Below, piece after piece: positions 1-64,000 of a DNA stretch of 64,000 nucleotides. Under the pieces are notes generated by a model. It saw only the letters and a list, made by a program, of their open reading frames with translations. It was not told where the DNA came from and did not search any database. The DNA comes from Acidobacteriota bacterium (lineage in GTDB: Bacteria > Acidobacteriota > UBA6911 > RPQK01 > JAJDTT01). The translations under genes and the position numbers were made by a program. How positions within the stretch are numbered: the stretch's first letter is position 1; every line of letters starts with the position of its first letter. The stretch is taken from contig OZ242374.1 of assembly GCA_965209055.1 (NCBI GenBank), positions 1,664,001 through 1,728,000 of the forward strand, in the 5' to 3' direction.

Positions 1-1
1 G

Positions 2-430
2 GACGTCCCGCTTCTGATCCACCATTTCCAGAAGGAGTCGTCCCGGAAACTGGGTAAGGAGGTGCGTTTCGGGGAAGAGGCGGTTTCGCGGCTGCAGTCC
101 TACGGTTGGCCCGGAAACGTCCGTGAGTTGGAAAACCTCGTCGAGAGGCTGGTGCTCTTCAACCGGACCGGAACGGTCGAGTGCGAGGATCTGCCCGGGG
201 AAATCCGCCGGCCGGCCGGAGATACGGACCGGGGAATGTTCCGGCTCCCGGAGAAAGGCTTTTCTCTGCAAGAACTGGAGCGCGACATCCTGCTGGCGGC
301 GCTGGAGCGGAACCGGTGGAACCAGGTTCGGACGGCGCGGTACCTGGGAATCACCAGGAACACTCTGATCTACCGGATGCGGAAGTTCGAACTCCGGCGG
401 ACCAGGGGTGGGGGAAAACCTCGGTTATGA
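2..430 (+). CDS. sigma54-dependent (NtrC/AtoC-type) response regulator, C-terminal part (5' truncated by window)
   Basis: YGWPGNVRELEN AAA+ motif and C-terminal Fis-type HTH (NQVRTARYLGITRNTLIYRM); frame open from base 2. Confidence 0.92.
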   Translation, partial: DVPLLIHHFQKESSRKLGKEVRFGEEAVSRLQSYGWPGNVRELENLVERLVLFNRTGTVECEDLPGEIRRPAGDTDRGMFRLPEKGFSLQELERDILLAALERNRWNQVRTARYLGITRNTLIYRMRKFELRRTRGGGKPRL

Positions 431-1515
431 TGGGGCAGCGCGCCAACTGGCTCGGTCCGGCCTCCATTCTGGCCGGTGTACTGGTCATCTCCGCCTTCCA
501 CTACACCACCAGCACGGAGCACCGTTATCTGCACGAGATCTACCAGCGCGTCTACTACGTTCCCATTCTGCTTGCGGCCTTCTGGTACGGACCCGTCGGC
601 GGGGTCTGCACGGCGCTCCTGACCAGCGGATTGTACCTCTACCACATCCAGCGGGACTGGCATCATGTCCCCATGTACACCTTCAACCAATACGCCGAGA
701 TTTGCCTCTACCACGCCATCGGGCTCCTGGTGGGGGTCCTCTCCAGCCGGGAGAGGCGGCAGCGGAGAGACCTGGAGCGAACCTCGCGGCGCCTGTCCGA
801 GGCGTATGAATCGCTGCAGCAGACCTTCGAGCATCTGAGGCGGGCGGATCGTCTCGCCTCCATGGGACGGCTCAGCGCCGGCATCGCCCACGAGATCCGG
901 AATCCGCTGGGCACCATCAAGGGCTCCATCGAGATCTTGTCGGGGGAATTCCCCGCCGATCATCCCAAGCGGGAATTCCTTGGCATCGTCCACCAGGAAA
1001 TCGCTCGGCTCAATGCCATCGTGGAGGACTTTCTCCGCTTCGGAAGGCCGCCCCAACCGTCGATTCAGCCGACTCCCGTCGGAGAGCTTCTCGATTCCAC
1101 GGTGACCTTGCTGCAGAAGCCGGCGCGGGACGCTCAGATCGAAATCCGTGTCTTCGACGATCTCCGAGTGCCGCCGGTGCCCATGGACCCCGACCAGATC
1201 CGGCAGGTCATGCTGAATGTCATGCTCAACGGCCTCGAGGCCATGCCCGACGGGGGAGTGCTGGAAGCGAGAGTCTTCAGGGCGCCGGAGAGCCGGCATG
1301 TCGCCATCGAAATCTCGGACAACGGCTCCGGATCGGAAGGAGTGGATTTGGAGCGCATCTTCGACCCCTTTTACACCACCAAGGCCGAGGGGACCGGCTT
1401 GGGTCTGTCCATCTGCTTTCAACTCGTGAAGAACCATGGAGGCACCATTGCGGCCCGGGCCAACGAGGACCGCGGGCTCACCTTCAGAATCGAGTTGCCG
1501 TTGGAGGAAGTATGA
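427..1515 (+). CDS. membrane sensor histidine kinase
   Basis: N-terminal TM helices, AHEIRNPL H-box, DNGSG / FYTTK / GTGLGL HATPase motifs; ATG at 427 overlaps upstream stop. Confidence 0.93.
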
Positions 1516-3830
1516 GTCCGGTATCCGGGCAAAGTGAAATCGATCCGGTCTGCGGGATGAAGGTGAGTCCCGGCCCCGGCGTTCCCAACGTCTCCCACGG
1601 TGGGAAGACGTACTATTTTTGCTGCCCGAATTGCGCCGAACTGTTCCGGTCCGATCCGGAACTCGCCCTTGCGCACCACGAAGGAGACCGTCCCCAGGTC
1701 CATGCGCATGACCACGGGGACGCAGGCCGCTACATCTGCCCCATGTGTCCCGGCGTCGAGTCGCCGGTGCCGGGGTCGTGTCCTTCATGCGGCATGGCCT
1801 TGCAGCCGTACGGAGCAACTGCGGAAGACGGCGGAGAATTGCGTGAGATGACCCGGCGTTTTCGCTGGAGTCTCGGTTTCACGGGTCCCCTCTTTCTGCT
1901 GTCCATGTTGGATATGGCGTCCGGACAGCCGATCTCCCGGATCCTGACTCCGGATCTCCGCCAGTGGCTCGAGCTGCTCCTGGCGACTCCCGTGGTGATT
2001 TGGGGCGGGCTTCCCTTCTGGCAGAGGGCCTGGACCTCCATTTGGAATCGCAGCCTCAACATGTTCACCCTGATTGCCCTGGGTACGGGCGCGGCCTACC
2101 TTTACAGCTTGGCGGCCGTCGGTTTTCCCAGCCTTTTCCCGGAGGCCTATCGGGACGTCCACGGTCACGTCGGCGTCTATTTCGAAGCCGCCGCCGTCAT
2201 TACGGTCCTGGTGCTTCTGGGGCAGGTTCTCGAACTCAGGGCGACGGCGCGTACCGGCAGGGCCGTCCGGTCCCTCCTGGAACTGTCTCCGCCCACTGCC
2301 CGGAAGATCGCCGCCGGTGGCGATGAAGAAGTTCCCTTGGCGGACGTGAAGCCGGGCGACCGGCTGCGAGTGCGTCCGGGGGACAAGATTCCGGTGGACG
2401 GCCGGGTGCTGGAAGGAGAGAGCAGCGTCGACGAGTCCATGATCAGCGGCGAGTCCATTCCCGTCTTGAAGCGTCCCGGGGATGCCGTGACAGGCGGGAC
2501 GTCGAACGGGTCCGGCACGCTGGTCATGGAGGCCCGGCGGGTCGGGAGCGAAACCCTCCTGGCGCGCATCGTCCGGATGGTCACCGAGGCCCAACGCTCC
2601 CGGGCCCCGGTCCACCGCCTGGTCGACCGCGTTGCGGCGTGGTTCGTCCCCGCGGTCATCGTCGTGGCGGTGGCGGCGGCGCTGACGTGGGGATTGATGG
2701 GGCCCGAACCCAGATGGGCCAATGCGCTCGTCACGGCGGCGGCGGTCTTGCTGATCGCGTGCCCCTGCGCCCTCGGTCTGGCGACTCCCATGTCCATCAT
2801 GGTGGGGGTGGGGGAGGGCGCCCGATCGGGAGTCCTGATTCGGGACGCCGAGTCGCTGGAAGTCCTGGAGCGGGTCGACACCCTCATGGTCGACAAGACG
2901 GGCACTCTCACCGAAGGACGTCCGCGGCTTGAAGCCGTGAATCCGGCCGGAGGATGGAATCGCCGGGAGATCCTGAGGCTCGCCGCCAGCTTGGAGCAGG
3001 GGAGCGAGCATCCCCTGGCCGAGGCCGTGGTCGCCGGAGCGCGCCGGGAAGGACTGGATTTGGCTTCGGTGGAACGTTTCGATGCCGTGGCGGGACAGGG
3101 GGTCCGGGGAAGGGTGGAAGGCCGGGAAGTGGCGGTGGGCAGCCGGCGGTTCCTGGCGGATCTTTCGATCCGGAATGGCGGCCTGGAGCGGCGGGCGGAA
3201 GAGTTGCGCCTGCGCGGGATGACGGCCTTCTTCGTGGCCGTCGATGGCCGGGCCTGCGGCGTTCTGGGCGTGGGAGACCCCCTCAAGCCGTCCGCCCGGG
3301 AGGCTCTGGCGCAACTGAGGCTTGAGGGCGTACGCGTCGTCATGGTCACCGGGGACGGCCGGACCACGGCCGACGCCGTGGCGAGAGAGCTGGGGATCGA
3401 ACGGGTGCGTTCGGAGATGCTGCCCGACGAGAAGGCGAGTCTGATCCGTGGATACCAGGAGGCAGGCCGGATCGTGGCCATGGCGGGAGATGGCGTCAAC
3501 GATGCGCCGGCCCTGGCGCTGGCCCAAGTGGGCATCGCCATGGGCACGGGATCCGACGTGGCCCTCCAAAGTGCCGGGGTAACGCTGTTGCGGGGGGATC
3601 TGAACGGCATCCTCAAAGCGCTCCGATTGAGCCGGGCGACCCTGGCCAACATTCGCCAAAATCTGTTTTTCGCGTTTCTTTACAACATGTTGGGTGTGCC
3701 GGTCGCGGCCGGGGTCCTGTATCCCCTCTGGGGAATCACGATGAATCCCATGCTGGCCGCCGCGGCCATGGCTCTCAGCTCTCTCTCGGTGATCGCCAAC
3801 GCCTTGAGATTGCGCCGGGTTCGGCTCTGA
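1512..3830 (+). CDS. copA: Cu(I)/Ag(I)-translocating P1B-type ATPase with YHS and heavy-metal-binding domains
   Basis: [47 protein letters not shown] and MxxSS motifs. Confidence 0.9.
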
Positions 3831-3862
3831 ACGACGTCAGCGCCGGCGGCGAGTCGAGTACA

Positions 3863-4624
3863 ATGGAGCCCGTGAAGACGAGCCGTTGGTTGTTGGCGCC
3901 CCTGCTCCTCCTGCTGAGCAGTCCATCCCAGGCCCAGGTCGAGTCGGACACGCTGCTGGAGAGTCTGAAGCCCCAGGGCTACGTCAGCGACTATGCGGGC
4001 GTGATGAACGCCAATCTGAGGCGTTCGTTGGAGGGCCGGCTCAGGGAATTGGAGCAAAAGACGACGGCTCAGATCGCAGTGGTCGCTCTCCGGTCTCTGA
4101 AGGGCGGAGAGATCCGGGACTTCGCCAATCGGCTCTTCGAGCGTTGGGGAGTGGGGAGGAAAGGCAAGGACAACGGCGTTCTGATGCTGGCCTCGCTGGA
4201 GGATCGCAAGATCTGGGTCGAGGTCGGTTACGGCTTGGAGGGAATCCTTCCGGACGCGAGGGTGGGACGTATTCTGGATCAGGCGGTGTTGCCGGAATTC
4301 CGCCACGGCCGCCATGGCGGAGGATTGGCGCGGGGCGCGCTCACCATTGCCGGGGTGATCGCACAGGATTCGGGAGTCACTCTCAGTGGGGCCGCCGTCC
4401 CGCGGGATTCCCGGCGAAGTCGCCGTCCGGGCGCCGGCAATCTGCTCTATCTCCTGTTTCTGCTGTTCCTTTTCCTCCGGCGGCCCCTGTTGGGAATGTT
4501 CCTGCCGCTGGGGATGGGTGCCGGGTTCCCGCGCGGCGGTTATGGCGGCGGCTTTTCGGGAGGGGGCTTCGGCGGCTTCGGCGGCGGGCTTTCCGGAGGA
4601 GGAGGCGCCGGCAGGAGCTGGTAG
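3863..4624 (+). CDS. TPM domain-containing protein (YgcG-like)
   Basis: signal peptide, WGVGRKGKDNGVL, EVGYGLEGILPD, Gly-rich tail ending GGGGAGRSW. Confidence 0.9.
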   Translation: MEPVKTSRWLLAPLLLLLSSPSQAQVESDTLLESLKPQGYVSDYAGVMNANLRRSLEGRLRELEQKTTAQIAVVALRSLKGGEIRDFANRLFERWGVGRKGKDNGVLMLASLEDRKIWVEVGYGLEGILPDARVGRILDQAVLPEFRHGRHGGGLARGALTIAGVIAQDSGVTLSGAAVPRDSRRSRRPGAGNLLYLLFLLFLFLRRPLLGMFLPLGMGAGFPRGGYGGGFSGGGFGGFGGGLSGGGGAGRSW

Positions 4625-4645
4625 ATTGCGAATCGGGTTGAGGAA

Positions 4646-5386
4646 ATGAAACCGGAAGAACTAGTCGAGAAACTGCGCAAAGTCCAACCCTTGAGTCTCA
4701 GGTCGGTCATTCTGTACGGGTCGGCCGTCGCCGGCGACTTCGTAAAGAAGCGCTCCGACTACAATGTGCTCGTCATCGCCGAACGCCTGGGGGTGGCGGA
4801 GCTGCGGACCCTCTCCGGCCCGGCCCGGCGTTGGGTCAAGGCCGGGAATCCGCCCCCGCTGCTGTTTACCCTCGAGCGGCTGAAGCAGTCGGCGGACGTC
4901 TTCCCCATCGAAATTCTGGACATGAAGGCGGCGAACCGGGTCCTTTACGGCGAGGACATCCTGAGTCGGCTTCCGGTCAATGAAGAGAATCTGAGGCACC
5001 AGGTGGAGTCGGAGCTCAAGGGGAAGCTGATCCAACTCCGCGAAGCCTACCTGATCACGGGCGGCAAGCCCCGGGCCGTGGTGGAGGTCCTGGTCCGTTC
5101 GGTCGCCTCCTTCCTGGTTCTCTTTCGGGCGGCCCTTCGCCTCTACCAGGTCGAGGCCCCGGCCAGGAAACTGGACGCTCTGGCGGCCCTGGCTCGGCAA
5201 ATCCCATTGGATGCCACGCCGTTCGAGAACGTCGAGGCCCTCAAGGAAGGGCGGATCAAGGTCAGAAAGGTCAATGCGGACGCCCTCTTCGGGGACTATC
5301 TGAAGACCGTTGAGACCGTCGTGGACGCCATCGACAGCTACGTTCACGGGCGGGAGCGAGCTGAGGAACAGGAGTTGTCGTCTTGA
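4646..5386 (+). CDS. nucleotidyltransferase-domain protein (TPM/LemA-associated)
   Basis: LYGSAVAGDF..SDYNVLV Pol-beta-like motif; operonic position. Confidence 0.75.
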   Translation: MKPEELVEKLRKVQPLSLRSVILYGSAVAGDFVKKRSDYNVLVIAERLGVAELRTLSGPARRWVKAGNPPPLLFTLERLKQSADVFPIEILDMKAANRVLYGEDILSRLPVNEENLRHQVESELKGKLIQLREAYLITGGKPRAVVEVLVRSVASFLVLFRAALRLYQVEAPARKLDALAALARQIPLDATPFENVEALKEGRIKVRKVNADALFGDYLKTVETVVDAIDSYVHGRERAEEQELSS

Positions 5387-5961
5387 AGAAGGTATTGATC
5401 GTCTTGGGCGTGTCGTTGGGAGTGTTGCTGGTTCTGTTCCTCATCATCGGCATGAGTCTCACCGGCTCCTACAATCGGCTGGTCACTCTGAACGAGGGGG
5501 TGGAGAGCGCCTGGGCCCAGGTGGAGACGGTATTGCAGCGGCGCTACGACCTGATCCCCAACCTGGTGAACACGGTGAAGGGTTTTGCGGCCCAGGAGCG
5601 GGAGGTCTTTACCGAGGTCACCCGATTGCGCAGCCAGTGGGGAGCGGCCCGGACCACCGCCGACAAGGCTCAGGTCGCCGGCCGGATGGAAGGAGCCCTG
5701 TCCCGCCTGCTCCTGGTTGCCGAGCGCTACCCGGATCTCAAGTCCAATCAGAACTTCCTGGCCCTGCAGGATGAGTTGACCGGGACCGAGAACAGGATTG
5801 CCGTGGAGCGGCGCCGTTACAATCAGACGGTCCAGAACTACAACACCACGGTTCGCCGGTTTCCCACCAACCTGGTGGCCGGATTTTTCGGCTTCGAGCG
5901 CAGCACGGCTTACTTCGAAGCCTCCGAGGGAGCCGAATCGGCTCCCACCGTGGAGTTCTGA
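5383..5961 (+). CDS. lemA: LemA family protein
   Basis: QRRYDLIPNLV, ERYPDLKSNQNFLALQDEL, TENRIAVERRRYN. Confidence 0.93.
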   Translation: MKKVLIVLGVSLGVLLVLFLIIGMSLTGSYNRLVTLNEGVESAWAQVETVLQRRYDLIPNLVNTVKGFAAQEREVFTEVTRLRSQWGAARTTADKAQVAGRMEGALSRLLLVAERYPDLKSNQNFLALQDELTGTENRIAVERRRYNQTVQNYNTTVRRFPTNLVAGFFGFERSTAYFEASEGAESAPTVEF

Positions 5962-6794
5962 TCCTCCGGTTCCCGGTAGACGCGCCGGGCGGAAATCAGA
6001 AAACCGGTGTGCGCCACCATCCGATGAACCGGCCGGATGGACTCCTCGCTGACGTGCCAGGGACGGACCAGCGACTCGGTGGTTTCGATGTGCGCCCAGT
6101 CCGGGTCGCGCTGCAGTTTTCTCACCAGCCGGTACACCTGAAGCGCCGTGGGGAGCCAACAGAGAAGGCTGCCGCCGGGTCTCAACGCCGCCGCCGCCGA
6201 GTCGACGGCACGATCCGGTTCGGGGACGTCCAGCAGGATCGTGTCCAGGTCCTTCTCCCGGATTCCTTCGTAGACGTCCTCCAATACGACCGTGTGCCGC
6301 GCTCCCGAAGCCCCGTAGAGGCCCGCGAATTCGGAGAGCGTATCCTGGGCCATCGAAGCGAACTCCTCCCGGCGCTCGTAGGAGATGAGATGACCCTGCG
6401 GCCCCAGGAAACGGAGCAGTACCAGGGCCACCGATCCGGACCCCAGGCCCGCCTCCAGGATCCGCGCTCCGGGATAGATGTCTCCCCGGATCAGGATATG
6501 TGACGAGTCGCGCGGGTAGATGACCTGGGTGCGGCGGCGCAGCCCTTTGAGAACGTACCGTTCCAGGGTCGGCCGCAGGCAGACGATGGGTATTCCCTGG
6601 CGGCTAAAAAATCGGCAGCCGGGGGGCTTGCCCACGATCTCGTCATGGTAGACGTGTCCGGTATGGGAGTGGTGGAAGAGGCCTCCCGGGCGCAGTTGAA
6701 ACATGTGGCGCTTGTTCTTGGGTCCGATGAGCAGAACCAGTTCACCCTCCCGAAGGGGGGCCCGCTGCAGCGCCGATGTGGGGTCCGAGGCCAT
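5910..6794 (-). CDS. trmI: tRNA (adenine58-N1)-methyltransferase
   Basis: RRTQVIYPRD, LEAGLGSG, YERREEF, LDVPEP, RMVAHTGFL; start chosen at MASDP. Confidence 0.85.
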   Translation of the reverse strand: MASDPTSALQRAPLREGELVLLIGPKNKRHMFQLRPGGLFHHSHTGHVYHDEIVGKPPGCRFFSRQGIPIVCLRPTLERYVLKGLRRRTQVIYPRDSSHILIRGDIYPGARILEAGLGSGSVALVLLRFLGPQGHLISYERREEFASMAQDTLSEFAGLYGASGARHTVVLEDVYEGIREKDLDTILLDVPEPDRAVDSAAAALRPGGSLLCWLPTALQVYRLVRKLQRDPDWAHIETTESLVRPWHVSEESIRPVHRMVAHTGFLISARRVYREPEDQNSTVGADSAPSEASK

Positions 6795-6833
6795 CCCGGC
6801 AGAATAGTCACCCCTCTTTTCGGGTGTCAAACA

Positions 6834-6890
6834 GGAGGGGGGACATTCTTGTCCCCCATTCTTTTTCCCCACGCTCCCCGGAATCGGGGG
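6834..6890. repeat. REP-like palindrome copy 1
   Basis: GGGGGACATTCTTGTCCCCC hairpin followed by CCGGAATCGGGGG; similar element at 31737. Confidence 0.5.
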
Positions 6891-6961
6891 CTCGCGACAC
6901 GCGACGAAAGAGGGCATCCACAAAGGGTGCCCCTATGGGCAGGGACTGATATTGTAGCCCC

Positions 6962-9937
6962 ATGAGAGACCGGTCTCCCGCTGCGCGTCCCGGGTCATCT
7001 TCCACCCTGCTGGCGGCCTTGGTCTTGGCGGCCATCTCGGGCATCCAGGGATTCAGTCGACAACCGGCCCCTGAACCCAAATCTTCTTCGGGCGAAGGAG
7101 AGCCGCTGCTCTCCGAGATCCGGCAACTCACGTTCGAAGGCCGGCGTTCCGGAGAAGGATATTTCAGTCCGGACGGCTCCCTGTTCATCTTCCAGAGCGA
7201 GCGCGAGGAGGAAAACCCGTTCTTCCAGATCTACTTGATGGACCTGGTCCGGAGAGAGGTGAGCCGGCTTTCTCCGGGCCACGGCAAGACCACCTGCGGC
7301 TGGATTCATCCGTCGGGCGGCCAGGTCCTCTTCGCTTCGACCCACCATGATCCCGAATCCGGCCGGAAGCAACGGGAGGAATTCGAACGCCGGGCTTCGG
7401 GACGGACCCGCCGGTACACGTGGGACTTCGATCCCGAATATGAGATCTACGGGCTCTCGCTGGAAACGAAGACCTTTCGCAACCTCACCAACAAGTTGGG
7501 ATACGACGCCGAAGCCTCCTGGTCTCCGGAAGGCGGACGGATCGTGTTCGCCTCGAACCGGTTGGCCTACGAAGGCGGTCTGACTCCGGAGCAGGTGAAG
7601 TCGCGGGACGGGGACCCTTCGTCCTTCCTGGATCTCTACTCCATGAATTCGGACGGAACCGACGTTCTCCGGCTGACCGCCTCGCCGGGATATGACGGCG
7701 GTCCCTTCTTCAGCCCCTCCGGCCGGACGATCTGCTGGCGGAGGTTCACCGAGGACGGAATGGTGGCCGAGATCTTCCTGATGGACGCGGACGGAGGCCG
7801 CCAGCGGCCTGTGACGCGACTGGGGAAGATGTCCTGGGCGCCCTTTTTCCATCCTTCCGGAGACTACCTGGTCTTCACCACCAACCTTCATGGCCTGGAC
7901 AACTTCGAGCTCTACCTGGTGGCCGCCGAGGGTCGCTCCGAACCGGTCCGCATCACCCGGACCGCCGGATTCGATGGTCTGCCCGTCTTCGCGCCGGACG
8001 GCAAGACGCTGACCTGGACCTCCAACCGGACTCCCGGGAAGACCTCCCAGATATTCCTGGCCGGCTGGGACGACCGTGAGGCGAGACGCCTGTTGGGACT
8101 CTCCGCGCCGGAAGGGCAGGTGGACGCCGATCCCGGACCGGAGACTCCGAGCGCGGCCCGGATCCGCGATCAGGACCTTCGCCGCCACGTGAACCGCCTG
8201 GCTTCCGAGGAGATGGAGGGGCGAATGACCGGGACCCGGGGAGAGCTTCTGGCCACCGGGTACGCCGCTTCGGTCCTGTCTCGCCTGGGATTGGAGCCGG
8301 CTGGAGACGACGGATCCTACTTCCAGTCGTTCCCCTTCACGGCGGGAGTCTCCCTGGGCGCCGGGAACCGGTTGGAGATCGTGAGTGGAGGCGAGAAGAA
8401 GCCGTTGCGCGTGGACCACGACTGGAGGCCGTTGTCCTTCTCGGCCGCGGGATCTTTCGGAGCCTCGCCGGTGGTCTTCGCCGGGTATGGAATCGTGGCG
8501 CCGGAATTGGAGGACAACGCCGGTTACGATTCGTACGCTCACCTGGACGTGGCCGGCAAGTGGGTCATGGTGTTGCGCTATTACCCGGAAGAGGTGTCTC
8601 CCCAACGGCGGCGGCATCTGGCCCGCTATGGAAGCCTCCGCTACAAGGCCATGCAGGCCCTGGACCGGGGGGCCAAGGGACTCCTCATCGCCAGCGGCCC
8701 CGCTTCCAAGGTCCGGCGGGAGCTGATCCCGTTGAGGCTGGACGGGTCGGTCACGGACGGGCGCCTTCCCGTCATCTCCCTCACCGACCGGGCCGCCGGA
8801 ATTCTCCTGGAGTCCGACGGCCGGACGCTGCAAGAGCTTCAGTTGGGACTGGATTCCGGGGAACTGCAGATGGGGTTTGTGCTGCCCGGTGTCGAGATGG
8901 CTTCCAACGTCGCTCTGAACACGGAAGAGAGGACGGGCCGCAACGTTCTGGGGTTGCTGCAGGCGGAGCCGGGCAAGGCCGCGCACGGAGTGCTGGTGGT
9001 GGGAGCCCACGTGGACCATTTGGGCTCGGGGGCCACCGCTTCGTCGCTGGCCCGGTCAGACCAGGAGGGTGGAATCCACTACGGGGCCGACGACAACGCG
9101 TCCGGGGTCGCCGCCGTTCTGGAGATGGCGGAGCATCTCGTGGACCTCCGGGACCAGGGGGGCCTTCCGCCGGGACGAGACGTGCTGTTCGCGCTCTGGT
9201 CCGGGGAGGAGCTGGGTCTGCTGGGCTCGAACCATTTCATGAAGAGCTATGGCTCGGACCAGGAGGCTGGGTCCGAAAACGACCTGTTGGCCTATCTGAA
9301 TCTGGACATGGTGGGGCGGTTGAGAAGTTCCCTGGTGGTGCAGGGCGTCGGTTCGAGTTCCGTCTGGCCTGCGGCCATCGAGCGGGCCAATCTGAATCTC
9401 GGCCTGCCCATCGTCATGCAGCCCGAGAGCCATCTGCCCACCGATGCCACCTCCTTCTACGTCAAACAGGTCCCGATCCTGAGTCTCTTCACCGGTTCCC
9501 ACGAGGACTACCACACGCCCGGAGACCGGCCCGAAAAACTCAACTACCCGGGGACCCGGAAGATTGCGTCATTTCTGAGCCGGATTGCCGTCCAGCTCCT
9601 GGAGAACCCCGATCGTCCCGATTACAAGGAGATGACCGATCCCAGGAGGCGAGGGGCCAGGACCGGACTGAGAGCCTACCTGGGTACGATCCCCGATTAC
9701 GCTCCGGGTGAGAATGAGGGGCTCAGCCTCTCGGGGGTTGCGCCCGGAGGGCCCGCCGAAAAGGCGGGGGTCCGGGCGGGAGATGTGGTCGTGCGCCTGG
9801 CCGATCGCGAGATCAGGGATATCTACGACTACACCTACGCCATCGATTTTCTGGAGATCGGCTCTCCGACCGATATTGTCGTCCTGCGAGAGGGAGAAAG
9901 GATCACCTTGACCGTCGTCCCGGCTTCCAGGGAATGA
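6962..9937 (+). CDS. secreted M28 metallopeptidase with PD40 (TolB-like) repeats, PA and PDZ domains
   Basis: FSPDG repeats, GAHVDHLG, GADDNASG, GEELGLLGS, HEDYHTP, C-terminal LGTIPDY PDZ. Confidence 0.9.
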   Translation: MRDRSPAARPGSSSTLLAALVLAAISGIQGFSRQPAPEPKSSSGEGEPLLSEIRQLTFEGRRSGEGYFSPDGSLFIFQSEREEENPFFQIYLMDLVRREVSRLSPGHGKTTCGWIHPSGGQVLFASTHHDPESGRKQREEFERRASGRTRRYTWDFDPEYEIYGLSLETKTFRNLTNKLGYDAEASWSPEGGRIVFASNRLAYEGGLTPEQVKSRDGDPSSFLDLYSMNSDGTDVLRLTASPGYDGGPFFSPSGRTICWRRFTEDGMVAEIFLMDADGGRQRPVTRLGKMSWAPFFHPSGDYLVFTTNLHGLDNFELYLVAAEGRSEPVRITRTAGFDGLPVFAPDGKTLTWTSNRTPGKTSQIFLAGWDDREARRLLGLSAPEGQVDADPGPETPSAARIRDQDLRRHVNRLASEEMEGRMTGTRGELLATGYAASVLSRLGLEPAGDDGSYFQSFPFTAGVSLGAGNRLEIVSGGEKKPLRVDHDWRPLSFSAAGSFGASPVVFAGYGIVAPELEDNAGYDSYAHLDVAGKWVMVLRYYPEEVSPQRRRHLARYGSLRYKAMQALDRGAKGLLIASGPASKVRRELIPLRLDGSVTDGRLPVISLTDRAAGILLESDGRTLQELQLGLDSGELQMGFVLPGVEMASNVALNTEERTGRNVLGLLQAEPGKAAHGVLVVGAHVDHLGSGATASSLARSDQEGGIHYGADDNASGVAAVLEMAEHLVDLRDQGGLPPGRDVLFALWSGEELGLLGSNHFMKSYGSDQEAGSENDLLAYLNLDMVGRLRSSLVVQGVGSSSVWPAAIERANLNLGLPIVMQPESHLPTDATSFYVKQVPILSLFTGSHEDYHTPGDRPEKLNYPGTRKIASFLSRIAVQLLENPDRPDYKEMTDPRRRGARTGLRAYLGTIPDYAPGENEGLSLSGVAPGGPAEKAGVRAGDVVVRLADREIRDIYDYTYAIDFLEIGSPTDIVVLREGERITLTVVPASRE

Positions 9938-10059
9938 GGGAAGAAGAGGATGCGGCGTCCGCTTTTTCCACGGTCTGCCAGGTCTCGGAACCTCCCGCTA
10001 CGGGTCCCGGTTCAGTTTTTTCTTAGGAAATCCATGAACTTGTGTTATGATCGCTGACC

Positions 10060-10356
10060 GTGCGGATGAGGGGCATCGGTCGAAACACCGAGACGCGTCA
10101 AAAGGTAGATTTCAGGTCCGAGCGAAACTTAGCTGTTGCCATCTTGAGACAGGCGTGGCACGAAGCCGTCATCGACCTGCGGATCGTCAAGGAAAACTCC
10201 CGCAAAGACTATCGCCTGCTAAAAAAGAAGGCCATCGAGTGGATCGTCAGCGACGAAGACGGCTTCCCCTATTGGTGCAAGCTGGCTGACGCCGACCACA
10301 GCGCCATCCGACAGCGCCTGCAGGAGCGTCTGAACCAACAGTACAACTGTCAGTAG
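10060..10356 (+). CDS. small hypothetical protein
   Basis: 98-aa ORF with protein-like composition filling an intergenic gap. Confidence 0.6.
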   Translation: MRMRGIGRNTETRQKVDFRSERNLAVAILRQAWHEAVIDLRIVKENSRKDYRLLKKKAIEWIVSDEDGFPYWCKLADADHSAIRQRLQERLNQQYNCQ

Positions 10357-10526
10357 GCGCTTTCAGAGCTGTCGACGGAATCGCGGACCGGCTGCCAACT
10401 CCAAGAACACGTCTATTCCAGGAGAGGGAAAATACCTGTCCCCCTCTTCATCGCTCACCCTGCGTCTTGCCCCCGCCACCATCGTGCCTTGCCAATACCT
10501 CTTCATTCACTCCTCGTCCGTCCTCG

Positions 10527-10555
10527 TTGCCTGACGGAAGGGGAATGAATATAAT
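10527..10555 (+). promoter_or_regulatory. sigma70 promoter of tRNA-Asp
   Basis: TTGCCT-N17-TATAAT, 16 bp upstream of the tRNA. Confidence 0.75.
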
Positions 10556-10571
10556 GGCCGTTCGGCCGAGC

Positions 10572-10649
10572 GGGGCCGTAGTTCAGCTTGGTTAGAACGC
10601 CGGCCTGTCACGCCGGAGGTCGCGAGTTCGAGTCTCGTCGGTCCCGCCA
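10572..10649 (+). tRNA. tRNA-Asp (GTC)
   Basis: canonical cloverleaf GGGGCCG/CGGTCCC, anticodon loop CTGTCAC, TTCGAGT T-loop, encoded CCA. Confidence 0.97.
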
Positions 10650-10667
10650 ATCCCGTCACCTTTCCCC

Positions 10668-12044
10668 GTGAATCCGGCGGCGAGCATGGGGCAACCCGTC
10701 CAGTCTCCCACCCGAGTCCGTTGGCTGGTCTTCGGCTTGGCGTGCGCCTCGTCGTGGATGCTCTACCTGCACCGGTACACCTGGAATTTCATCGGACCCG
10801 AGTTGGAGCGGACCCATGGCCTCTCCAAGGCGGAGCTGGGCACGCTCTTCTCCTTCTTCATGCCACCCTACGGAATCTTCCAGATTCCCAGCGGGATCCT
10901 GAGCGACCTGGTCGGCCCCCACCTCTTCCTGGGGTTGATCATGATCCTCTGGTCGCTGTCGCTTCCCCTGCATGCCGCAGCCGGCAGCTTCGCATCGCTG
11001 GCCGTGGTCCGGGTTCTCTTCGGCGCCTTCCAGGCGGGCTGCTATCCCAACCTGACCAAGGTCACCCAGGTCTGGTTCCCCCGGAGCCGGCGCACCGTGG
11101 TGCAGGGTTGGGTGGCCACATTCTTCGGCCGGGGCGGCGCGGCCATGTCTCCCATCCTCTTCGGCACCCTGTTCATGGGCTACTGCGGCTTCTCGTGGCA
11201 AACCGCGTTGGTGTTGTTGGGAGGAGGAGGGGTCTTTCTGGGCGTCCTCTTCCTGCACCAGTTTCGCAATTCACCGGAAGTGGACCCCAGGACCAACCAG
11301 GCCGAGCGGGACCTGATCCGGGAGGGATCGCCGAAAACGAAGTCCGGGGGTTCCCGCGTTCTCCCCTGGCGCCGGGCCGCCCGCAATCGCAGCATGCGCT
11401 ATTTCATCCTGGGCCAGATCGCGAGCGCGGCCGCCGACACCATCTACGTTTCCTTCATGGGCGACTATTTCCTGAACGCCAAAGGTGTCGAGATGATCCA
11501 GGCGGGCGTGCTGGTGAGCCTGCCCTTGTGGGGAGGAGCCGTGGGAGGCATGGTGGGAGGTTACTGCAACGACTGGGCGATCCAATGGAGCGGAAGCCGG
11601 CGTTGGGGCCGGAGCGTCATCGGTTTCACCGGCAAGTTCGTGGCCTGCCTGCTGATGCTCGTGACCATCCGCCAGGAGAGCGCGGTGGCGGCCGGGATCT
11701 CCCTGTTCGCGGTCAAATTCTTCACCGACTGGAGCCAACCGACGGTGTGGGGAACCTGCACCGATCTGGGGGGAAGGTATTCGGCGACTCTTTTCGGGAT
11801 CGTCAACACGTCTGCCAGTGCGGGGGGCGTTCTCGCCCCGCCACTGTTCGGTTTGATCCTGGACTACAATACGGCCCGGCTATGGGTGGACGGCGCCTGG
11901 GTCCAGACCACCAATTACAACCCCCTGTTTGTCGTCGTCGCCGCCATGTATCTGGTCAGCGCGGTGACCTGGTTCTTCATCGACTGCACAGAATCCGTGG
12001 AAAGCGAGCTCGAGCCGGACCAGAAGGCCACACCGCCAAGATAG
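10668..12044 (+). CDS. MFS transporter (anion:cation symporter-like)
   Basis: about 12 hydrophobic segments, RVRWLV start, FQIPSG.LSD motif. Confidence 0.88.
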   Translation: MNPAASMGQPVQSPTRVRWLVFGLACASSWMLYLHRYTWNFIGPELERTHGLSKAELGTLFSFFMPPYGIFQIPSGILSDLVGPHLFLGLIMILWSLSLPLHAAAGSFASLAVVRVLFGAFQAGCYPNLTKVTQVWFPRSRRTVVQGWVATFFGRGGAAMSPILFGTLFMGYCGFSWQTALVLLGGGGVFLGVLFLHQFRNSPEVDPRTNQAERDLIREGSPKTKSGGSRVLPWRRAARNRSMRYFILGQIASAAADTIYVSFMGDYFLNAKGVEMIQAGVLVSLPLWGGAVGGMVGGYCNDWAIQWSGSRRWGRSVIGFTGKFVACLLMLVTIRQESAVAAGISLFAVKFFTDWSQPTVWGTCTDLGGRYSATLFGIVNTSASAGGVLAPPLFGLILDYNTARLWVDGAWVQTTNYNPLFVVVAAMYLVSAVTWFFIDCTESVESELEPDQKATPPR

Positions 12045-12054
12045 AGGGGGGCGG

Positions 12055-13035
12055 TCAGAGCTCGGCCCAGATCCCGAATTCTTCCTCGGCGGCCAGATCG
12101 TAGATGCGGCGGGCGACGGCCGCGTCCTGGATGGCCATTCCGGTCCCGTCGAAGAGGGTGATCTCGTCGTCGGACGTGCGGCCCTCAACGGTGCCGTTGA
12201 TCACCTGGCCCAGAGTTCCCCGAATGTCGTCCCGGTCGATGTGGCCTTTTTCCAGCGGCTCCGAGACCTCGCCCAGATGGCAGATCTGCTCGATGTGGTC
12301 GCCGAAGATGGTGCATCGCGTATGCACTCCATTGGCCAATTCCTGTTTCCAAGCCTGATCGGCCCCCATGCAGGAGAAGTGCATCCCAGGCCGTAACCAG
12401 TCCTTCTGAACGATAGGGACGGTGGTATTGGTGCAGGTGATGATGACGTCGCTGTTCACGACCAGATCCTGCGGGAGGCGGACCGGCTCCACCGGTCGGC
12501 CAAGTTCCTCGGAGAGCTCGGCAACGTAGCTTTCCAGGGCTTTGGGAAAGGAGTCGTAGACCCGGATCTCCTCAAAGGACCGGACCTGGACGGCGGCTCT
12601 GAGGGCGTGCCTCCCCTGATATCCGGCTCCCAGGATTCCCAGCGTCCGAACGTCGGTCCGGGCCAGGTGCTTGACGGCCACCGCCGCCGAGGCTCCGGTT
12701 CTGAGCCCGGTCACCCAGGAACCGTCCATCAGGGCCAGAGGCTTTCCAGTGTCGGGATCGAACAGCGAGATCTGCGAGAGAATGTTGGGCAGATTCCGCT
12801 TGGGATTCTCCTCCCGGCCCTGTCCCAGCTTCATGGCCAGCACGTCCAGGTCCGGGAGCATGCTGGCCATGCAGGCGCTGATGCCGCCCGGGACCTGGAA
12901 GATGAGTTTTTTGGGAAGGATGTCGTTTCCCTTCTCATGATTGGCGAAGGCCTGCTCGACCATGTCGATGGCCTCTTGGATGCTGAATCGTGTGATGATC
13001 TCCTTCTGGCTGATGATCAGAATCGGGTAAGCCAC
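12055..13035 (-). CDS. ornithine cyclodeaminase / mu-crystallin family imine reductase
   Basis: TGLRTGA, GILGAGYQG, FDGTGMAIQD; GTG start with AGGAGG RBS. Confidence 0.88.
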   Translation of the reverse strand: MAYPILIISQKEIITRFSIQEAIDMVEQAFANHEKGNDILPKKLIFQVPGGISACMASMLPDLDVLAMKLGQGREENPKRNLPNILSQISLFDPDTGKPLALMDGSWVTGLRTGASAAVAVKHLARTDVRTLGILGAGYQGRHALRAAVQVRSFEEIRVYDSFPKALESYVAELSEELGRPVEPVRLPQDLVVNSDVIITCTNTTVPIVQKDWLRPGMHFSCMGADQAWKQELANGVHTRCTIFGDHIEQICHLGEVSEPLEKGHIDRDDIRGTLGQVINGTVEGRTSDDEITLFDGTGMAIQDAAVARRIYDLAAEEEFGIWAEL

Positions 13036-14168
13036 TGTCGTATCCTCCTGAGTCCCTCCCGGATGGTGTCCGGACCCACGGCGTATGAGATTCGAAAAGC
13101 CCGGCGGCAAGAATCGCCGAAGCCGGTTCCGGGAATGCAACAGACTCGCGCCTCCTCCAGGAGGCGCAGGCAAAACGTATCCGCATCCAGGTCCAGATCG
13201 TACCTGGGAAAGATGTAGAAGGCCCCTCCGGGCGTGTAACTGGAGAGATGCGGGATGTCTCGAAGCAGATCCAGGGCCAGATTGCGCCGCTCCCGGTACT
13301 CGGAAACCATGGGGGAGATGAAGCTCTGATCTCCGGTCAGAGCCTCGATTCCGGCCCACTGGCCCGGCGTGTTGGCCACGGTTGTGGTAAAGGTGTGGAG
13401 CTTCTGCAGGAGCCGCCAATTGGAATGTCCCGTCACCACCCAGCCGACCCGAATGCCGGTCATGGCGTAGGTCTTGGACAGGCTGTGGAACACGAACAGA
13501 CGGTTCCGGTCGGGCTCCAGCGTGAGCATGGACGGGTAGTTTCCCTCGTGGTCGTAAACCAACTGCTCATAGACTTCGTCGGAACCCAGCAGCAGGCCAT
13601 GCCTCCGCGCCACCGCGGCCAGCTCCCGGAGTACCTCCACCGGATAAGTCGACCCGGTCGGATTGCAGGGGGAGTTGACCAGGATCATCCTGGTTCGGGG
13701 AGTGACGGCGGCTTCGACCGCACTGGGATCCGGTATATATCCGTCTTCGACTCGGGTCACCACGGAGACGGGCACCCCTCCGATCATTTCAATGAACGGA
13801 GCGTAGACAACGAAAGCGGGTTCCAGCAGGATGACTTCGTCGCCGGGACTGATGAAGGCCTGCAGCGTCAGGGTGATGGCCTCCACGGCGCCGTCGGTGA
13901 CCAGGATCTCTTCGGGATGGACTTGAACGCCCTGAGTTCTCTCATAGTAGCCGCCGATGGCCTCCCGGAATTCGGGAACGCCCGAGTCCAGCGCGTAGCG
14001 GGTCTTCCCATCGTGAAGGGCCTGCACCATGGCGTCGATGACCGGACCGGGAGTCGAGAAATCGGGTTGCCCGATGGAGAGATGAACCACGTCTTCCTTC
14101 CCCGCAGCCTCGTTGAACATCATGCGGATACTGGAGGGCGGAAGATCGACGACACTTCTTCTTGGCAT
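13017..14168 (-). CDS. PLP-dependent aminotransferase class I/II
   Basis: NSPCNPTG, SDEVYE, SLSKTYAMTGIRVGW. Confidence 0.92.
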   Translation of the reverse strand: MPRRSVVDLPPSSIRMMFNEAAGKEDVVHLSIGQPDFSTPGPVIDAMVQALHDGKTRYALDSGVPEFREAIGGYYERTQGVQVHPEEILVTDGAVEAITLTLQAFISPGDEVILLEPAFVVYAPFIEMIGGVPVSVVTRVEDGYIPDPSAVEAAVTPRTRMILVNSPCNPTGSTYPVEVLRELAAVARRHGLLLGSDEVYEQLVYDHEGNYPSMLTLEPDRNRLFVFHSLSKTYAMTGIRVGWVVTGHSNWRLLQKLHTFTTTVANTPGQWAGIEALTGDQSFISPMVSEYRERRNLALDLLRDIPHLSSYTPGGAFYIFPRYDLDLDADTFCLRLLEEARVCCIPGTGFGDSCRRAFRISYAVGPDTIREGLRRIRQWLTRF

Positions 14169-14219
14169 GGGAGCGGTCGCTTAAACTAGACTGGAGTGGG
14201 TTTCCAGGGACGAAATTTT

Positions 14220-16103
14220 ATGTTCCGAGGCACCGGATATCAAGTACGGGCAAGGCCGGGACCGCGGCGCCGGGACTTTCTCGCGCGGTGGTTGGTTCTC
14301 GGCCTTCTGGCGTCCAACACCCTCGCCGCCGGCCAGGACCAGGAGCTCAATGCGGCCCTGATCGGGGCCGCCGTGGAAGGCCGCACCGATCAGGTCGCGG
14401 CCTTGCTGGACCGGGGCGCCAGCGTTTTGGTCCGGGATCCGGATGGGTTGAATCCGCTCATGTACGCCGCCATGGGCGGGAATGAACAGACCGTCCTCCT
14501 GCTTCTCTCCCGGGGTTCGGAACTGGAAGCCAGGACCCGGGACGGCGCCACCGCTTTGATGATCGGTTCCGGCTCCGGTCACGAGGGCGCGGTTCGAGCC
14601 CTGCTGGAGGCGGGAGCGGATCTGCGCGCCACCGACGCCAGTGGGCATACGGCTTTGGTCTGGGGAGTCCTGGGAGGAAGCGCGGGAGTGGTCCGGACCC
14701 TGATTGCGGCCGGGGCCGGACCCGACGCGGGGGACAAGACGGGCTGGACCGTCCTGATGCGGGCTTCATCCCAGGGCGATCTCCCTGTGGTGGAGGCGCT
14801 GCTCGAAGGAGGTGCCAAGGTCGGGACCCGCAGCCGTGACAACTGGACGGCTCTCGCCCTGGCTCTGTTCGAGGGCCACGGACGAACGGCCGCCCTGCTG
14901 GTCCGCCACGGTGCGGACGTCGATGAGGTGGACGTCAACGGCATACCGCTCCTGATGCATGCGGCGTCGGGGGGGAAGACCGAAGCGGCTCGATTCCTGC
15001 TGGCTCACGGCGCCGCCGCGAGTTTCCGGGACAAGGAGGGCAACGGGGCCTTGGCGGCGGCGGCGTATCATGGATTCGCCCCCATCGCCGAGGCTCTGAT
15101 CCGGGCGGGGGCCGCCGTGGACAGCAGCGACAGCCAGGGCCGGACTCCTTTGATTCAGGCGGCTTCCCAGGGAAAGACGGATGTGGTCAAGGTGCTGCTC
15201 GACGCCGGCGCGGATCCGCGCATCAGGTCCAATCGGGGCCAGACGGCTCTGGACCTGGCGGTCTGGTACGACCACACGAAGGTCATCGAGGCGCTGCTTC
15301 CGGCCGGGGAAGGGGTCGATACTCCCGACGAAGCGGGCCGCACCCTGCTGGTTCATGCCGCTTTGGAAGGCAACGAAGCGACGGTCAAGGTCCTGCTGGC
15401 CAGGGGGGCCGATCCAAACCGGCCGGACCGGGAGGGGAGGACGCCGCTCATCTACGCCGCCCTCCATGGTCACGCCGAAGTGGCCCGGCAGCTTATCGAC
15501 GGCGGCGCCCGGCTCGACTCCCGGAGCAACGAGGGTTGGACGGCCCTGGGTCTGGCGCTGAGCCAGGACCGCGTCGCCATCATCGACGCTCTCCTGGCGG
15601 CGGGTGTGGACGTGAATTCGGTAGCCCCCGGCGGCCAGTCGTTCCTGGGAATGGCCTCCTACCGGGGGCGAATCGAGTCGGTGCGGAAACTGTTGAAACG
15701 CGGCGCCCGCGTGGGAACACGGGGCGCCGGGGGGCAGACTGCATTGGCTTTCGCGGCGTATCAGGGATTCCCGGAGATCGTCCGGCTGCTGTTGGACCGG
15801 GGAGCGGCTCCGGACGTTCAGGACGACTCCGGCCGGACTCCTTTGATGCAAGCCGCCTGGAACGGTCACGCCGAAGTGGCGGAACTGCTGCTGGACCGGA
15901 AGGCCGGGATCGATCTTCAGGACCGTGAGGGCGTCACCGCCCTGGCCCTCGCGGCGTCACGAGGGCAGACGGATCTTGTCCGGCTGCTGTTGAGCCGCGG
16001 CGCGGATGCCGGCATCCGGAACCACCAGGGAAGGACTCCCCTCATGCTGGCTCAAGCGGAAGGCCGAAAGGTCACGGCCAGATTGCTCCAGGAGCAGCAG
16101 TAG
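14220..16103 (+). CDS. secreted ankyrin-repeat protein
   Basis: many tandem G.T(P/A)L..A...G...V.LL..GA units of about 33 aa after a signal-like N-terminus; start uncertain. Confidence 0.9.
   Translation: MFRGTGYQVRARPGPRRRDFLARWLVLGLLASNTLAAGQDQELNAALIGAAVEGRTDQVAALLDRGASVLVRDPDGLNPLMYAAMGGNEQTVLLLLSRGSELEARTRDGATALMIGSGSGHEGAVRALLEAGADLRATDASGHTALVWGVLGGSAGVVRTLIAAGAGPDAGDKTGWTVLMRASSQGDLPVVEALLEGGAKVGTRSRDNWTALALALFEGHGRTAALLVRHGADVDEVDVNGIPLLMHAASGGKTEAARFLLAHGAAASFRDKEGNGALAAAAYHGFAPIAEALIRAGAAVDSSDSQGRTPLIQAASQGKTDVVKVLLDAGADPRIRSNRGQTALDLAVWYDHTKVIEALLPAGEGVDTPDEAGRTLLVHAALEGNEATVKVLLARGADPNRPDREGRTPLIYAALHGHAEVARQLIDGGARLDSRSNEGWTALGLALSQDRVAIIDALLAAGVDVNSVAPGGQSFLGMASYRGRIESVRKLLKRGARVGTRGAGGQTALAFAAYQGFPEIVRLLLDRGAAPDVQDDSGRTPLMQAAWNGHAEVAELLLDRKAGIDLQDREGVTALALAASRGQTDLVRLLLSRGADAGIRNHQGRTPLMLAQAEGRKVTARLLQEQQ
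16038..16103 (+). repeat. 66-bp direct repeat, copy 1 (3' end of ankyrin gene)
   Basis: 63/66 identical to 16819-16884. Confidence 0.92.
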
Positions 16104-16221
16104 TCCGGAGGCCCCAACCACAAACCTCCATTCTCCGGAAGGAACCTATGCCAAGCCGGGCCCTCTCATTTCCGAGACCGCTTCTTTTGTCCTGCTTGAC
16201 GTGATAGCGGTCGATAACCAC

Positions 16222-16241
16222 TTTTCTGTATAATCAGAAAA
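16222..16241 (+). promoter_or_regulatory. operator inverted repeat around -10 box of TA operon
   Basis: TTTTCTG-TATAAT-CAGAAAA. Confidence 0.65.
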
Positions 16242-16260
16242 TCAGTCAGGTGTACCAACA

Positions 16261-16485
16261 ATGGACCTTGCCAAGATCACCGCACGCGGACAGACGACGA
16301 TCCCGAAGCGTATTCGGGAGGCGGCCAACCTCGGCGAGGGTGATGTGCTCTCTTTCGAGATCGAGGACGATCATCTGATAGTACACAAGGTGACGCCGGG
16401 TCAGGACACCTACCTGCGGGGCCTCTTCGAAATTTTGAGCGAATGGATCTCCCCCGAGGATGAGGAAGCATGGCGTGACCTTTGA
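16261..16485 (+). CDS. AbrB/MazE-type antitoxin
   Basis: AKITARGQTTIPKRIRE SpoVT/AbrB fold; acidic tail EDEEAWRDL. Confidence 0.9.
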   Translation: MDLAKITARGQTTIPKRIREAANLGEGDVLSFEIEDDHLIVHKVTPGQDTYLRGLFEILSEWISPEDEEAWRDL

Positions 16486-16810
16486 GTCGCTCGACGTGGT
16501 CGTCGTCCCCTTTCCCTTTACGGATCGTTGGGCCGCAAAGCGGCGGCCCGCCTTGATCGTCTCATCGGCAAACTTCAATCGGAATCATGAACAGTCGATC
16601 CTGTCCATGATCACCTCGGCTGGGAGCAATTGGCCGAGCGACGTGGCAATCCAGGACTGGCGGGAAGCAGGCCTCAACGTGCCCTGCAAAATCCGTTTCA
16701 AGCTCTTCACGCTCGATGACAATCTGGTCGTTCGCAAACTCGGGAGGTTGTCGGAACAAGATGGCGAAGCAGTGAAGAAAGCACTGGGAGATGTCCTGAC
16801 GCAATCCTGA
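16475..16810 (+). CDS. PemK/MazF family toxin
   Basis: DVVVVPFPFTD..AKRRPALIVS, SMITS; overlaps antitoxin stop. Confidence 0.9.
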   Translation: MTFESLDVVVVPFPFTDRWAAKRRPALIVSSANFNRNHEQSILSMITSAGSNWPSDVAIQDWREAGLNVPCKIRFKLFTLDDNLVVRKLGRLSEQDGEAVKKALGDVLTQS

Positions 16811-16818
16811 TCACCGTG

Positions 16819-16884
16819 CCCCTCATGCTGGCTCAAGAGGAAGGCCGAAAGGTCACGGCCAGATTGCTCCAGGAGCGGGAGTAG
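16819..16884 (+). repeat. 66-bp direct repeat, copy 2
   Basis: duplicate of ankyrin gene 3' end including stop codon. Confidence 0.92.
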
Positions 16885-16924
16885 GCGCCGTCCCGGCTGC
16901 TTCGGTCGAAACCGACGGGCCCGG

Positions 16925-18433
16925 CTAGTTTGGCCCCGGTCGGGAAGAGGCTTTTTCCATCAGGTACTCCAGCACCAGGGTGAGGTCCCGGGGCGCGACG
17001 CTCATCCCCTTCTCGAACATGTACTCTTCCATCTTCCGGGTCACGCCGGGCCAATCCTCCCGGCCGTAGGCATCGGGGTGCGGCCGGGCATGGCAACCGG
17101 TGCAGGCCCTCTCCACCGCCCTGGCTCCGGGAGAGTCGTCCAGTACGGCGGCCGGCGCGGGACGGTGTTTCAGGGAGAGGGAAGGGACGGCAAACTCCGC
17201 ATCGTCACTGGAGATCCTGTCCCGGTAGTGGATCAGGGTCAGCGTCAACAGGTAGGTGTTGGCGCCGTCCATGGTGCCCAGCTTGATCCCGGCGGCGGGC
17301 GGCTTGTCCAGTCCCCATAGACTGAGAGCACGGGGCAGCGGCCAAGCCCCGGATTCGCTCTGCGATGCGACGTACCCGTTCACGGCGGCGTCCACATCAG
17401 GCGACCTGCGGCCGGCGGTCATGAGCGCCCGCACCATGAGGCTGCGGAAGCCCGGGAACTCCGTCAGCGCGAAATGCGACTTCCAGCCGCCGCCGATGGT
17501 CGTCTCCATGAGTTGAATACACCGCTGGTAGGCCAGGTCGGGCTCCAGATCGAAGTCGTGGGTCAGGAAGACGTACCAGGCCAGTCCTATGTAGTCGGCG
17601 GCGATCATGGGCGGCTGCAGGGCCAGAAGCCGGTTTGCCAGTCCCCGGCGGAGATCGGTCAAACGAGCGTCCGTGGAGGGGAACCCGGCTTGCAATAGCG
17701 CGTAGAGCAGCTTGGCGCTGTTCTCCATGTCGGGCACCGGGCTGCCGTGCTCCCAGCCGTGCTTTCCGGTGAGCGAGTTCCGGGCGTTGCCCAGGGTCTG
17801 GATAATGTTGCCCGATTGCATGATGGTGAAGACCCGCTCGGAGACGGGCAGAGAGCTGGGGGGCAGATACGGAAGGGAGAGGGGCGACCTGAGCGCCCAG
17901 TCGTACGCCTTCCGGACCAGGGCAGAGCGGCCCAGGTTGGCCAGCGCGATCATTCCCTTGGGATGGAGGCAACCCTCGTGGGACCAGAGCCAGCTCCCGG
18001 TCCGGCCATCGAATTCCTCCACGAACCAGTTCCTGACCTTTAGGAAGAGATCGCTCTCCGGGTCGACGCCGAAGTCCTGGTAGTACATGAGGAAATGGGT
18101 CAGCAGGTAGAGTTGGTAGGCCACGTAGGCCTTGGGCCCGTAGCGTTTGACGGCGCCTTCGGCGTCCTTGTAGTCGACGTAGCCGCCGTTGGAGACGGCC
18201 GCGTAGGAAGGCTCGACGAAATCCCGGATGAAGGACCGGGTCCCCCGCGTGATGGCTCGATCCAGATCCTCGCGGGCCGGCTGTCCCGGCGCCGGCGGCG
18301 AAGGGATCTCGTCCGGGGCGGGCAGCGCACCGGAACTCTTGATCTGCGCTGCCGTCAGGTTCGGCAGTGTCAGCAACAGGACAACCGCTGCCCACGTCAG
18401 CCTTGCTGGAAAGATTTTGATATGGACGCGCAT
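16925..18433 (-). CDS. exported hypothetical protein with helical (prenyltransferase-like) body and C-terminal c-type heme domain
   Basis: signal peptide, QSESGAW QW-like motif, CTGCH heme motif with distal Met. Confidence 0.65.
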   Translation of the reverse strand: MRVHIKIFPARLTWAAVVLLLTLPNLTAAQIKSSGALPAPDEIPSPPAPGQPAREDLDRAITRGTRSFIRDFVEPSYAAVSNGGYVDYKDAEGAVKRYGPKAYVAYQLYLLTHFLMYYQDFGVDPESDLFLKVRNWFVEEFDGRTGSWLWSHEGCLHPKGMIALANLGRSALVRKAYDWALRSPLSLPYLPPSSLPVSERVFTIMQSGNIIQTLGNARNSLTGKHGWEHGSPVPDMENSAKLLYALLQAGFPSTDARLTDLRRGLANRLLALQPPMIAADYIGLAWYVFLTHDFDLEPDLAYQRCIQLMETTIGGGWKSHFALTEFPGFRSLMVRALMTAGRRSPDVDAAVNGYVASQSESGAWPLPRALSLWGLDKPPAAGIKLGTMDGANTYLLTLTLIHYRDRISSDDAEFAVPSLSLKHRPAPAAVLDDSPGARAVERACTGCHARPHPDAYGREDWPGVTRKMEEYMFEKGMSVAPRDLTLVLEYLMEKASSRPGPN

Positions 18434-18506
18434 GTTGCGGAGTGCTCAGGCGCAGTCTAGCATATCAAAATTCGGCGGAAGTTCAGTTAGCGGAAAGGTT
18501 TCAGGA

Positions 18507-20114
18507 ATGACAGATACGACGCCGCAGAACTCGTCTCCCGACTCGGGCGCCGGGAGCTTCCGGGCGCCCCATCCCGGGTCCAAGGAGATGCCGCGATGGC
18601 AGACCGGCAAGCTGGTGAATGCGCCCGTTTTCACGAGACGAAACTGGTTCCAGTTGCTGGGTCCCGGCCTGATCCTGGGAGGAGGCGCCATCGGCGGGGG
18701 CGAATGGCTGATGGGTCCCGCCGTCACGGCCAAGTACGGCGGCGCTCTCATGTGGCTCGCCACCCTGAGCATCATGAGCCAGGTTCTCTACAACATCGAG
18801 ATCAGCCGCTACACCCTCTACACGGGGGAACCGATCTTCACCGGCAAGTTCCGCACCCTGCCTGGACCCAGATTCTGGCTCATCGCCTACATATTTCTGG
18901 ATTTCGGAGCCGTCTTCCCCTATCTGGCGGCCAACGCGGCCACCCCGCTGGCCGCCGTCCTCCTGGGGGGAGTCCTTCCGGACCCCCTGAACAACGACGC
19001 CCACTGGTGGCTCCTGAGGATCCTGGGCTATCTGATTTTTCTGGGGGCCCTGGTGCCGCTGCTCATCGGCGGCAAGATCTACAACTCGCTCCGGGCGGTG
19101 ATGACCTTCAAGATCGTGGTCGTCCTGGGGTTTCTCTCGATCCTGGGGATCTTCCACTCCAGCCTCTCCACCTGGACCGAGATTTTCGGCGGCTTCCTCA
19201 AGTTCGGTTCGGTGCCCGTCGGCGGGGCCGAGACCGAGAACATCTTCGTCTCGCTGGTGAACAAGGGGACGATGCCCGAGATCGACTTCAGCACCATCGC
19301 CCTCCTGGCGGCATTCGCCGCCATCGCCGGCAGCGGGGGGCTCTCCAATGCTCCCATCAGCAACTACACCAGGGATCAGGGTTGGGGAATGGGCCGTCAC
19401 GTGGGAGCCATCCCCAGCGTCATCGGCGGGCACAACCTGAGCCTGTCCCACGTGGGGATGGTCTTCGAGGTGACGCGCAGTTCCCTGGGGAGATTCCGCC
19501 AATGGTACCGGCATGTGTGCCGTGATCAATTGGCCGTCTGGATGCCCGCCTGTTTTCTGGGCCTGGCCCTGCCCAGCATGCTGAGCGTGCAGTTCCTGCC
19601 CCGGGGCACGGAAGCCAGCAGTTGGGTGGCTGCCGGCATGACGGCGTCCGGCGTACGCGACCACGTGGGGGCGGCCTGGGGTCCGGATGCCGGCGTGCTC
19701 TTCTGGTACCTCACCATGTTCTGCGGTTTTCTGGTCCTGGCTCCCACCATGGCGACCTCGGCCGACGGAGTCATCCGCCGGTGGGTGGACGTTTTCTGGA
19801 CCTCCAGCGCGCGAATGCGCAAGCTGGACCCGAGCCGGATCCGGATCGTCTATTTCAAGGTGCTGGCCGGATACGCCGTTTTCGGCCTCATCATGCTCTC
19901 GGTGGCGCCGCCTCTGGAACTCTTGAAGATCGCCACCAACATCTTCAACTATGCCCTGGGGGTGAGTTGCTTCCACACGCTGGCCGTCAACGTCACCCTG
20001 CTGCCTCCGGAACTGCGCCCCGGCTGGGCCATGCGAATAGGAATGTTCCTGGCCGGATCCTTCTTCACACTGCTGGCAATCGTCACCACGCTGAGCCTGG
20101 TGGGGGTTCTGTGA
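18507..20114 (+). CDS. Nramp-like/APC superfamily membrane transporter
   Basis: LGPGLILGGGAIGGGEW, RYTLYTGE, many TM segments. Confidence 0.8.
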   Translation: MTDTTPQNSSPDSGAGSFRAPHPGSKEMPRWQTGKLVNAPVFTRRNWFQLLGPGLILGGGAIGGGEWLMGPAVTAKYGGALMWLATLSIMSQVLYNIEISRYTLYTGEPIFTGKFRTLPGPRFWLIAYIFLDFGAVFPYLAANAATPLAAVLLGGVLPDPLNNDAHWWLLRILGYLIFLGALVPLLIGGKIYNSLRAVMTFKIVVVLGFLSILGIFHSSLSTWTEIFGGFLKFGSVPVGGAETENIFVSLVNKGTMPEIDFSTIALLAAFAAIAGSGGLSNAPISNYTRDQGWGMGRHVGAIPSVIGGHNLSLSHVGMVFEVTRSSLGRFRQWYRHVCRDQLAVWMPACFLGLALPSMLSVQFLPRGTEASSWVAAGMTASGVRDHVGAAWGPDAGVLFWYLTMFCGFLVLAPTMATSADGVIRRWVDVFWTSSARMRKLDPSRIRIVYFKVLAGYAVFGLIMLSVAPPLELLKIATNIFNYALGVSCFHTLAVNVTLLPPELRPGWAMRIGMFLAGSFFTLLAIVTTLSLVGVL

Positions 20115-20161
20115 CGGGGCCGGCCGCAGTCCTGGCCTCGGTCCGGTGAGTCTCCGGCGCT

Positions 20162-20857
20162 TCAGAACCCGAATTTCTTCAGAAGTTGGGCCGTCTCTTT
20201 CGGTTTCTCCAGAGGAGGCAGATCGGGCCGGCGCATGATCTCGTGCGCCTCCTTCTCGAAGACGACCATCTGTGCCGCCTTCTCGGGGAGGATCCGGAGG
20301 CAACTGGCGGGGATCTTGATGACCCCTTCGTTGTTGGCGTGGATGATGTCTCCCGGGTTCACCCGGATGCCGCCGACCTGAACCGGCTCGTTCACTTCCG
20401 AGACCGTCAGCGCACAGTGATGGATGGTGAGGCCTCGCGAATAGGCGGCGAAGGGAATGCTCATGAGTCCGGGAATGTCTCTGACCCCGCCATTGGTCAC
20501 GAGGGCGCTGCAACCGGCGACGTGGAGCGCCTTGGCCATTCCGTCCCCGAACACGCACTCGTGCTCCGGCCGGGAGCCGACCGCCTCGCACACCCACACC
20601 GCCGGTTCCTCCATCTTGTCGATATGGTCCACCATCTCCCAGAACCCGCTCAGGTCCGGCTTTCTTCCCGGTGTGCTGCTGTCCAGCTTGCAGGTGACGG
20701 CCACTCCCACGCTGGGCCCCAACGAAGGGGTGACCGATTGGATGGAGCCCGACATGTAGAACTCCTCGGGGGGAGTCGGATCGATGAATCCGATGGTGTT
20801 GGCGAGCAGCGCCGTGTCGTATTCGATGAGCCGGTTCAAGGTCTGAATCAGGGACAT
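20162..20857 (-). CDS. RraA/HMG aldolase family protein
   Basis: VFGDGMA, TNGGVRD, VNPGDIIHAN. Confidence 0.85.
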   Translation of the reverse strand: MSLIQTLNRLIEYDTALLANTIGFIDPTPPEEFYMSGSIQSVTPSLGPSVGVAVTCKLDSSTPGRKPDLSGFWEMVDHIDKMEEPAVWVCEAVGSRPEHECVFGDGMAKALHVAGCSALVTNGGVRDIPGLMSIPFAAYSRGLTIHHCALTVSEVNEPVQVGGIRVNPGDIIHANNEGVIKIPASCLRILPEKAAQMVVFEKEAHEIMRRPDLPPLEKPKETAQLLKKFGF

Positions 20858-20991
20858 GTTCTCCTCCGCTGGGAACCTTCGTTTCTCGCGGCCGGTCCGG
20901 TGTAGAATCGGACGGCAACGGGCGAAATGGTCCGACAGCCTATCATGGTCTTTGCCGCGAAATGGAGTTGGAGGACAAACCTGACATCTCG

Positions 20992-21987
20992 ATGAGCAAC
21001 GATCGAGCGGACGCCCAAAGAACCGGACGCCGGGAGTTCGTCACCGGGTTGGGGACCGGTCTGCTCGCGGCCGCCGGCGCGCACCTCAAGGGCAAACCCT
21101 CCGGTCAGGGTGGGCCGCTGGCCGACCCCGATTGGACGTACTGCATCTTTTCCAAGCATCTGCAGTGGCTGGACTATCGGGAATTGGGCGTGGCCGTGTC
21201 CCAACTCGGCTTCGACGGAATCGACCTCACCGTCCGCCCCACAGGGCATGTGCTGCCCGAAAAGGTGCGGACGGATCTTCCCGGGGCGGTGTCGGCGGTT
21301 GCGGAATCGGGTGTCACCGTTCCCACGATAACGACAGCCATTACCCGTCCGGATGGACCGGGAACCCGGGAGATCCTGGAGACCGCCAGCGGCCTGGGGA
21401 TCCCGTTCTATCGGCTGGGTTACTATCGCTACCCGGAAGAGAAGGAGATTTCGGAAACGTTGGCGGAGATCAGGAAGAGCCTGACCGGCTTGGCCGATCT
21501 GAATCGAAGGTTCCGGATCTGCGGCGACTATCAAAACCACGCCGGCGCGTCCCATTTTGGAGCGGCGTTGTGGGACCTGCGCGAGGCGCTGGAGGGACTC
21601 CCCAGCCGCTGGCTCGGCTGCCAGTTCGACATTCGCCACGCCACCGTGGAAGGGGGGCTCGCCTGGCCCACCAACTTCAGGGCTCTGGCCGGCCAAATCC
21701 ACACCGTGGTGGTGAAAGACTTCAGGTGGAAGGAGACGTCCGATGGGTGGATGGTGGAAAATTGCCCATTGGGCGAGGGAATGGTTCCCGTCGGCCCCTT
21801 TCTGGCCCTTTTGCTGAAATCGGGATTCGCAGGTCCCATCAGCCTCCACTGCGAATACTCCCTCGGCGGCGCCGAGCGGGGCCGCCGCCGGCTCACCATG
21901 GACCGGGATCGGGTCCTGGAGTCCATCGGGAAGGACCTGGCGACCCTGAAACGGCTGGTTGGCGAGGCAGCGGCTTCAGTGGGCTGA
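20992..21987 (+). CDS. Tat-exported sugar phosphate isomerase/epimerase (TIM barrel)
   Basis: GRREFV Tat motif, GFDGIDLTVR, QNH, DIRH, CPLGEG. Confidence 0.85.
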   Translation: MSNDRADAQRTGRREFVTGLGTGLLAAAGAHLKGKPSGQGGPLADPDWTYCIFSKHLQWLDYRELGVAVSQLGFDGIDLTVRPTGHVLPEKVRTDLPGAVSAVAESGVTVPTITTAITRPDGPGTREILETASGLGIPFYRLGYYRYPEEKEISETLAEIRKSLTGLADLNRRFRICGDYQNHAGASHFGAALWDLREALEGLPSRWLGCQFDIRHATVEGGLAWPTNFRALAGQIHTVVVKDFRWKETSDGWMVENCPLGEGMVPVGPFLALLLKSGFAGPISLHCEYSLGGAERGRRRLTMDRDRVLESIGKDLATLKRLVGEAAASVG

Positions 21988-22138
21988 CGTCCGATCGCAG
22001 GAACCACTGCGGCCGCTCCTGGTTCGCCGGCCTCGCTTCCGCTAAATGGAACTCGCCTCCATTGGCCGTCGTGAAATATTCCGAAGTCCGAAAATCCCAT
22101 TCTTCCTTGAACATCAGAGAAAGCGGGAACCATCCAAG

Positions 22139-23128
22139 ATGAACATCGAGATCCGGGAGATCCAAAAGAAAATCGACGCCGAAAGCGTCCTGGTGGAGCG
22201 AATCCTCGAGGAGGTTTCCAAGGTGATCGTGGGCCAGGAATACATGGTCCGGCGCCTGCTCATCGGGCTCCTCACCAATGGGCATGTGCTGCTGGAGGGA
22301 GTGCCCGGCCTGGCCAAGACCCTGACGGTCAAGACCCTCTCCCAGACCATCGACACCGGGTTTCAACGGGTTCAGTTCACACCCGACCTGCTCCCCGCGG
22401 ATCTCATCGGCACGCTGGTCTACGATCAGAGCGACGGCAGCTTCAAGACCAAGAAGGGACCCCTCTTTTCCAACCTGATTCTGGCCGACGAGATCAATCG
22501 TTCGCCGGCCAAGGTCCAGTCGGCGCTGCTGGAGGCCATGCAGGAGCGGACCGTGACCATCGGCGAGACCACATTTCCCCTGGACGACCCGTTTCTGGTC
22601 CTGGCGACGCAGAATCCCATCGAGCAGGAGGGCACCTACCCCCTTCCGGAGGCACAGGTGGACCGCTTCATGTTGAAGCTGTCGGTGGGGTATCCGTCGC
22701 GCATGGAGGAATTGGAGATCATGCGCCGCATGTCCGGACACTCCGCTCCCGAGGCCGCACCCGTAGTGTCGCCGGAGGAGATCCGCCGCGCCCGGGACGC
22801 GGTGCAGGAAATCTACATGGACGCCAAGATCCAACGGTATATCGTCGACATCGTCTTCGCGACGCGAACTCCCGGCGAGTGCGGCATGGACGAGCTGGTC
22901 GACCTGGTCAATTTCGGCGCTTCTCCCAGGGCCTCCATCTTTCTGGCTCGCGCGGCCCGGGCCCACGCCTTCCTGGACCATCGCGCCTACGTGACACCCG
23001 AAGACGTCCGGGCCATCGGCATGGACGTGCTCAGGCACCGTGTCATTCTGACCTACGAGGCGGAGGCCGAAGAGGTGACCGCCGAGGACGTGGTCCGCAA
23101 GGTCCTGGACAATGTGGAAGTGCCATGA
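22139..23128 (+). CDS. moxR: MoxR family AAA+ ATPase
   Basis: GVPGLAKT, QFTPDLLPAD, ADEINR, ATQNPIEQEGTYPLPEAQ. Confidence 0.93.
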   Translation: MNIEIREIQKKIDAESVLVERILEEVSKVIVGQEYMVRRLLIGLLTNGHVLLEGVPGLAKTLTVKTLSQTIDTGFQRVQFTPDLLPADLIGTLVYDQSDGSFKTKKGPLFSNLILADEINRSPAKVQSALLEAMQERTVTIGETTFPLDDPFLVLATQNPIEQEGTYPLPEAQVDRFMLKLSVGYPSRMEELEIMRRMSGHSAPEAAPVVSPEEIRRARDAVQEIYMDAKIQRYIVDIVFATRTPGECGMDELVDLVNFGASPRASIFLARAARAHAFLDHRAYVTPEDVRAIGMDVLRHRVILTYEAEAEEVTAEDVVRKVLDNVEVP

Positions 23129-23159
23129 CGCGGCTGCGGCCCGGTGAAAATCTGCCCAG

Positions 23160-24041
23160 ATGATTCCACGCGAGATCCTACGCAAGGTGCGCCGTCTCGA
23201 GATCGCTACTCGAGGCTTGGTGAACAACGTCTTTTCGGGTGAATACCATTCGGTGTTCAAGGGACGGGGCATGAGCTTTGCCGAGGTCCGCGAGTATCAG
23301 ATCGGGGACGACGTCCGGACCATCGACTGGAACGTGACGGCCCGGATGGATCGTCCCTACGTCAAGCTGTTCGACGAGGAGAGGGACTTGACGGTGATGC
23401 TCCTGGTAGACGCCAGCCTTTCGGGCGAGTTCGGGTCCGGAGAACGCATGAAGGGAGAGGTCGCCGTCGAAATCTGCGCTCTGCTGGCATTTTCCGCCAT
23501 CAAGAACAACGACAAGGTGGGCCTGATCATCTTCACCGACCAGATCGAGAAATTCGTGCCTCCCCGCAAGGGCCGCTCCCACGTACTCCGGGTCCTTCGG
23601 GAGCTGCTGTATTTCCAGCCCCGGAATCAGGCCACCGACATCGGTCTGGCCCTTGAGTACCTGATGCGGGTCATCCGCAGAAGAAGCATCGTCTTCCTGG
23701 TATCGGACTTCCTCGCGGACGGGTTCCATCGCGGGCTCCGGGTCGCCAACCGGCGGCACGACGTGGTGGCCGTCCGGGTCCGGGACCCCAGGGAGCGGGA
23801 GCTTCCGCGAGTGGGATTCGTCGAGTTCGAGGATGCCGAGACGGGAGAGCAACTGATTCTCAACACCAATGACCCGGAGGTTCGAGAAGCGTTCAAGGCC
23901 CAGGTTCGCGCGGAGGACGAAGAACTCCGGAGCTTTCTCAACTCCATCAGCATCGACAGCATCGAGGTGGATTCGGACCGCAGCTATCTGGAGTTGTTGA
24001 TCCGGTTCTTCCGGACCCGGAGCCGGCGATTGCGGCGATGA
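23160..24041 (+). CDS. DUF58 VWA-like protein
   Basis: FAEVREYQ.GDD.R.IDWNVTAR. Confidence 0.92.
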   Translation: MIPREILRKVRRLEIATRGLVNNVFSGEYHSVFKGRGMSFAEVREYQIGDDVRTIDWNVTARMDRPYVKLFDEERDLTVMLLVDASLSGEFGSGERMKGEVAVEICALLAFSAIKNNDKVGLIIFTDQIEKFVPPRKGRSHVLRVLRELLYFQPRNQATDIGLALEYLMRVIRRRSIVFLVSDFLADGFHRGLRVANRRHDVVAVRVRDPRERELPRVGFVEFEDAETGEQLILNTNDPEVREAFKAQVRAEDEELRSFLNSISIDSIEVDSDRSYLELLIRFFRTRSRRLRR

Positions 24042-25027
24042 GACACAGCATTGTTCCGATCGCGATCCTGATCTTCTGCCTGCCGGCGTTGCCGGGGCAA
24101 TCCCCCGTCCAGTTGGATTCCCGGGTGGATCCGGCACAGGTCACCGTGGGAGATCTGATTCGCCTCACCTTGACGGTGACGGCGGACCCCGGCGTGGAAG
24201 TGGATCTGCCCGAACCGGGCCCCGATATGGGCGAGTTCGAGGTCCTCGGCCATGAGGTCGCGGGTCCGGTCGAGGATGACGGGCACCGGATCTGGACCGT
24301 GGTCTACACTCTGGCTCTCTACAAGACGGGCAGTTTCGAGATTCCTCCGGTGGCGGTGAGCTACCGTGGCGAGGGTGTCCAGGCCGGATCGGTCCGGACC
24401 CAGGAGCATTCGGTTCGGGTCGAGAGCACCCTGTCTGACGATTCCAAGGACATTTTGGACATCAAAGGGCCGCTGGAGATTCCGCGAAGCCTCTGGTCCC
24501 TGTGGCCCTGGTTCGCCGCCGCCCTGGGTCTGGCGGCCCTGATCTTCCTCTATCTTCGCCGGAAAGGGGGTGAGGCCCCGTCGGCGGTCTCGCGGAAACC
24601 CCGGCTCTCGCCGTATGATGAAGCCTATCGGGCGCTCCGCCGGCTCCGGGACTCGGGACTGCTGGAGGAGGGTCAGCTGAAGCCGTATTTCACCCGGCTC
24701 TCGGAGATCATCCGCCGCTACCTGGAACGGCGGTATCTGATTCAGGCCATGGAGTCGACGACCACGCAGCTCCTGGACCAATTGAGGAAGATGTCTCTCG
24801 CCCTGGATGAGTTGAAACTGTTTCGGGACTTCTTCCCCTGCTGCGACTTGGTCAAATTCGCCAAATACGCCCCTCCGGTTCCGGAGCAGGAGCGGGTCAC
24901 AGAATTGGCTTTCCGAATTCTGGAAGTGACCCGCCCCACGGAACCGGTTTTGCCTGCTACCGTGGAGTCCACGCCCGAAACCGCGGGACATCAGCGACGG
25001 GATCGCCGCCGCCACGGACAAGATTGA
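24038..25027 (+). CDS. Bat-operon membrane-anchored protein (BatD-like Ig domain)
   Basis: signal peptide, DIKGPL + TM, LSEIIRRYLE, CDLVKFAK. Confidence 0.8.
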   Translation: MRHSIVPIAILIFCLPALPGQSPVQLDSRVDPAQVTVGDLIRLTLTVTADPGVEVDLPEPGPDMGEFEVLGHEVAGPVEDDGHRIWTVVYTLALYKTGSFEIPPVAVSYRGEGVQAGSVRTQEHSVRVESTLSDDSKDILDIKGPLEIPRSLWSLWPWFAAALGLAALIFLYLRRKGGEAPSAVSRKPRLSPYDEAYRALRRLRDSGLLEEGQLKPYFTRLSEIIRRYLERRYLIQAMESTTTQLLDQLRKMSLALDELKLFRDFFPCCDLVKFAKYAPPVPEQERVTELAFRILEVTRPTEPVLPATVESTPETAGHQRRDRRRHGQD

Positions 25028-25037
25028 GGAGGTCATC

Positions 25038-25358
25038 ATGGTTGCTATTCCGCCGATTCTGGTTGGGGCCCTGGTCGACGCTGTCGTCACGGGAGTTTCG
25101 AAAGTCCTTGACTCGCGCCTGAACCGAGGCGCAGAGCCCGGCATCGGTGCGGACGAGGTGCGCCAAGGCGTCGAAGCGGCCACGATGACCCTGAACGCCG
25201 AGTTGTTTCAAATCCGGGCGGCCATCGCGTCTCGTCCCACGACCGAAGACCTGGAATCGACCATTCGCGATCTGGAAACGCGGATTTATCGAGCCCTGGT
25301 GGTGCAGGCCGTCGGCATTGCGGGCGTGGTTGCCGGTCTTCTCTGGTTCCTCGGATGA
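25038..25358 (+). CDS. small coiled-coil membrane protein (DUF1640-like tail)
   Basis: GAGGAGG RBS; TTEDLESTIRDLETRI followed by C-terminal TM. Confidence 0.6.
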   Translation: MVAIPPILVGALVDAVVTGVSKVLDSRLNRGAEPGIGADEVRQGVEAATMTLNAELFQIRAAIASRPTTEDLESTIRDLETRIYRALVVQAVGIAGVVAGLLWFLG

Positions 25359-25426
25359 GGATTGTGTCCGGGATTGAGGCCACGCAGATTCGGGACCTCC
25401 GCTCTGATGCTGTTTTGCCCTGAGAA

Positions 25427-26425
25427 TTGACCATGTCGTACCGTTTCGCGGATCCTTGGTTTCTCAGCCTGCTGGTGATCCTTCCCCTGATCCTGTTCTG
25501 GATCCTGAGCCGGGGACGCCGCCGGAACTCCAGCCTGCGGTTTCCGCATGTGGGCTCTCTCAGGAAGGCGTACAAGCCCATGGCGTCCCGTTCCCGCCAT
25601 TTCCTCTTCGCCGTTCGGTTGGTTGCCCTGGGGCTTCTGGTTCTCGCGGCGGCGAGGCCCCAGAGCGGCGCCACGCGTGAGGAGGTCACGGCGGAGGGGA
25701 TCGACATCGTTCTGGCCCTGGACCTGTCCAGCTCCATGCTGGCCCAGGACATCGAGCCCGACCGGATCGAAGCGGCGAAGCAGGTCGCCGCCGACTTCGT
25801 CCGGCGCCGGACCAACGACCGGATCGGACTGGTGGTCTTCGCCAGCCACGGGTTCGTCCAGTGCCCGCTGACCCTGGACTACGGGATCCTCCTGGATTTT
25901 CTGGACGAGTTGAAGGTGGGCCTGCTGGACGACGGGACCGCCCTGGGCATGGGCATCGCCACCGCGGTCGGGCGTCTCAAGGAGAGTGAAGCCGAATCGA
26001 AGGTGTTGATCCTGCTCACCGACGGCCGCAACAATGCGGGAGAAATCGACCCTGCCACCGCGTCCCAGATGGCGCAGGCCTTCGGAATCCGCATCTACTC
26101 CATCGGTGCCGGAACCCGTGGCGTGGCGCCCTATCCGGTGGACGACCCGGTCTTCGGCCGCCGCCAGACCCGGATTCGAGTCGACATCGACGAAGAGGCG
26201 CTTCGACAAGCCGCCGAGGTGACGGGCGGGCGGTATTTTCGGGCGACGGATCGCGAGAGCCTGGAGCAGATCTACCGCGAGATCGACGAGTTGGAAAAGA
26301 GCGAGATCAAGGTGAATCAATATACCCAATACGGAGAGCTGTTCCCTTATCCGCTGGCCCTGGCGGTCGTGCTTCTGTTGGGCGAGGTGGGACTCTCCGG
26401 AACCTGGTTTCGCAAGGTGCCGTGA
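25427..26425 (+). CDS. batA: VWA protein BatA
   Basis: DLSSSM MIDAS, QCPLTLD, LLTDGRNNAG. Confidence 0.85.
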   Translation: MTMSYRFADPWFLSLLVILPLILFWILSRGRRRNSSLRFPHVGSLRKAYKPMASRSRHFLFAVRLVALGLLVLAAARPQSGATREEVTAEGIDIVLALDLSSSMLAQDIEPDRIEAAKQVAADFVRRRTNDRIGLVVFASHGFVQCPLTLDYGILLDFLDELKVGLLDDGTALGMGIATAVGRLKESEAESKVLILLTDGRNNAGEIDPATASQMAQAFGIRIYSIGAGTRGVAPYPVDDPVFGRRQTRIRVDIDEEALRQAAEVTGGRYFRATDRESLEQIYREIDELEKSEIKVNQYTQYGELFPYPLALAVVLLLGEVGLSGTWFRKVP

Positions 26426-26452
26426 AACCAGACAGGGCAGAGGGAAGGGATC

Positions 26453-27484
26453 TTGTTTCGATTCGGTGAGCCACAGTTGCTGTATCTGCTGGTCCTGTTG
26501 CCGCTGCTGTTCGCCTTTCTGTTCTGGGTGATCCGGCGGAAGCGGCGCGCGGTCCAGGTTCTGGTGGGGCCCCACATGGCGTCCCGGCTCACCGGGAACT
26601 CCAGCAGCCGGCGCCAGTGGTTCAAAGGGCTCATGGTGGTGGCGGCCGTCGGCCTGCTGTTGGGCGGTCTGGCGCGGCCCCAGTTCGGGACCCGCCTGGA
26701 GACGGTGGCAAGAGAGGGGCAGGACCTGGTGGTGGTCCTGGATCTGTCCGCCTCCATGCTGGCCCGGGACATCCAGCCGAGCCGCCTGGAAAAGGCCAGG
26801 CACGCCATCGGAACGCTCATCGGCCTGCTGGAGGGGGACCGCATCGGGATCGTGGGGTTCGCCGGGGAGGCTTTTGTCCAATGTCCCCTGACCCTCGACT
26901 ACGGGGCGGCCAGAACCCTGCTGGCCTCCATGGGACCGGCGTCGATTCCGGTGCCGGGAACGGCGTTGGGTGAAGCCCTGCGCAAGGGGTTGGAGCTCTT
27001 CTCGGCCGAGGAGAAGAAGCACAAGGTAATGGTTCTGATCACCGACGGAGAAGACCATTTGGGTCGGCCCCTGGAGGTGGCGCGGGAAGCGGCCGGCCAG
27101 GGAGTGGTCATCCACGCCGTCGGAATCGGGTCGATGCAGGGCACTCCCATACCGGTTTTCGATTCGGAAGGCCGGTCCCAAGGTTTCAAGAAAGACAGGT
27201 CCGGCGAAGTCGTGATGACACGGCTGGACGAGAGCACGCTTCGCGAAGTGGCGGAGGAGACGGGTGGCGCCTATCGGAGGGCCTCCCCCGGCGAGTCGGA
27301 ATTGGAGGGGATCTACGGGAAGGTGGCGGCCTTGGAAAAGAAGCAGCTCGCCTCCATCCAGGTGGCCCAATACGAGGAGCGGTTTCAGATCCCTGTACTG
27401 TTGGGTCTGATACTGCTGCTGGCCGACCTCCTGTTGGCCGAGCGGCGGCGCGTCGACAGAGTCTGGAAGGGACGTTTTCGGTGA
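26453..27484 (+). CDS. batB: VWA protein BatB
   Basis: DLSASM, QPSRLEKA, ITDGEDH. Confidence 0.85.
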   Translation: MFRFGEPQLLYLLVLLPLLFAFLFWVIRRKRRAVQVLVGPHMASRLTGNSSSRRQWFKGLMVVAAVGLLLGGLARPQFGTRLETVAREGQDLVVVLDLSASMLARDIQPSRLEKARHAIGTLIGLLEGDRIGIVGFAGEAFVQCPLTLDYGAARTLLASMGPASIPVPGTALGEALRKGLELFSAEEKKHKVMVLITDGEDHLGRPLEVAREAAGQGVVIHAVGIGSMQGTPIPVFDSEGRSQGFKKDRSGEVVMTRLDESTLREVAEETGGAYRRASPGESELEGIYGKVAALEKKQLASIQVAQYEERFQIPVLLGLILLLADLLLAERRRVDRVWKGRFR

Positions 27485-28359
27485 TGGGCTTTCGGCGCCT
27501 GTTCGTGGGACTGTTGTTGGCGGGACTGCTGTCCGGCTCCCAGCCTCTCTGGAGCCAGGCCGGCAGGGAGAAAGTTCTGGAGGGGAACCGGAACTACTCG
27601 GAGGGAGCCTACGACAAGGCTCTGGAACTGTACCGGGAGGCTCTGGAAGAGAACCCGGATTCCCCGGCCATCCGTTTCAATCTGGGCGATGCGCAATTCA
27701 AGAAGGAAGAGATGGAGGATGCCGCCGATTCTTTCTCCAGAGCGCTGCAGACGGAGGATCCCGGGATCAAGTCGCGGGCCCAGTACAATTTGGGCAACTC
27801 GCTCTATCGCCAGGGAAAGTTCCAGGAGAGCCTGAACGCCTACCGGGAGGCGCTGAAGGCGGCGCCCGGCGACCGGGATGCCAAGCACAATCTGGAATTC
27901 GTGCTCAAGCAGTTGCAGGAGCAGCAACAGCAGCAAGAGAACCAGGACCAGCAGGGCGAAGGGGAACAGGACCAGGACAAGAACCAGGACGAGAGCCGGT
28001 CCGGCAACGAGGATCAATCGCAGCAGGGTCGGCAGGACCAGCCGGAAGAGCAGGAGGGCTCGGACCAGCAGGACGAGGAGCAACAGTCCCAGGCCCGGAA
28101 TGACCGGCAGGATTCCGGAAATCCTGAACAGCGCCCGGGAGACCAGCAGGAAAACAGGAACGAAGAGTCTCGCGCCTCCGGCAGCCGGCAAGAGGAGTCT
28201 TCCCGGGAGGGTCAGGCCCAAGCCTCTCCCCAAGGCGCTCAACCCATGTCTCGCGAGGAGGCCGAGCGCCTGCTGGAGGCTCTGGCACAGGCCCAGGCGG
28301 GAGTCAGGAAGAAGCTCGAAATGCGCCGGGGAACCGCGAAGGTCGAGAAGGACTGGTGA
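27481..28359 (+). CDS. batC: TPR protein BatC
   Basis: YNLGNSLY TPRs, Q/E/D-rich linker, C-terminal KDW. Confidence 0.85.
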   Translation: MMGFRRLFVGLLLAGLLSGSQPLWSQAGREKVLEGNRNYSEGAYDKALELYREALEENPDSPAIRFNLGDAQFKKEEMEDAADSFSRALQTEDPGIKSRAQYNLGNSLYRQGKFQESLNAYREALKAAPGDRDAKHNLEFVLKQLQEQQQQQENQDQQGEGEQDQDKNQDESRSGNEDQSQQGRQDQPEEQEGSDQQDEEQQSQARNDRQDSGNPEQRPGDQQENRNEESRASGSRQEESSREGQAQASPQGAQPMSREEAERLLEALAQAQAGVRKKLEMRRGTAKVEKDW

Positions 28360-30209
28360 GAAAGTTCCGGGGAACAGTTCTGGCGGCGGTCCTGCTTACC
28401 GGACCGGTGGGCGGCCAGGACCCGGCCGTCCGCGCATTTCTGGACCGGACCTCCGTCGCCAGGGGACAGCAGTTTACGCTGACGGTGGAGGTTTCGGGCA
28501 AAGGAGCCTCCGGCGCCGGAGAACCCCGCTTGCCCCCCATGGAGGAGTTCGCCGCGTTCTTGGGACGGAGGATCTCGCAGCAGTATCGGCTGGTGAATGG
28601 ACGCATGTCCACGTCCCGGACCTTCATTTTCCATTTTCGGGCGACCCGGGAGGGCGAGTTCGAGATCGGCGCGGTCCAAGTGCGGTTGGACGGCAACATT
28701 CACAAGTCCACTCCCCTTCGGATTCAAGTCGGCAGTGGGGGAAGGCCGGTTCCCACTCCTCCCCGCGGAGGCCGGCCGGCCGATACGGCATCGCCAGCGG
28801 ATCTCTTCGTGCGGGCAACCGCCGACCGGGAACGTGTCTACCGGAATCAGGCGTTGGTGGTGACCTACAAGATCTATACGGGTGTCAGGATTTCCTCATA
28901 CGGAATCTCCAAGCAGCCGGAGACGGCCGGGTTCTGGGTGGAGGACTATCCGCAGCCCCGGCAGCCCCAAACCGAGGGCGAGGTGATCGGCGGACGGCGC
29001 TACACGGTGGCTCAGATCAAGAAGATGGTGCTGTTCCCCACCGGTGCGGGGGAGAAGGAGATCGGTCCCCTGGTTCTGGAATGCCGGGTGCAGACCCGAG
29101 GCGGCTCATGGGACCCCTTCGGCTCCCGGGATCCCTTCCGGGGCTTTTTCTCCAGTGACATCTTTGGCCGCGAAGTGACCCGCCAGGTCGCCTCCAATCC
29201 GCTTCGGGTGCAGATCCTGCCCTTGCCCCAGGAGGGCAGGCCCCGGGAGTTCCAGGGCGCCGTCGGAGATTTCTCCATTTCCGGTCAATTGGACAAGTCG
29301 GAGGTCAAGGCCAACGAGGCCTTGAGTTTCAAGGTTCGGATCTCCGGCAACGGCAACCTGGCCGGACTGAGCGAACCCCGGATTGAGTTTCCTTCCAGCT
29401 TCGAAGTCTACCCGCCGAAGATGGAGCAGCAGATCCGCCGGGACCCGGGCGGGATCTCCGGAGAGAAGACCTTCGAGTACGTGCTCATTCCACGCCGCCC
29501 CGGTCCGGTGCAGTTGGGACCGGTGCAGATGGCCTACTTCGATCCGGCCTCGGATGCCTATCGCATCAGCCGCGCTCCCGAGTTGTCCGTCAACGTAACG
29601 CCGGGCGATCAACTGGCGGAAGCGGCGAAAGCGGGGCTCTCCCGCCAGGAGGTGAAGCTGCTGGCGCAGGATATCCGGTTTATCAAGATCGGGTCCGGGC
29701 CGTTTCACAAGATCGGGGATTCGATTCTGACGGTCACCGGGTTCTGGATTCCCTTTTCCTTGCCGCTTCTGTGTCTTCTGGGCGCCGTCGGTTACCGGCG
29801 GCACCAGATGCGGCTCAAGGGAGACGTAGCCTACGCGCGGGCCAGGCGGGCTCGGCGAGTCTCCAGGAAACGACTTGCTCAGGCCCAGTCCTATCTGGAC
29901 GGGGGGGCCGAGCAGGAGTTCTATCCGGCCGTGGGACAGGCGCTCATGGGCTATCTTGCCGACAAGCTCAACGTCGCCCAGGCCGGAATGGTCAGTCAGG
30001 AGGTCAAGGACTCCTTGCGGGCCATGGGAGTCTCGGAAGAATCTCTCTCTCGCTATTTCGATTGTCTCCAAATCTGCGACCTGAAGCAGTTCGCGCCCTC
30101 TTCCTCCGGCCGGGAGGAAATGCGGGACCTGATGGCCGGAGCCCGTGAGGCCGTGACCCGGATGGAGCAGGAGCTTGCGTCAGGGCCGGAAGGGAGGTCT
30201 GCTCAATGA
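28356..30209 (+). CDS. batD: BatD family protein
   Basis: GAVGDF, GNGNL, KTFEY.LIP, QDIRFIK. Confidence 0.85.
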   Translation: MRKFRGTVLAAVLLTGPVGGQDPAVRAFLDRTSVARGQQFTLTVEVSGKGASGAGEPRLPPMEEFAAFLGRRISQQYRLVNGRMSTSRTFIFHFRATREGEFEIGAVQVRLDGNIHKSTPLRIQVGSGGRPVPTPPRGGRPADTASPADLFVRATADRERVYRNQALVVTYKIYTGVRISSYGISKQPETAGFWVEDYPQPRQPQTEGEVIGGRRYTVAQIKKMVLFPTGAGEKEIGPLVLECRVQTRGGSWDPFGSRDPFRGFFSSDIFGREVTRQVASNPLRVQILPLPQEGRPREFQGAVGDFSISGQLDKSEVKANEALSFKVRISGNGNLAGLSEPRIEFPSSFEVYPPKMEQQIRRDPGGISGEKTFEYVLIPRRPGPVQLGPVQMAYFDPASDAYRISRAPELSVNVTPGDQLAEAAKAGLSRQEVKLLAQDIRFIKIGSGPFHKIGDSILTVTGFWIPFSLPLLCLLGAVGYRRHQMRLKGDVAYARARRARRVSRKRLAQAQSYLDGGAEQEFYPAVGQALMGYLADKLNVAQAGMVSQEVKDSLRAMGVSEESLSRYFDCLQICDLKQFAPSSSGREEMRDLMAGAREAVTRMEQELASGPEGRSAQ

Positions 30210-30967
30210 AACCGGGGGCAGCCGCTCTGCTCTTCCTGATTCTGGTTGCCGCTCCGCTTCGCGGAGACTCCAGCGAGGGGCTCTTTCTACAGGGGAATCG
30301 TCACTACGAGGCCGGCGACTACCGGAAGGCCTTGGAGAGCTACGCCGCCATCGCCGCCATGGGTTACGAGTCGGGTCCACTCTATTTCAACATGGGGAAT
30401 TGCTACTACAAGTTGGGCGAGACGGGGCCGGCCATTCTTCACTACGAACGAGCGTCTCGGCTGATCCCCGGAGACGAGGACCTGGAGGTCAACCTGTCGC
30501 TGGCCCGGCTCAAGGTGGTCGACCGGATTCCGGAACTGCCCCGTTTCCGGCCTCTGGTGCTCCTGGAACGCCTCGTGTTCTACTTTCCGCGCGACGCTCT
30601 ATGGATCCTGATGTGGAGTTCCTACGCCGTCGCGGCGGCGGCCTGGATCCTCAGGCTTCTGTGGAGTCGCGGCCGCAAGGTTGCCGGCAAGATCGTGTGG
30701 ATCGGATCCATGATGCTGATCGTGTCCGCCTCCTGCCTTGTGGGTCAGGTCCGCCAGGAGAGAGAATCCACCGAGGCCATCATCCTGGCCAAGGAGGTTA
30801 GAGCCGTGAGTGCTCCGGGAGAAGAGGGCATCCAGGTCTTCACGCTCCACGAGGGAACCAAAGTACGAATGCAGGAAGTCTCGGGATCGTGGGTCGAGGT
30901 CCTGCTGGCCGACGGTAACGTGGGATGGCTCAAGGCCGACTCCATGGCCAGGATTGCACAACCATGA
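30206..30967 (+). CDS. batE: TPR/SH3 protein BatE
   Basis: YFNMGNCYYK, LHEGTKV, GNVGWL. Confidence 0.85.
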   Translation: MKPGAAALLFLILVAAPLRGDSSEGLFLQGNRHYEAGDYRKALESYAAIAAMGYESGPLYFNMGNCYYKLGETGPAILHYERASRLIPGDEDLEVNLSLARLKVVDRIPELPRFRPLVLLERLVFYFPRDALWILMWSSYAVAAAAWILRLLWSRGRKVAGKIVWIGSMMLIVSASCLVGQVRQERESTEAIILAKEVRAVSAPGEEGIQVFTLHEGTKVRMQEVSGSWVEVLLADGNVGWLKADSMARIAQP

Positions 30968-31737
30968 GATCAAGGAGCGGAAAAGCATTGGTGTGGGCGC
31001 TGGGTGCGGCGCTCCTGATTACAGGAACCGTGCTAGGCGCCCTCCGGCAGCAGGAGAAACCCGTCCACCTCATCCAGGCTGCCGAACGGGGAGACGTGAA
31101 CACGGTGAAATACCTGCTGGACCTCGGCGTGGACGTCAACGGGAGGGACGAGCAGGGGACCACGGCTCTGACGGCCGCCGCCTGGGAGGGGCAGAGCGAA
31201 GTGGTCAAGATCCTTTTGGAGCGAGGGTCCGAGATCGATCCGCAGGATGAGCTGGCTGGGATGACGCCACTCATCTGGGCCTGCTGGAAGGGATATGGAG
31301 ACACCGTGGGGGTTCTTCTGGAAGCCGGAGCCGACGTGAACCTCAAGGACAAGAACGACCGCGGCGGGCTCATGGGGGCGGCCTGGGAGGGTCGCACCCA
31401 AATCATCGGCATGTTGGTTGCCGCCGGTGCCCAGTTGGAGTCGCGCGATTACACCGGCGCCACCGCCCTGATGTGGGCCGCGTGGAACGGCCGCCTGGAG
31501 ACCACACAAGCGCTGCTGGCGGCCGGCGCCGCCATTGACGCCCGCGAGAACGAAGGAAAGACCGCGCTCATCGGCGCAGCGACGGATGGCCACCTTCCGG
31601 TGGTCCGGGCGCTGGTGAACGCGGGAGCTCGACTGGACCTCAAGGACCAGAAGGGTCTCACCGCCCTTTCGGCGGCCGCCTCAAATCGCCACACCGAAGT
31701 CGTCCGCTATCTGCAGGAGGCCGGCGCCGCCAAGTAG
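30964..31737 (+). CDS. secreted ankyrin-repeat protein
   Basis: signal peptide plus about 7 ankyrin repeats. Confidence 0.9.
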   Translation: MRSRSGKALVWALGAALLITGTVLGALRQQEKPVHLIQAAERGDVNTVKYLLDLGVDVNGRDEQGTTALTAAAWEGQSEVVKILLERGSEIDPQDELAGMTPLIWACWKGYGDTVGVLLEAGADVNLKDKNDRGGLMGAAWEGRTQIIGMLVAAGAQLESRDYTGATALMWAAWNGRLETTQALLAAGAAIDARENEGKTALIGAATDGHLPVVRALVNAGARLDLKDQKGLTALSAAASNRHTEVVRYLQEAGAAK

Positions 31738-31790
31738 GAGAGGGGACATCCCTGTCCCCCACACTCCGGAGTCGGGGGCGACCAGCCCCC
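31737..31790. repeat. REP-like palindrome copy 2 (between convergent genes)
   Basis: GGGGACATCCCTGTCCCC plus CCGGAGTCGGGGG, similar to 6834-6890. Confidence 0.5.
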
Positions 31791-31801
31791 GCACCGATCC
31801 G

Positions 31802-33217
31802 CTACTCCCACCCCGGTTCGAACCCCCGGTCCCCGGGAATGACGTTCAACTGTCTCCGCAAGTCGAGGCAGGCTTCCTCCCAGCGGTCGAGTTCGTCCCT
31901 GAGCCGGGTGACGCCGCCGGGGACCGCCCCCCGCTGCAGGAGGTTGTCCAACTCGCCTGGATCACGGGTGAGGTCGTAGGCTTCATCGCCGTATTGGGGA
32001 TCCCGGATGTAGGAGAACTCCCGGCTCCGGCCGGCTCGAACCAGGGCGTTTCGCCGCCCCGAATTGAAGGTTCCGGTGGGGAAGGTGGACTGGAGATGTC
32101 CATGGTAGTCGCCCACCTGGGCATGGACGGCATCTCGCAACGGCCGTTCCGCTCCCCGGCTCACCCAGTCCATCAGGTCCCGGCCCTGCACGTAGTCGGG
32201 AACCGGAATGCCGGCCAGGGAGAGGAAAGTGGGGAAAAGATCCACCAGATCCACGAGGCCGGGGATCCGGATTCCCCGGCGGGCCGTCAGGTTCGTGGGC
32301 GGGCGGATCACCAGCGGGACGTGGGTCAGGCACTCGTACGGAACCTCGCACTTCTCGAAGAGTCCCTTCTCCCCCATGAAATCGCCGTGGTCGGAGGCGA
32401 AGACCACCCAGGTGTTCTCCAGCAGGTCCCGTTCGGCCAGGGCCTGGAAGACCCGATTCATCTGGTCGTCCACGTAGCGGATCATGCCGTTATAGACGGC
32501 CACCACCTTCTTGAGATCGCGTTCCGATGCCTCATCGGTCCTGACTTCCCTGAGGGCCTGGCGCTGCCAGGCGGGCCTCGCCCCGTCGTGGTCCATCACC
32601 GGGAGAACGACCTGGTCCGGGTCCACCAGGGAATCGTAGGGAGGAGGCACAAAATAGGAGGGATGGGGGTCGTTGAAGGAGAAGTGGAGAAAGAAGGGCA
32701 TGCGGGATCGTCGCGCCGTGTCGATCATGCGGATCGACCGGTCCGCCAGCAGCGCCGAATGTCCCTCCTCGGGAGCGCATTCGATAGCTCCGCACGACCA
32801 GCCCACGTCCTTTCGGCCATGCGAGTACTTGGTCTCCAGAGCGCGGGCCAGGGGCCCCGGCTCACGCAGGTCCACCTGCTCGTACCAGCCGCGGCTCAGG
32901 TTGCGCCCTTGCTCGAAATGACCCGCCACCGCCGTGTAGTAACCGGCTGAGGCGAAGAGCTCGGACATCTGAGGCAGGTTCAGAGGGGCCTTGTTCTGCC
33001 AGCAGGTGACCTGGTGGACCAGAGGGTGGACGCCGGTGAAGACGGAGGCGCGGCTGGGAGTGCAGATGGTGCTGGCGGCATAGGTCTCGGGAAAAGTGAT
33101 TCCTTCCGCGGCCAGGCCTCCCATGAAGGGGCAGGAGATCAGCGAGTTCCCCAGAATGGGGGCCGCCGAGGCCTTGAGTTGATCGGCGGTGATGTAGACG
33201 AGGTTGGGCTTGTCCAT
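31802..33217 (-). CDS. formylglycine-dependent sulfatase
   Basis: KPNLVYITADQ, CTPSRAS, SDHGD. Confidence 0.92.
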   Translation of the reverse strand: MDKPNLVYITADQLKASAAPILGNSLISCPFMGGLAAEGITFPETYAASTICTPSRASVFTGVHPLVHQVTCWQNKAPLNLPQMSELFASAGYYTAVAGHFEQGRNLSRGWYEQVDLREPGPLARALETKYSHGRKDVGWSCGAIECAPEEGHSALLADRSIRMIDTARRSRMPFFLHFSFNDPHPSYFVPPPYDSLVDPDQVVLPVMDHDGARPAWQRQALREVRTDEASERDLKKVVAVYNGMIRYVDDQMNRVFQALAERDLLENTWVVFASDHGDFMGEKGLFEKCEVPYECLTHVPLVIRPPTNLTARRGIRIPGLVDLVDLFPTFLSLAGIPVPDYVQGRDLMDWVSRGAERPLRDAVHAQVGDYHGHLQSTFPTGTFNSGRRNALVRAGRSREFSYIRDPQYGDEAYDLTRDPGELDNLLQRGAVPGGVTRLRDELDRWEEACLDLRRQLNVIPGDRGFEPGWE

Positions 33218-33261
33218 CGTCTTCAACTCGAGTGGACTCTGCCGGTCCTGTGAGCTTCCCC

Positions 33262-35037
33262 TCAATTCGGCACGATCCGATGGGTCGCCGTCGCCATCCT
33301 TCCGGTGAGACTCTGGCGGACTACGACGACCAGGTCGTGGGGCCCGTCCGGCGTGACACCTGCTGCCATGGGGACGAAGTGCTTGTAGCGGAGGAACTTG
33401 GCCAGGTCCTGCTGGTTGAAGTCCAGGTCGATCTTCTCGACGAAGTAGAAATTTTCCCCGACCCATTTCCCGGAGTCGTCGAAGAGTGCCCCGAACATCT
33501 CGATGACGCACTGGTTCTGTCCGCCCTGGGATCTGAAGATGAAGGCTCCGGTCGGGATTCGGGCCTGGACCTGCACTTGACCGTTCCGGTTCAGGACCTG
33601 AGTATCGACCGGAAAGTCCTGGAACAGATCGGGGAACTTGAACGCGTTGGCCAGATCGACGGTTTCGGCTTCCCTCGGGTCCTCTTCGACGTAACCTTCC
33701 CGGTACCGCAACCGGACGCCTCTTCTCTTGACCTTCACCTTGATCTTGTGGAACTTGCCCTTCTTCCGAATCGAGGTCGGTACGTATCCCATGAGGTAGT
33801 ACCGGCTGCCGTCCCGGTAGGCGCTGCGGATCGGGCGTTCCAGGTCGTTGTCGTCGGCGAACCAGAGCCCGCCGGTCTCCATGGAGAGGGAGGCCAGAAA
33901 CTGGTGGGGGGACGTAATGTCCTCGGTGGAATAGGTCGGGTAGAGATAGTTGGCCGAACCTCTGTGTTCAGGGTTGCCGATCGCCGGGACCATCAGCCCT
34001 CGGGGATCGATGCTGTACACCGAAACCTGGGCTCGATTGGCCTGGCGTACGGCCGACCCAAGCCGGTTGAGCAGGTGGGAGGCCTCGGAGGCTCCCGCCA
34101 TGTAGTTGCTGGCTGCCAGATGGATCAGGGTGATCTGTCCCGGCGAGTAGGTGATGGCTCGCTGGAAAATCAGGTGGCTGACAGTCCGCTTGGCGTCGAG
34201 AGGATAACCCTTGGAGAAGTAGATCAACTGCTTTCGTCCCGGCAGAGAGCCCAGATGCCGGGAGAGGGCGCCAATGGCGGCGCAGGTGAAGTCCACTTGC
34301 AGCTCGACCTTCACCAGGAGAGCGCGGCCGTAGTCCGCTGCTTCGGAGATGGCTCCATCCAGATTCGGATCGAGTCTCTGCTCTCCGGCCCCGGTCTGAC
34401 CGGGATCGAAAGTGTCCAGGGCTCCCGCTTCCATGCGGGCGAATGCATAGTCCATCTGCTCGATGAACTTGGCGATGCTGGTCTCCTCAAAATCCCTGGC
34501 GACCAGTTGGTCGAGGGTGGCGTCCAATCGGGAAATGTCGCTGGTGAAGGGCATTTCGACTTTAAACTGCGGCCGAATGCTGGCCACCATCACCTGGTCG
34601 GTGGGAGCCAGTTCGGAGCGGGCGAACCGTCGAATGGATTCCTTGACCCGTTCCAGCCCATGAAAGGACATGGACTGCAGGTCGAACAGGAAGACGAAAT
34701 AGCCCCTGTCCTGCGGGGTCGTGGGGAGGGTCCTGGCGGCGAGGGCCGGTGCCGGAACGGAGCCCGTTTCGACTTCCGAAACCAGTTGTTCCTCGGACCC
34801 GGCTCTCTTGCGCAGGTCGAAGAAGGTCAGGCGCTGGAGCTTGCCGTCCTCGAAGACCTGGATTTCCTCGGGTTTCAGGTCATGAACGAACTGTCCCCGC
34901 TTGTCGGTGACCACCAGGTCGACGAGGACGACCTCGGATTGGGCCCGGAAAGAGGGGACCGGCTCCTGCTGGGCATCGACGGGAACCAGAGTGAACCCCA
35001 GGAAACCGACGGCCCATGACAGGCGGCGAAATCGCAT
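33262..35037 (-). CDS. VWA-related acidobacterial-type domain protein
   Basis: VLVDLVVTDK.G..V.DL....F.VFEDG, PGRK.LIYFS.G, YSIDPRGL, ETGG, YY.MGY.P. Confidence 0.85.
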   Translation of the reverse strand: MRFRRLSWAVGFLGFTLVPVDAQQEPVPSFRAQSEVVLVDLVVTDKRGQFVHDLKPEEIQVFEDGKLQRLTFFDLRKRAGSEEQLVSEVETGSVPAPALAARTLPTTPQDRGYFVFLFDLQSMSFHGLERVKESIRRFARSELAPTDQVMVASIRPQFKVEMPFTSDISRLDATLDQLVARDFEETSIAKFIEQMDYAFARMEAGALDTFDPGQTGAGEQRLDPNLDGAISEAADYGRALLVKVELQVDFTCAAIGALSRHLGSLPGRKQLIYFSKGYPLDAKRTVSHLIFQRAITYSPGQITLIHLAASNYMAGASEASHLLNRLGSAVRQANRAQVSVYSIDPRGLMVPAIGNPEHRGSANYLYPTYSTEDITSPHQFLASLSMETGGLWFADDNDLERPIRSAYRDGSRYYLMGYVPTSIRKKGKFHKIKVKVKRRGVRLRYREGYVEEDPREAETVDLANAFKFPDLFQDFPVDTQVLNRNGQVQVQARIPTGAFIFRSQGGQNQCVIEMFGALFDDSGKWVGENFYFVEKIDLDFNQQDLAKFLRYKHFVPMAAGVTPDGPHDLVVVVRQSLTGRMATATHRIVPN

Positions 35038-35168
35038 GGCGGCAACAGAAAGGATTGCGAGTCCGTTCACAGAATACAGGCGGAACATTTTATCAGGCCC
35101 GGTCTTCTGATGACGCCGGGATTTTCCCGAGGTCCGCCTTTGCCGAAAAGCTCCGGTATACTCGAGTC

Positions 35169-35693
35169 GTGAGATTCATCTTTCCGGCCGTTCTGGCCTG
35201 GGTGGCCATATTGCCTGGAACGGTTTTGGCTCAGGATTCAGAACCGCCGATTTCGGCACGGAACTTTCTCTGGGTCAACCAGGATTTCTGCACCGCCGGA
35301 CAACCGACCCACCAGGACCTGATCCGGCTGAAGCAGAAAGGGGTCCAATCGGTCTTGAACCTGCGGACCACCGCCGAGGATCCCGGCGTGGCGAAAGAGG
35401 GAGCTGCCGTCAAGGCGCTGGGACTCAACTATTTCCATCTGCCGGTGGACTCGAGTCACCTGACTCCCAAGTTGGGAGACGAGTTTCTGCGGATCGTCTC
35501 GGACGAGTCGAACCGGCCTCTCTTCATCCATTGCGCCAGCGCCAACCGGGTCGGAGCGTTCTGGATTCTTCACCGGGTGGTCAACCATGGCTGGAGCCTG
35601 GCCGAGGCGGAGGAGGAGGCCCGGAAGATCGGCCTCCGGTCCCGGGAGTTGCTGGAGTTCGCCCGGAAATACCTGGAACGGGCTGGCCACTGA
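35169..35693 (+). CDS. tyrosine-phosphatase-like (DUF442-type) protein
   Basis: AGQPT, VLNLR, HCASANR CX5R motif. Confidence 0.8.
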   Translation: MRFIFPAVLAWVAILPGTVLAQDSEPPISARNFLWVNQDFCTAGQPTHQDLIRLKQKGVQSVLNLRTTAEDPGVAKEGAAVKALGLNYFHLPVDSSHLTPKLGDEFLRIVSDESNRPLFIHCASANRVGAFWILHRVVNHGWSLAEAEEEARKIGLRSRELLEFARKYLERAGH

Positions 35694-35710
35694 ATTCCTG
35701 GAGGTCTGAT

Positions 35711-38566
35711 ATGCGCTGGAATCTGGGGCTGACCTTGCTTTTTCTGTCTTGCGCCGTTGCGGCCCGGGGCCAGACCGGGCCCAAGATCTGGCAGGAATCC
35801 AGCTTCGAGGATTTCGCCGACGGCCGCTTCGGAGACGGCGGCGCCAACACCTACGTTTCGCGGCGGGGGCGCATCCAGTTGGTGAATCGGTGGGATCTGA
35901 ACCAGGACGGGTTCATCGACCTGGTCTTCTCCAACACGCATCCCCACAAGGAGAAGATGGACGCGGCCATCTACTGGGGAAACGGCAGGGACTTCGACGT
36001 GTCCCGGCGCTCCTTCATTCCCAACGACGGCGCCCAGTGGGCGGCCTCCGGCGATCTGAACGGTGACGGGCGGATGGATGTCGTCTTCCCCAACTATACC
36101 AACGGAACTTGGGACGGCATGGATTCGTTCGTCTACTTCGGCGGGATCGAAGAATTGAAGACCCGCCGCGACGATTCGGCGTGGGGTTTCCACCCCTTTT
36201 CCAGGAAGATCTCCCTTCCGTCTCGGGCGGCCCAGGGAGCCGCCGTCGCCGATCTGAACCGGGACGGGCACCCTGACGTGATTCTGGCCCTGTCCGCCGG
36301 GTTCTGGGAATACCGCGTCGGCTTTCGGGACGGCGGTTACGATTCACCGTCCCGGGTCTTCTGGGGGTCGGCGCAGGGACCGGACCGGGAGCGCTATGTG
36401 GACGTCCCGGCGCTGGGGGCCTCGGACGCCGCCGTCGCCGATCTGAACCAGGATGGATGGCCCGATCTCATTCTGGCCAACCAGGAGGACAAGGGGAACC
36501 AGGACATCGACTCCTATGTCCTGTGGGGAGGGGAGAAGGGTTTCAGTCCCCAACGCAAGGTGGATCTTCCGACCCATCAGGCCTTTGCCGTGGAACCGGC
36601 CGACGTGAACGGCGACGGCCGCACCGATCTGGTGTTCGCCAACGGGAAGGGACCGGCTTCGTTCGTCTATCTCAACGGCGAGGAGGGCTTCTCGGCCGAC
36701 CGGCGCCTGGAGCTTCCCACCAGCGACGCCCGGGACGCCGCCGTCGCCGATTTCAACGGCGACGGCCACCAGGACATCTTCTTCACCAATCACCAGTCCC
36801 ACGGAAACCCGCTCACCCATTCCTATCTGTACTGGGGCTCTGAGGATGGGTTCTCCGAGGACCGGCGCCAGGATTTCGAGACGGTGGGAGCGTGGGGCGC
36901 CTCGGCCGCCGATCTGAATCGGGACGGGCACGTGGACCTGGTCATCTCCAACTACAAGGAACACTTTTCGTTCGAGGTTCCCTCCTATATCCAGTGGAAC
37001 TCGGAAGAGGGGTTCGCTCCCACCCGCCGCACCTCCCTCTTCACAACGGGAGCGGTGGGCAACCTGGTGACCGACTTCGACGGCGACGGGCACCTCGACG
37101 TCCTCTTCAACAACACGGTGGCGCGAAGCCGGGGCGGGGACAGTCCCATTTTCGTCTATTGGGGAGATGCGCACGGCCAATACAGCGTCGATCGGCGGAT
37201 CTCGCTGCCCGCCGTCGATCCCTATGAATGGGGATCGGCGGACCTGGACGACGACGGCTGGACCGATCTGGTGGTCTCCAACTTCGGCGAGACGGTCAGG
37301 TGGCGCCAGGAAAGCCACATCTACTGGGGTGACAGGCAGGGGTTCCACGCCGGCAAGCGATCCGCCCTGATGGGACGCGGCAGCGCCGGCGTGAGCATCG
37401 CCGATCTGGACCGGGACGGATGGCTGGACGTGGTCCTGTCCAACGTCCCCAGTGAGGAGTTGGCGGAAACGGGAGCCTTCGTCTACTGGGGCGCCGGCGA
37501 AGGGTTCGTGGTTACCGAGCGGCTGGAGCTGGACAACGGACCCACCGGCATCCCCGCCATTGCCGACCTGAACCGGGACGGACACCTGGACCTCCTGTTC
37601 TCGGCCAACGCGGAGGGCGTCCCCATCTATTGGGGCGACGGAAGCCGGGGCTACTCCTCGTCGCGCCGCAGTATCGTGCCCGGATCGGCCGGCCTCCGGG
37701 GCGTGGAAGTCGCCGATCTGAATCGGGACGGAGTGCTGGACCTGGTGCTGAGCCGCTCCATCGAAGCGGGCTCCCGGGCGACCACCGGGTTCGTCTATTG
37801 GGGTGCGGGGGAGGGAGAATACTCGGCCGGCCGGCGCACCGAATTCGAGATCGAGGGGACCAACCTGATCACGGTGGCGGACGTGAACCAGGACGGATGG
37901 CTGGACCTGGTGTGCCCCAACTACAACACCGGATCGAGCCGGGCGACACTCTCACGGGTCCATCTGGGCGGACCCGACGGGTTCGACCCGAAGCGGATGT
38001 TCAAGCTGCCCACCAACTCGGGGGCCGGAAGCATGGTGGCGGACTTCAACCAGGACGGATACGCCGACATCCTCTTCGTCTGCCATCGTTCCGAGGGGGA
38101 TCCCAACCGGATCGGCTCCTTCGGCGATCACGTCACCAACTCCTTACTCTACTGGGGAGGAGGCGACGGCTTCCGGGCGGACCGCCGTCTGGAGATCCCG
38201 GTCCGCGGACCCCATAACGACTCGGGAGTGGACCTGGGCAACATCTACGACCGGCGTTTCGAGTTCGACTACGTCTCGTCGGCGCACTCGTTCTCGGAGG
38301 GCCGTCCGGCCAACCTGACCTGGAGGGCTCAGACGGCCCATGGCAGCCGGGTGCGTTTCCAGATCAGAACGGCCGAGTCGGAAGAAAAATTGGACGGCGC
38401 CGCGTGGCGGGGACCCGGCGGTCCGGCGACTTTCTTCGAGCATCCCGCCGCAATCCCGGATACGGACCCCTCACATGCGGTGATTCAATACCGGGCGACT
38501 CTCCATCCGGCCGCGACGGGAGTCGTATCGCCGATCCTGGAAGAAGTCGTGGTGCTGTTCCGGTAG
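35711..38566 (+). CDS. secreted FG-GAP/VCBS repeat protein
   Basis: many ADLNxDGxxDL Ca-binding repeats alternating with YWG motifs. Confidence 0.9.
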   Translation: MRWNLGLTLLFLSCAVAARGQTGPKIWQESSFEDFADGRFGDGGANTYVSRRGRIQLVNRWDLNQDGFIDLVFSNTHPHKEKMDAAIYWGNGRDFDVSRRSFIPNDGAQWAASGDLNGDGRMDVVFPNYTNGTWDGMDSFVYFGGIEELKTRRDDSAWGFHPFSRKISLPSRAAQGAAVADLNRDGHPDVILALSAGFWEYRVGFRDGGYDSPSRVFWGSAQGPDRERYVDVPALGASDAAVADLNQDGWPDLILANQEDKGNQDIDSYVLWGGEKGFSPQRKVDLPTHQAFAVEPADVNGDGRTDLVFANGKGPASFVYLNGEEGFSADRRLELPTSDARDAAVADFNGDGHQDIFFTNHQSHGNPLTHSYLYWGSEDGFSEDRRQDFETVGAWGASAADLNRDGHVDLVISNYKEHFSFEVPSYIQWNSEEGFAPTRRTSLFTTGAVGNLVTDFDGDGHLDVLFNNTVARSRGGDSPIFVYWGDAHGQYSVDRRISLPAVDPYEWGSADLDDDGWTDLVVSNFGETVRWRQESHIYWGDRQGFHAGKRSALMGRGSAGVSIADLDRDGWLDVVLSNVPSEELAETGAFVYWGAGEGFVVTERLELDNGPTGIPAIADLNRDGHLDLLFSANAEGVPIYWGDGSRGYSSSRRSIVPGSAGLRGVEVADLNRDGVLDLVLSRSIEAGSRATTGFVYWGAGEGEYSAGRRTEFEIEGTNLITVADVNQDGWLDLVCPNYNTGSSRATLSRVHLGGPDGFDPKRMFKLPTNSGAGSMVADFNQDGYADILFVCHRSEGDPNRIGSFGDHVTNSLLYWGGGDGFRADRRLEIPVRGPHNDSGVDLGNIYDRRFEFDYVSSAHSFSEGRPANLTWRAQTAHGSRVRFQIRTAESEEKLDGAAWRGPGGPATFFEHPAAIPDTDPSHAVIQYRATLHPAATGVVSPILEEVVVLFR

Positions 38567-38678
38567 GGGATTCGCTCCCGGCATCTGCAACCGGGGAGAC
38601 TCTACGATTTCCATCCGGAGACGGTGGGACTCGTTCTCAACGTGACTGATCTCCACAAAACCTCGGTACCGAAGTAGC

Positions 38679-39086
38679 CTACGCGCTTCGCGGTGTCACC
38701 AGTTTCACTGCAGGGAAGTAGGTCTGGTATCGCCTTGTGTCTCTGGTGAGAAGTGTCAGTCCTTGTGTCTCGGCGTGCGCGCCGATGTAGAAATCCGGCA
38801 GCGGCGATGCCCGCACACCTCCGGCTCGGCGATACTGGATAAAGGCTCTCGCCGCGAGGAATCCAGCTTCGTACGGTAGCTGAAAACGCACCAGCATAAG
38901 GGAGTTCAGGTAATGATCCAATTCTCTGGGATCGGTGAAAGAGACGGATGTCTCGGCGTAGATGATCGGGTTGATTCCAACGACTCCGGAGACCAGAGAA
39001 TCACGTATTGCGTGCTCCGACCAGGGACGCCAGACCGGGTCGTCCGAGAGGATGTCGAGCAATACGTTGGTGTCGACCAGAAACAC
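38679..39086 (-). CDS. vapC: VapC PIN-domain toxin
   Basis: LVDTNVLLD, PLPDFYIGAHA, LLTRD. Confidence 0.92.
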   Translation of the reverse strand: MFLVDTNVLLDILSDDPVWRPWSEHAIRDSLVSGVVGINPIIYAETSVSFTDPRELDHYLNSLMLVRFQLPYEAGFLAARAFIQYRRAGGVRASPLPDFYIGAHAETQGLTLLTRDTRRYQTYFPAVKLVTPRSA

Positions 39087-39317
39087 TCAGTCGTCCCCGC
39101 GCGTGAGCCGCATCACATCATCGGTACTGAGTCCTCTGTCCGCGACGCCGCGTGCGTCACGGAGGCGCTGCTCGATGAGAGCTCGTTTGCTCAACACGGG
39201 ACGAATCAACACTCCACCGTCGGACTCTTCGAAGGCCGCCTCCGTATTGGGGAGCAGTCCGAACTTCAGCCTGAATCGCTGGGGGATCGTCACCTGACCC
39301 TTGGATGTAATTTTCAT
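39087..39317 (-). CDS. vapB: AbrB-type antitoxin (VapB)
   Basis: MKITSKGQVTIP; immediately upstream of vapC. Confidence 0.88.
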   Translation of the reverse strand: MKITSKGQVTIPQRFRLKFGLLPNTEAAFEESDGGVLIRPVLSKRALIEQRLRDARGVADRGLSTDDVMRLTRGDD

Positions 39318-39349
39318 TGTAAGAGTATTACCAGCTATAGTCTTACAAT
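39316..39349 (-). promoter_or_regulatory. vapBC operator inverted repeat
   Basis: ATTGTAAGA-N16-TCTTACAAT abutting the start codon. Confidence 0.6.
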
Positions 39350-39455
39350 CAAGTCCCATCGAGTGATGGTGTATGCGGATCGGTGATGTCAGCATGCCTT
39401 TAGCGAATTTCGGATTATCGGATCGTGTGAAGGCAGAAAAAACCGCAATCCGCCG

Positions 39456-40499
39456 TCAGCCTTGAATCCCGTAAATCTCCATGGCGGTCCCGCCGCGAAT
39501 CTGGGCGATGTCGCTTTCGCTCATGTACGGGCACCGCTCCTTGATGTAATCGAACTGGTGCAGGTACTGCTCGACGGTGGGAAGGTCCACGTGGGTGTAC
39601 TCGGAGCCCCACATGAGCTTGGACGGGCCGAAGGTGTCGTAATACGCCTTGAGGACCGCATCTCCGGGGCCGTACATGTCGGACCGGTGCTGGAGTCCGG
39701 GGAGGATCTCCATGACCACGTTGTAATTCTTGACCAACTCGACGACCGCGTCAGGAATTCGGACGGAGCCGTCGTCCTGCACGCAGCTTGGCGGCCAGTA
39801 ACCATGAATGATGACCACCTTGAGATCCGGAAACTTCTTGAGCACGTTCAAGAGGCCTGGCCCCAGGGTCTTGAAGTTGTACGAATAGGAAGTGACGCAG
39901 GCGGGAACACCCAGTGACTGGACCAGTTCCCATTGAGGGTCGTAACGGGAGTGGTCGAAGTGGTGGAAGGGGTCGGGAGTGCCCCACTCCTTGGGGTCCA
40001 TCCCCATTTCCACCCTCTGCTCCGGCGGCCAGCAGTCGTAGTACCACCCCTTGAACCCCCATTCCTCGATGTGTTTCTGGATCAGCTTCAGCCCGCGGTC
40101 ACCGGGCAGCAACCGTTCGTCGATCTTGCTGATGGCGACGAACCGGCCCGGATGCTCCTTCATCATCCGGCGGTGGTACCGGTGCAGGTAGAAGGCGCAC
40201 TGGAGCACCTGCATGTCGATGCCGACGGAATCCATCAGGTAGAGGTTGTCCCGGGCGCCCATCCCGTACTTCCAGTTCTTCCTGTACTCGCCCTCCAGGT
40301 CCTGAATCTCAACCTGGCTGATGTGGCCATGCGCATCGATCTTCATGGGTGTGTCGTCTTTCCTGGTGTGACTTGAGATACCGGCGCTTCTCGCCTCGGC
40401 TCCGGCGAGGTGGGCCGCGGCGGCGGTCCCCAGGGCCTGGGCGGATCGGTGAAGGAAACCGCGGCGCGTCTGGCCGCCGTCAACTCGAGAACTGGACAC
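39456..40499 (-). CDS. amidohydrolase family protein, possibly Tat-exported
   Basis: TRRGFL, IDAHGH, FGPSKLMWGSEY. Confidence 0.8.
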   Translation of the reverse strand: MSSSRVDGGQTRRGFLHRSAQALGTAAAAHLAGAEARSAGISSHTRKDDTPMKIDAHGHISQVEIQDLEGEYRKNWKYGMGARDNLYLMDSVGIDMQVLQCAFYLHRYHRRMMKEHPGRFVAISKIDERLLPGDRGLKLIQKHIEEWGFKGWYYDCWPPEQRVEMGMDPKEWGTPDPFHHFDHSRYDPQWELVQSLGVPACVTSYSYNFKTLGPGLLNVLKKFPDLKVVIIHGYWPPSCVQDDGSVRIPDAVVELVKNYNVVMEILPGLQHRSDMYGPGDAVLKAYYDTFGPSKLMWGSEYTHVDLPTVEQYLHQFDYIKERCPYMSESDIAQIRGGTAMEIYGIQG

Positions 40500-40571
40500 G
40501 GGTCACCTCCTGGAATACGGAACGTCACTGGTCTGAATCGGAATGGAAGATACGGAATACGACGCTTCGCA

Positions 40572-42287
40572 TCAATATTCCGGGCGGAGTTCGCGGCGGG
40601 AGTCCGATTGTCCGCCTCTCTGACCGGCGGTCCTGACCCATCCCTGCGGCCGGAGCACGACGTCCAGGAAACTGGTCCGATCATTCTGAATCATGACCAA
40701 TTTCGGTCGAAACGTCACCAGTTCCGTCTGGGTCATCTCGGGGCGCGAATAAAAGCTCAAGGAGTAGAGGCCCGTTGGGATTCCTTCAAGGATGAATCGG
40801 CCCTCCTGGGAAAAGCTCCGGAAGATCCCCAGATCGAAACCATCCTTCCTCAATACGATGGTGAAATCCCGCACGGGGTTGCCATCCGTGTCGGCGACAT
40901 TGCCCTCGATCCGTCCTCCGCCCTTGACCCGAAGATCGATGTTGGACTGATAGGCGCGGATCACCTTGGCCTCGGTGATACCGAGTCCCACATGAAGGGC
41001 CGTGGCGTAGATGCGAAAGGGATATTCGCTGGCCTGGTAGGTCTGTGTCGGCTCAGATCTGTCGATCTTCCGGGTGACCGGGGAGACGACGCCCTTGCCG
41101 CTCTCCAGGGCGGTCCCGATCACGAAGGGATTCGCCACGGATTGTCCCTTGCTGTCATAGACGCGCACCGTGAAGCGCCGATACTTCTTGAATTCCTCCA
41201 GGACGGGAAAGATCTCGGTGTCCTGAGTCACCTCGTGGGTCTGCCAGTAGGTCTTGTGTCCCTTGATCTTGACCTCCAGTGTGACGTCGCCTGGAGGCAA
41301 AATGAATTCGAAAAAGCCGCCGCCGCCAGTTGTGGAGTCGGCAAATCCCATTCGTCCGGAATTGGCCTTGACTGCCAGGTCAACGGTTGCGCCGGAGAGA
41401 GAATGTCCATCCCCGTCCGAAACCCGGCCCGAAAGCCGGACCAGCTCGTCCAATTCCGTCACGACGATTTCGAGAGGCGACGAAGTGGGAACCTGCACGT
41501 CGTCCTCAAACGGCTCGTGGGAAATCGAGTGAACGGAGAGTCGATAGGTGCCCTCCGGTATCTCCAGAGAGAAGGAGCCGGCCTGATCGGTCTCGGAATA
41601 GCCCGGTATCCCCATTCTTCTCAGGTAGCGGTTCCGGATCTGGACCGGCGCAGTTGGGGATTCTGTCGGGTCCGAGGAACGGACATTGCGCCTCCCGCGT
41701 GGAATGTCCAAAGAAACTTGAGCCCCCGGAACGCCGTGGCCTGCACTGTCACGGACCGATCCGGTCACGAGTAACCCCGGCGGATTCCTGGGGGTCAGGA
41801 GAACGGTGCACCGTGACTCCGATCCTTCGGCGGCGAAGCCGACATGGTCGGGAACGTACGCGGGGTGGTTGGCCCAAACCCAGTACTGGCCGCGGTCCAG
41901 CTCGAAATAGGCCCTTCCATCGGATCCGGTCTGTTCCGACAATTTCTTGGATCGCGACCACACTTGTGCGACCTGAACCGAGGCTTCCGGCAAGGGAGAC
42001 TGCGTTTCTTCGTCGACGACCAATACCTCGAGGCGGGTGGGTGCATCGGTCCATTCGCCCGATCTCTTCGAGGTCCGGATTGGCGGAACCCCGCGGGCCC
42101 TGCCGATTCCGCTGCCGTCTGGCAGTCGCGGAGGCTGTACGCGTCCATCTTGTGAAATCCGGGCTTGGCCGCCGGAGTGAGAAGCCGATTTCGGCGCGGA
42201 GTCCCGATTCTGATGGTCGATTCGGAAGAGCAGAAAAACCAGAATGACTGCCGCTGCAAGCAGGAGGAGCCAGCGGGCTGGACCCAT
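40572..42287 (-). CDS. membrane-anchored carboxypeptidase-regulatory-like (Ig) repeat protein
   Basis: N-terminal TM and repeated G.V.D.DG.P..GA.V / TD..G.F units. Confidence 0.75.
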   Translation of the reverse strand: MGPARWLLLLAAAVILVFLLFRIDHQNRDSAPKSASHSGGQARISQDGRVQPPRLPDGSGIGRARGVPPIRTSKRSGEWTDAPTRLEVLVVDEETQSPLPEASVQVAQVWSRSKKLSEQTGSDGRAYFELDRGQYWVWANHPAYVPDHVGFAAEGSESRCTVLLTPRNPPGLLVTGSVRDSAGHGVPGAQVSLDIPRGRRNVRSSDPTESPTAPVQIRNRYLRRMGIPGYSETDQAGSFSLEIPEGTYRLSVHSISHEPFEDDVQVPTSSPLEIVVTELDELVRLSGRVSDGDGHSLSGATVDLAVKANSGRMGFADSTTGGGGFFEFILPPGDVTLEVKIKGHKTYWQTHEVTQDTEIFPVLEEFKKYRRFTVRVYDSKGQSVANPFVIGTALESGKGVVSPVTRKIDRSEPTQTYQASEYPFRIYATALHVGLGITEAKVIRAYQSNIDLRVKGGGRIEGNVADTDGNPVRDFTIVLRKDGFDLGIFRSFSQEGRFILEGIPTGLYSLSFYSRPEMTQTELVTFRPKLVMIQNDRTSFLDVVLRPQGWVRTAGQRGGQSDSRRELRPEY

Positions 42288-42318
42288 TTTTCGCCTCCGG
42301 ACGGTTCTTCAAAGGAGT

Positions 42319-42394
42319 TGGAGGCGGCGACCGGATTCGAACCGGTGAATGGAGGTTTTGCAGACCTCTCCCTTAGCCACTTGGGTACGCCGCC
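42319..42394 (-). tRNA. tRNA-Cys (GCA)
   Basis: GGCGGCG/CGCCGCC acceptor, U73, loop CTGCAAA, TTCGAAT, CCA; TATAAT at 42408-42413. Confidence 0.97.
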
Positions 42395-42521
42395 ACCGTT
42401 TCCGTCCATTATAGGAAACGCCGGAATCGGAACTCAAATGGTGCGAATTCCGTGTCCCGGCGGAATTCTTGACCGGTTGCGGCATTTCCAATAGCTTGCA
42501 GCTCATGCTGGCGGGGACTCC

Positions 42522-43673
42522 GTGAGAACTCTCGTTCGGGAATTGGGGAATCGTCTTGAGCGGGTCCACTCGTCCGGGCTCTACCGGTCCCTCGAGGACG
42601 CGTCCCCCGAGGCCGTGGATTTCTGTTCCAACGACTACCTGGACCTGTCCCGCGATCCGCGGCTGAGGACGTTCCTGATCGAGCGTTTGCAAGACGAGCC
42701 CGAGTCTCGTCCCGTCTCGGCACCCTCCTCCCGGCTGCTGCGGGGAAACACGCCGCACCACCGGCTGCTGGAAGAGAAGCTGGCCCGGTTCAAGGGGACC
42801 GAAGCCGCCCTGGTGTTCCCCAGCGGCTACCAGGCCAACATGGGTCTCCTTTCCGCCCTCATGGGCCCCCGGGACCGGGTGGTGTCGGACCGTCTCAACC
42901 ACGCCAGCATCATCGACGGAATTCGTTTGAGCGGGGCGCGGAAGGTCATCCATCCCCACCGGGATCTGGAGGCGGTGCGAGCCGCTCTCGCGACTCCCCA
43001 TCCCCGCGGCCGAACCTTCCTGGTCACCGAGTCCCTCTTCAGCATGGACGGGGACATCGCGCCCTTGGACCAATATGCGGACCTGGCGGAGGAGTGGGGA
43101 GCGGACCTGATCGTGGATGACTCCCATGCCACCGGGCTCTTCGGCGCCGGTCGAGGGTCGGGCCTGACGGAGCATTTCGGGATCGAGAAGCGCGCCGCCT
43201 CCATCGTTTCGGGGTGCGGCAAGGGCCTTGGAGTGGCCGGCGCGTTCGTGGCCGGCCCCCGAACGGTGATCGAGTACCTGGTCAACGCCTGCCGCAGCTT
43301 CATCTTCACCACCTCCACGCCGCCCCTTCTCCTCTACGCGTTGGAGGCGGCGTTGGAGATCGCCGGGAGCGACCCGGGACGGCGGGAACGGGTACTGAAG
43401 CTCTCTCGCCTCCTGCGGCGCCGGTTGAGATCTCTGGACCTGGATACGTTGGACAGCGCCGGTCCCATCGTTCCGGTCATCCTGGGAGACAATCGCCGCG
43501 CCCTTGCCGTCGCCCAACGGCTTCGGGAGCAGGGGCTGGACGTGAGGGCGCTCCGTCCCCCCACGGTGCCGGCCGGCACCGCTCGGCTCCGGATCTCGGT
43601 TCACGCCAACCATTCTGTCGAGCAGTTGGAACGGCTTTGCCAGGCTCTTGCCGAGGCGCTGGAGACCGTGTGA
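42522..43673 (+). CDS. bioF: 8-amino-7-oxononanoate synthase
   Basis: FCSNDYL, SGYQAN, NHASIIDG, SLFSMDGD, DDSHATG. Confidence 0.93.
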   Translation: MRTLVRELGNRLERVHSSGLYRSLEDASPEAVDFCSNDYLDLSRDPRLRTFLIERLQDEPESRPVSAPSSRLLRGNTPHHRLLEEKLARFKGTEAALVFPSGYQANMGLLSALMGPRDRVVSDRLNHASIIDGIRLSGARKVIHPHRDLEAVRAALATPHPRGRTFLVTESLFSMDGDIAPLDQYADLAEEWGADLIVDDSHATGLFGAGRGSGLTEHFGIEKRAASIVSGCGKGLGVAGAFVAGPRTVIEYLVNACRSFIFTTSTPPLLLYALEAALEIAGSDPGRRERVLKLSRLLRRRLRSLDLDTLDSAGPIVPVILGDNRRALAVAQRLREQGLDVRALRPPTVPAGTARLRISVHANHSVEQLERLCQALAEALETV

Positions 43674-44365
43674 TGCAGGTCTTGGTCACTGGAACGGGGA
43701 CCGAAATCGGCAAGACGGTCGTCTCCGCCGTTCTCCTGGCCCACTGGGCGGGACGGACGCACGTGACCTACTGGAAACCGGTCGCCACGGGAGCGGAGGA
43801 GGGAAGCGACAGCCAGGAGGTGGCTTCCCTGGCGGGTCCGGAGGTGCGGATTCTGAAGGAGTGCTACCGTTTTGGTCCGCCCCTTTCTCCTCACCTGGCG
43901 GCCCGCCTGGCGGGAGTCGAGATCGAGCCGGAACGCATCCTCTCCGCCTACCGGCGTTATCGGGAGTCCGTGGACGACGGTCTTTTGGTCGTGGAGGGGA
44001 TCGGAGGCCTCCTGGTGCCCCTGACCGATCGCGGATATCTCCTGGCCGATATTCTGAAGGGGCTGGATATGCCCTGCCTCGTGGTCGCGTCCAGTCAACT
44101 CGGGACCATCAACCACACTCTGCTGACCCTCGAAGCGCTCCGTTCCAGGGACCTGAGCCTGGCGGGAGTGGTCCTGAACGGGCCCGCCAACCTGGAGAAT
44201 CGGCGGGCCATCGAGCGGTTCGGCCGGACCCGTGTCGTGGCGGAGTTGCAACCCCTCGATCCCCTCTCCCGCGAGACCGTCGCGCGAGCGGCCTCCGAAT
44301 TCGATCGGGACAGGATGCTGGAGCGCTGTCTCCTGGGGTCCCGGCCGGGCGCCGGAACGCAGTAG
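43673..44365 (+). CDS. bioD: dethiobiotin synthase
   Basis: TGTGTEIGKT, KPVATG, EGIGGLLVP, LGTINHTLL. Confidence 0.93.
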   Translation: MQVLVTGTGTEIGKTVVSAVLLAHWAGRTHVTYWKPVATGAEEGSDSQEVASLAGPEVRILKECYRFGPPLSPHLAARLAGVEIEPERILSAYRRYRESVDDGLLVVEGIGGLLVPLTDRGYLLADILKGLDMPCLVVASSQLGTINHTLLTLEALRSRDLSLAGVVLNGPANLENRRAIERFGRTRVVAELQPLDPLSRETVARAASEFDRDRMLERCLLGSRPGAGTQ

Positions 44366-44381
44366 GTTAGAGTATTCGGCG

Positions 44382-45710
44382 ATGGGAGATTTCGGCGGCT
44401 GGGTGTCCCAGGATCGGAAATACGTCTGGCATCCGTTCACCCAGATGCAGACGGCGCCTCCTCCCATCCCCGTCGAGCGCGCCGAAGGGATCTACCTCCA
44501 TACCCAGGACGGCCGCCGGTTGCTGGACGGCATCTCCTCCTGGTGGGTCAACATCCACGGACACAACCATCCTCGTCTCAACCGCGCGTTGGAGGAACAG
44601 GCTTCGCGGCTGGGGCACGTGCTGTTCGCCGGATGCACCCACGAACCGGCGGCACGGTTGGCTTCCGAGCTGGTCCGCCGGGCGCCGGCGGGGTTGTCAC
44701 GCGTCTTCTTCTCGGACAACGGATCCACCTCGGTGGAGGTGGCTCTGAAGATGTCCTACCAGTATTGGAAGAACCGCGGCGAGACCCGCGATCTCTTCAT
44801 CTCTCTGAAACATGCCTACCATGGCGACACCCTGGGTGCCATGGGGGTGGGGGGAGTGGACGCTTTCCACGCCCAGTTCGCGGACCTCCTGGTGAAGCAG
44901 CTCCAGACGCACTCTCCCACCTGCCGGACCTGTCCGGTTGGACGGACCCGCGCCACGTGTCACATCGAGTGCACCGGCCGGCTTGAGGACCTCCTGCGGG
45001 AGACGGGTCACCGGGTGTCGGCGGTGATCGTGGAGCCCATGGTTCAGGGCGCCGGGGGAATGATCATCTGGCCGGTGGAGTTCCTGAACCTGGTCCGGGA
45101 GCTGACCCGCCGTCACGGAATTCTGCTCATCGCCGACGAGGTCTTCACCGGCTTCGGGCGGACCGGAAAGATGTTCGCCTGCGAGCATGGACCGGTGACG
45201 CCCGACCTCATGTGCCTCTCCAAGGCCCTCACCGGAGGGTATCTCCCCCTGGCCGCCACCCTGGTGACCGAGCCCCTGTACCAGGCGTTTCTGAGCGAGG
45301 ACCGGGGGCGGGGGTTTCTGCACGGACATTCCTACACCGCCAATCCCCTGGGATGCGCAGTTGCCCTGGAAAGCCTGGCCCTTTTCGATGAGGAAGAGCG
45401 GCTGGAGCGAGTGGCTCGATTGGCAGAGCTCTTCTCGGAGCGCCTGGCCCGCATGGCGCGGCTGCCTGGAGTGGCGGAGGTTCGCGGGATCGGAGGGCTG
45501 GCGGTGATGGAGCTGGAGGCCGAGGGAGAGGCGGGCTACCTCGACTCTCGAACTCCCCGGTTGATCCAGGCCTTTCAGGAGAAGGGCCTTCTGCTGCGTC
45601 CTCTGGGGAACGTCCTCTATTTCCTGCCCCCTTACGTCATCGAGGATCGGGAAGCGCACCGCGCCTTCGATGTTATCGAGGAAGTCCTGGTCTCTATCGC
45701 TCAACATTGA
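44382..45710 (+). CDS. bioA: DAPA aminotransferase
   Basis: WHPFTQ, SSWWVNIHGH, YHGDT, ADEVFTGFGRTG, SKALTGG. Confidence 0.94.
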   Translation: MGDFGGWVSQDRKYVWHPFTQMQTAPPPIPVERAEGIYLHTQDGRRLLDGISSWWVNIHGHNHPRLNRALEEQASRLGHVLFAGCTHEPAARLASELVRRAPAGLSRVFFSDNGSTSVEVALKMSYQYWKNRGETRDLFISLKHAYHGDTLGAMGVGGVDAFHAQFADLLVKQLQTHSPTCRTCPVGRTRATCHIECTGRLEDLLRETGHRVSAVIVEPMVQGAGGMIIWPVEFLNLVRELTRRHGILLIADEVFTGFGRTGKMFACEHGPVTPDLMCLSKALTGGYLPLAATLVTEPLYQAFLSEDRGRGFLHGHSYTANPLGCAVALESLALFDEEERLERVARLAELFSERLARMARLPGVAEVRGIGGLAVMELEAEGEAGYLDSRTPRLIQAFQEKGLLLRPLGNVLYFLPPYVIEDREAHRAFDVIEEVLVSIAQH

Positions 45711-45839
45711 GGTTTCATTCTTCATCCTGTCCCGCCGGCAATCTCGCCTTGGGGCGGTTTGCTTTCCGATTTGCGGCTGTGCTAGCCTCCATTCCTGGTT
45801 GCGTTGTCGCAACCGGTGTCCGCCGACCATTGGAGGGAG

Positions 45840-46139
45840 ATGGCTAGACTTCGACCGAGACCTTTTCGTCGTAGACCGCGTAAGCGCAAGAGACCACAGA
45901 AGAGACGGGACGAGCCGAAGGAAAAGAAGTCCGACGCCATCGAGGTCACCGGAACCGTAACGGAACCGCTTCCCAACGCCATGTTTCGCGTCGAGTTGGA
46001 GAACGGACACGTGGTTCTGGCCCACGTTTCCGGAAAGATGCGCCGTCATTTCATCCGGATCCTCCGCGGCGACCGCGTCATGGTCGAACTTTCACCCTAC
46101 GACCTCACCCGGGGCCGTCTCACCTACCGGTACAAATAA
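45840..46139 (+). CDS. infA: translation initiation factor IF-1 with basic N-terminal extension
   Basis: [25 protein letters not shown]...[20 protein letters not shown]; GGAGG RBS before ATG 45840. Confidence 0.95.
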
Positions 46140-46147
46140 GCTCCCCG

Positions 46148-47623
46148 ATGACCGAGGGACGCACCGTGACCTCCCGGATCCTGATCGCCCTCTCCGTACT
46201 GTTGCCTCCGGTGGGCCTGGTACTGGTGTGGGCGCGGTCCGGCTGGAGGACAAGGAACCGGTTGCTGGCAAGCCTCGCGCTCCTGGCATTGACCTGGGTC
46301 TACGTGTTTCAGGCGGTGGGTCTGAGCATCGAACGGGACGGCACCGGTTGGCGTCCGCTGGTCTCCATTTCGCCGGTCTGGTCCCGGTACGCAACGGCCG
46401 AGGGAGCATCCGCTTCAGGCGGGGCTCACGCTGCTCCTGCATCGGATGTCCGGAGCTGGACCGGGTTTCGGGGGTCGGACCGGGACAGCCGCTACCTGGA
46501 GGGAGAGATCCGGACCGCTTGGCCCGGTGATGGACTCCCGCTGCTCTGGAGGCGGCCGGTGGGAGGCGGATACGCTTCCATCGTCGCCGGTTCGGGGCTT
46601 CTCTTCACCATCGAACAGCGGGGCCCCCAGGAGGTCGTGGCTGCCTATGATCCGGACACCGGCGCTGAGGTTTGGACCCATGGCTGGGACGCCGAGTTCC
46701 AGGAGACCATGGGAGGTGACGGGCCCCGGGCGACTCCCCAGTGGCACGACGGTCGACTTTACGTCCTGGGAGCCACCGGCGAGTTCCGTTGCTTCGATGC
46801 CGCCAGCGGGAAAGTTCAATGGGGGTTGAACATCCTCTCGGACAACAGCGCCCGGAATCTGGTTTGGGGCATGTCCGCCTCACCCCTGATTACGGGTGAC
46901 CAGGTCATTCTCCTCCCCGGCGGGGCGTCGGACCGATCCGTCGTCTCCTATCATCGGCTCACCGGCAAGTTCCTCTGGGGAGCGCTCAGCGACAAACAGG
47001 CGTATGCCGCGCCGATCGTAGCCGACCTGGCCGGGCGGGAGCAGTTGCTGGTGGTAACGGCCGAGCGAGTCGTGGGACTCGACCCGACGGGTGGCGAGCT
47101 GCTCTGGGAGTATCCCTGGGTCACCTCCTACGACGTCAATTCCGTGGAACCTCTGTTGCTGGGAAACGACCGGTTCTTCATCTCCTCCGGTTACGGCCAC
47201 GGGGCGGCGGTGCTGGAGATCGGACGGGGCGAGGACGGCTACGCCGTGAAGACCGTCTGGAAAAACAAGCGAATGAAGAACAAGTTCAACGGCTCGGTCC
47301 TCCATGAGGGTCATGTCTACGGTCTGGATGAGGCCATCCTGGCTTGCGTGGACGTAACCACGGGAGAGAGGAAGTGGAAGGGAGGCCGCTATGGTTACGG
47401 CCAGATCCTTCTGGCCTCGGGCCATCTGGTGGTGTTGACGGAGCGGGGCGATCTGGTTCTGGTCGAGGCCAACGCGGAGGAGCACCGCGAGCTGGCGCGA
47501 TTTTCGGCGCTGACCGGAAAGACCTGGAACTATCCCGTCATCGTCGCGGGCCGTCTCCTGGTGAGGAACCAGACCCAGATGGCCTGCTACGACGTGAGCC
47601 CGAGTCCGAAAGACCCCTCATAG
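46148..47623 (+). CDS. PQQ-like (BamB-type) beta-propeller protein
   Basis: W.GFRG..RD, DGPRATP, repeated TG...W blades. Confidence 0.85.
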   Translation: MTEGRTVTSRILIALSVLLPPVGLVLVWARSGWRTRNRLLASLALLALTWVYVFQAVGLSIERDGTGWRPLVSISPVWSRYATAEGASASGGAHAAPASDVRSWTGFRGSDRDSRYLEGEIRTAWPGDGLPLLWRRPVGGGYASIVAGSGLLFTIEQRGPQEVVAAYDPDTGAEVWTHGWDAEFQETMGGDGPRATPQWHDGRLYVLGATGEFRCFDAASGKVQWGLNILSDNSARNLVWGMSASPLITGDQVILLPGGASDRSVVSYHRLTGKFLWGALSDKQAYAAPIVADLAGREQLLVVTAERVVGLDPTGGELLWEYPWVTSYDVNSVEPLLLGNDRFFISSGYGHGAAVLEIGRGEDGYAVKTVWKNKRMKNKFNGSVLHEGHVYGLDEAILACVDVTTGERKWKGGRYGYGQILLASGHLVVLTERGDLVLVEANAEEHRELARFSALTGKTWNYPVIVAGRLLVRNQTQMACYDVSPSPKDPS

Positions 47624-48988
47624 AGCCCACGGCTTCCGATACTCCCGGTGCAGGAGTCCGTTGGCCTCGTCGTCGCCCAAGACCCGTTCCCTGGCGCCGT
47701 CCCACCGGATCCGCCGTCCCAGGCGGAGGGCGATATTCCCCAGATGCGGAGTCGAGGTGGATCGGTGGCCGATTTCCACGTCCGAGATGGGCTTCTTCCG
47801 GGTTCGAACGCAATCCAGGAAGTTCAGGACGTGGCTGAAGTGCTGCTCGGAGCCGGGAGCCGTCCGAAATCCGGCTCTTCCTTCACTGGAACTCCACTCC
47901 CGCCTGCGTCGATCAGGTGTCTTCTGATCCAGCATCCTCAGGTAGCGGGGCCGCTGGGCGACTGCCGTCCCTGCCGTCTCGGGCCGGATCTCGAAGCCGC
48001 CGCGATTCAGATAGAGGGTCCCGTCGGTGCCGAAAAACTCGATGCCGTAGCCTCGACCCGCGGGACCGCGGGCGTTCCCGACCCTGTGGGAGAAGGAGGC
48101 GATGAATCCGGGATACTCGTAAAGGACCTCCAGCGTATCGGGCGTCTCCCGGTTGTCGTCGATGCAGAAGTTGCCCCCGACGGCGGTGGCGGCCAGGGGA
48201 GCGTCGACCTGCATGGCCCATTGGACGATGTCCAGATGATGCGTTCCCCAATCGGTGAGCATCCCTCCAGAGTAGTCCCAGAACCACCGGAACGTGTGGA
48301 TGAAACGGTTTCCGTTGAAGGGGGCCTTGGGCGCCGGACCCAGCCAGAGATCCCAGTCCAGACCCGGCGGGGGTTCCGTGTCCCGGGGCCGGCCCATCCC
48401 GGCCGGACTCTCGTTGCCGTAGTTCCAGGTGTTGACCCGGCTCACCTTGCCGATGGCCCCCTCCTCGACCAGCTTGACGGCCTCCTGGAAGTGCTCGCCG
48501 GAACGCTGTTGCGTCCCCATCTGGACGATTCTTCCGTTGCGGCGAGCCGCCTCCACCATTTTCCGTCCTTCGTAAATGGTCAGGGAGAGCGGCTTCTCCA
48601 CGTAGACGTCCTTCCCGGCGTCGCACGCCATCACGGTGGGCAGCGCATGCCAGTGATCGGGCGTGGAGACGACGACCACGTCCACCTCGTTGAGGTCGAG
48701 GACCTGCCGGAAGTCCTTGTAGCCGGCCGCCTTTCCTCCCTCCTGGTCGGCGGTCATCTGCAGAGTCAGGTCGCGGTTGTGATCCCAAACGTCACAGACG
48801 GCCGCCGCCCGGACCTGCCCCGACCGGAGGAAGTCCCTCATATTGCTGCGCCCCATGCCCCCGGTCCCGACGAAGGCGCAAATCAGCCGGTCATTGGCCC
48901 CGAGGGGACCTCCCTTGCCGGTCTGGAGAGCGGGAGCTCCAGCGACTGCCGCCGCCGATGCCACGAACTTGCGTCTGTTCATCTTCAT
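47618..48988 (-). CDS. Tat-exported Gfo/Idh/MocA oxidoreductase
   Basis: NRRKFV, GTGGMG, TPDHWH, VEKPL, DWGTHHLD. Confidence 0.92.
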   Translation of the reverse strand: MKMNRRKFVASAAAVAGAPALQTGKGGPLGANDRLICAFVGTGGMGRSNMRDFLRSGQVRAAAVCDVWDHNRDLTLQMTADQEGGKAAGYKDFRQVLDLNEVDVVVVSTPDHWHALPTVMACDAGKDVYVEKPLSLTIYEGRKMVEAARRNGRIVQMGTQQRSGEHFQEAVKLVEEGAIGKVSRVNTWNYGNESPAGMGRPRDTEPPPGLDWDLWLGPAPKAPFNGNRFIHTFRWFWDYSGGMLTDWGTHHLDIVQWAMQVDAPLAATAVGGNFCIDDNRETPDTLEVLYEYPGFIASFSHRVGNARGPAGRGYGIEFFGTDGTLYLNRGGFEIRPETAGTAVAQRPRYLRMLDQKTPDRRRREWSSSEGRAGFRTAPGSEQHFSHVLNFLDCVRTRKKPISDVEIGHRSTSTPHLGNIALRLGRRIRWDGARERVLGDDEANGLLHREYRKPWAL

Positions 48989-49088
48989 AACTGGAACTCC
49001 TGGGCTGGGCTTCGCTACGATGCCTAAACTCTAATGTATAATTCCGGCATCGAACAGAGCAGGGTTCTCCGACATCGAGGCTGACACT

Positions 49089-49595
49089 ATGAATTGGAAC
49101 ACCTTCCGCCGACTTCCTGATGATGCCCGAGTCTGGATCAGTGGTTTCGAACGTCCGCTCGGTCCGGCCGAGCAGGAGACGGTCCGGGCGGGAATGGAGC
49201 GCTTTGCGGCCGGTTGGGCGTCGCACCAGGTCCCGGTCGAGTCCGCATTCGAGATCGTCCAGGATCGCTTTCTGGTGATCGCCGCCTGTACCCCGGGTTC
49301 AGTGTCCGGTTGCTCCATCGACAGCATGATGAGGAATATGCGGGACCTGTATTCGGCCGTCGGTGTCGCGCCTCCCGCCGGCAACCTCGTCTACTTCCGT
49401 GATGAGACCGGCCGGATCCAGTCCATCGACCACCTGGAGTTCCGTGACGTGGCCGACTCGGGCCGGCTCAAGCCGGACACCCGGGTGTTCGATACGATGA
49501 TTCAGAACCTGGGGCAGTTGCGAGCCGGCCGGTTCGAACTCCCCTACCAAGAGGCGTGGCACTCCCGGGCGTTTCCTCTTCCCGTCACCGCGTGA
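49089..49595 (+). CDS. conserved hypothetical protein (island insertion target)
   Basis: LPDDARVWI, W.SH, SGCSID motifs; 3' end duplicated at 61101. Confidence 0.75.
   Translation: MNWNTFRRLPDDARVWISGFERPLGPAEQETVRAGMERFAAGWASHQVPVESAFEIVQDRFLVIAACTPGSVSGCSIDSMMRNMRDLYSAVGVAPPAGNLVYFRDETGRIQSIDHLEFRDVADSGRLKPDTRVFDTMIQNLGQLRAGRFELPYQEAWHSRAFPLPVTA
49481..49595 (+). repeat. left direct repeat of island (gene 3' end)
   Basis: 84 of first 100 bp identical to 61101-61200 by manual alignment. Confidence 0.88.
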
Positions 49596-49624
49596 GTCTG
49601 CCGGCGAGCCGGGGATTCTGGCCG

Positions 49625-50023
49625 CTACGCGGAAACTCGAGCGTCGCGATCTTTCTCACTGAAAGCCTTGATGGGGACGTCCAGAAGAATCTCCGAATAC
49701 GGTACACGCGGGACCACGCGGCCCCGATCTCCCTTTTCCAGACGCACCAGACCGTAACGCTCCATCGTGTGCAGCGTTCGGGACAGATTGGAACGGGCAC
49801 GCCCTGAGCGCTCGGCCAGTTCGGCAATCGAGGCCGGCTTCTCCTCCGTAATCATCCTTAGTAGCGCGCGGTTGCGATCGGACAGGACCTTGGCAAAGCT
49901 TTCGAGAGAAGGAAACCACACCTTGGGTTCGCCTCGTCCCGGCCGATGCTCGGCGCGCGCAATGGCCAAGGTTCAGGCCTCCATCTCTCCATAACCGGCA
50001 ATGCCGACTCGCAATGTCTTCAT
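49625..50023 (-). pseudogene. HVO_A0114-like HTH antitoxin/regulator with in-frame TGA at codon 17
   Basis: MKTLRVGIAGYGEMEA*TLAIAR..KVWFPSLESFAKVLS + HTH; stop at 49973-49975. Confidence 0.75.
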
Positions 50024-50361
50024 GGCGTCACTCCGCTCTCTGCCAACACGGCCTCGACCTCCGTCCGGAAATCCGCAAGCAACTGGGCCGCATCGCGATA
50101 CTCATAGGGCCGGATGGTCCGATGACGGTGTCGGTGATCAGGGGCCAACCTCCGGCGTCCCGCCGGTCCCGCTGGCGAAGGGACCGGATGAGCGTCATCG
50201 AATCCGACCAGTCGCGTGCCTCCGGGTCCATGAAGCGTCAGCGCGTACATGAGCCTTTGTGGCTTCTCCAGGGTCGGAGGAATACGCTTGACGCGAAAGC
50301 GCACCCAGCGCTCCCCAGCCGGATCGATCACGAGAACCTCCTCGTCCAGATCCAAAAGCAT
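50020..50361 (-). CDS. DUF6516 (TumE-like) putative toxin
   Basis: YALTLHGPGGTRLVGFDDAH, DHRH, LLADF; overlaps HTH gene start; start codon uncertain. Confidence 0.75.
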   Translation of the reverse strand: MLLDLDEEVLVIDPAGERWVRFRVKRIPPTLEKPQRLMYALTLHGPGGTRLVGFDDAHPVPSPAGPAGRRRLAPDHRHRHRTIRPYEYRDAAQLLADFRTEVEAVLAESGVTP

Positions 50362-50398
50362 ATCCAGGCTTGGATCGCGCAGCGGCCTCGCGTTTTTG

Positions 50399-50419
50399 GA
50401 GTATCACATACTGATACTC
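50399..50419. promoter_or_regulatory. operator palindrome upstream of DUF6516 pair
   Basis: GAGTATCA-N5-TGATACTC. Confidence 0.6.
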
Positions 50420-50623
50420 TGTTCCTAGTCGTCTGGGAGGTGACCAGAGTGACCCGAAAACGGAATTGTCCTTCTTTTCGCTGTCCCCTTCCTGAGTCGG
50501 GACGAAGCGAAAGGCGCGAAAGATAGGGAACGCGGGAAGGGACTCCAGGAGTTGGCGGCCGGATATTAGGCCGGTTCCGAAATCAGCGGCTTCTAGTCAG
50601 CACGGTCGTCGGGGCCTCGAATT

Positions 50624-50651
50624 ATTGTCGGTAACGTACGTTACCGTAAAT
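50624..50651. other. dif/Xer-like recombination site
   Basis: ATTGTCGGTAA-CGTACG-TTACCGTAAAT (11-6-11; right arm resembles XerD arm TTATGTTAAAT). Confidence 0.5.
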
Positions 50652-50797
50652 GGTTGTGGCCGGACCGCTGCCCGATCTCGCCCCCCTCAAGCCCGTCCGT
50701 GGTGACGTCGCCGCGCCTACGCCCGGGCCGTCGGGTGGTTTCTCGAATTCTGTGAGCGCGAGGACGTGGAGATCCACCGGGTCACGCGGGGCCGGAT

Positions 50798-51574
50798 GTG
50801 GAGCCCACCGGAAGGAGAGATCCCGGAGGGAGTCGGTATAGGCAGGAGTGGAGTCGTTTGGCCCTTGATAAGCTCCTACAGTGGACGAACATAGTCTACA
50901 TGGTGTCCGTGGGGACCGCCGCCGTCGCGACGTTTGCGATCTACCATTTGTCCGCGCGTGTCAACGCTGCCAAAGATCGCGAGCTGGAACAGTACCGAAC
51001 CGAGTCCAGGATCAAGATAACCGCCGCGCAGGCCGAAGCCGCCGAGGCGAGAAAGATCGCGGAATCCGAGCGCCTCGCGCGAGCGGAGATGGAGTCCCAG
51101 ATCGCCGTCGCCGAGGCCCGCGCCGCAGAGGCGAATGCCGTCGCCTCGCAAGCACAGCTAGAGCTTGCGAGGCTCAAGGAGCCCAGGACCATAGCGCCGG
51201 AGGACCAAGAGAAGATCATCGTCGCCCTGAAGGAATTCGCGGGACAAAATTTCGGCTTCTCTGTGTTTCCAGACCCGGAGTCGTTATCACTCCTTCGAGC
51301 TCTTGACGCCATGCTGAAATCGGCCGGATGGATTAGAGTGCCGGCCCAGATCGGCGATATCGTCGTCGACGCCGCCGGAAACACCGCCGGAACGTCACAC
51401 GACTCCGGCGTGGCTGCATTCGTCGGTCCGGAAAACCGTAACGCGAGGGTTGCACTACTGACTCTAAGCAAGGCTCTCACGGTCTCAGGAATTCCCTGCA
51501 AACCGAGCCGGACTGAACAGCTACGAGACAAGACCCCCAAGGCAATAATCATCAACGTCGGAAAGAAGCCGTAG
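50798..51574 (+). CDS. hypothetical membrane-anchored coiled-coil protein
   Basis: TM segment, Ala/Glu-rich coil, globular C-terminus; start uncertain. Confidence 0.65.
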   Translation: MEPTGRRDPGGSRYRQEWSRLALDKLLQWTNIVYMVSVGTAAVATFAIYHLSARVNAAKDRELEQYRTESRIKITAAQAEAAEARKIAESERLARAEMESQIAVAEARAAEANAVASQAQLELARLKEPRTIAPEDQEKIIVALKEFAGQNFGFSVFPDPESLSLLRALDAMLKSAGWIRVPAQIGDIVVDAAGNTAGTSHDSGVAAFVGPENRNARVALLTLSKALTVSGIPCKPSRTEQLRDKTPKAIIINVGKKP

Positions 51575-51761
51575 CCGATGGCGTTGGATGGAGTGCCGAC
51601 CCTGCACCCGGTAAGGCGGAAGAATGTCTCCCAATCTCTGACGGTCGAGAAGTTCCACCGGGAGTGCCTGCGGATGGCGGAGTTCCCGCTGGGCGCGCGA
51701 TCGGCGACAGGTCCGAAGGGCCACAGGCGGGCGCAGAGGAAGACGGTCTGGAACCTATTTA

Positions 51762-51790
51762 GCCTACGATAAGTTGATCTTATCGGACCC
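51762..51790. other. dif/Xer-like site (7-bp spacer)
   Basis: GCCTACGATAA-GTTGATC-TTATCGGACCC. Confidence 0.4.
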
Positions 51791-51902
51791 TGATCCCTCT
51801 CGGGGGCCTCTGACCCGCTTTTCCTAGGCCGGATTTCCAGGCAGGTCGGCGCTGATTCACGCGCCCCGAGAGAAACGGACAAACCCTCCTCTTCCCCGCA
51901 GG

Positions 51903-51947
51903 GACTCCGTTAATTTCAGTTAACGGATGTTCTCCAGAGACTCGCCG
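51903..51947. repeat. recombination-site-like repeat, left of LRR cassette
   Basis: TCCGTTAA-TTTCAG-TTAACGGA palindrome; about 38 bp repeated imperfectly at 59732-59769. Confidence 0.65.
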
Positions 51948-51968
51948 TCCCCAGCTATTCTCGGCAGG

Positions 51969-52559
51969 TCATCGGAGAACTGGAACCACGGGCAAGGTCG
52001 TGAAGATACGGTTGTCGGCGTCCATCTCCAGGGCCAACCCCGTGAACCTCCCGATGTCTGGCACGGTGCAGCGCACGGACCCCTCGAAGTCCGAAGTGAT
52101 GGTCTTGGCGAACAGCTCGTGGATGAACTGCGCCGTCTGTCCGTTGCCGGCTATTGAAATTTCCTGCTCTTCCAATGCCCTGCCGGCGCGCATCAGTTGG
52201 CATGTGACCTTGATCGCATTCTTCGTCAGGTTGCGGATGGCCATCCCTGTGCGAATTCCTCTGATTTGGTGTCGAGCCGGGAAGATTGCATCCTGGACGG
52301 CCTCACTGGCGCCGACTCCTGCGACGCCAATCTCTGGGTGGTCGAACCGCAGGAACCCACCGATTGGACCGTCTGCGACAACCTTCACCGAGCCAGTTGT
52401 CAGATCCCCCCGGCCGTGGGTGGAGATCGTGAGTTCCCCTAGTGGGACCAATGGCGTCTCCACGGTCAAGGCTCCATCGCTCTGGATCTTAAGGCCGATT
52501 ACCAGGTCCAACATCGCCTCAGGAGGAATGAGGGCTCCTTCACCGTCGTAGAATTGAAT
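51969..52559 (-). pseudogene. 3' part of LRR surface-protein gene split by the transposon
   Basis: homologous to the first repeat domain of the 57359-59562 product (TISTHGRGDL, GVAGVG, RIFTTLPVVPV); joins in frame. Confidence 0.92.
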
Positions 52560-52598
52560 GGGGATTATACAGTTGACTAGGCACTCCTGCATTCCTGG

Positions 52599-52898
52599 TC
52601 ACTTGGGGTGAGCAATCTCGAAGCTCACGATCAAAGAAGCCTCGTGACTTTCCCCATCGCCCATCCTTTTGGCTTCTCGCAAAGCTCGGAACGCTCTTTC
52701 CATAACCGTGAGGTCCGCCCTCTCAAGTCTACGATTGTTGCAGATAGGACAACAATCGATGCTTTTTGCTCTGAAGGAAGGGCCAGGCCCTTTCAGTGAG
52801 AAGACCGTTTCGCCCTTACACTTTTCATCAGGGCAGATGACCCGCATCTTAAGAATGTCTTGAGCTCCGAAAACAATCCTTTTTTCCTTCACTATCAT
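52599..52898 (-). CDS. small Cys-rich (Zn-ribbon-like) passenger protein
   Basis: CPDEKC...CPIC; TATAAT-GGAGG directly upstream of ATG. Confidence 0.7.
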   Translation of the reverse strand: MIVKEKRIVFGAQDILKMRVICPDEKCKGETVFSLKGPGPSFRAKSIDCCPICNNRRLERADLTVMERAFRALREAKRMGDGESHEASLIVSFEIAHPK

Positions 52899-52926
52899 AC
52901 CTCCATTATACTAGTATTTTATACAG

Positions 52927-54543
52927 TTATTCGGAAGAATCAGGACACCCTTGTGGAGGATCAGATGCTGAAACGTTTACTGGATCAGTGTCTTTCCAAT
53001 ACGTCACCTTTGCTTCATAGAACTCAGAATAGTTCGGATGTTCAGGCAATTGGAGTTTGTAACCTCTAGGGTGTTTCCAAATGTCATCAGATGGCACCCG
53101 AATAGACTTCTTGTACCAAATAGGTGATCCAGCCCAAGGTCGTTGATAAGTCACTTCCACTGGATCTGCTTCTTCCATTCGTCGGTGATATGCACTGAGA
53201 TTTGGGTTGTCACTACTTGTTGAGCCGGAGAAGGAGCCCGAACCTCCTATCCTTTCGTGCAGGTGTAATTTGGCAGCGGCAAGGCATTGGCTTTCACCGT
53301 ATTCGGTAATCCAAAATATCTGAGCACCGGTTACATAATCGATTATTGGAGCATACCGAGAATTTTGGTGCGCTCGTCTTTTTCCCTCGTACGGAGGGGT
53401 AGGATAAATCTCAATCCTCTGCACGGCGGGTAGTTCTCCTGTTCTGTCTCTTCTAAAAGCTCCGACGTGGAGGGCTTCATCCCCGGAGACGTTATCAGGA
53501 GCATGAGTAGGGCCTACTCCACCATTTTGAGACAGGACATCCCACCAACCGCCTGGAGAACAATCATCTGGAGAAACGGGAGACGGCCCATCCCAAAAAC
53601 GACGCCAACGCAAAGCGTGCCAATCAGCGTTTCCTTGTTCTCGAGGAAACAACTCCAAAACCATTAAGGTTCGAGGCAGGTAGTCTAAATCGTTGTCTAC
53701 TTCAAGCAGATAGTTGGTGAACCTACCAACCACACGACGATTGACTCGATAGAATTCGGAACCCACATTGATCCCAAACTCATAGACTGGTATTACGATT
53801 TCATCAGTCAGGGTACGGACACACTCATGGGTCTCCAAAACTTTGGGATTTAGATGGTCGTATTCTTTAACGGGAGCCAAAGATGCTTCTACACGACTGC
53901 CACGACTGCATTGAGTCTCATCTAGGATAAAACGGTGTATGGAAGATGCTCCTGGACTCAATCCATAATCTCGTATTGGAAGGACGGTTTTGTCTCCGAC
54001 AGGAATGAAAGGCGTCGCAAAGTAACTGCCTGGGTTCTCAATTGGATCGTACTCGGTGATCCTCCATTGTTGGACGCCTTGACAGTCGTTTCCTTTGGTA
54101 TTCGCTTGGAGGTAAGAAAGATGGATAATCTGGCCGTCATGATGATCTTGGTCAAGATCAACACTTAAGTTACATTGCTCATGTATCATATGAGGGATGT
54201 CTCCGTAAGGAGTTGAGAAGACCCCTCCCTTCGCCCCTGTAAGAAACGCAAACGCAATCAAGACCCTCACAACCTTTTTCGATGTGGAGTTCTTTGATTC
54301 GTTCCGGTCCTTAATCCACAAGATAATAGCAATGAGCAAGGCAAAGGGCAGAGCAGTAAATACGAGTGTTGCTAAGATTGCAGCAATACCTAATCCGCTC
54401 AGTGTCAACCCGAGCAGGATAGATCCTAACGATCCGCTGGCGGCAAGTATGACACCACCTGCGATTATAAGAACTGCAACTAACCCGTGTATACCTTCCT
54501 TATTGTTGAGTATCCCTTCGCACATCTCCCGGAAATCTCGCAT
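52927..54543 (-). CDS. 538-aa membrane-anchored hypothetical passenger protein
   Basis: long ORF in low-GC DNA, GAGGAGG RBS, N-terminal TM helices. Confidence 0.75.
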   Translation of the reverse strand: MRDFREMCEGILNNKEGIHGLVAVLIIAGGVILAASGSLGSILLGLTLSGLGIAAILATLVFTALPFALLIAIILWIKDRNESKNSTSKKVVRVLIAFAFLTGAKGGVFSTPYGDIPHMIHEQCNLSVDLDQDHHDGQIIHLSYLQANTKGNDCQGVQQWRITEYDPIENPGSYFATPFIPVGDKTVLPIRDYGLSPGASSIHRFILDETQCSRGSRVEASLAPVKEYDHLNPKVLETHECVRTLTDEIVIPVYEFGINVGSEFYRVNRRVVGRFTNYLLEVDNDLDYLPRTLMVLELFPREQGNADWHALRWRRFWDGPSPVSPDDCSPGGWWDVLSQNGGVGPTHAPDNVSGDEALHVGAFRRDRTGELPAVQRIEIYPTPPYEGKRRAHQNSRYAPIIDYVTGAQIFWITEYGESQCLAAAKLHLHERIGGSGSFSGSTSSDNPNLSAYHRRMEEADPVEVTYQRPWAGSPIWYKKSIRVPSDDIWKHPRGYKLQLPEHPNYSEFYEAKVTYWKDTDPVNVSASDPPQGCPDSSE

Positions 54544-54581
54544 GACCCCTCCTCTCGACTTGGGTAGAATGGTGGGATGGA

Positions 54582-54674
54582 GGCAGGGTGGACGAAGATT
54601 GGATTAAGTCGCCCGACTGAAAATCGGGTAGGGTTGAAAGGCCCTCGCGGGTTCAACACCCGTCCCTGCCACCA
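54582..54674 (+). tRNA. atypical class II tRNA, anticodon GAA (Phe), Ser-type long variable arm
   Basis: GGCAGGG/CCCTGCC-A-CCA; CCCGA-CTGAAAA-TCGGG; V-arm AGGGTT-GAAA-GGCCCT; GCGGG-TTCAACA-CCCGT; TAGAAT at 54565. Confidence 0.85.
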
Positions 54675-54704
54675 TCAAGCATCAATATATGATACTTCCC
54701 ATAT

Positions 54705-54968
54705 TCACAGGGGCCAGGTTGGGAACGGTGGAGGAGTCAGCCAGACACACTCATCATTGAAGATTCTCAATGTCCAGCCGTTTTCCTTCTCGCGGAACTT
54801 GGCATGAGCTCTCAACGCTCCTCGGTTGAGGGATTTCACTTTCCATAGCACCGCAGTCTCTTTCGAGAGTCTGGCCAGGTCGGCCCAGGTGATTGGGCCG
54901 TGGACTGACATGAGGTGATCGAGGAATCGAACGTGGTGTTTGAATTCGTGGGGTGCTTTGTGGGACAT
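54705..54968 (-). CDS. 87-aa hypothetical protein downstream of RNA switch copy 1
   Basis: GTAGGAG SD upstream of ATG (MSHKAPH...). Confidence 0.55.
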   Translation of the reverse strand: MSHKAPHEFKHHVRFLDHLMSVHGPITWADLARLSKETAVLWKVKSLNRGALRAHAKFREKENGWTLRIFNDECVWLTPPPFPTWPL

Positions 54969-54976
54969 CGACGGGT

Positions 54977-55209
54977 CTCCTACGCTGTCCAGGTGGAATC
55001 CACCGTGGACTGTTGTCTGCAATCAGCACCCCAGTGCAGATAGGGAGCCGGGTCATCGCAGACAACGCATAGGAAGTCGGAAGTGCTCTTCCAGTCCCTG
55101 CCTATTCGCCCCGTCCGATTCATGACGTCGCACGGTTTATAATGCCTTTTGTATTTGGCAGGTGACCCGGCACAGGATGCGCCACGGGAAACCTACGGCT
55201 GTCTGCAAT
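54977..55209 (-). ncRNA. unrecognised structured RNA motif, copy 1
   Basis: GCCGGGUCA/UGACCCGGC pseudoknot helix, terminal GCAGACA(G/A)C repeats, GUCAUGA loop, anti-SD. Confidence 0.7.
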
Positions 55210-55313
55210 GCCGATCATAACAGACAGGACTGGAACGCTCAACTGCCGCTACTCTCGGGAACGGCTCCTCCCTACGCGGGGCAGAGCCCGCCATGATCGT
55301 GAGTCCAACAACC

Positions 55314-55553
55314 ACCTCCTACGTTGCCCGAAAAATTAGCAATCAAAACCAAAATGGCGATGCCTCCGAGCGGGTTGTCTACGCCGACGATCCCACGTCT
55401 GCACATTGTGGGAGCCGGGTCATTGCAGACAACACGTAGGAAGTGAAGTTGCTACTTATTTACTCAGCAAGGTCATGACTCCTTGCGATTACGAGCTATT
55501 GCATTCAGTAGCTGACCCGGCACACTTGCGGGAGAACCCTTAGCGTTGTCTAC
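55314..55553 (-). ncRNA. unrecognised structured RNA motif, copy 2
   Basis: same architecture as copy 1 with sequence-divergent but still paired stems. Confidence 0.7.
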
Positions 55554-55666
55554 GGGTGGATCTTACTGGAAGGAGGGCTGGATTGCAAACCCGCCCCACC
55601 CACAAAATTTTTCGAGCACTCGAAATACTTCTGAGGTTTGCAGTACAATACAGGTTACAACGAAGA

Positions 55667-55753
55667 TGGCAGGCGCCCCAGGCAGGATTCGAACCTGCAA
55701 CCTTCGGCTGCGATACCGTTGCTCATCCATCTGAGCTTCTGGGGCGCTTCGCC
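55667..55753 (-). ncRNA. tRNA-Arg-like RNA with degenerate anticodon arm and extended acceptor
   Basis: GCGCCCCAG/CTGGGGCGC, GCTC-AGATGGAT-GAGC, GCAGG-TTCGAAT-CCTGC, loop ATCGCA; TATAAT at 55754-55759. Confidence 0.75.
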
Positions 55754-55864
55754 ATTATAACCTACTCGGAGGGCAGAAAATGCGTCGTGGGAAGAACCGC
55801 AAGCCAGTTGACATTTTAGCCTTGGCAATGCAGAAAGCGCATCAGCAGGTCAGAGACGGGGACC

Positions 55865-56836
55865 TCAATTCTGAGACTCGTCCGACTCATCATCAGCAGT
55901 CAGATCAAGATACATCAGACGACGGCCGACCAGTCCCGCCACGATGTGCTTCATCTGATCAATAGTATCCAGCTCTCGGATATTGTGACGCTTGGCGAAC
56001 TCACTGACGTATCGGTGTAGGTGCTTTTCACTCATCTTGTGGAAAGTGCCCGTGTAGCCGCGTTTTAACATCGACCAAAAGGACTCCATGCCATTCGTGT
56101 GTGCCATGCCTCTGACATACTCGCCTACTGTGTGCTTGACAGATTCCCGTCTATGGCCCATCCAATCGTAGGCTGGATTCTCGTCTGTGTATGATCTCAC
56201 CCACAAGACAGAGTTTTCCAGGATGAACGTGGAAAGTGTTGCCTTGGTTGTATCGGGAACAACCCTAGCCCTGATCTGATTGGTCGGACGATCTTTCATT
56301 CCCACAACTGCGACTTTGCCAACAGACCCTCGACCAGAGAATTGAGCCCGGCGCTTGGCACTCATATTCCGCCTCTTGCCTCCAATGTAAGTCTCGTCAA
56401 TCTCCACCGGCCCGGACAGAGTCTCTGAGTCGTCCTCGGTCCAGGATTGCCGAAGTCGATGAAGCATGAACCACGCTGTGGCTTGTGTCACATCGATGTC
56501 TCGGTGGAGTTTCATTGAGGAGACTCCCTTGAGGTTCGTAATGTAGATGAAGATCGCCAAGGCCCATTTCTGTAACGGGACGTGGGATCTGGCCAAGGTC
56601 GTGCCAGTGCGGACTGAAAAGTAGCGCCGACAGTCAGAACACCAGTAAGGTTGAGGCCGTCGTTTCGGAGTCTCGTTCGTCTTGACGCTGCCGCAATGCC
56701 CACAGCATCGCTCATCGGGCCAGAGTACGGACTCGAACCATTTTTCCGCGGATTCCTCATCCGGGAACATCTTGAAAAGTTGGATCAGTGAGATTCCTTG
56801 TCGGTAAAACTTGCCTGGAGCTTTTGCTTTCTTCAT
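55865..56836 (-). CDS. IS1595 family DDE transposase
   Basis: Zn ribbon CGHC..CSDC, GVSSMKLHRD, VEIDETYIGG, YTDE, HTNGMESFWSMLKRG. Confidence 0.96.
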   Translation of the reverse strand: MKKAKAPGKFYRQGISLIQLFKMFPDEESAEKWFESVLWPDERCCGHCGSVKTNETPKRRPQPYWCSDCRRYFSVRTGTTLARSHVPLQKWALAIFIYITNLKGVSSMKLHRDIDVTQATAWFMLHRLRQSWTEDDSETLSGPVEIDETYIGGKRRNMSAKRRAQFSGRGSVGKVAVVGMKDRPTNQIRARVVPDTTKATLSTFILENSVLWVRSYTDENPAYDWMGHRRESVKHTVGEYVRGMAHTNGMESFWSMLKRGYTGTFHKMSEKHLHRYVSEFAKRHNIRELDTIDQMKHIVAGLVGRRLMYLDLTADDESDESQN

Positions 56837-56950
56837 TGTCTCCCTCTCAATTTCCTGAACATTTTATCACAGGACCCTGACATTTTTCTGTAGTAAGTCC
56901 TTTGTTATGTTTAGTTTACACAGATTGTCGTGAGGGCAGTACAATAAAAC

Positions 56951-57092
56951 ATGATGGCGGAGGGATGGACACAGCGGGGTACGATCCCGCGACCTCCCAG
57001 TTCTAAGTGCCCGTGGTAGGAAAAATTTTGGGCACCAGAGCCGGGTGTTCTGCCAGCATAAAGAACTATGCGGCCTTCGTCTCCGCCATCAT
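56951..57092 (-). ncRNA. tRNA-like RNA with hairpin inserted in anticodon loop and extended acceptor helix
   Basis: GGCCGCA/TGTGTCC, GTTC..GAAC, CCCGG/CTGGG, AGGTC, GCGGG-ATCGTAC-CCCGC; flanking ATGATGGCGGAG/CTCCGCCATCAT; TAGAAT at 57091-57096. Confidence 0.65.
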
Positions 57093-57127
57093 TCTACCAG
57101 ATTTCCAAGGGGAAGGGAAGATGGTGA

Positions 57128-57292
57128 GGCGCAAAGATTCCTGGCTTTCGGCTCTCCCAAGTGGCTTTCTTGTGGCAAGGGCCTGGGCTGGGGTTACATG
57201 CCCTGGAAGATCGCATCAAACTGGGCGCAAAGATTCCTGGCCCGGGCCTGGGGGAACCTGAAGCTGGGCCTAGGCTGGGGTTACGCGCCCTG
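57128..57292 (+). repeat. two tandem copies of a hairpin motif
   Basis: GGCGCAAAGATTCCTGGC...GGGCCT(G/A)GGCTGGGGTTAC..GCCCTG at 57128-57205 and 57223-57292. Confidence 0.7.
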
Positions 57293-57358
57293 TTGACCAT
57301 CGTAGCGGGTTCGATGTCTTTGGTCAATCAGGGGTACCTAGTCAACTGTATAATCCCC

Positions 57359-59562
57359 AATTGAATGACTGGGTGAATCGGGCCCGATGCTACATTCACG
57401 AGCACCAAGTCGGAAGTGATGGAGGAACCGTTGGCGAAATGGGGGAAATGCAAATGCATGTTGTCCTGCGTGCGCATCGGTGGAACCGGAACCACGGGCA
57501 AGGTCGTGAAGATCCGGTTCTGGAAATCCATCTCCAAAGCCACACCGGTGAACAGAGAATCCTCGGGAGCCATGCACCGAACCGATCCCACGAAGTTCCC
57601 CGTATAGGTCTCGGGGAATAATTCATCAATGAACTGGGCCGTCTGGCCGTGTCCAGCCAGCGGGATATCCACGTCGCCACGCAAGTTGTTCCTTTGCGTC
57701 AGTTGGCAACTCACGGTGATCGGATCCTCTCCCCGGTTACGAATCGCCACTCCAGTATTGATTCCTGATTCTTGGCGCCGCACAGGGAAAATCGCGTCCT
57801 GTACGGCTATTCCCGTACCCACCCCGGCGACTCCCATGTCCGAGCTGTCAAAGCGCAGAACTCCCCCGATGGGACCGTCCGCCACAGCCCTTGCCGATCC
57901 CGTGACCAAATCCCCTCGGCCATGGGTCGAGATCGTGAGTTGTCCCAGGGGTTCTATTTCCTTCCGTACGGTCAGGGACCCGTCGGCCCGGATCAAACGA
58001 TCCTCTCCGACATCCACTATGGATGCCGGGTCTATGAGGTTTCCCTCGGCGTCGAAAAAGTAGAGGGCCGGCTGGATGGGAGTGGCTCCAACATTCACGA
58101 ACACCAACTCGGAGCGAATGGACGCCCCGTTGGCAAATTGGGAGAATTCCAAGGAAAGTCCTGCCAGTACAGTCAGCGGCTCGGCAGATCTGATAAACGT
58201 GTAACCAAGACTGCCCCCAAGCTGGAGCGGGAGCTGTGCGATCTCGACGGTGACCGGAGAAGTCGTTCCAGACTGTCGAGCCACCGAATAAACGTCGCTT
58301 GTCTCTCGCCCTGCGGGAATCGTGACGTGGGATGAATCCCCGCGAAGCATGCCGTTGGTTACAATGATCCGCAGACGGATCTCAAAGGGTGCGCCAGTAG
58401 GCACTCTAAGCTGGAATCGGCCTGGAGCCACCCATTCCATAAAAACGTTGATGAGTAGACGATGCGCCGGATTGTTTCTCATCGTGAAAATTTGCATGGA
58501 AGAGAGACCGAAGAAGATGCCATCTGGCAGGCTGGTCAGCCTATTGTTGTCCAGATAGAGAGTTCGTAGTGAGGAAAGACCGGAGAACGCTCCCGCCGGC
58601 AAACTAACCAGTTTATTCCCACTCAGTACAAGCAGTTGCAGTGTAGAAAGTTCAGCGAAGGCTCCTACCGGAAGGGTAGTCAGCGCACTGTCATTCAGGA
58701 GGAGAGTTCGTATTGAGGTGAGGCCGGAGAACGCTCCCGCCGGCAAGCTGGTCAATTCATTCCCGCCCAGATGGAGATGTATCAGCGAGGAGAGGCCGGT
58801 GAAGGCCCCCACCGGCAGGGTGGTCAGCGCATTGTGAGACAGGCGGAGAAGCTTTAGCGAGGAGAGGCCGGTGAAGGCCCCAGCTGACAGGTTCATCAGC
58901 CCGGTCAGCGGCGTGTTGGGAAAGGATGAGTTGGAAGCACTAGCCAGGTTGAGTTCTTGCAGTGAGGAGAGGCCGGTGAAGGTCCCCGCCATCAGCCCGG
59001 TTAGCTTAGTAAATGACAGGTTGAGTTCTTGCAACGAGGGGAGGCCGGTGAAGGCCCCAGCCGGCAGACTGGTCAACTTTGTACTAGACAGATCGAGAGT
59101 TTCCAGTGAGGAGAGCCCGGTGAACACTCCCGCCGGTAGAGTGGTAAGGGGAGTCAGGTTCAAATAGAGCGTTGTCACCGAAGAAAGTCCCGAGAAATCG
59201 CCGACTCTCAACGCTGTCACTGGTGGCGGCGGCCGTCGTTCGCGGCTGGGGTTGTTCCAATCGGGCGAAGAGTAATACCCGCCGTGAAAAAACTCGCCCT
59301 CAATCGCAGCCAGATGAACCTCGGTCACGTCGGTGCAATCATCTATCCCCGACACCAGACTCACGATCTCGTCGCGCACCTCCGGGGTCCTGTCGCAGAC
59401 GGGGACGATCTGAGCTACGACTGGCTCTGACGCGGCCAGCAGGCCCAAGCTCAAGGTGACGGTTAACAGCGAGCTTCTGGATCGCTGCCGGCAACGATGC
59501 AGAATCTTCGAAAAGTGGACTGACATCTGAATGGCTCCTCCAGGTAGACGGTAGCGGCTCAT
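57359..59562 (-). pseudogene. leucine-rich-repeat secreted protein, 5' part (interrupted by the transposon)
   Basis: signal peptide, VCDRTP.VRD.I cap, LTSLPAGAF.GLSSL..L.L..N 24-aa repeats. Confidence 0.92.
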
Positions 59563-59724
59563 ACTGTATTCAGGGATGCAGAGGGGCTCCTGCTGGCCGA
59601 ATTGTAGTCCGGCCCACCGATCCGGTGGCCCGGGGCCGTACCTCGTTTTTTCCTGATGGGGTCACCGAGTCAGGGGGGTGGCCACGATTTCGGGAGTCCC
59701 AAGTCACACCGAGGGAGATGGACG

Positions 59725-59769
59725 ACGGCCATTAATTTCAGTTTACGGACGCGCTCCAGGGTCTCGCCG
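59725..59769. repeat. recombination-site-like repeat, right of LRR cassette
   Basis: ACGGCCATTAA-TTTCAG-TTTACGGACGC, same spacer as the 51903 site. Confidence 0.65.
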
Positions 59770-59943
59770 ACTCCGAGGGCCTCCAGAGTCGATTACAAGA
59801 ATTCGAAAGCGGATCCAACACGTAATTTCGGTCGGGACGCTCTCGGAGGGCTTATACTTCTTCTGGGCCGCGTTTCCGGAGGGCCATGAGTTGATCCGGA
59901 GTTCCCAGGTCTCCATGCAATAGGCAGCTTAGGGGCGCATGAG

Positions 59944-60762
59944 GTGAAGCATCCACCACAGTTCGAACGCATCATTGCAGCCCGCCATCCGGTCCACATT
60001 AAGGCCTTCTGCGTTGGTCAGGCAAAAGCTGGCACAGCATCACTCGTCGGACTGTTGTCAGCCAACTACCGTGCTGCCCATGAGCCTGAGCGCGCGGAGA
60101 CGCTTGAGGTCATCCTCCGCGAAGCTCGAGGCGAAATCTCGTCAGCGGCCATGAGGTCCTATCTTCACGATCGGGCCGCGCGGCTCGACCTTGAGTATGA
60201 CGTAGCTTGGGCGAACCAGTTCATCATCGATCACCTGTTGTCCGTATTTCCAACTGCGAGGTTCATCGTCCTGATTCGCGACTGCTACACGTGGCTCCGG
60301 TCGATCATGGGTCATTTAGTTGGCCGCGACGTACCCCGCGACGTTTTGGATTTCCTCCGGTGGTGGTTCAAGCCAGAGCTGCATCCACACAATCCTCACG
60401 ATCAAATTCTTGCGGATCTCGGTCTTTTTTCGATAGCTGCGTATCTATATGCGTGGAACCGGCACGTTGACACGTGCACCGGTTCGATTCCCGTAGATCA
60501 GCGACTGATGCTGCGGACGCACGAGTTGGACTCATCACATCAACGCCTAGCGGAGTTTCTACAGATACCGGTGGGATCGCTTGATAGCGCATCTGGACAC
60601 CGGAATCGCGGCAGGTGGTCGGAGCGGATTGAGTCCCTCGTGGAGCCAGCTTACATTGACGATATGGTCCATTCAGTCTGCGGCGCCAACATGCAGCTGC
60701 ACTTTCCCGAAATCGGAAGCATTCACGACGTTTCGAGATTAGGGGCCGATCGCGGCACCTGA
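59944..60762 (+). CDS. sulfotransferase-family protein
   Basis: VGQAKAGTASL 5'-PSB loop; FPTARFIVLIRD...W..S 3'-PB motif. Confidence 0.8.
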   Translation: MKHPPQFERIIAARHPVHIKAFCVGQAKAGTASLVGLLSANYRAAHEPERAETLEVILREARGEISSAAMRSYLHDRAARLDLEYDVAWANQFIIDHLLSVFPTARFIVLIRDCYTWLRSIMGHLVGRDVPRDVLDFLRWWFKPELHPHNPHDQILADLGLFSIAAYLYAWNRHVDTCTGSIPVDQRLMLRTHELDSSHQRLAEFLQIPVGSLDSASGHRNRGRWSERIESLVEPAYIDDMVHSVCGANMQLHFPEIGSIHDVSRLGADRGT

Positions 60763-60970
60763 TTTCCCTGTGTCAAGAAAACAAACTGGACCCTTCAGCA
60801 CCACCCATGCCGGTTTCGGGTTTGAGAGGTGATGCTTCCCGGGAGCCGGAGGAAAACGCCGCATCCTCAGCTGACGGGTTCAGCCGGCCCGGCGAGTTCG
60901 CGCGGCCGGCGAGCGAGTTAGACGAGCGTCCCAGCCAGCGCAGATCATCGGGAATCAGGGGCGTGGCTTA

Positions 60971-60998
60971 GAATACGATAAAGTATATTATGCGTATC
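60971..60998. other. dif-like site
   Basis: GAATACGATAA-AGTATA-TTATGCGTATC versus E. coli dif GGTGCGCATAA-TGTATA-TTATGTTAAAT. Confidence 0.55.
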
Positions 60999-61100
60999 TA
61001 ATGTGGCCTCTCTGGAGTCAGTCCTGAAGACTCACGTTTCGCTTACCGAAACGCAATGAATCAAGAAGGCGACAGTCTATTCCCCTTAAGATCAAGCCCC

Positions 61101-61216
61101 CCGGGTGTTCGATACGCTCATTCAGAATCTGGGGCAGTTGATAGTCGGCCGCTTCGAACTTCCGTCCCAAGAGGCGTGCCACTGCCGCGTCTTTCCTCTC
61201 GCGGGTCACTGCGTGA
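61101..61216 (+). repeat. right direct repeat of island (decayed gene 3' end)
   Basis: encodes VFDTLIQNLGQL..GRFELP, a copy of 49481-49595. Confidence 0.88.
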
Positions 61217-61237
61217 TCCTACTGTCGAGGCCGCTCC

Positions 61238-61903
61238 TCACGGGACGCGCCCCGCTACTACCATGTGCCGGTCACCCACGATCCGCACTACCAATTGCGC
61301 CAAGCCCGCTTCCCGTAGCTGATCCGATATTTCATCGGCACGATAGGCGGCCAACAGGGAATGGTAGAAGTCCCGCTGGAGGATCTCCGGTTCGTCTTCG
61401 CAATAGGTTCGAACCAGCTCTCGCGCCCGTCGGCGGCTATTAGGCCGGAGAAGGTCCATGACGAAGACTCCGCTGCCGGAGCGGGACAGCCGGTGGACTT
61501 CCCGCCACAGGATCATCGGGTCGGGCAGATGGTGGAGCAGGCTGTTGCTGACGATGGTGTCGTAGGCGGGCCGGGGGAGGGTGACTCCCGGCAGATATCC
61601 CGAATGGAGTTGTACCCTGTCCTCCACGCCGGCCTCCCGGATGGCTTGCCGGCCGTAGTCGAGCATGGCCTGGGCGGCGTCTACGCCGTGGACTCTACAG
61701 TCCGGGTAAGCATTGGCGACGCGAATGCTGATATCGGCGGACCCACAGCCCAGGTCAGCCACACAGGGTCCGACTTCCAGAACCGGGAACGTGTCCTGCA
61801 TGAGACTCAGGAATCGGCTGTGCGGTTCCTCGAAGTCGGCGTGGGCGTAGGCTCGGGCCTGTTCCTGACCCTCCATCAACTCCGGCTCGGGGACTCGTTT
61901 CAT
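61238..61903 (-). CDS. class I SAM-dependent methyltransferase
   Basis: [30 protein letters not shown]. Confidence 0.9.
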   Translation of the reverse strand: MKRVPEPELMEGQEQARAYAHADFEEPHSRFLSLMQDTFPVLEVGPCVADLGCGSADISIRVANAYPDCRVHGVDAAQAMLDYGRQAIREAGVEDRVQLHSGYLPGVTLPRPAYDTIVSNSLLHHLPDPMILWREVHRLSRSGSGVFVMDLLRPNSRRRARELVRTYCEDEPEILQRDFYHSLLAAYRADEISDQLREAGLAQLVVRIVGDRHMVVAGRVP

Positions 61904-62409
61904 GTTCTACAAGTGCTCCGGTCTCGTAATCTGTCCAAGGTGAGAAAGGTATAGTGGTTGGGGTCCGTTTTTTCCGGTTCATGGACTTCCATCCGGCGGA
62001 CCTCCCAGTGCGACTCGTCATAGCGGGGGAAGTAGGTATCCCCTTCGAAATCGTCAGGAAGCAGGGTCAGGTACATGCGGTCGGCCAGGTTCAAGGTCTG
62101 GCGGTAGACTCCGGCGCCGCCTCCGACGAAGACCTCGTTGTCACCTTGAGCGAAGCGGAGGGCATCTTCCAGGGAGGCCGCCACCTGGACCCCCGCGGGC
62201 GCATAGGAGCGCCGTCCGGTGAGTACGATGGAGATTCGGCCCGGCAACGGCCGGCCGATGGACTCGAAGGTCTTTCTCCCCATGATCAGATGGTGGCCCA
62301 TGGTGAGCCGCTTGAATCTCCGCCAATCGGCCGGGAGCCGCCACGGCAACCGGTTGTCGCGGCCGATGACGCGGTTCCGGGCCATGGCCGCGATGATGGA
62401 CAGCCTCAT
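61900..62409 (-). CDS. folA: dihydrofolate reductase
   Basis: [35 protein letters not shown]. Confidence 0.95.
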
Positions 62410-63200
62410 ACCGATATGGGTGCCCTGATGTGGGGATGGGGATCGTAGGCTTCCAGCACGAAGTGTTCGTACCGGAAGTCGAATATCGAAGTGATTCGGG
62501 GATTCAGGAGAATGCGGGGCAATGGCCGGGGCCGGCGGGAGAGCTGCAGGCGCGCCTGATCCAGGTGATTCAGATAAAGGTGCGCATCCCCGAAGGTATG
62601 GATGAACTCTCCCGGTTCCAGTCCGCAGACCTGGGCCATCATCCGGGTCAGCAGGGCGTAGCTGGCCAGGTTGAAAGGGACGCCCAGAAAGACGTCGGCG
62701 CTCCGCTGGTAGAGCTGGCAGGAGAGGCGCCCCTCGGCCACGTAGAACTGGAACAACGTGTGGCACGGCGGAAGCTTCATCCGGTCCACGTCAGCGACGT
62801 TCCACGCGCTCACGATATGGCGGCGCGAATCGGGATTCGTGCGGATGGCCTCGATGACGCCGGAGATCTGGTCGATGCGGCGGCCGCTTGGAGTCGGCCA
62901 GGAGCGCCACTGGTAGCCGTAAATCGGGCCCAGATCGCCGTCCCGGTCGGCCCACTCGTCCCAGATGCTCACCTTGTTTTCGTTCAGGTAGGCGATGTTG
63001 GTGTCTCCCGCCAGAAACCAGAGGAGCTCATGGATCACCGACCGGAGATGCAGTTTCTTGGTCGTCAGCAGCGGGAAGCCTTGGGACAGGTCGACGCGCA
63101 TCTGATACCCGAAAACGCTCCGGGTTCCGGTCCCGGTGCGGTCGCTCTTTTCGACCCCTTCCTCGAGAATGTGGCGGAGCAGATCCAGGTAAGCTTGCAT
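62406..63200 (-). CDS. thyA: thymidylate synthase
   Basis: [26 protein letters not shown]. Confidence 0.97.
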
Positions 63201-63408
63201 GGGCCCGACGGTTCCTGAGCGATTCAATCGCATTGTAGTAAACCGGAGCGACGATCCGCACGCGGCTGGCCCCCAGAAGCTTCGTTGCTGGATTCCCACT
63301 CTTCCCCTGTGTTGCCTGGTTTGAGCCGCCGCATATAGAATCGGTCCGCTCGCCGGTTGAACCGCCATGGTTTCCGGGGGTTCGGGCCGACGGAGAAGGA
63401 ACGCAGGC

Positions 63409-64000
63409 ATGCAACTCCATCCCTTTGGTAACACTGGATTTATGGTTTCTCCCCTTGGTTTCGGAGGGGCTCCGGTCGGCTACTTGGGAGAGGACCTCCA
63501 GGACGTTTCCCGCCTCCTCAACACTCTGCTGGACGAAGGGGTGAACCTCATCGATACCGCCGCCTGCTACCCGGGTTCGGAAAAACTCGTCGGCGCGGCG
63601 GTGAGTCACCGGCGCGGGGATTATGTCCTGGTCACGAAGTGCGGCCATGAAGTTGGGGGGGCCCGCGGACGCGAGTGGTCGGCCCGGCTCGTGACCAACA
63701 CGGTGGACCGGGCTCTGCGGCGCCTCCGCACGGACACCATCGACGTGATGCTGCTTCACTCCTGTCCCCTGCCGGTGCTTCAAAGGGGAGACGCGCTGGC
63801 TGCCCTGGTGCGGGCCCGGGACCAGGGAAAGATCCGCTTCGTGGGCTACTCGGGAGACAATGAAGCCGCCGCCTACGCCGCCGGCCTGTCCGACGTGGCG
63901 GTGGTCCAGACCTCCGTAAACATCTGCGACCAGTCCAATATCGATTCGGTGCTCCCCCGCACCCGGGAAGGGGGACAGGGAGTACTGGCGAAACGGCCGC
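63409..64000 (+). CDS. aldo/keto reductase (3' truncated by window)
   Basis: VSPLGFG, IDTAACY, TKCG, SLRRL-like/[17 protein letters not shown] in a frame starting at ATG 63409. Confidence 0.88.

Follow-up and report, generated by a model that had tools for sequence, protein, structure and literature searches.

An interrupted, perhaps disabled tRNA gene of an irregular family beside an IS1595-type transposase gene in an Acidobacteriota genome

The tRNA-like element at positions 56966-57075, on the minus strand of the 64,000-nucleotide stretch of Acidobacteriota DNA analysed here (the window), is most likely a tRNA gene of an irregular family and not a part of the insertion sequence next to it, its place beside the transposase gene being a matter of neighbourhood and not of function. 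As for its present state, we favour, with some caution, the view that this particular copy is a disabled member of the family, lying in a region rich in mobile elements.

The tRNA-like body and its enlarged anticodon loop

The element, 110 nt in length, aligns end to end to the Rfam tRNA model RF00005. As placed by this model and by R1, a covariance model of the family discussed below, it comprises an acceptor stem GGCCGCA/UGUGUCC with one C3·U70 mismatch (57075-57069 / 56973-56967), a D-arm GUUC-12 nt-GAAC (57066-57047), an anticodon stem CCCGG/CUGGG (57045-57041 / 57000-56996), a variable loop AGGUC (56995-56991), a T-arm GCGGG-AUCGUAC-CCCGC (56990-56974) and a discriminator A (56966), all on the minus strand. 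An earlier note on this DNA had described a D-arm, an anticodon stem, an AGGUC variable loop and a T-stem in tRNA order on this strand, together with the T-loop AUCGUAC and a longer hairpin in place of the anticodon loop, and all of these are indeed present. The GCCA which the note took for the terminus belongs, on the other hand, to the 3' arm of a flanking inverted repeat and is not a CCA end. The element encodes no CCA, which we had considered as a distinguishing trait and dropped, since only 33 of the 68 ARAGORN calls in the genome encode one. Two further features set the copy apart from a regular tRNA. Namely, the acceptor stem is not fully paired, owing to C3·U70, and the T-loop departs from the consensus U54 U55 C56 R57 A58, which is also that of the Rfam consensus line.

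The Rfam score of 29.3 bits barely passes the gathering score of 29, with E values of 0.051 for the 64-kb window, 0.0032 for 4 kb and 0.00115 for the genome, which is a single contig of 6.08 Mb. R1, on the other hand, gives 54.1 bits (E 3.9e-11) in a full-length alignment that covers model positions 1-115 and includes both flanking arms. The 146-nt stretch that contains the element and its arms folds at -64.5 kcal/mol (z -4.96), and only 1 of 200 shuffles is equally good. On the strength of the Rfam score, the R1 score and the fold relative to shuffles, the tRNA-like features exceed what chance would give. In terms of length, the element stands alone, being the only one of the 59 above-threshold Rfam tRNA matches in the genome that is longer than 93 nt. 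Other Rfam families, tmRNA and YrlA included, gave no match at E<=1 in 54000-58000 except for Plastid-ycf2, whose hits are antisense, weak and far under threshold. Among the contigs of one sample, from which the four runs that contain this DNA all come, the main form shows zero differences across the element. A minor contig agrees over 56829-56964, then leaves and is joined to 57337, but the side in question is a weak one of 22 letters, too weak to call the contig a deletion allele.

The most conspicuous peculiarity of the copy is its anticodon "loop", which has 40 nt (57040-57001) instead of 7. These nucleotides fold into a further helix of 4 bp and 6 bp, so that, outward from the anticodon stem, one meets a 1x1 loop, 4 bp, a 1-nt bulge, 6 bp and a cap in the form of a 17-nt loop. 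Taken alone, the anticodon arm has a folding energy of -21.4 kcal/mol (z -3.92), which is matched by 1 of 200 shuffles. Alignment to five relatives with 7-nt loops delimits a 33-nt insert on the minus strand (CUGGUGCCC...GGGCACU, 57006..57038), with borders that are ambiguous by about 2 nt. The flanks, CU (57040-57039) and UAGAA (57005-57001), add up to a 7-nt loop CUUAGAA with the anticodon UAG, close to the CCUAGAA of one of the relatives (that of genome G010). The insert stacks on the anticodon stem as a hairpin and extends the anticodon helix, and the sequence of the 40-nt loop occurs only once in the whole genome. According to the part of a review that bears on this point (PMC7609411), functional natural tRNAs have anticodon stems of 5-6 bp; the window copy lacks an arm in which a stem of this length carries a 7-nt loop presenting the anticodon. 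A canonical tRNA-Leu(UAG) is present elsewhere in the genome.

A family of irregular tRNAs and its flanking arms

The nearest relative of the element lies at L006:3984-4059, in DNA that is the same as that of genome G005. The Rfam tRNA model gives it 50.6 bits; it has a 7-nt loop CUGAAAA without the insert, and shares with the window copy a TAGAAT box as well as the same leader and trailer arms (ATGGCGGAGGG/CCCTCCGCCAT). Because the insert made MAFFT misalign the window copy with this relative, the covariance model R1 was built from the L006 locus and used instead. Searched against 101 related genomes, it returned six family members in four of them: the L006 copy with the anticodon GAA, one in G010 with UAG (L089:6744-6819), two in G004 with CAG (L088:10275-10350) and GAG (L088:3784-3858), and two in the genome of the window (G000), namely one with GCU at 1817273-1817345 and the interrupted window copy with UAG. 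Those R1 hits below the six that we inspected are ordinary tRNAs, except for an irregular array in locus L073. That array, in a genome of the same order (G030:C278:3252-5889), packs four or more tRNAs of irregular appearance into about 900 nt. In a sample of 151 genomes across the phylum no further member was found, the extra hits being ordinary-looking tRNAs; a DNA search with the window element in 61 genomes found only itself, and two pattern scans of metagenomes gave 0 hits. The unpublished genome G016, which was also covered, yielded only a chance-level 19-nt match, on which none of our conclusions depends. Pfam searches of the ORFs neighbouring the relatives gave no hit for 7 of 8 and no informative family.

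The family is characterized by a 7/5 cloverleaf with a variable loop of 4-5 nt, preceded by its own -10 box, directly after which comes a 5' arm rich in purines and complementary to a 3' trailer rich in pyrimidines. Five of the six members have ordinary 7-nt anticodon loops, and no relative carries the insert. The window copy deviates in other respects too: its T-loop is AUCGUAC where the relatives have UUCGAAG or UCCGAAG, it scores 29.3 bits with Rfam as against 44.7-65.5 bits in the five relatives, and it alone has C·U at pair 3·70 (alignment pair 27/137), where four of the six members have G3·U70 and one has G-C. The structure itself is well maintained. In the six-member alignment, which was fitted to the model and therefore favours the structure, 96.1% of cells are paired and both partners have changed in 19 of the 32 pairs; none of 500 shuffles attains the observed values, and slid controls are 37-49% paired. 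The earlier note would have seen a decayed pseudogene had no homologue kept the pairing and had there been no transcript; the homologues do keep the pairing. In the D-stem, the window copy and its nearest relative differ by two compensatory pairs (alignment pairs 36/51 and 37/50). At positions 54 and 58 of the T-loop the window copy has, judged by eye, A...U where the relatives have U...A, a change that could preserve the 54-58 pair.

Alanyl-tRNA synthetase recognizes its tRNAs mainly by the pair G3·U70. Those four members that have this pair carry Leu (UAG, CAG, GAG) or Phe (GAA) anticodons and, judging from this pair only, would be alanine acceptors that read Leu or Phe codons. Two side observations concern individual members and their surroundings. 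The other member in the genome of the window (G000:C1:1817273-1817345, corresponding to L039 1504-1576, minus strand) scores 65.5 bits with Rfam and combines a short variable loop with the Ser anticodon GCU; seryl-tRNA synthetase normally requires a long arm. Furthermore, the two members in L088 each lie about 55-115 nt upstream of paralogous genes for proteins of about 265 aa, which look as if they had a signal peptide and have no Pfam match, the two units (2937-3869 and 9358-10365) being about 6.5 kb apart.

Around the window copy, leader and trailer form a perfect inverted repeat of 12 bp, ATGATGGCGGAG/CTCCGCCATCAT, on the minus strand. Its 5' arm (57092-57081) overlaps the -10 box with its first two bases, while its 3' arm (56962-56951) begins 3 nt past the discriminator. 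The earlier note had read this pairing as an extension GGCGGAG/CUCCGCC of the acceptor; the stem is real, but it has 12 bp and does not abut the acceptor stem, a gap of 5 nt being left at one end and of 3 nt at the other. With -24.7 kcal/mol, the flank duplex ranks second among the 70 tRNA genes compared in the same genome. Across the six members the helix covaries, 9 of 11 pairs changing on both sides, and its arms vary by member (GGCGGAG, GAGGGCAG or GGGGAAGG). That said, similar leader/trailer stems flank ordinary tRNA genes in other members of the phylum, and the stem is therefore not special to the irregular family.

The -10 box that the note had placed directly upstream is an extended -10-like box TGGTAGAAT on the minus strand (57091..57099), 15 nt before the 5' end of the tRNA and on the same strand as the transposase gene; a consensus promoter scan omitted it for want of a -35 hexamer. 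Many ordinary tRNA genes in the same genome are preceded, at 13-29 nt, by TAnAAT boxes, and the box of the element is the same in kind and spacing. In most family members the 5' arm begins directly after this box or inside it, and part of the arm (in the window copy, much of it) may not be transcribed, given the usual geometry of promoters. On the other side, 4 nt past the 3' arm, lies the 11-mer TATTGTACTGC (56936..56946, minus strand), which occurs identically behind a second irregular tRNA of the window, tRNA B (55640-55650). Read on the plus strand, it is a TACAAT -10-like box directed back at the tRNA, and the consensus scan gives plus-strand promoter-like sites at 56917-56945 and 55620-55649. 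In the region between the promoter of the element and a leucine-rich-repeat gene (57128-57292) we also noted two imperfect direct repeats, about 87-96 nt apart, which contain two copies of the exact 18-mer GGCGCAAAGATTCCTGGC.

The IS1595-type transposase gene and the neighbouring irregular tRNAs

The transposase ORF (55865-56836, minus strand) matches the Pfam family DDE_Tnp_IS1595 with E 2e-35, together with its zinc ribbon, and has its closest homologue in L006, at 79% identity. As far as it is common with L006, the IS1595-family element extends over 55798..56926 on the minus strand, with a gap at 56825-56848. Since the similarity between the window and L006 is confined to 56926-56849 and 56824-55798, the tRNA-like element falls outside the shared IS block. 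The ends of the insertion sequence and its target duplications were not definable, and there are no clear terminal inverted repeats. The transposase gene, moreover, has an extended -10-like box of its own, TGATAAAAT, about 27 nt before its ATG, with a counterpart TGGCATAAT in L006 (by eye). The earlier note had inferred a tRNA mimic or a processing signal that controls the transposase mRNA. Its tRNA-like part is borne out by Rfam and R1, but its regulatory part found no support: the element lies outside the IS block, and the transposase gene has its own -10 box. A candidate role of the insert as an antisense to the 5' region of the transposase gene was rejected, its pairing being no better than that of shuffles (fractions 0.32 and 0.16). 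The L006 copy of the insertion sequence has about 190 extra nt ahead of the transposase start (2316-2506), without an Rfam match. Within them lie a TATAAT box and a stem, GGACGCGG...CCGCGTCC, that closes off about 75 nt.

How close, then, is the tie between the family and IS1595? The note had proposed a covariance search upstream of transposases of this type, and R1 at E<=0.1 finds nothing at 34 other IS1595-family loci. In L006, the family homologue lies not upstream of the transposase gene but about 520 nt downstream, past three other tRNAs; within 14 kb of the two G004 members there is no IS1595, and for the G010 member the distance to one is about 5 kb. Tested more generally, Rfam tRNAs occur in 2 of 20 other IS1595-family loci, each more than 1 kb from the gene, and ARAGORN tRNAs in 3 of 32 such loci, L006 included. 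A synteny search in the genus revealed only multi-copy gene families around the locus. That said, the distance from the transposase stop codon to the first irregular tRNA is 119 nt in the window, 110 nt in a second locus of the same genome (L001) and 120 nt in L006. In our view, the position of the element beside the transposase gene reflects a habit of the genus, in which IS1595-type genes adjoin arrays of irregular tRNAs. The insertion sequence may target such arrays or it may carry them.

In the window, the tRNA that begins 119 nt past the stop codon is tRNA B (55674..55745, minus strand), with an Arg-like body, a 6-nt anticodon loop (AUCGCA) and an Rfam score of 48 bits. It is similar to the tRNA-Arg genes of its own genome, and ARAGORN reports it, as tRNA-?(Arg|Ala)(cg), only when the threshold is relaxed. 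Farther on lies tRNA A (54582..54674, plus strand), with a long variable arm (a class II body), the anticodon GAA and an encoded CCA. Its promoter and leader, GGTAGAATGRTGG, are the same as those of the window element, in the opposite orientation. With its discriminator A, tRNA A sets a Leu- or Ser-type body against the Phe anticodon GAA, and ARAGORN and Rfam differ by 5 nt in where they place its acceptor stem. Between these two tRNAs, at 55043-55560, there are several direct and inverted repeats with a spacing of about 350-400 nt, and we found no convincing ORF in this interval.

Similar arrangements were seen at the other two loci. In L001 (2370-2674, i.e. G000:C1:2737869-2738173), the tRNAs stand 110 nt past a second IS1595-type gene, whose protein is 56% identical; the array consists of two long-arm tRNAs that are Leu-like but have AGA, a Ser anticodon, and of a Gly(GCC)-like tRNA whose anticodon stem contains a bulge. 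In L006 (3581-3853) there are three tandem tRNAs of 73 nt with the Ala anticodons GGC, CGC and AGC, which lack G3·U70 and have a class-II-like D-arm. In the first two of these, the acceptor stem is continued by GAAGGGA/TCCCTTC into a 14-bp helix, and a -10 box lies 7 nt ahead of the 5' end, while in the third the extension is shorter. Finally, ARAGORN reports six tRNA-Leu(UAA) genes in G000:C1 (at 477237, 1991443 and 2524782 and also at 1381642, 2104898 and 3018716), three of which lie in a repeated segment of at least about 380 bp, with conserved flanks and strong leader/trailer pairing.

Competing explanations and what the family may mean

Several explanations other than a disabled gene have to be considered, of which a mere accidental resemblance to a tRNA is the least credible. 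Although the Rfam score lies at the threshold and ARAGORN does not call the element, be it with the intron option on or off, such a resemblance is in practice refuted by the full-length R1 match and by the covariation of the family, and we give it hardly any weight. One could also think of a working tRNA with the anticodon UAG, interrupted by an intervening sequence of 33 nt that would be removed from the transcript. The flanks do restore a 7-nt loop that matches the loop of a relative, and the insert folds on itself, as does the extra anticodon-loop sequence of archaeal tRNA genes with a bulge-helix-bulge and of bacterial tRNA-Leu genes with a group I intron. The likeness does not go further than that. 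No bulge-helix-bulge forms at the borders of the insert in the fold of the 146-nt stretch or in that of the anticodon arm, in agreement with what the note had said of a canonical one; the archaeal-type splicing endonuclease PF01974 is absent from the genome, as judged by a search whose control was positive in four archaea; and neither a group I intron nor another intron family of Rfam matches at the element. Group I introns are, by comparison, much longer than 33 nt. What is more, the C3·U70 mismatch and the odd T-loop would persist once the insert was removed, and no other tRNA gene of the genome has a comparable insert. Hence we regard an interrupted but working tRNA as quite improbable.

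Somewhat less remote, though still unlikely, are two further possibilities. According to one, the RNA is made and does not decode, acting as a functional mimic, that is, as a handle for RNase P/Z, as a decoy for a tRNA-binding enzyme or as a cis element on the transposase transcript, which starts about 130 nt downstream. An intact promoter-like box on the strand of the transposase gene, a perfect leader/trailer stem and folds of the 146-nt stretch and of the anticodon arm that are better than those of shuffles would agree with such a role. Yet it is a single case, with an insert that all relatives lack and with no such element at 34 other IS1595 loci; it has a mismatch in its acceptor stem, the pairing of the insert to the UTR does not exceed that of shuffles, and both its position outside the shared IS block and the transposase gene's own -10 box count against the idea too. 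In one form of it, to which we would assign little probability, the copy would be a non-decoding mimic whose ancestors were tRNAs of alanine identity, reading Leu/Phe codons and moving together with IS1595-type elements. It would, with equally slight probability, have kept its acceptor/T handle for RNase P, the CCA-adding enzyme, a synthetase or EF-Tu, while its anticodon arm, rebuilt into a rod, would no longer let it miscode; and its service, for instance, as a decoy or as a module for processing or stabilizing the transcript of the adjacent transposase gene seems to us no more plausible. The other possibility is that the relevant level is DNA. Namely, the inverted repeat and the mirrored -10-like boxes on both strands may mark a tRNA cassette that moves or recombines, or else the right end of an IS1595-plus-tRNA transposon that has lost its remainder, with the tRNA-like gene as cargo, which we think improbable. 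Here one can point to the 5' arm, which begins inside the -10 box and which, from promoter geometry, may be untranscribed in large part, to the TATTGTACTGC motif behind both tRNA B and the element, to the L006 homologue as the final gene of an array behind a transposase gene, to the stop-to-tRNA spacing of 119, 110 and 120 nt in three elements, and, weakly because of its 22-letter side, to the minor contig, which departs exactly at the 3' end of the tRNA. Nevertheless, the ends of the insertion sequence are undefined and without clear terminal inverted repeats, the leader/trailer stems at ordinary tRNA genes of the phylum fit RNA processing better, and the insert is left unexplained.

We therefore return to the disabled copy of an irregular tRNA gene as our preferred reading. 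Its ancestor would have had the loop CUUAGAA with the anticodon UAG, and a 33-nt hairpin would have been inserted between U33 and the anticodon. A change of G3 to C would have given rise to the C3·U70 mismatch, and changes in the T-loop to AUCGUAC. The anticodon arm would now be a rod of about 15 bp and, being a rod, could not present the anticodon, so that decoding by the window copy itself has probably ceased. With its promoter intact, the copy may still be transcribed, and the loss of a harmful, mis-decoding tRNA may have been favoured. Like tRNA pseudogenes in general, the copy has a score at the threshold, a stem mismatch, a disrupted loop and a single occurrence without a conserved ortholog. 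It should be noted, however, that some features count against a disabled gene. In particular, the -10 box is intact and the 12-bp inverted repeat perfect, as one would not expect of a typical pseudogene, the D-stem has changed by compensatory pairs, the changes in the T-loop could leave the 54-58 pair in place, and the insert forms an orderly hairpin (z -3.92) that does not look like random debris.

Such genes are not without precedent. Mukai et al. (2017, PMC5389517) described irregular, partly inactive tRNAs of Acidobacteria in the vicinity of toxin-antitoxin and transposon genes, among them allo-tRNAs, polycistrons of irregular tRNAs and one pseudogene with disrupted pairs that overlaps a transposon-related ORF. 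Judged by the portions of that article drawn on here, the window element belongs to this known kind: phylum, mismatch between anticodon and likely charging identity, clustering and proximity to mobile elements are all alike. It is, on the other hand, not an allo-tRNA. Allo-tRNAs, as these portions present them, combine a long variable arm and serine elements with acceptor/T stems of the 8/4 or 9/3 type, while the window family has a 7/5 branch with a variable loop of 4-5 nt (5 nt in the window copy) and would be charged through the alanine pair G3·U70; nor do they describe an insert in the anticodon loop. In the passages of a review that concern them (PMC11415595), the tRNAProX of Streptomyces and Kitasatospora appear as natural bacterial tRNAs of dual identity that mistranslate. 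They likewise combine the identity of one amino acid with the anticodon of another, but the identity is that of Pro, the anticodons are those of Ala, Asn and Thr, and the phylum is a different one. A literature search, covering papers apart from their supplements, found no description of the G3·U70 family or of a link between IS1595 and tRNAs.

Taken by itself, the window copy matters little if it is a dead copy. Its significance lies in its company. Namely, one genus of Acidobacteriota has clusters of tRNA genes in which the likely charging identity and the anticodon disagree, be it that the alanine pair accompanies Leu/Phe anticodons, that leucine-like bodies bear a Ser anticodon or that the anticodon loop has 6 nt, and IS1595-type transposase genes precede these clusters at a fixed distance. 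Should the mismatched tRNAs be active, they would act as mobile agents of deliberate mistranslation, and the window copy would show how one of them was silenced, either by the host or by the element itself.
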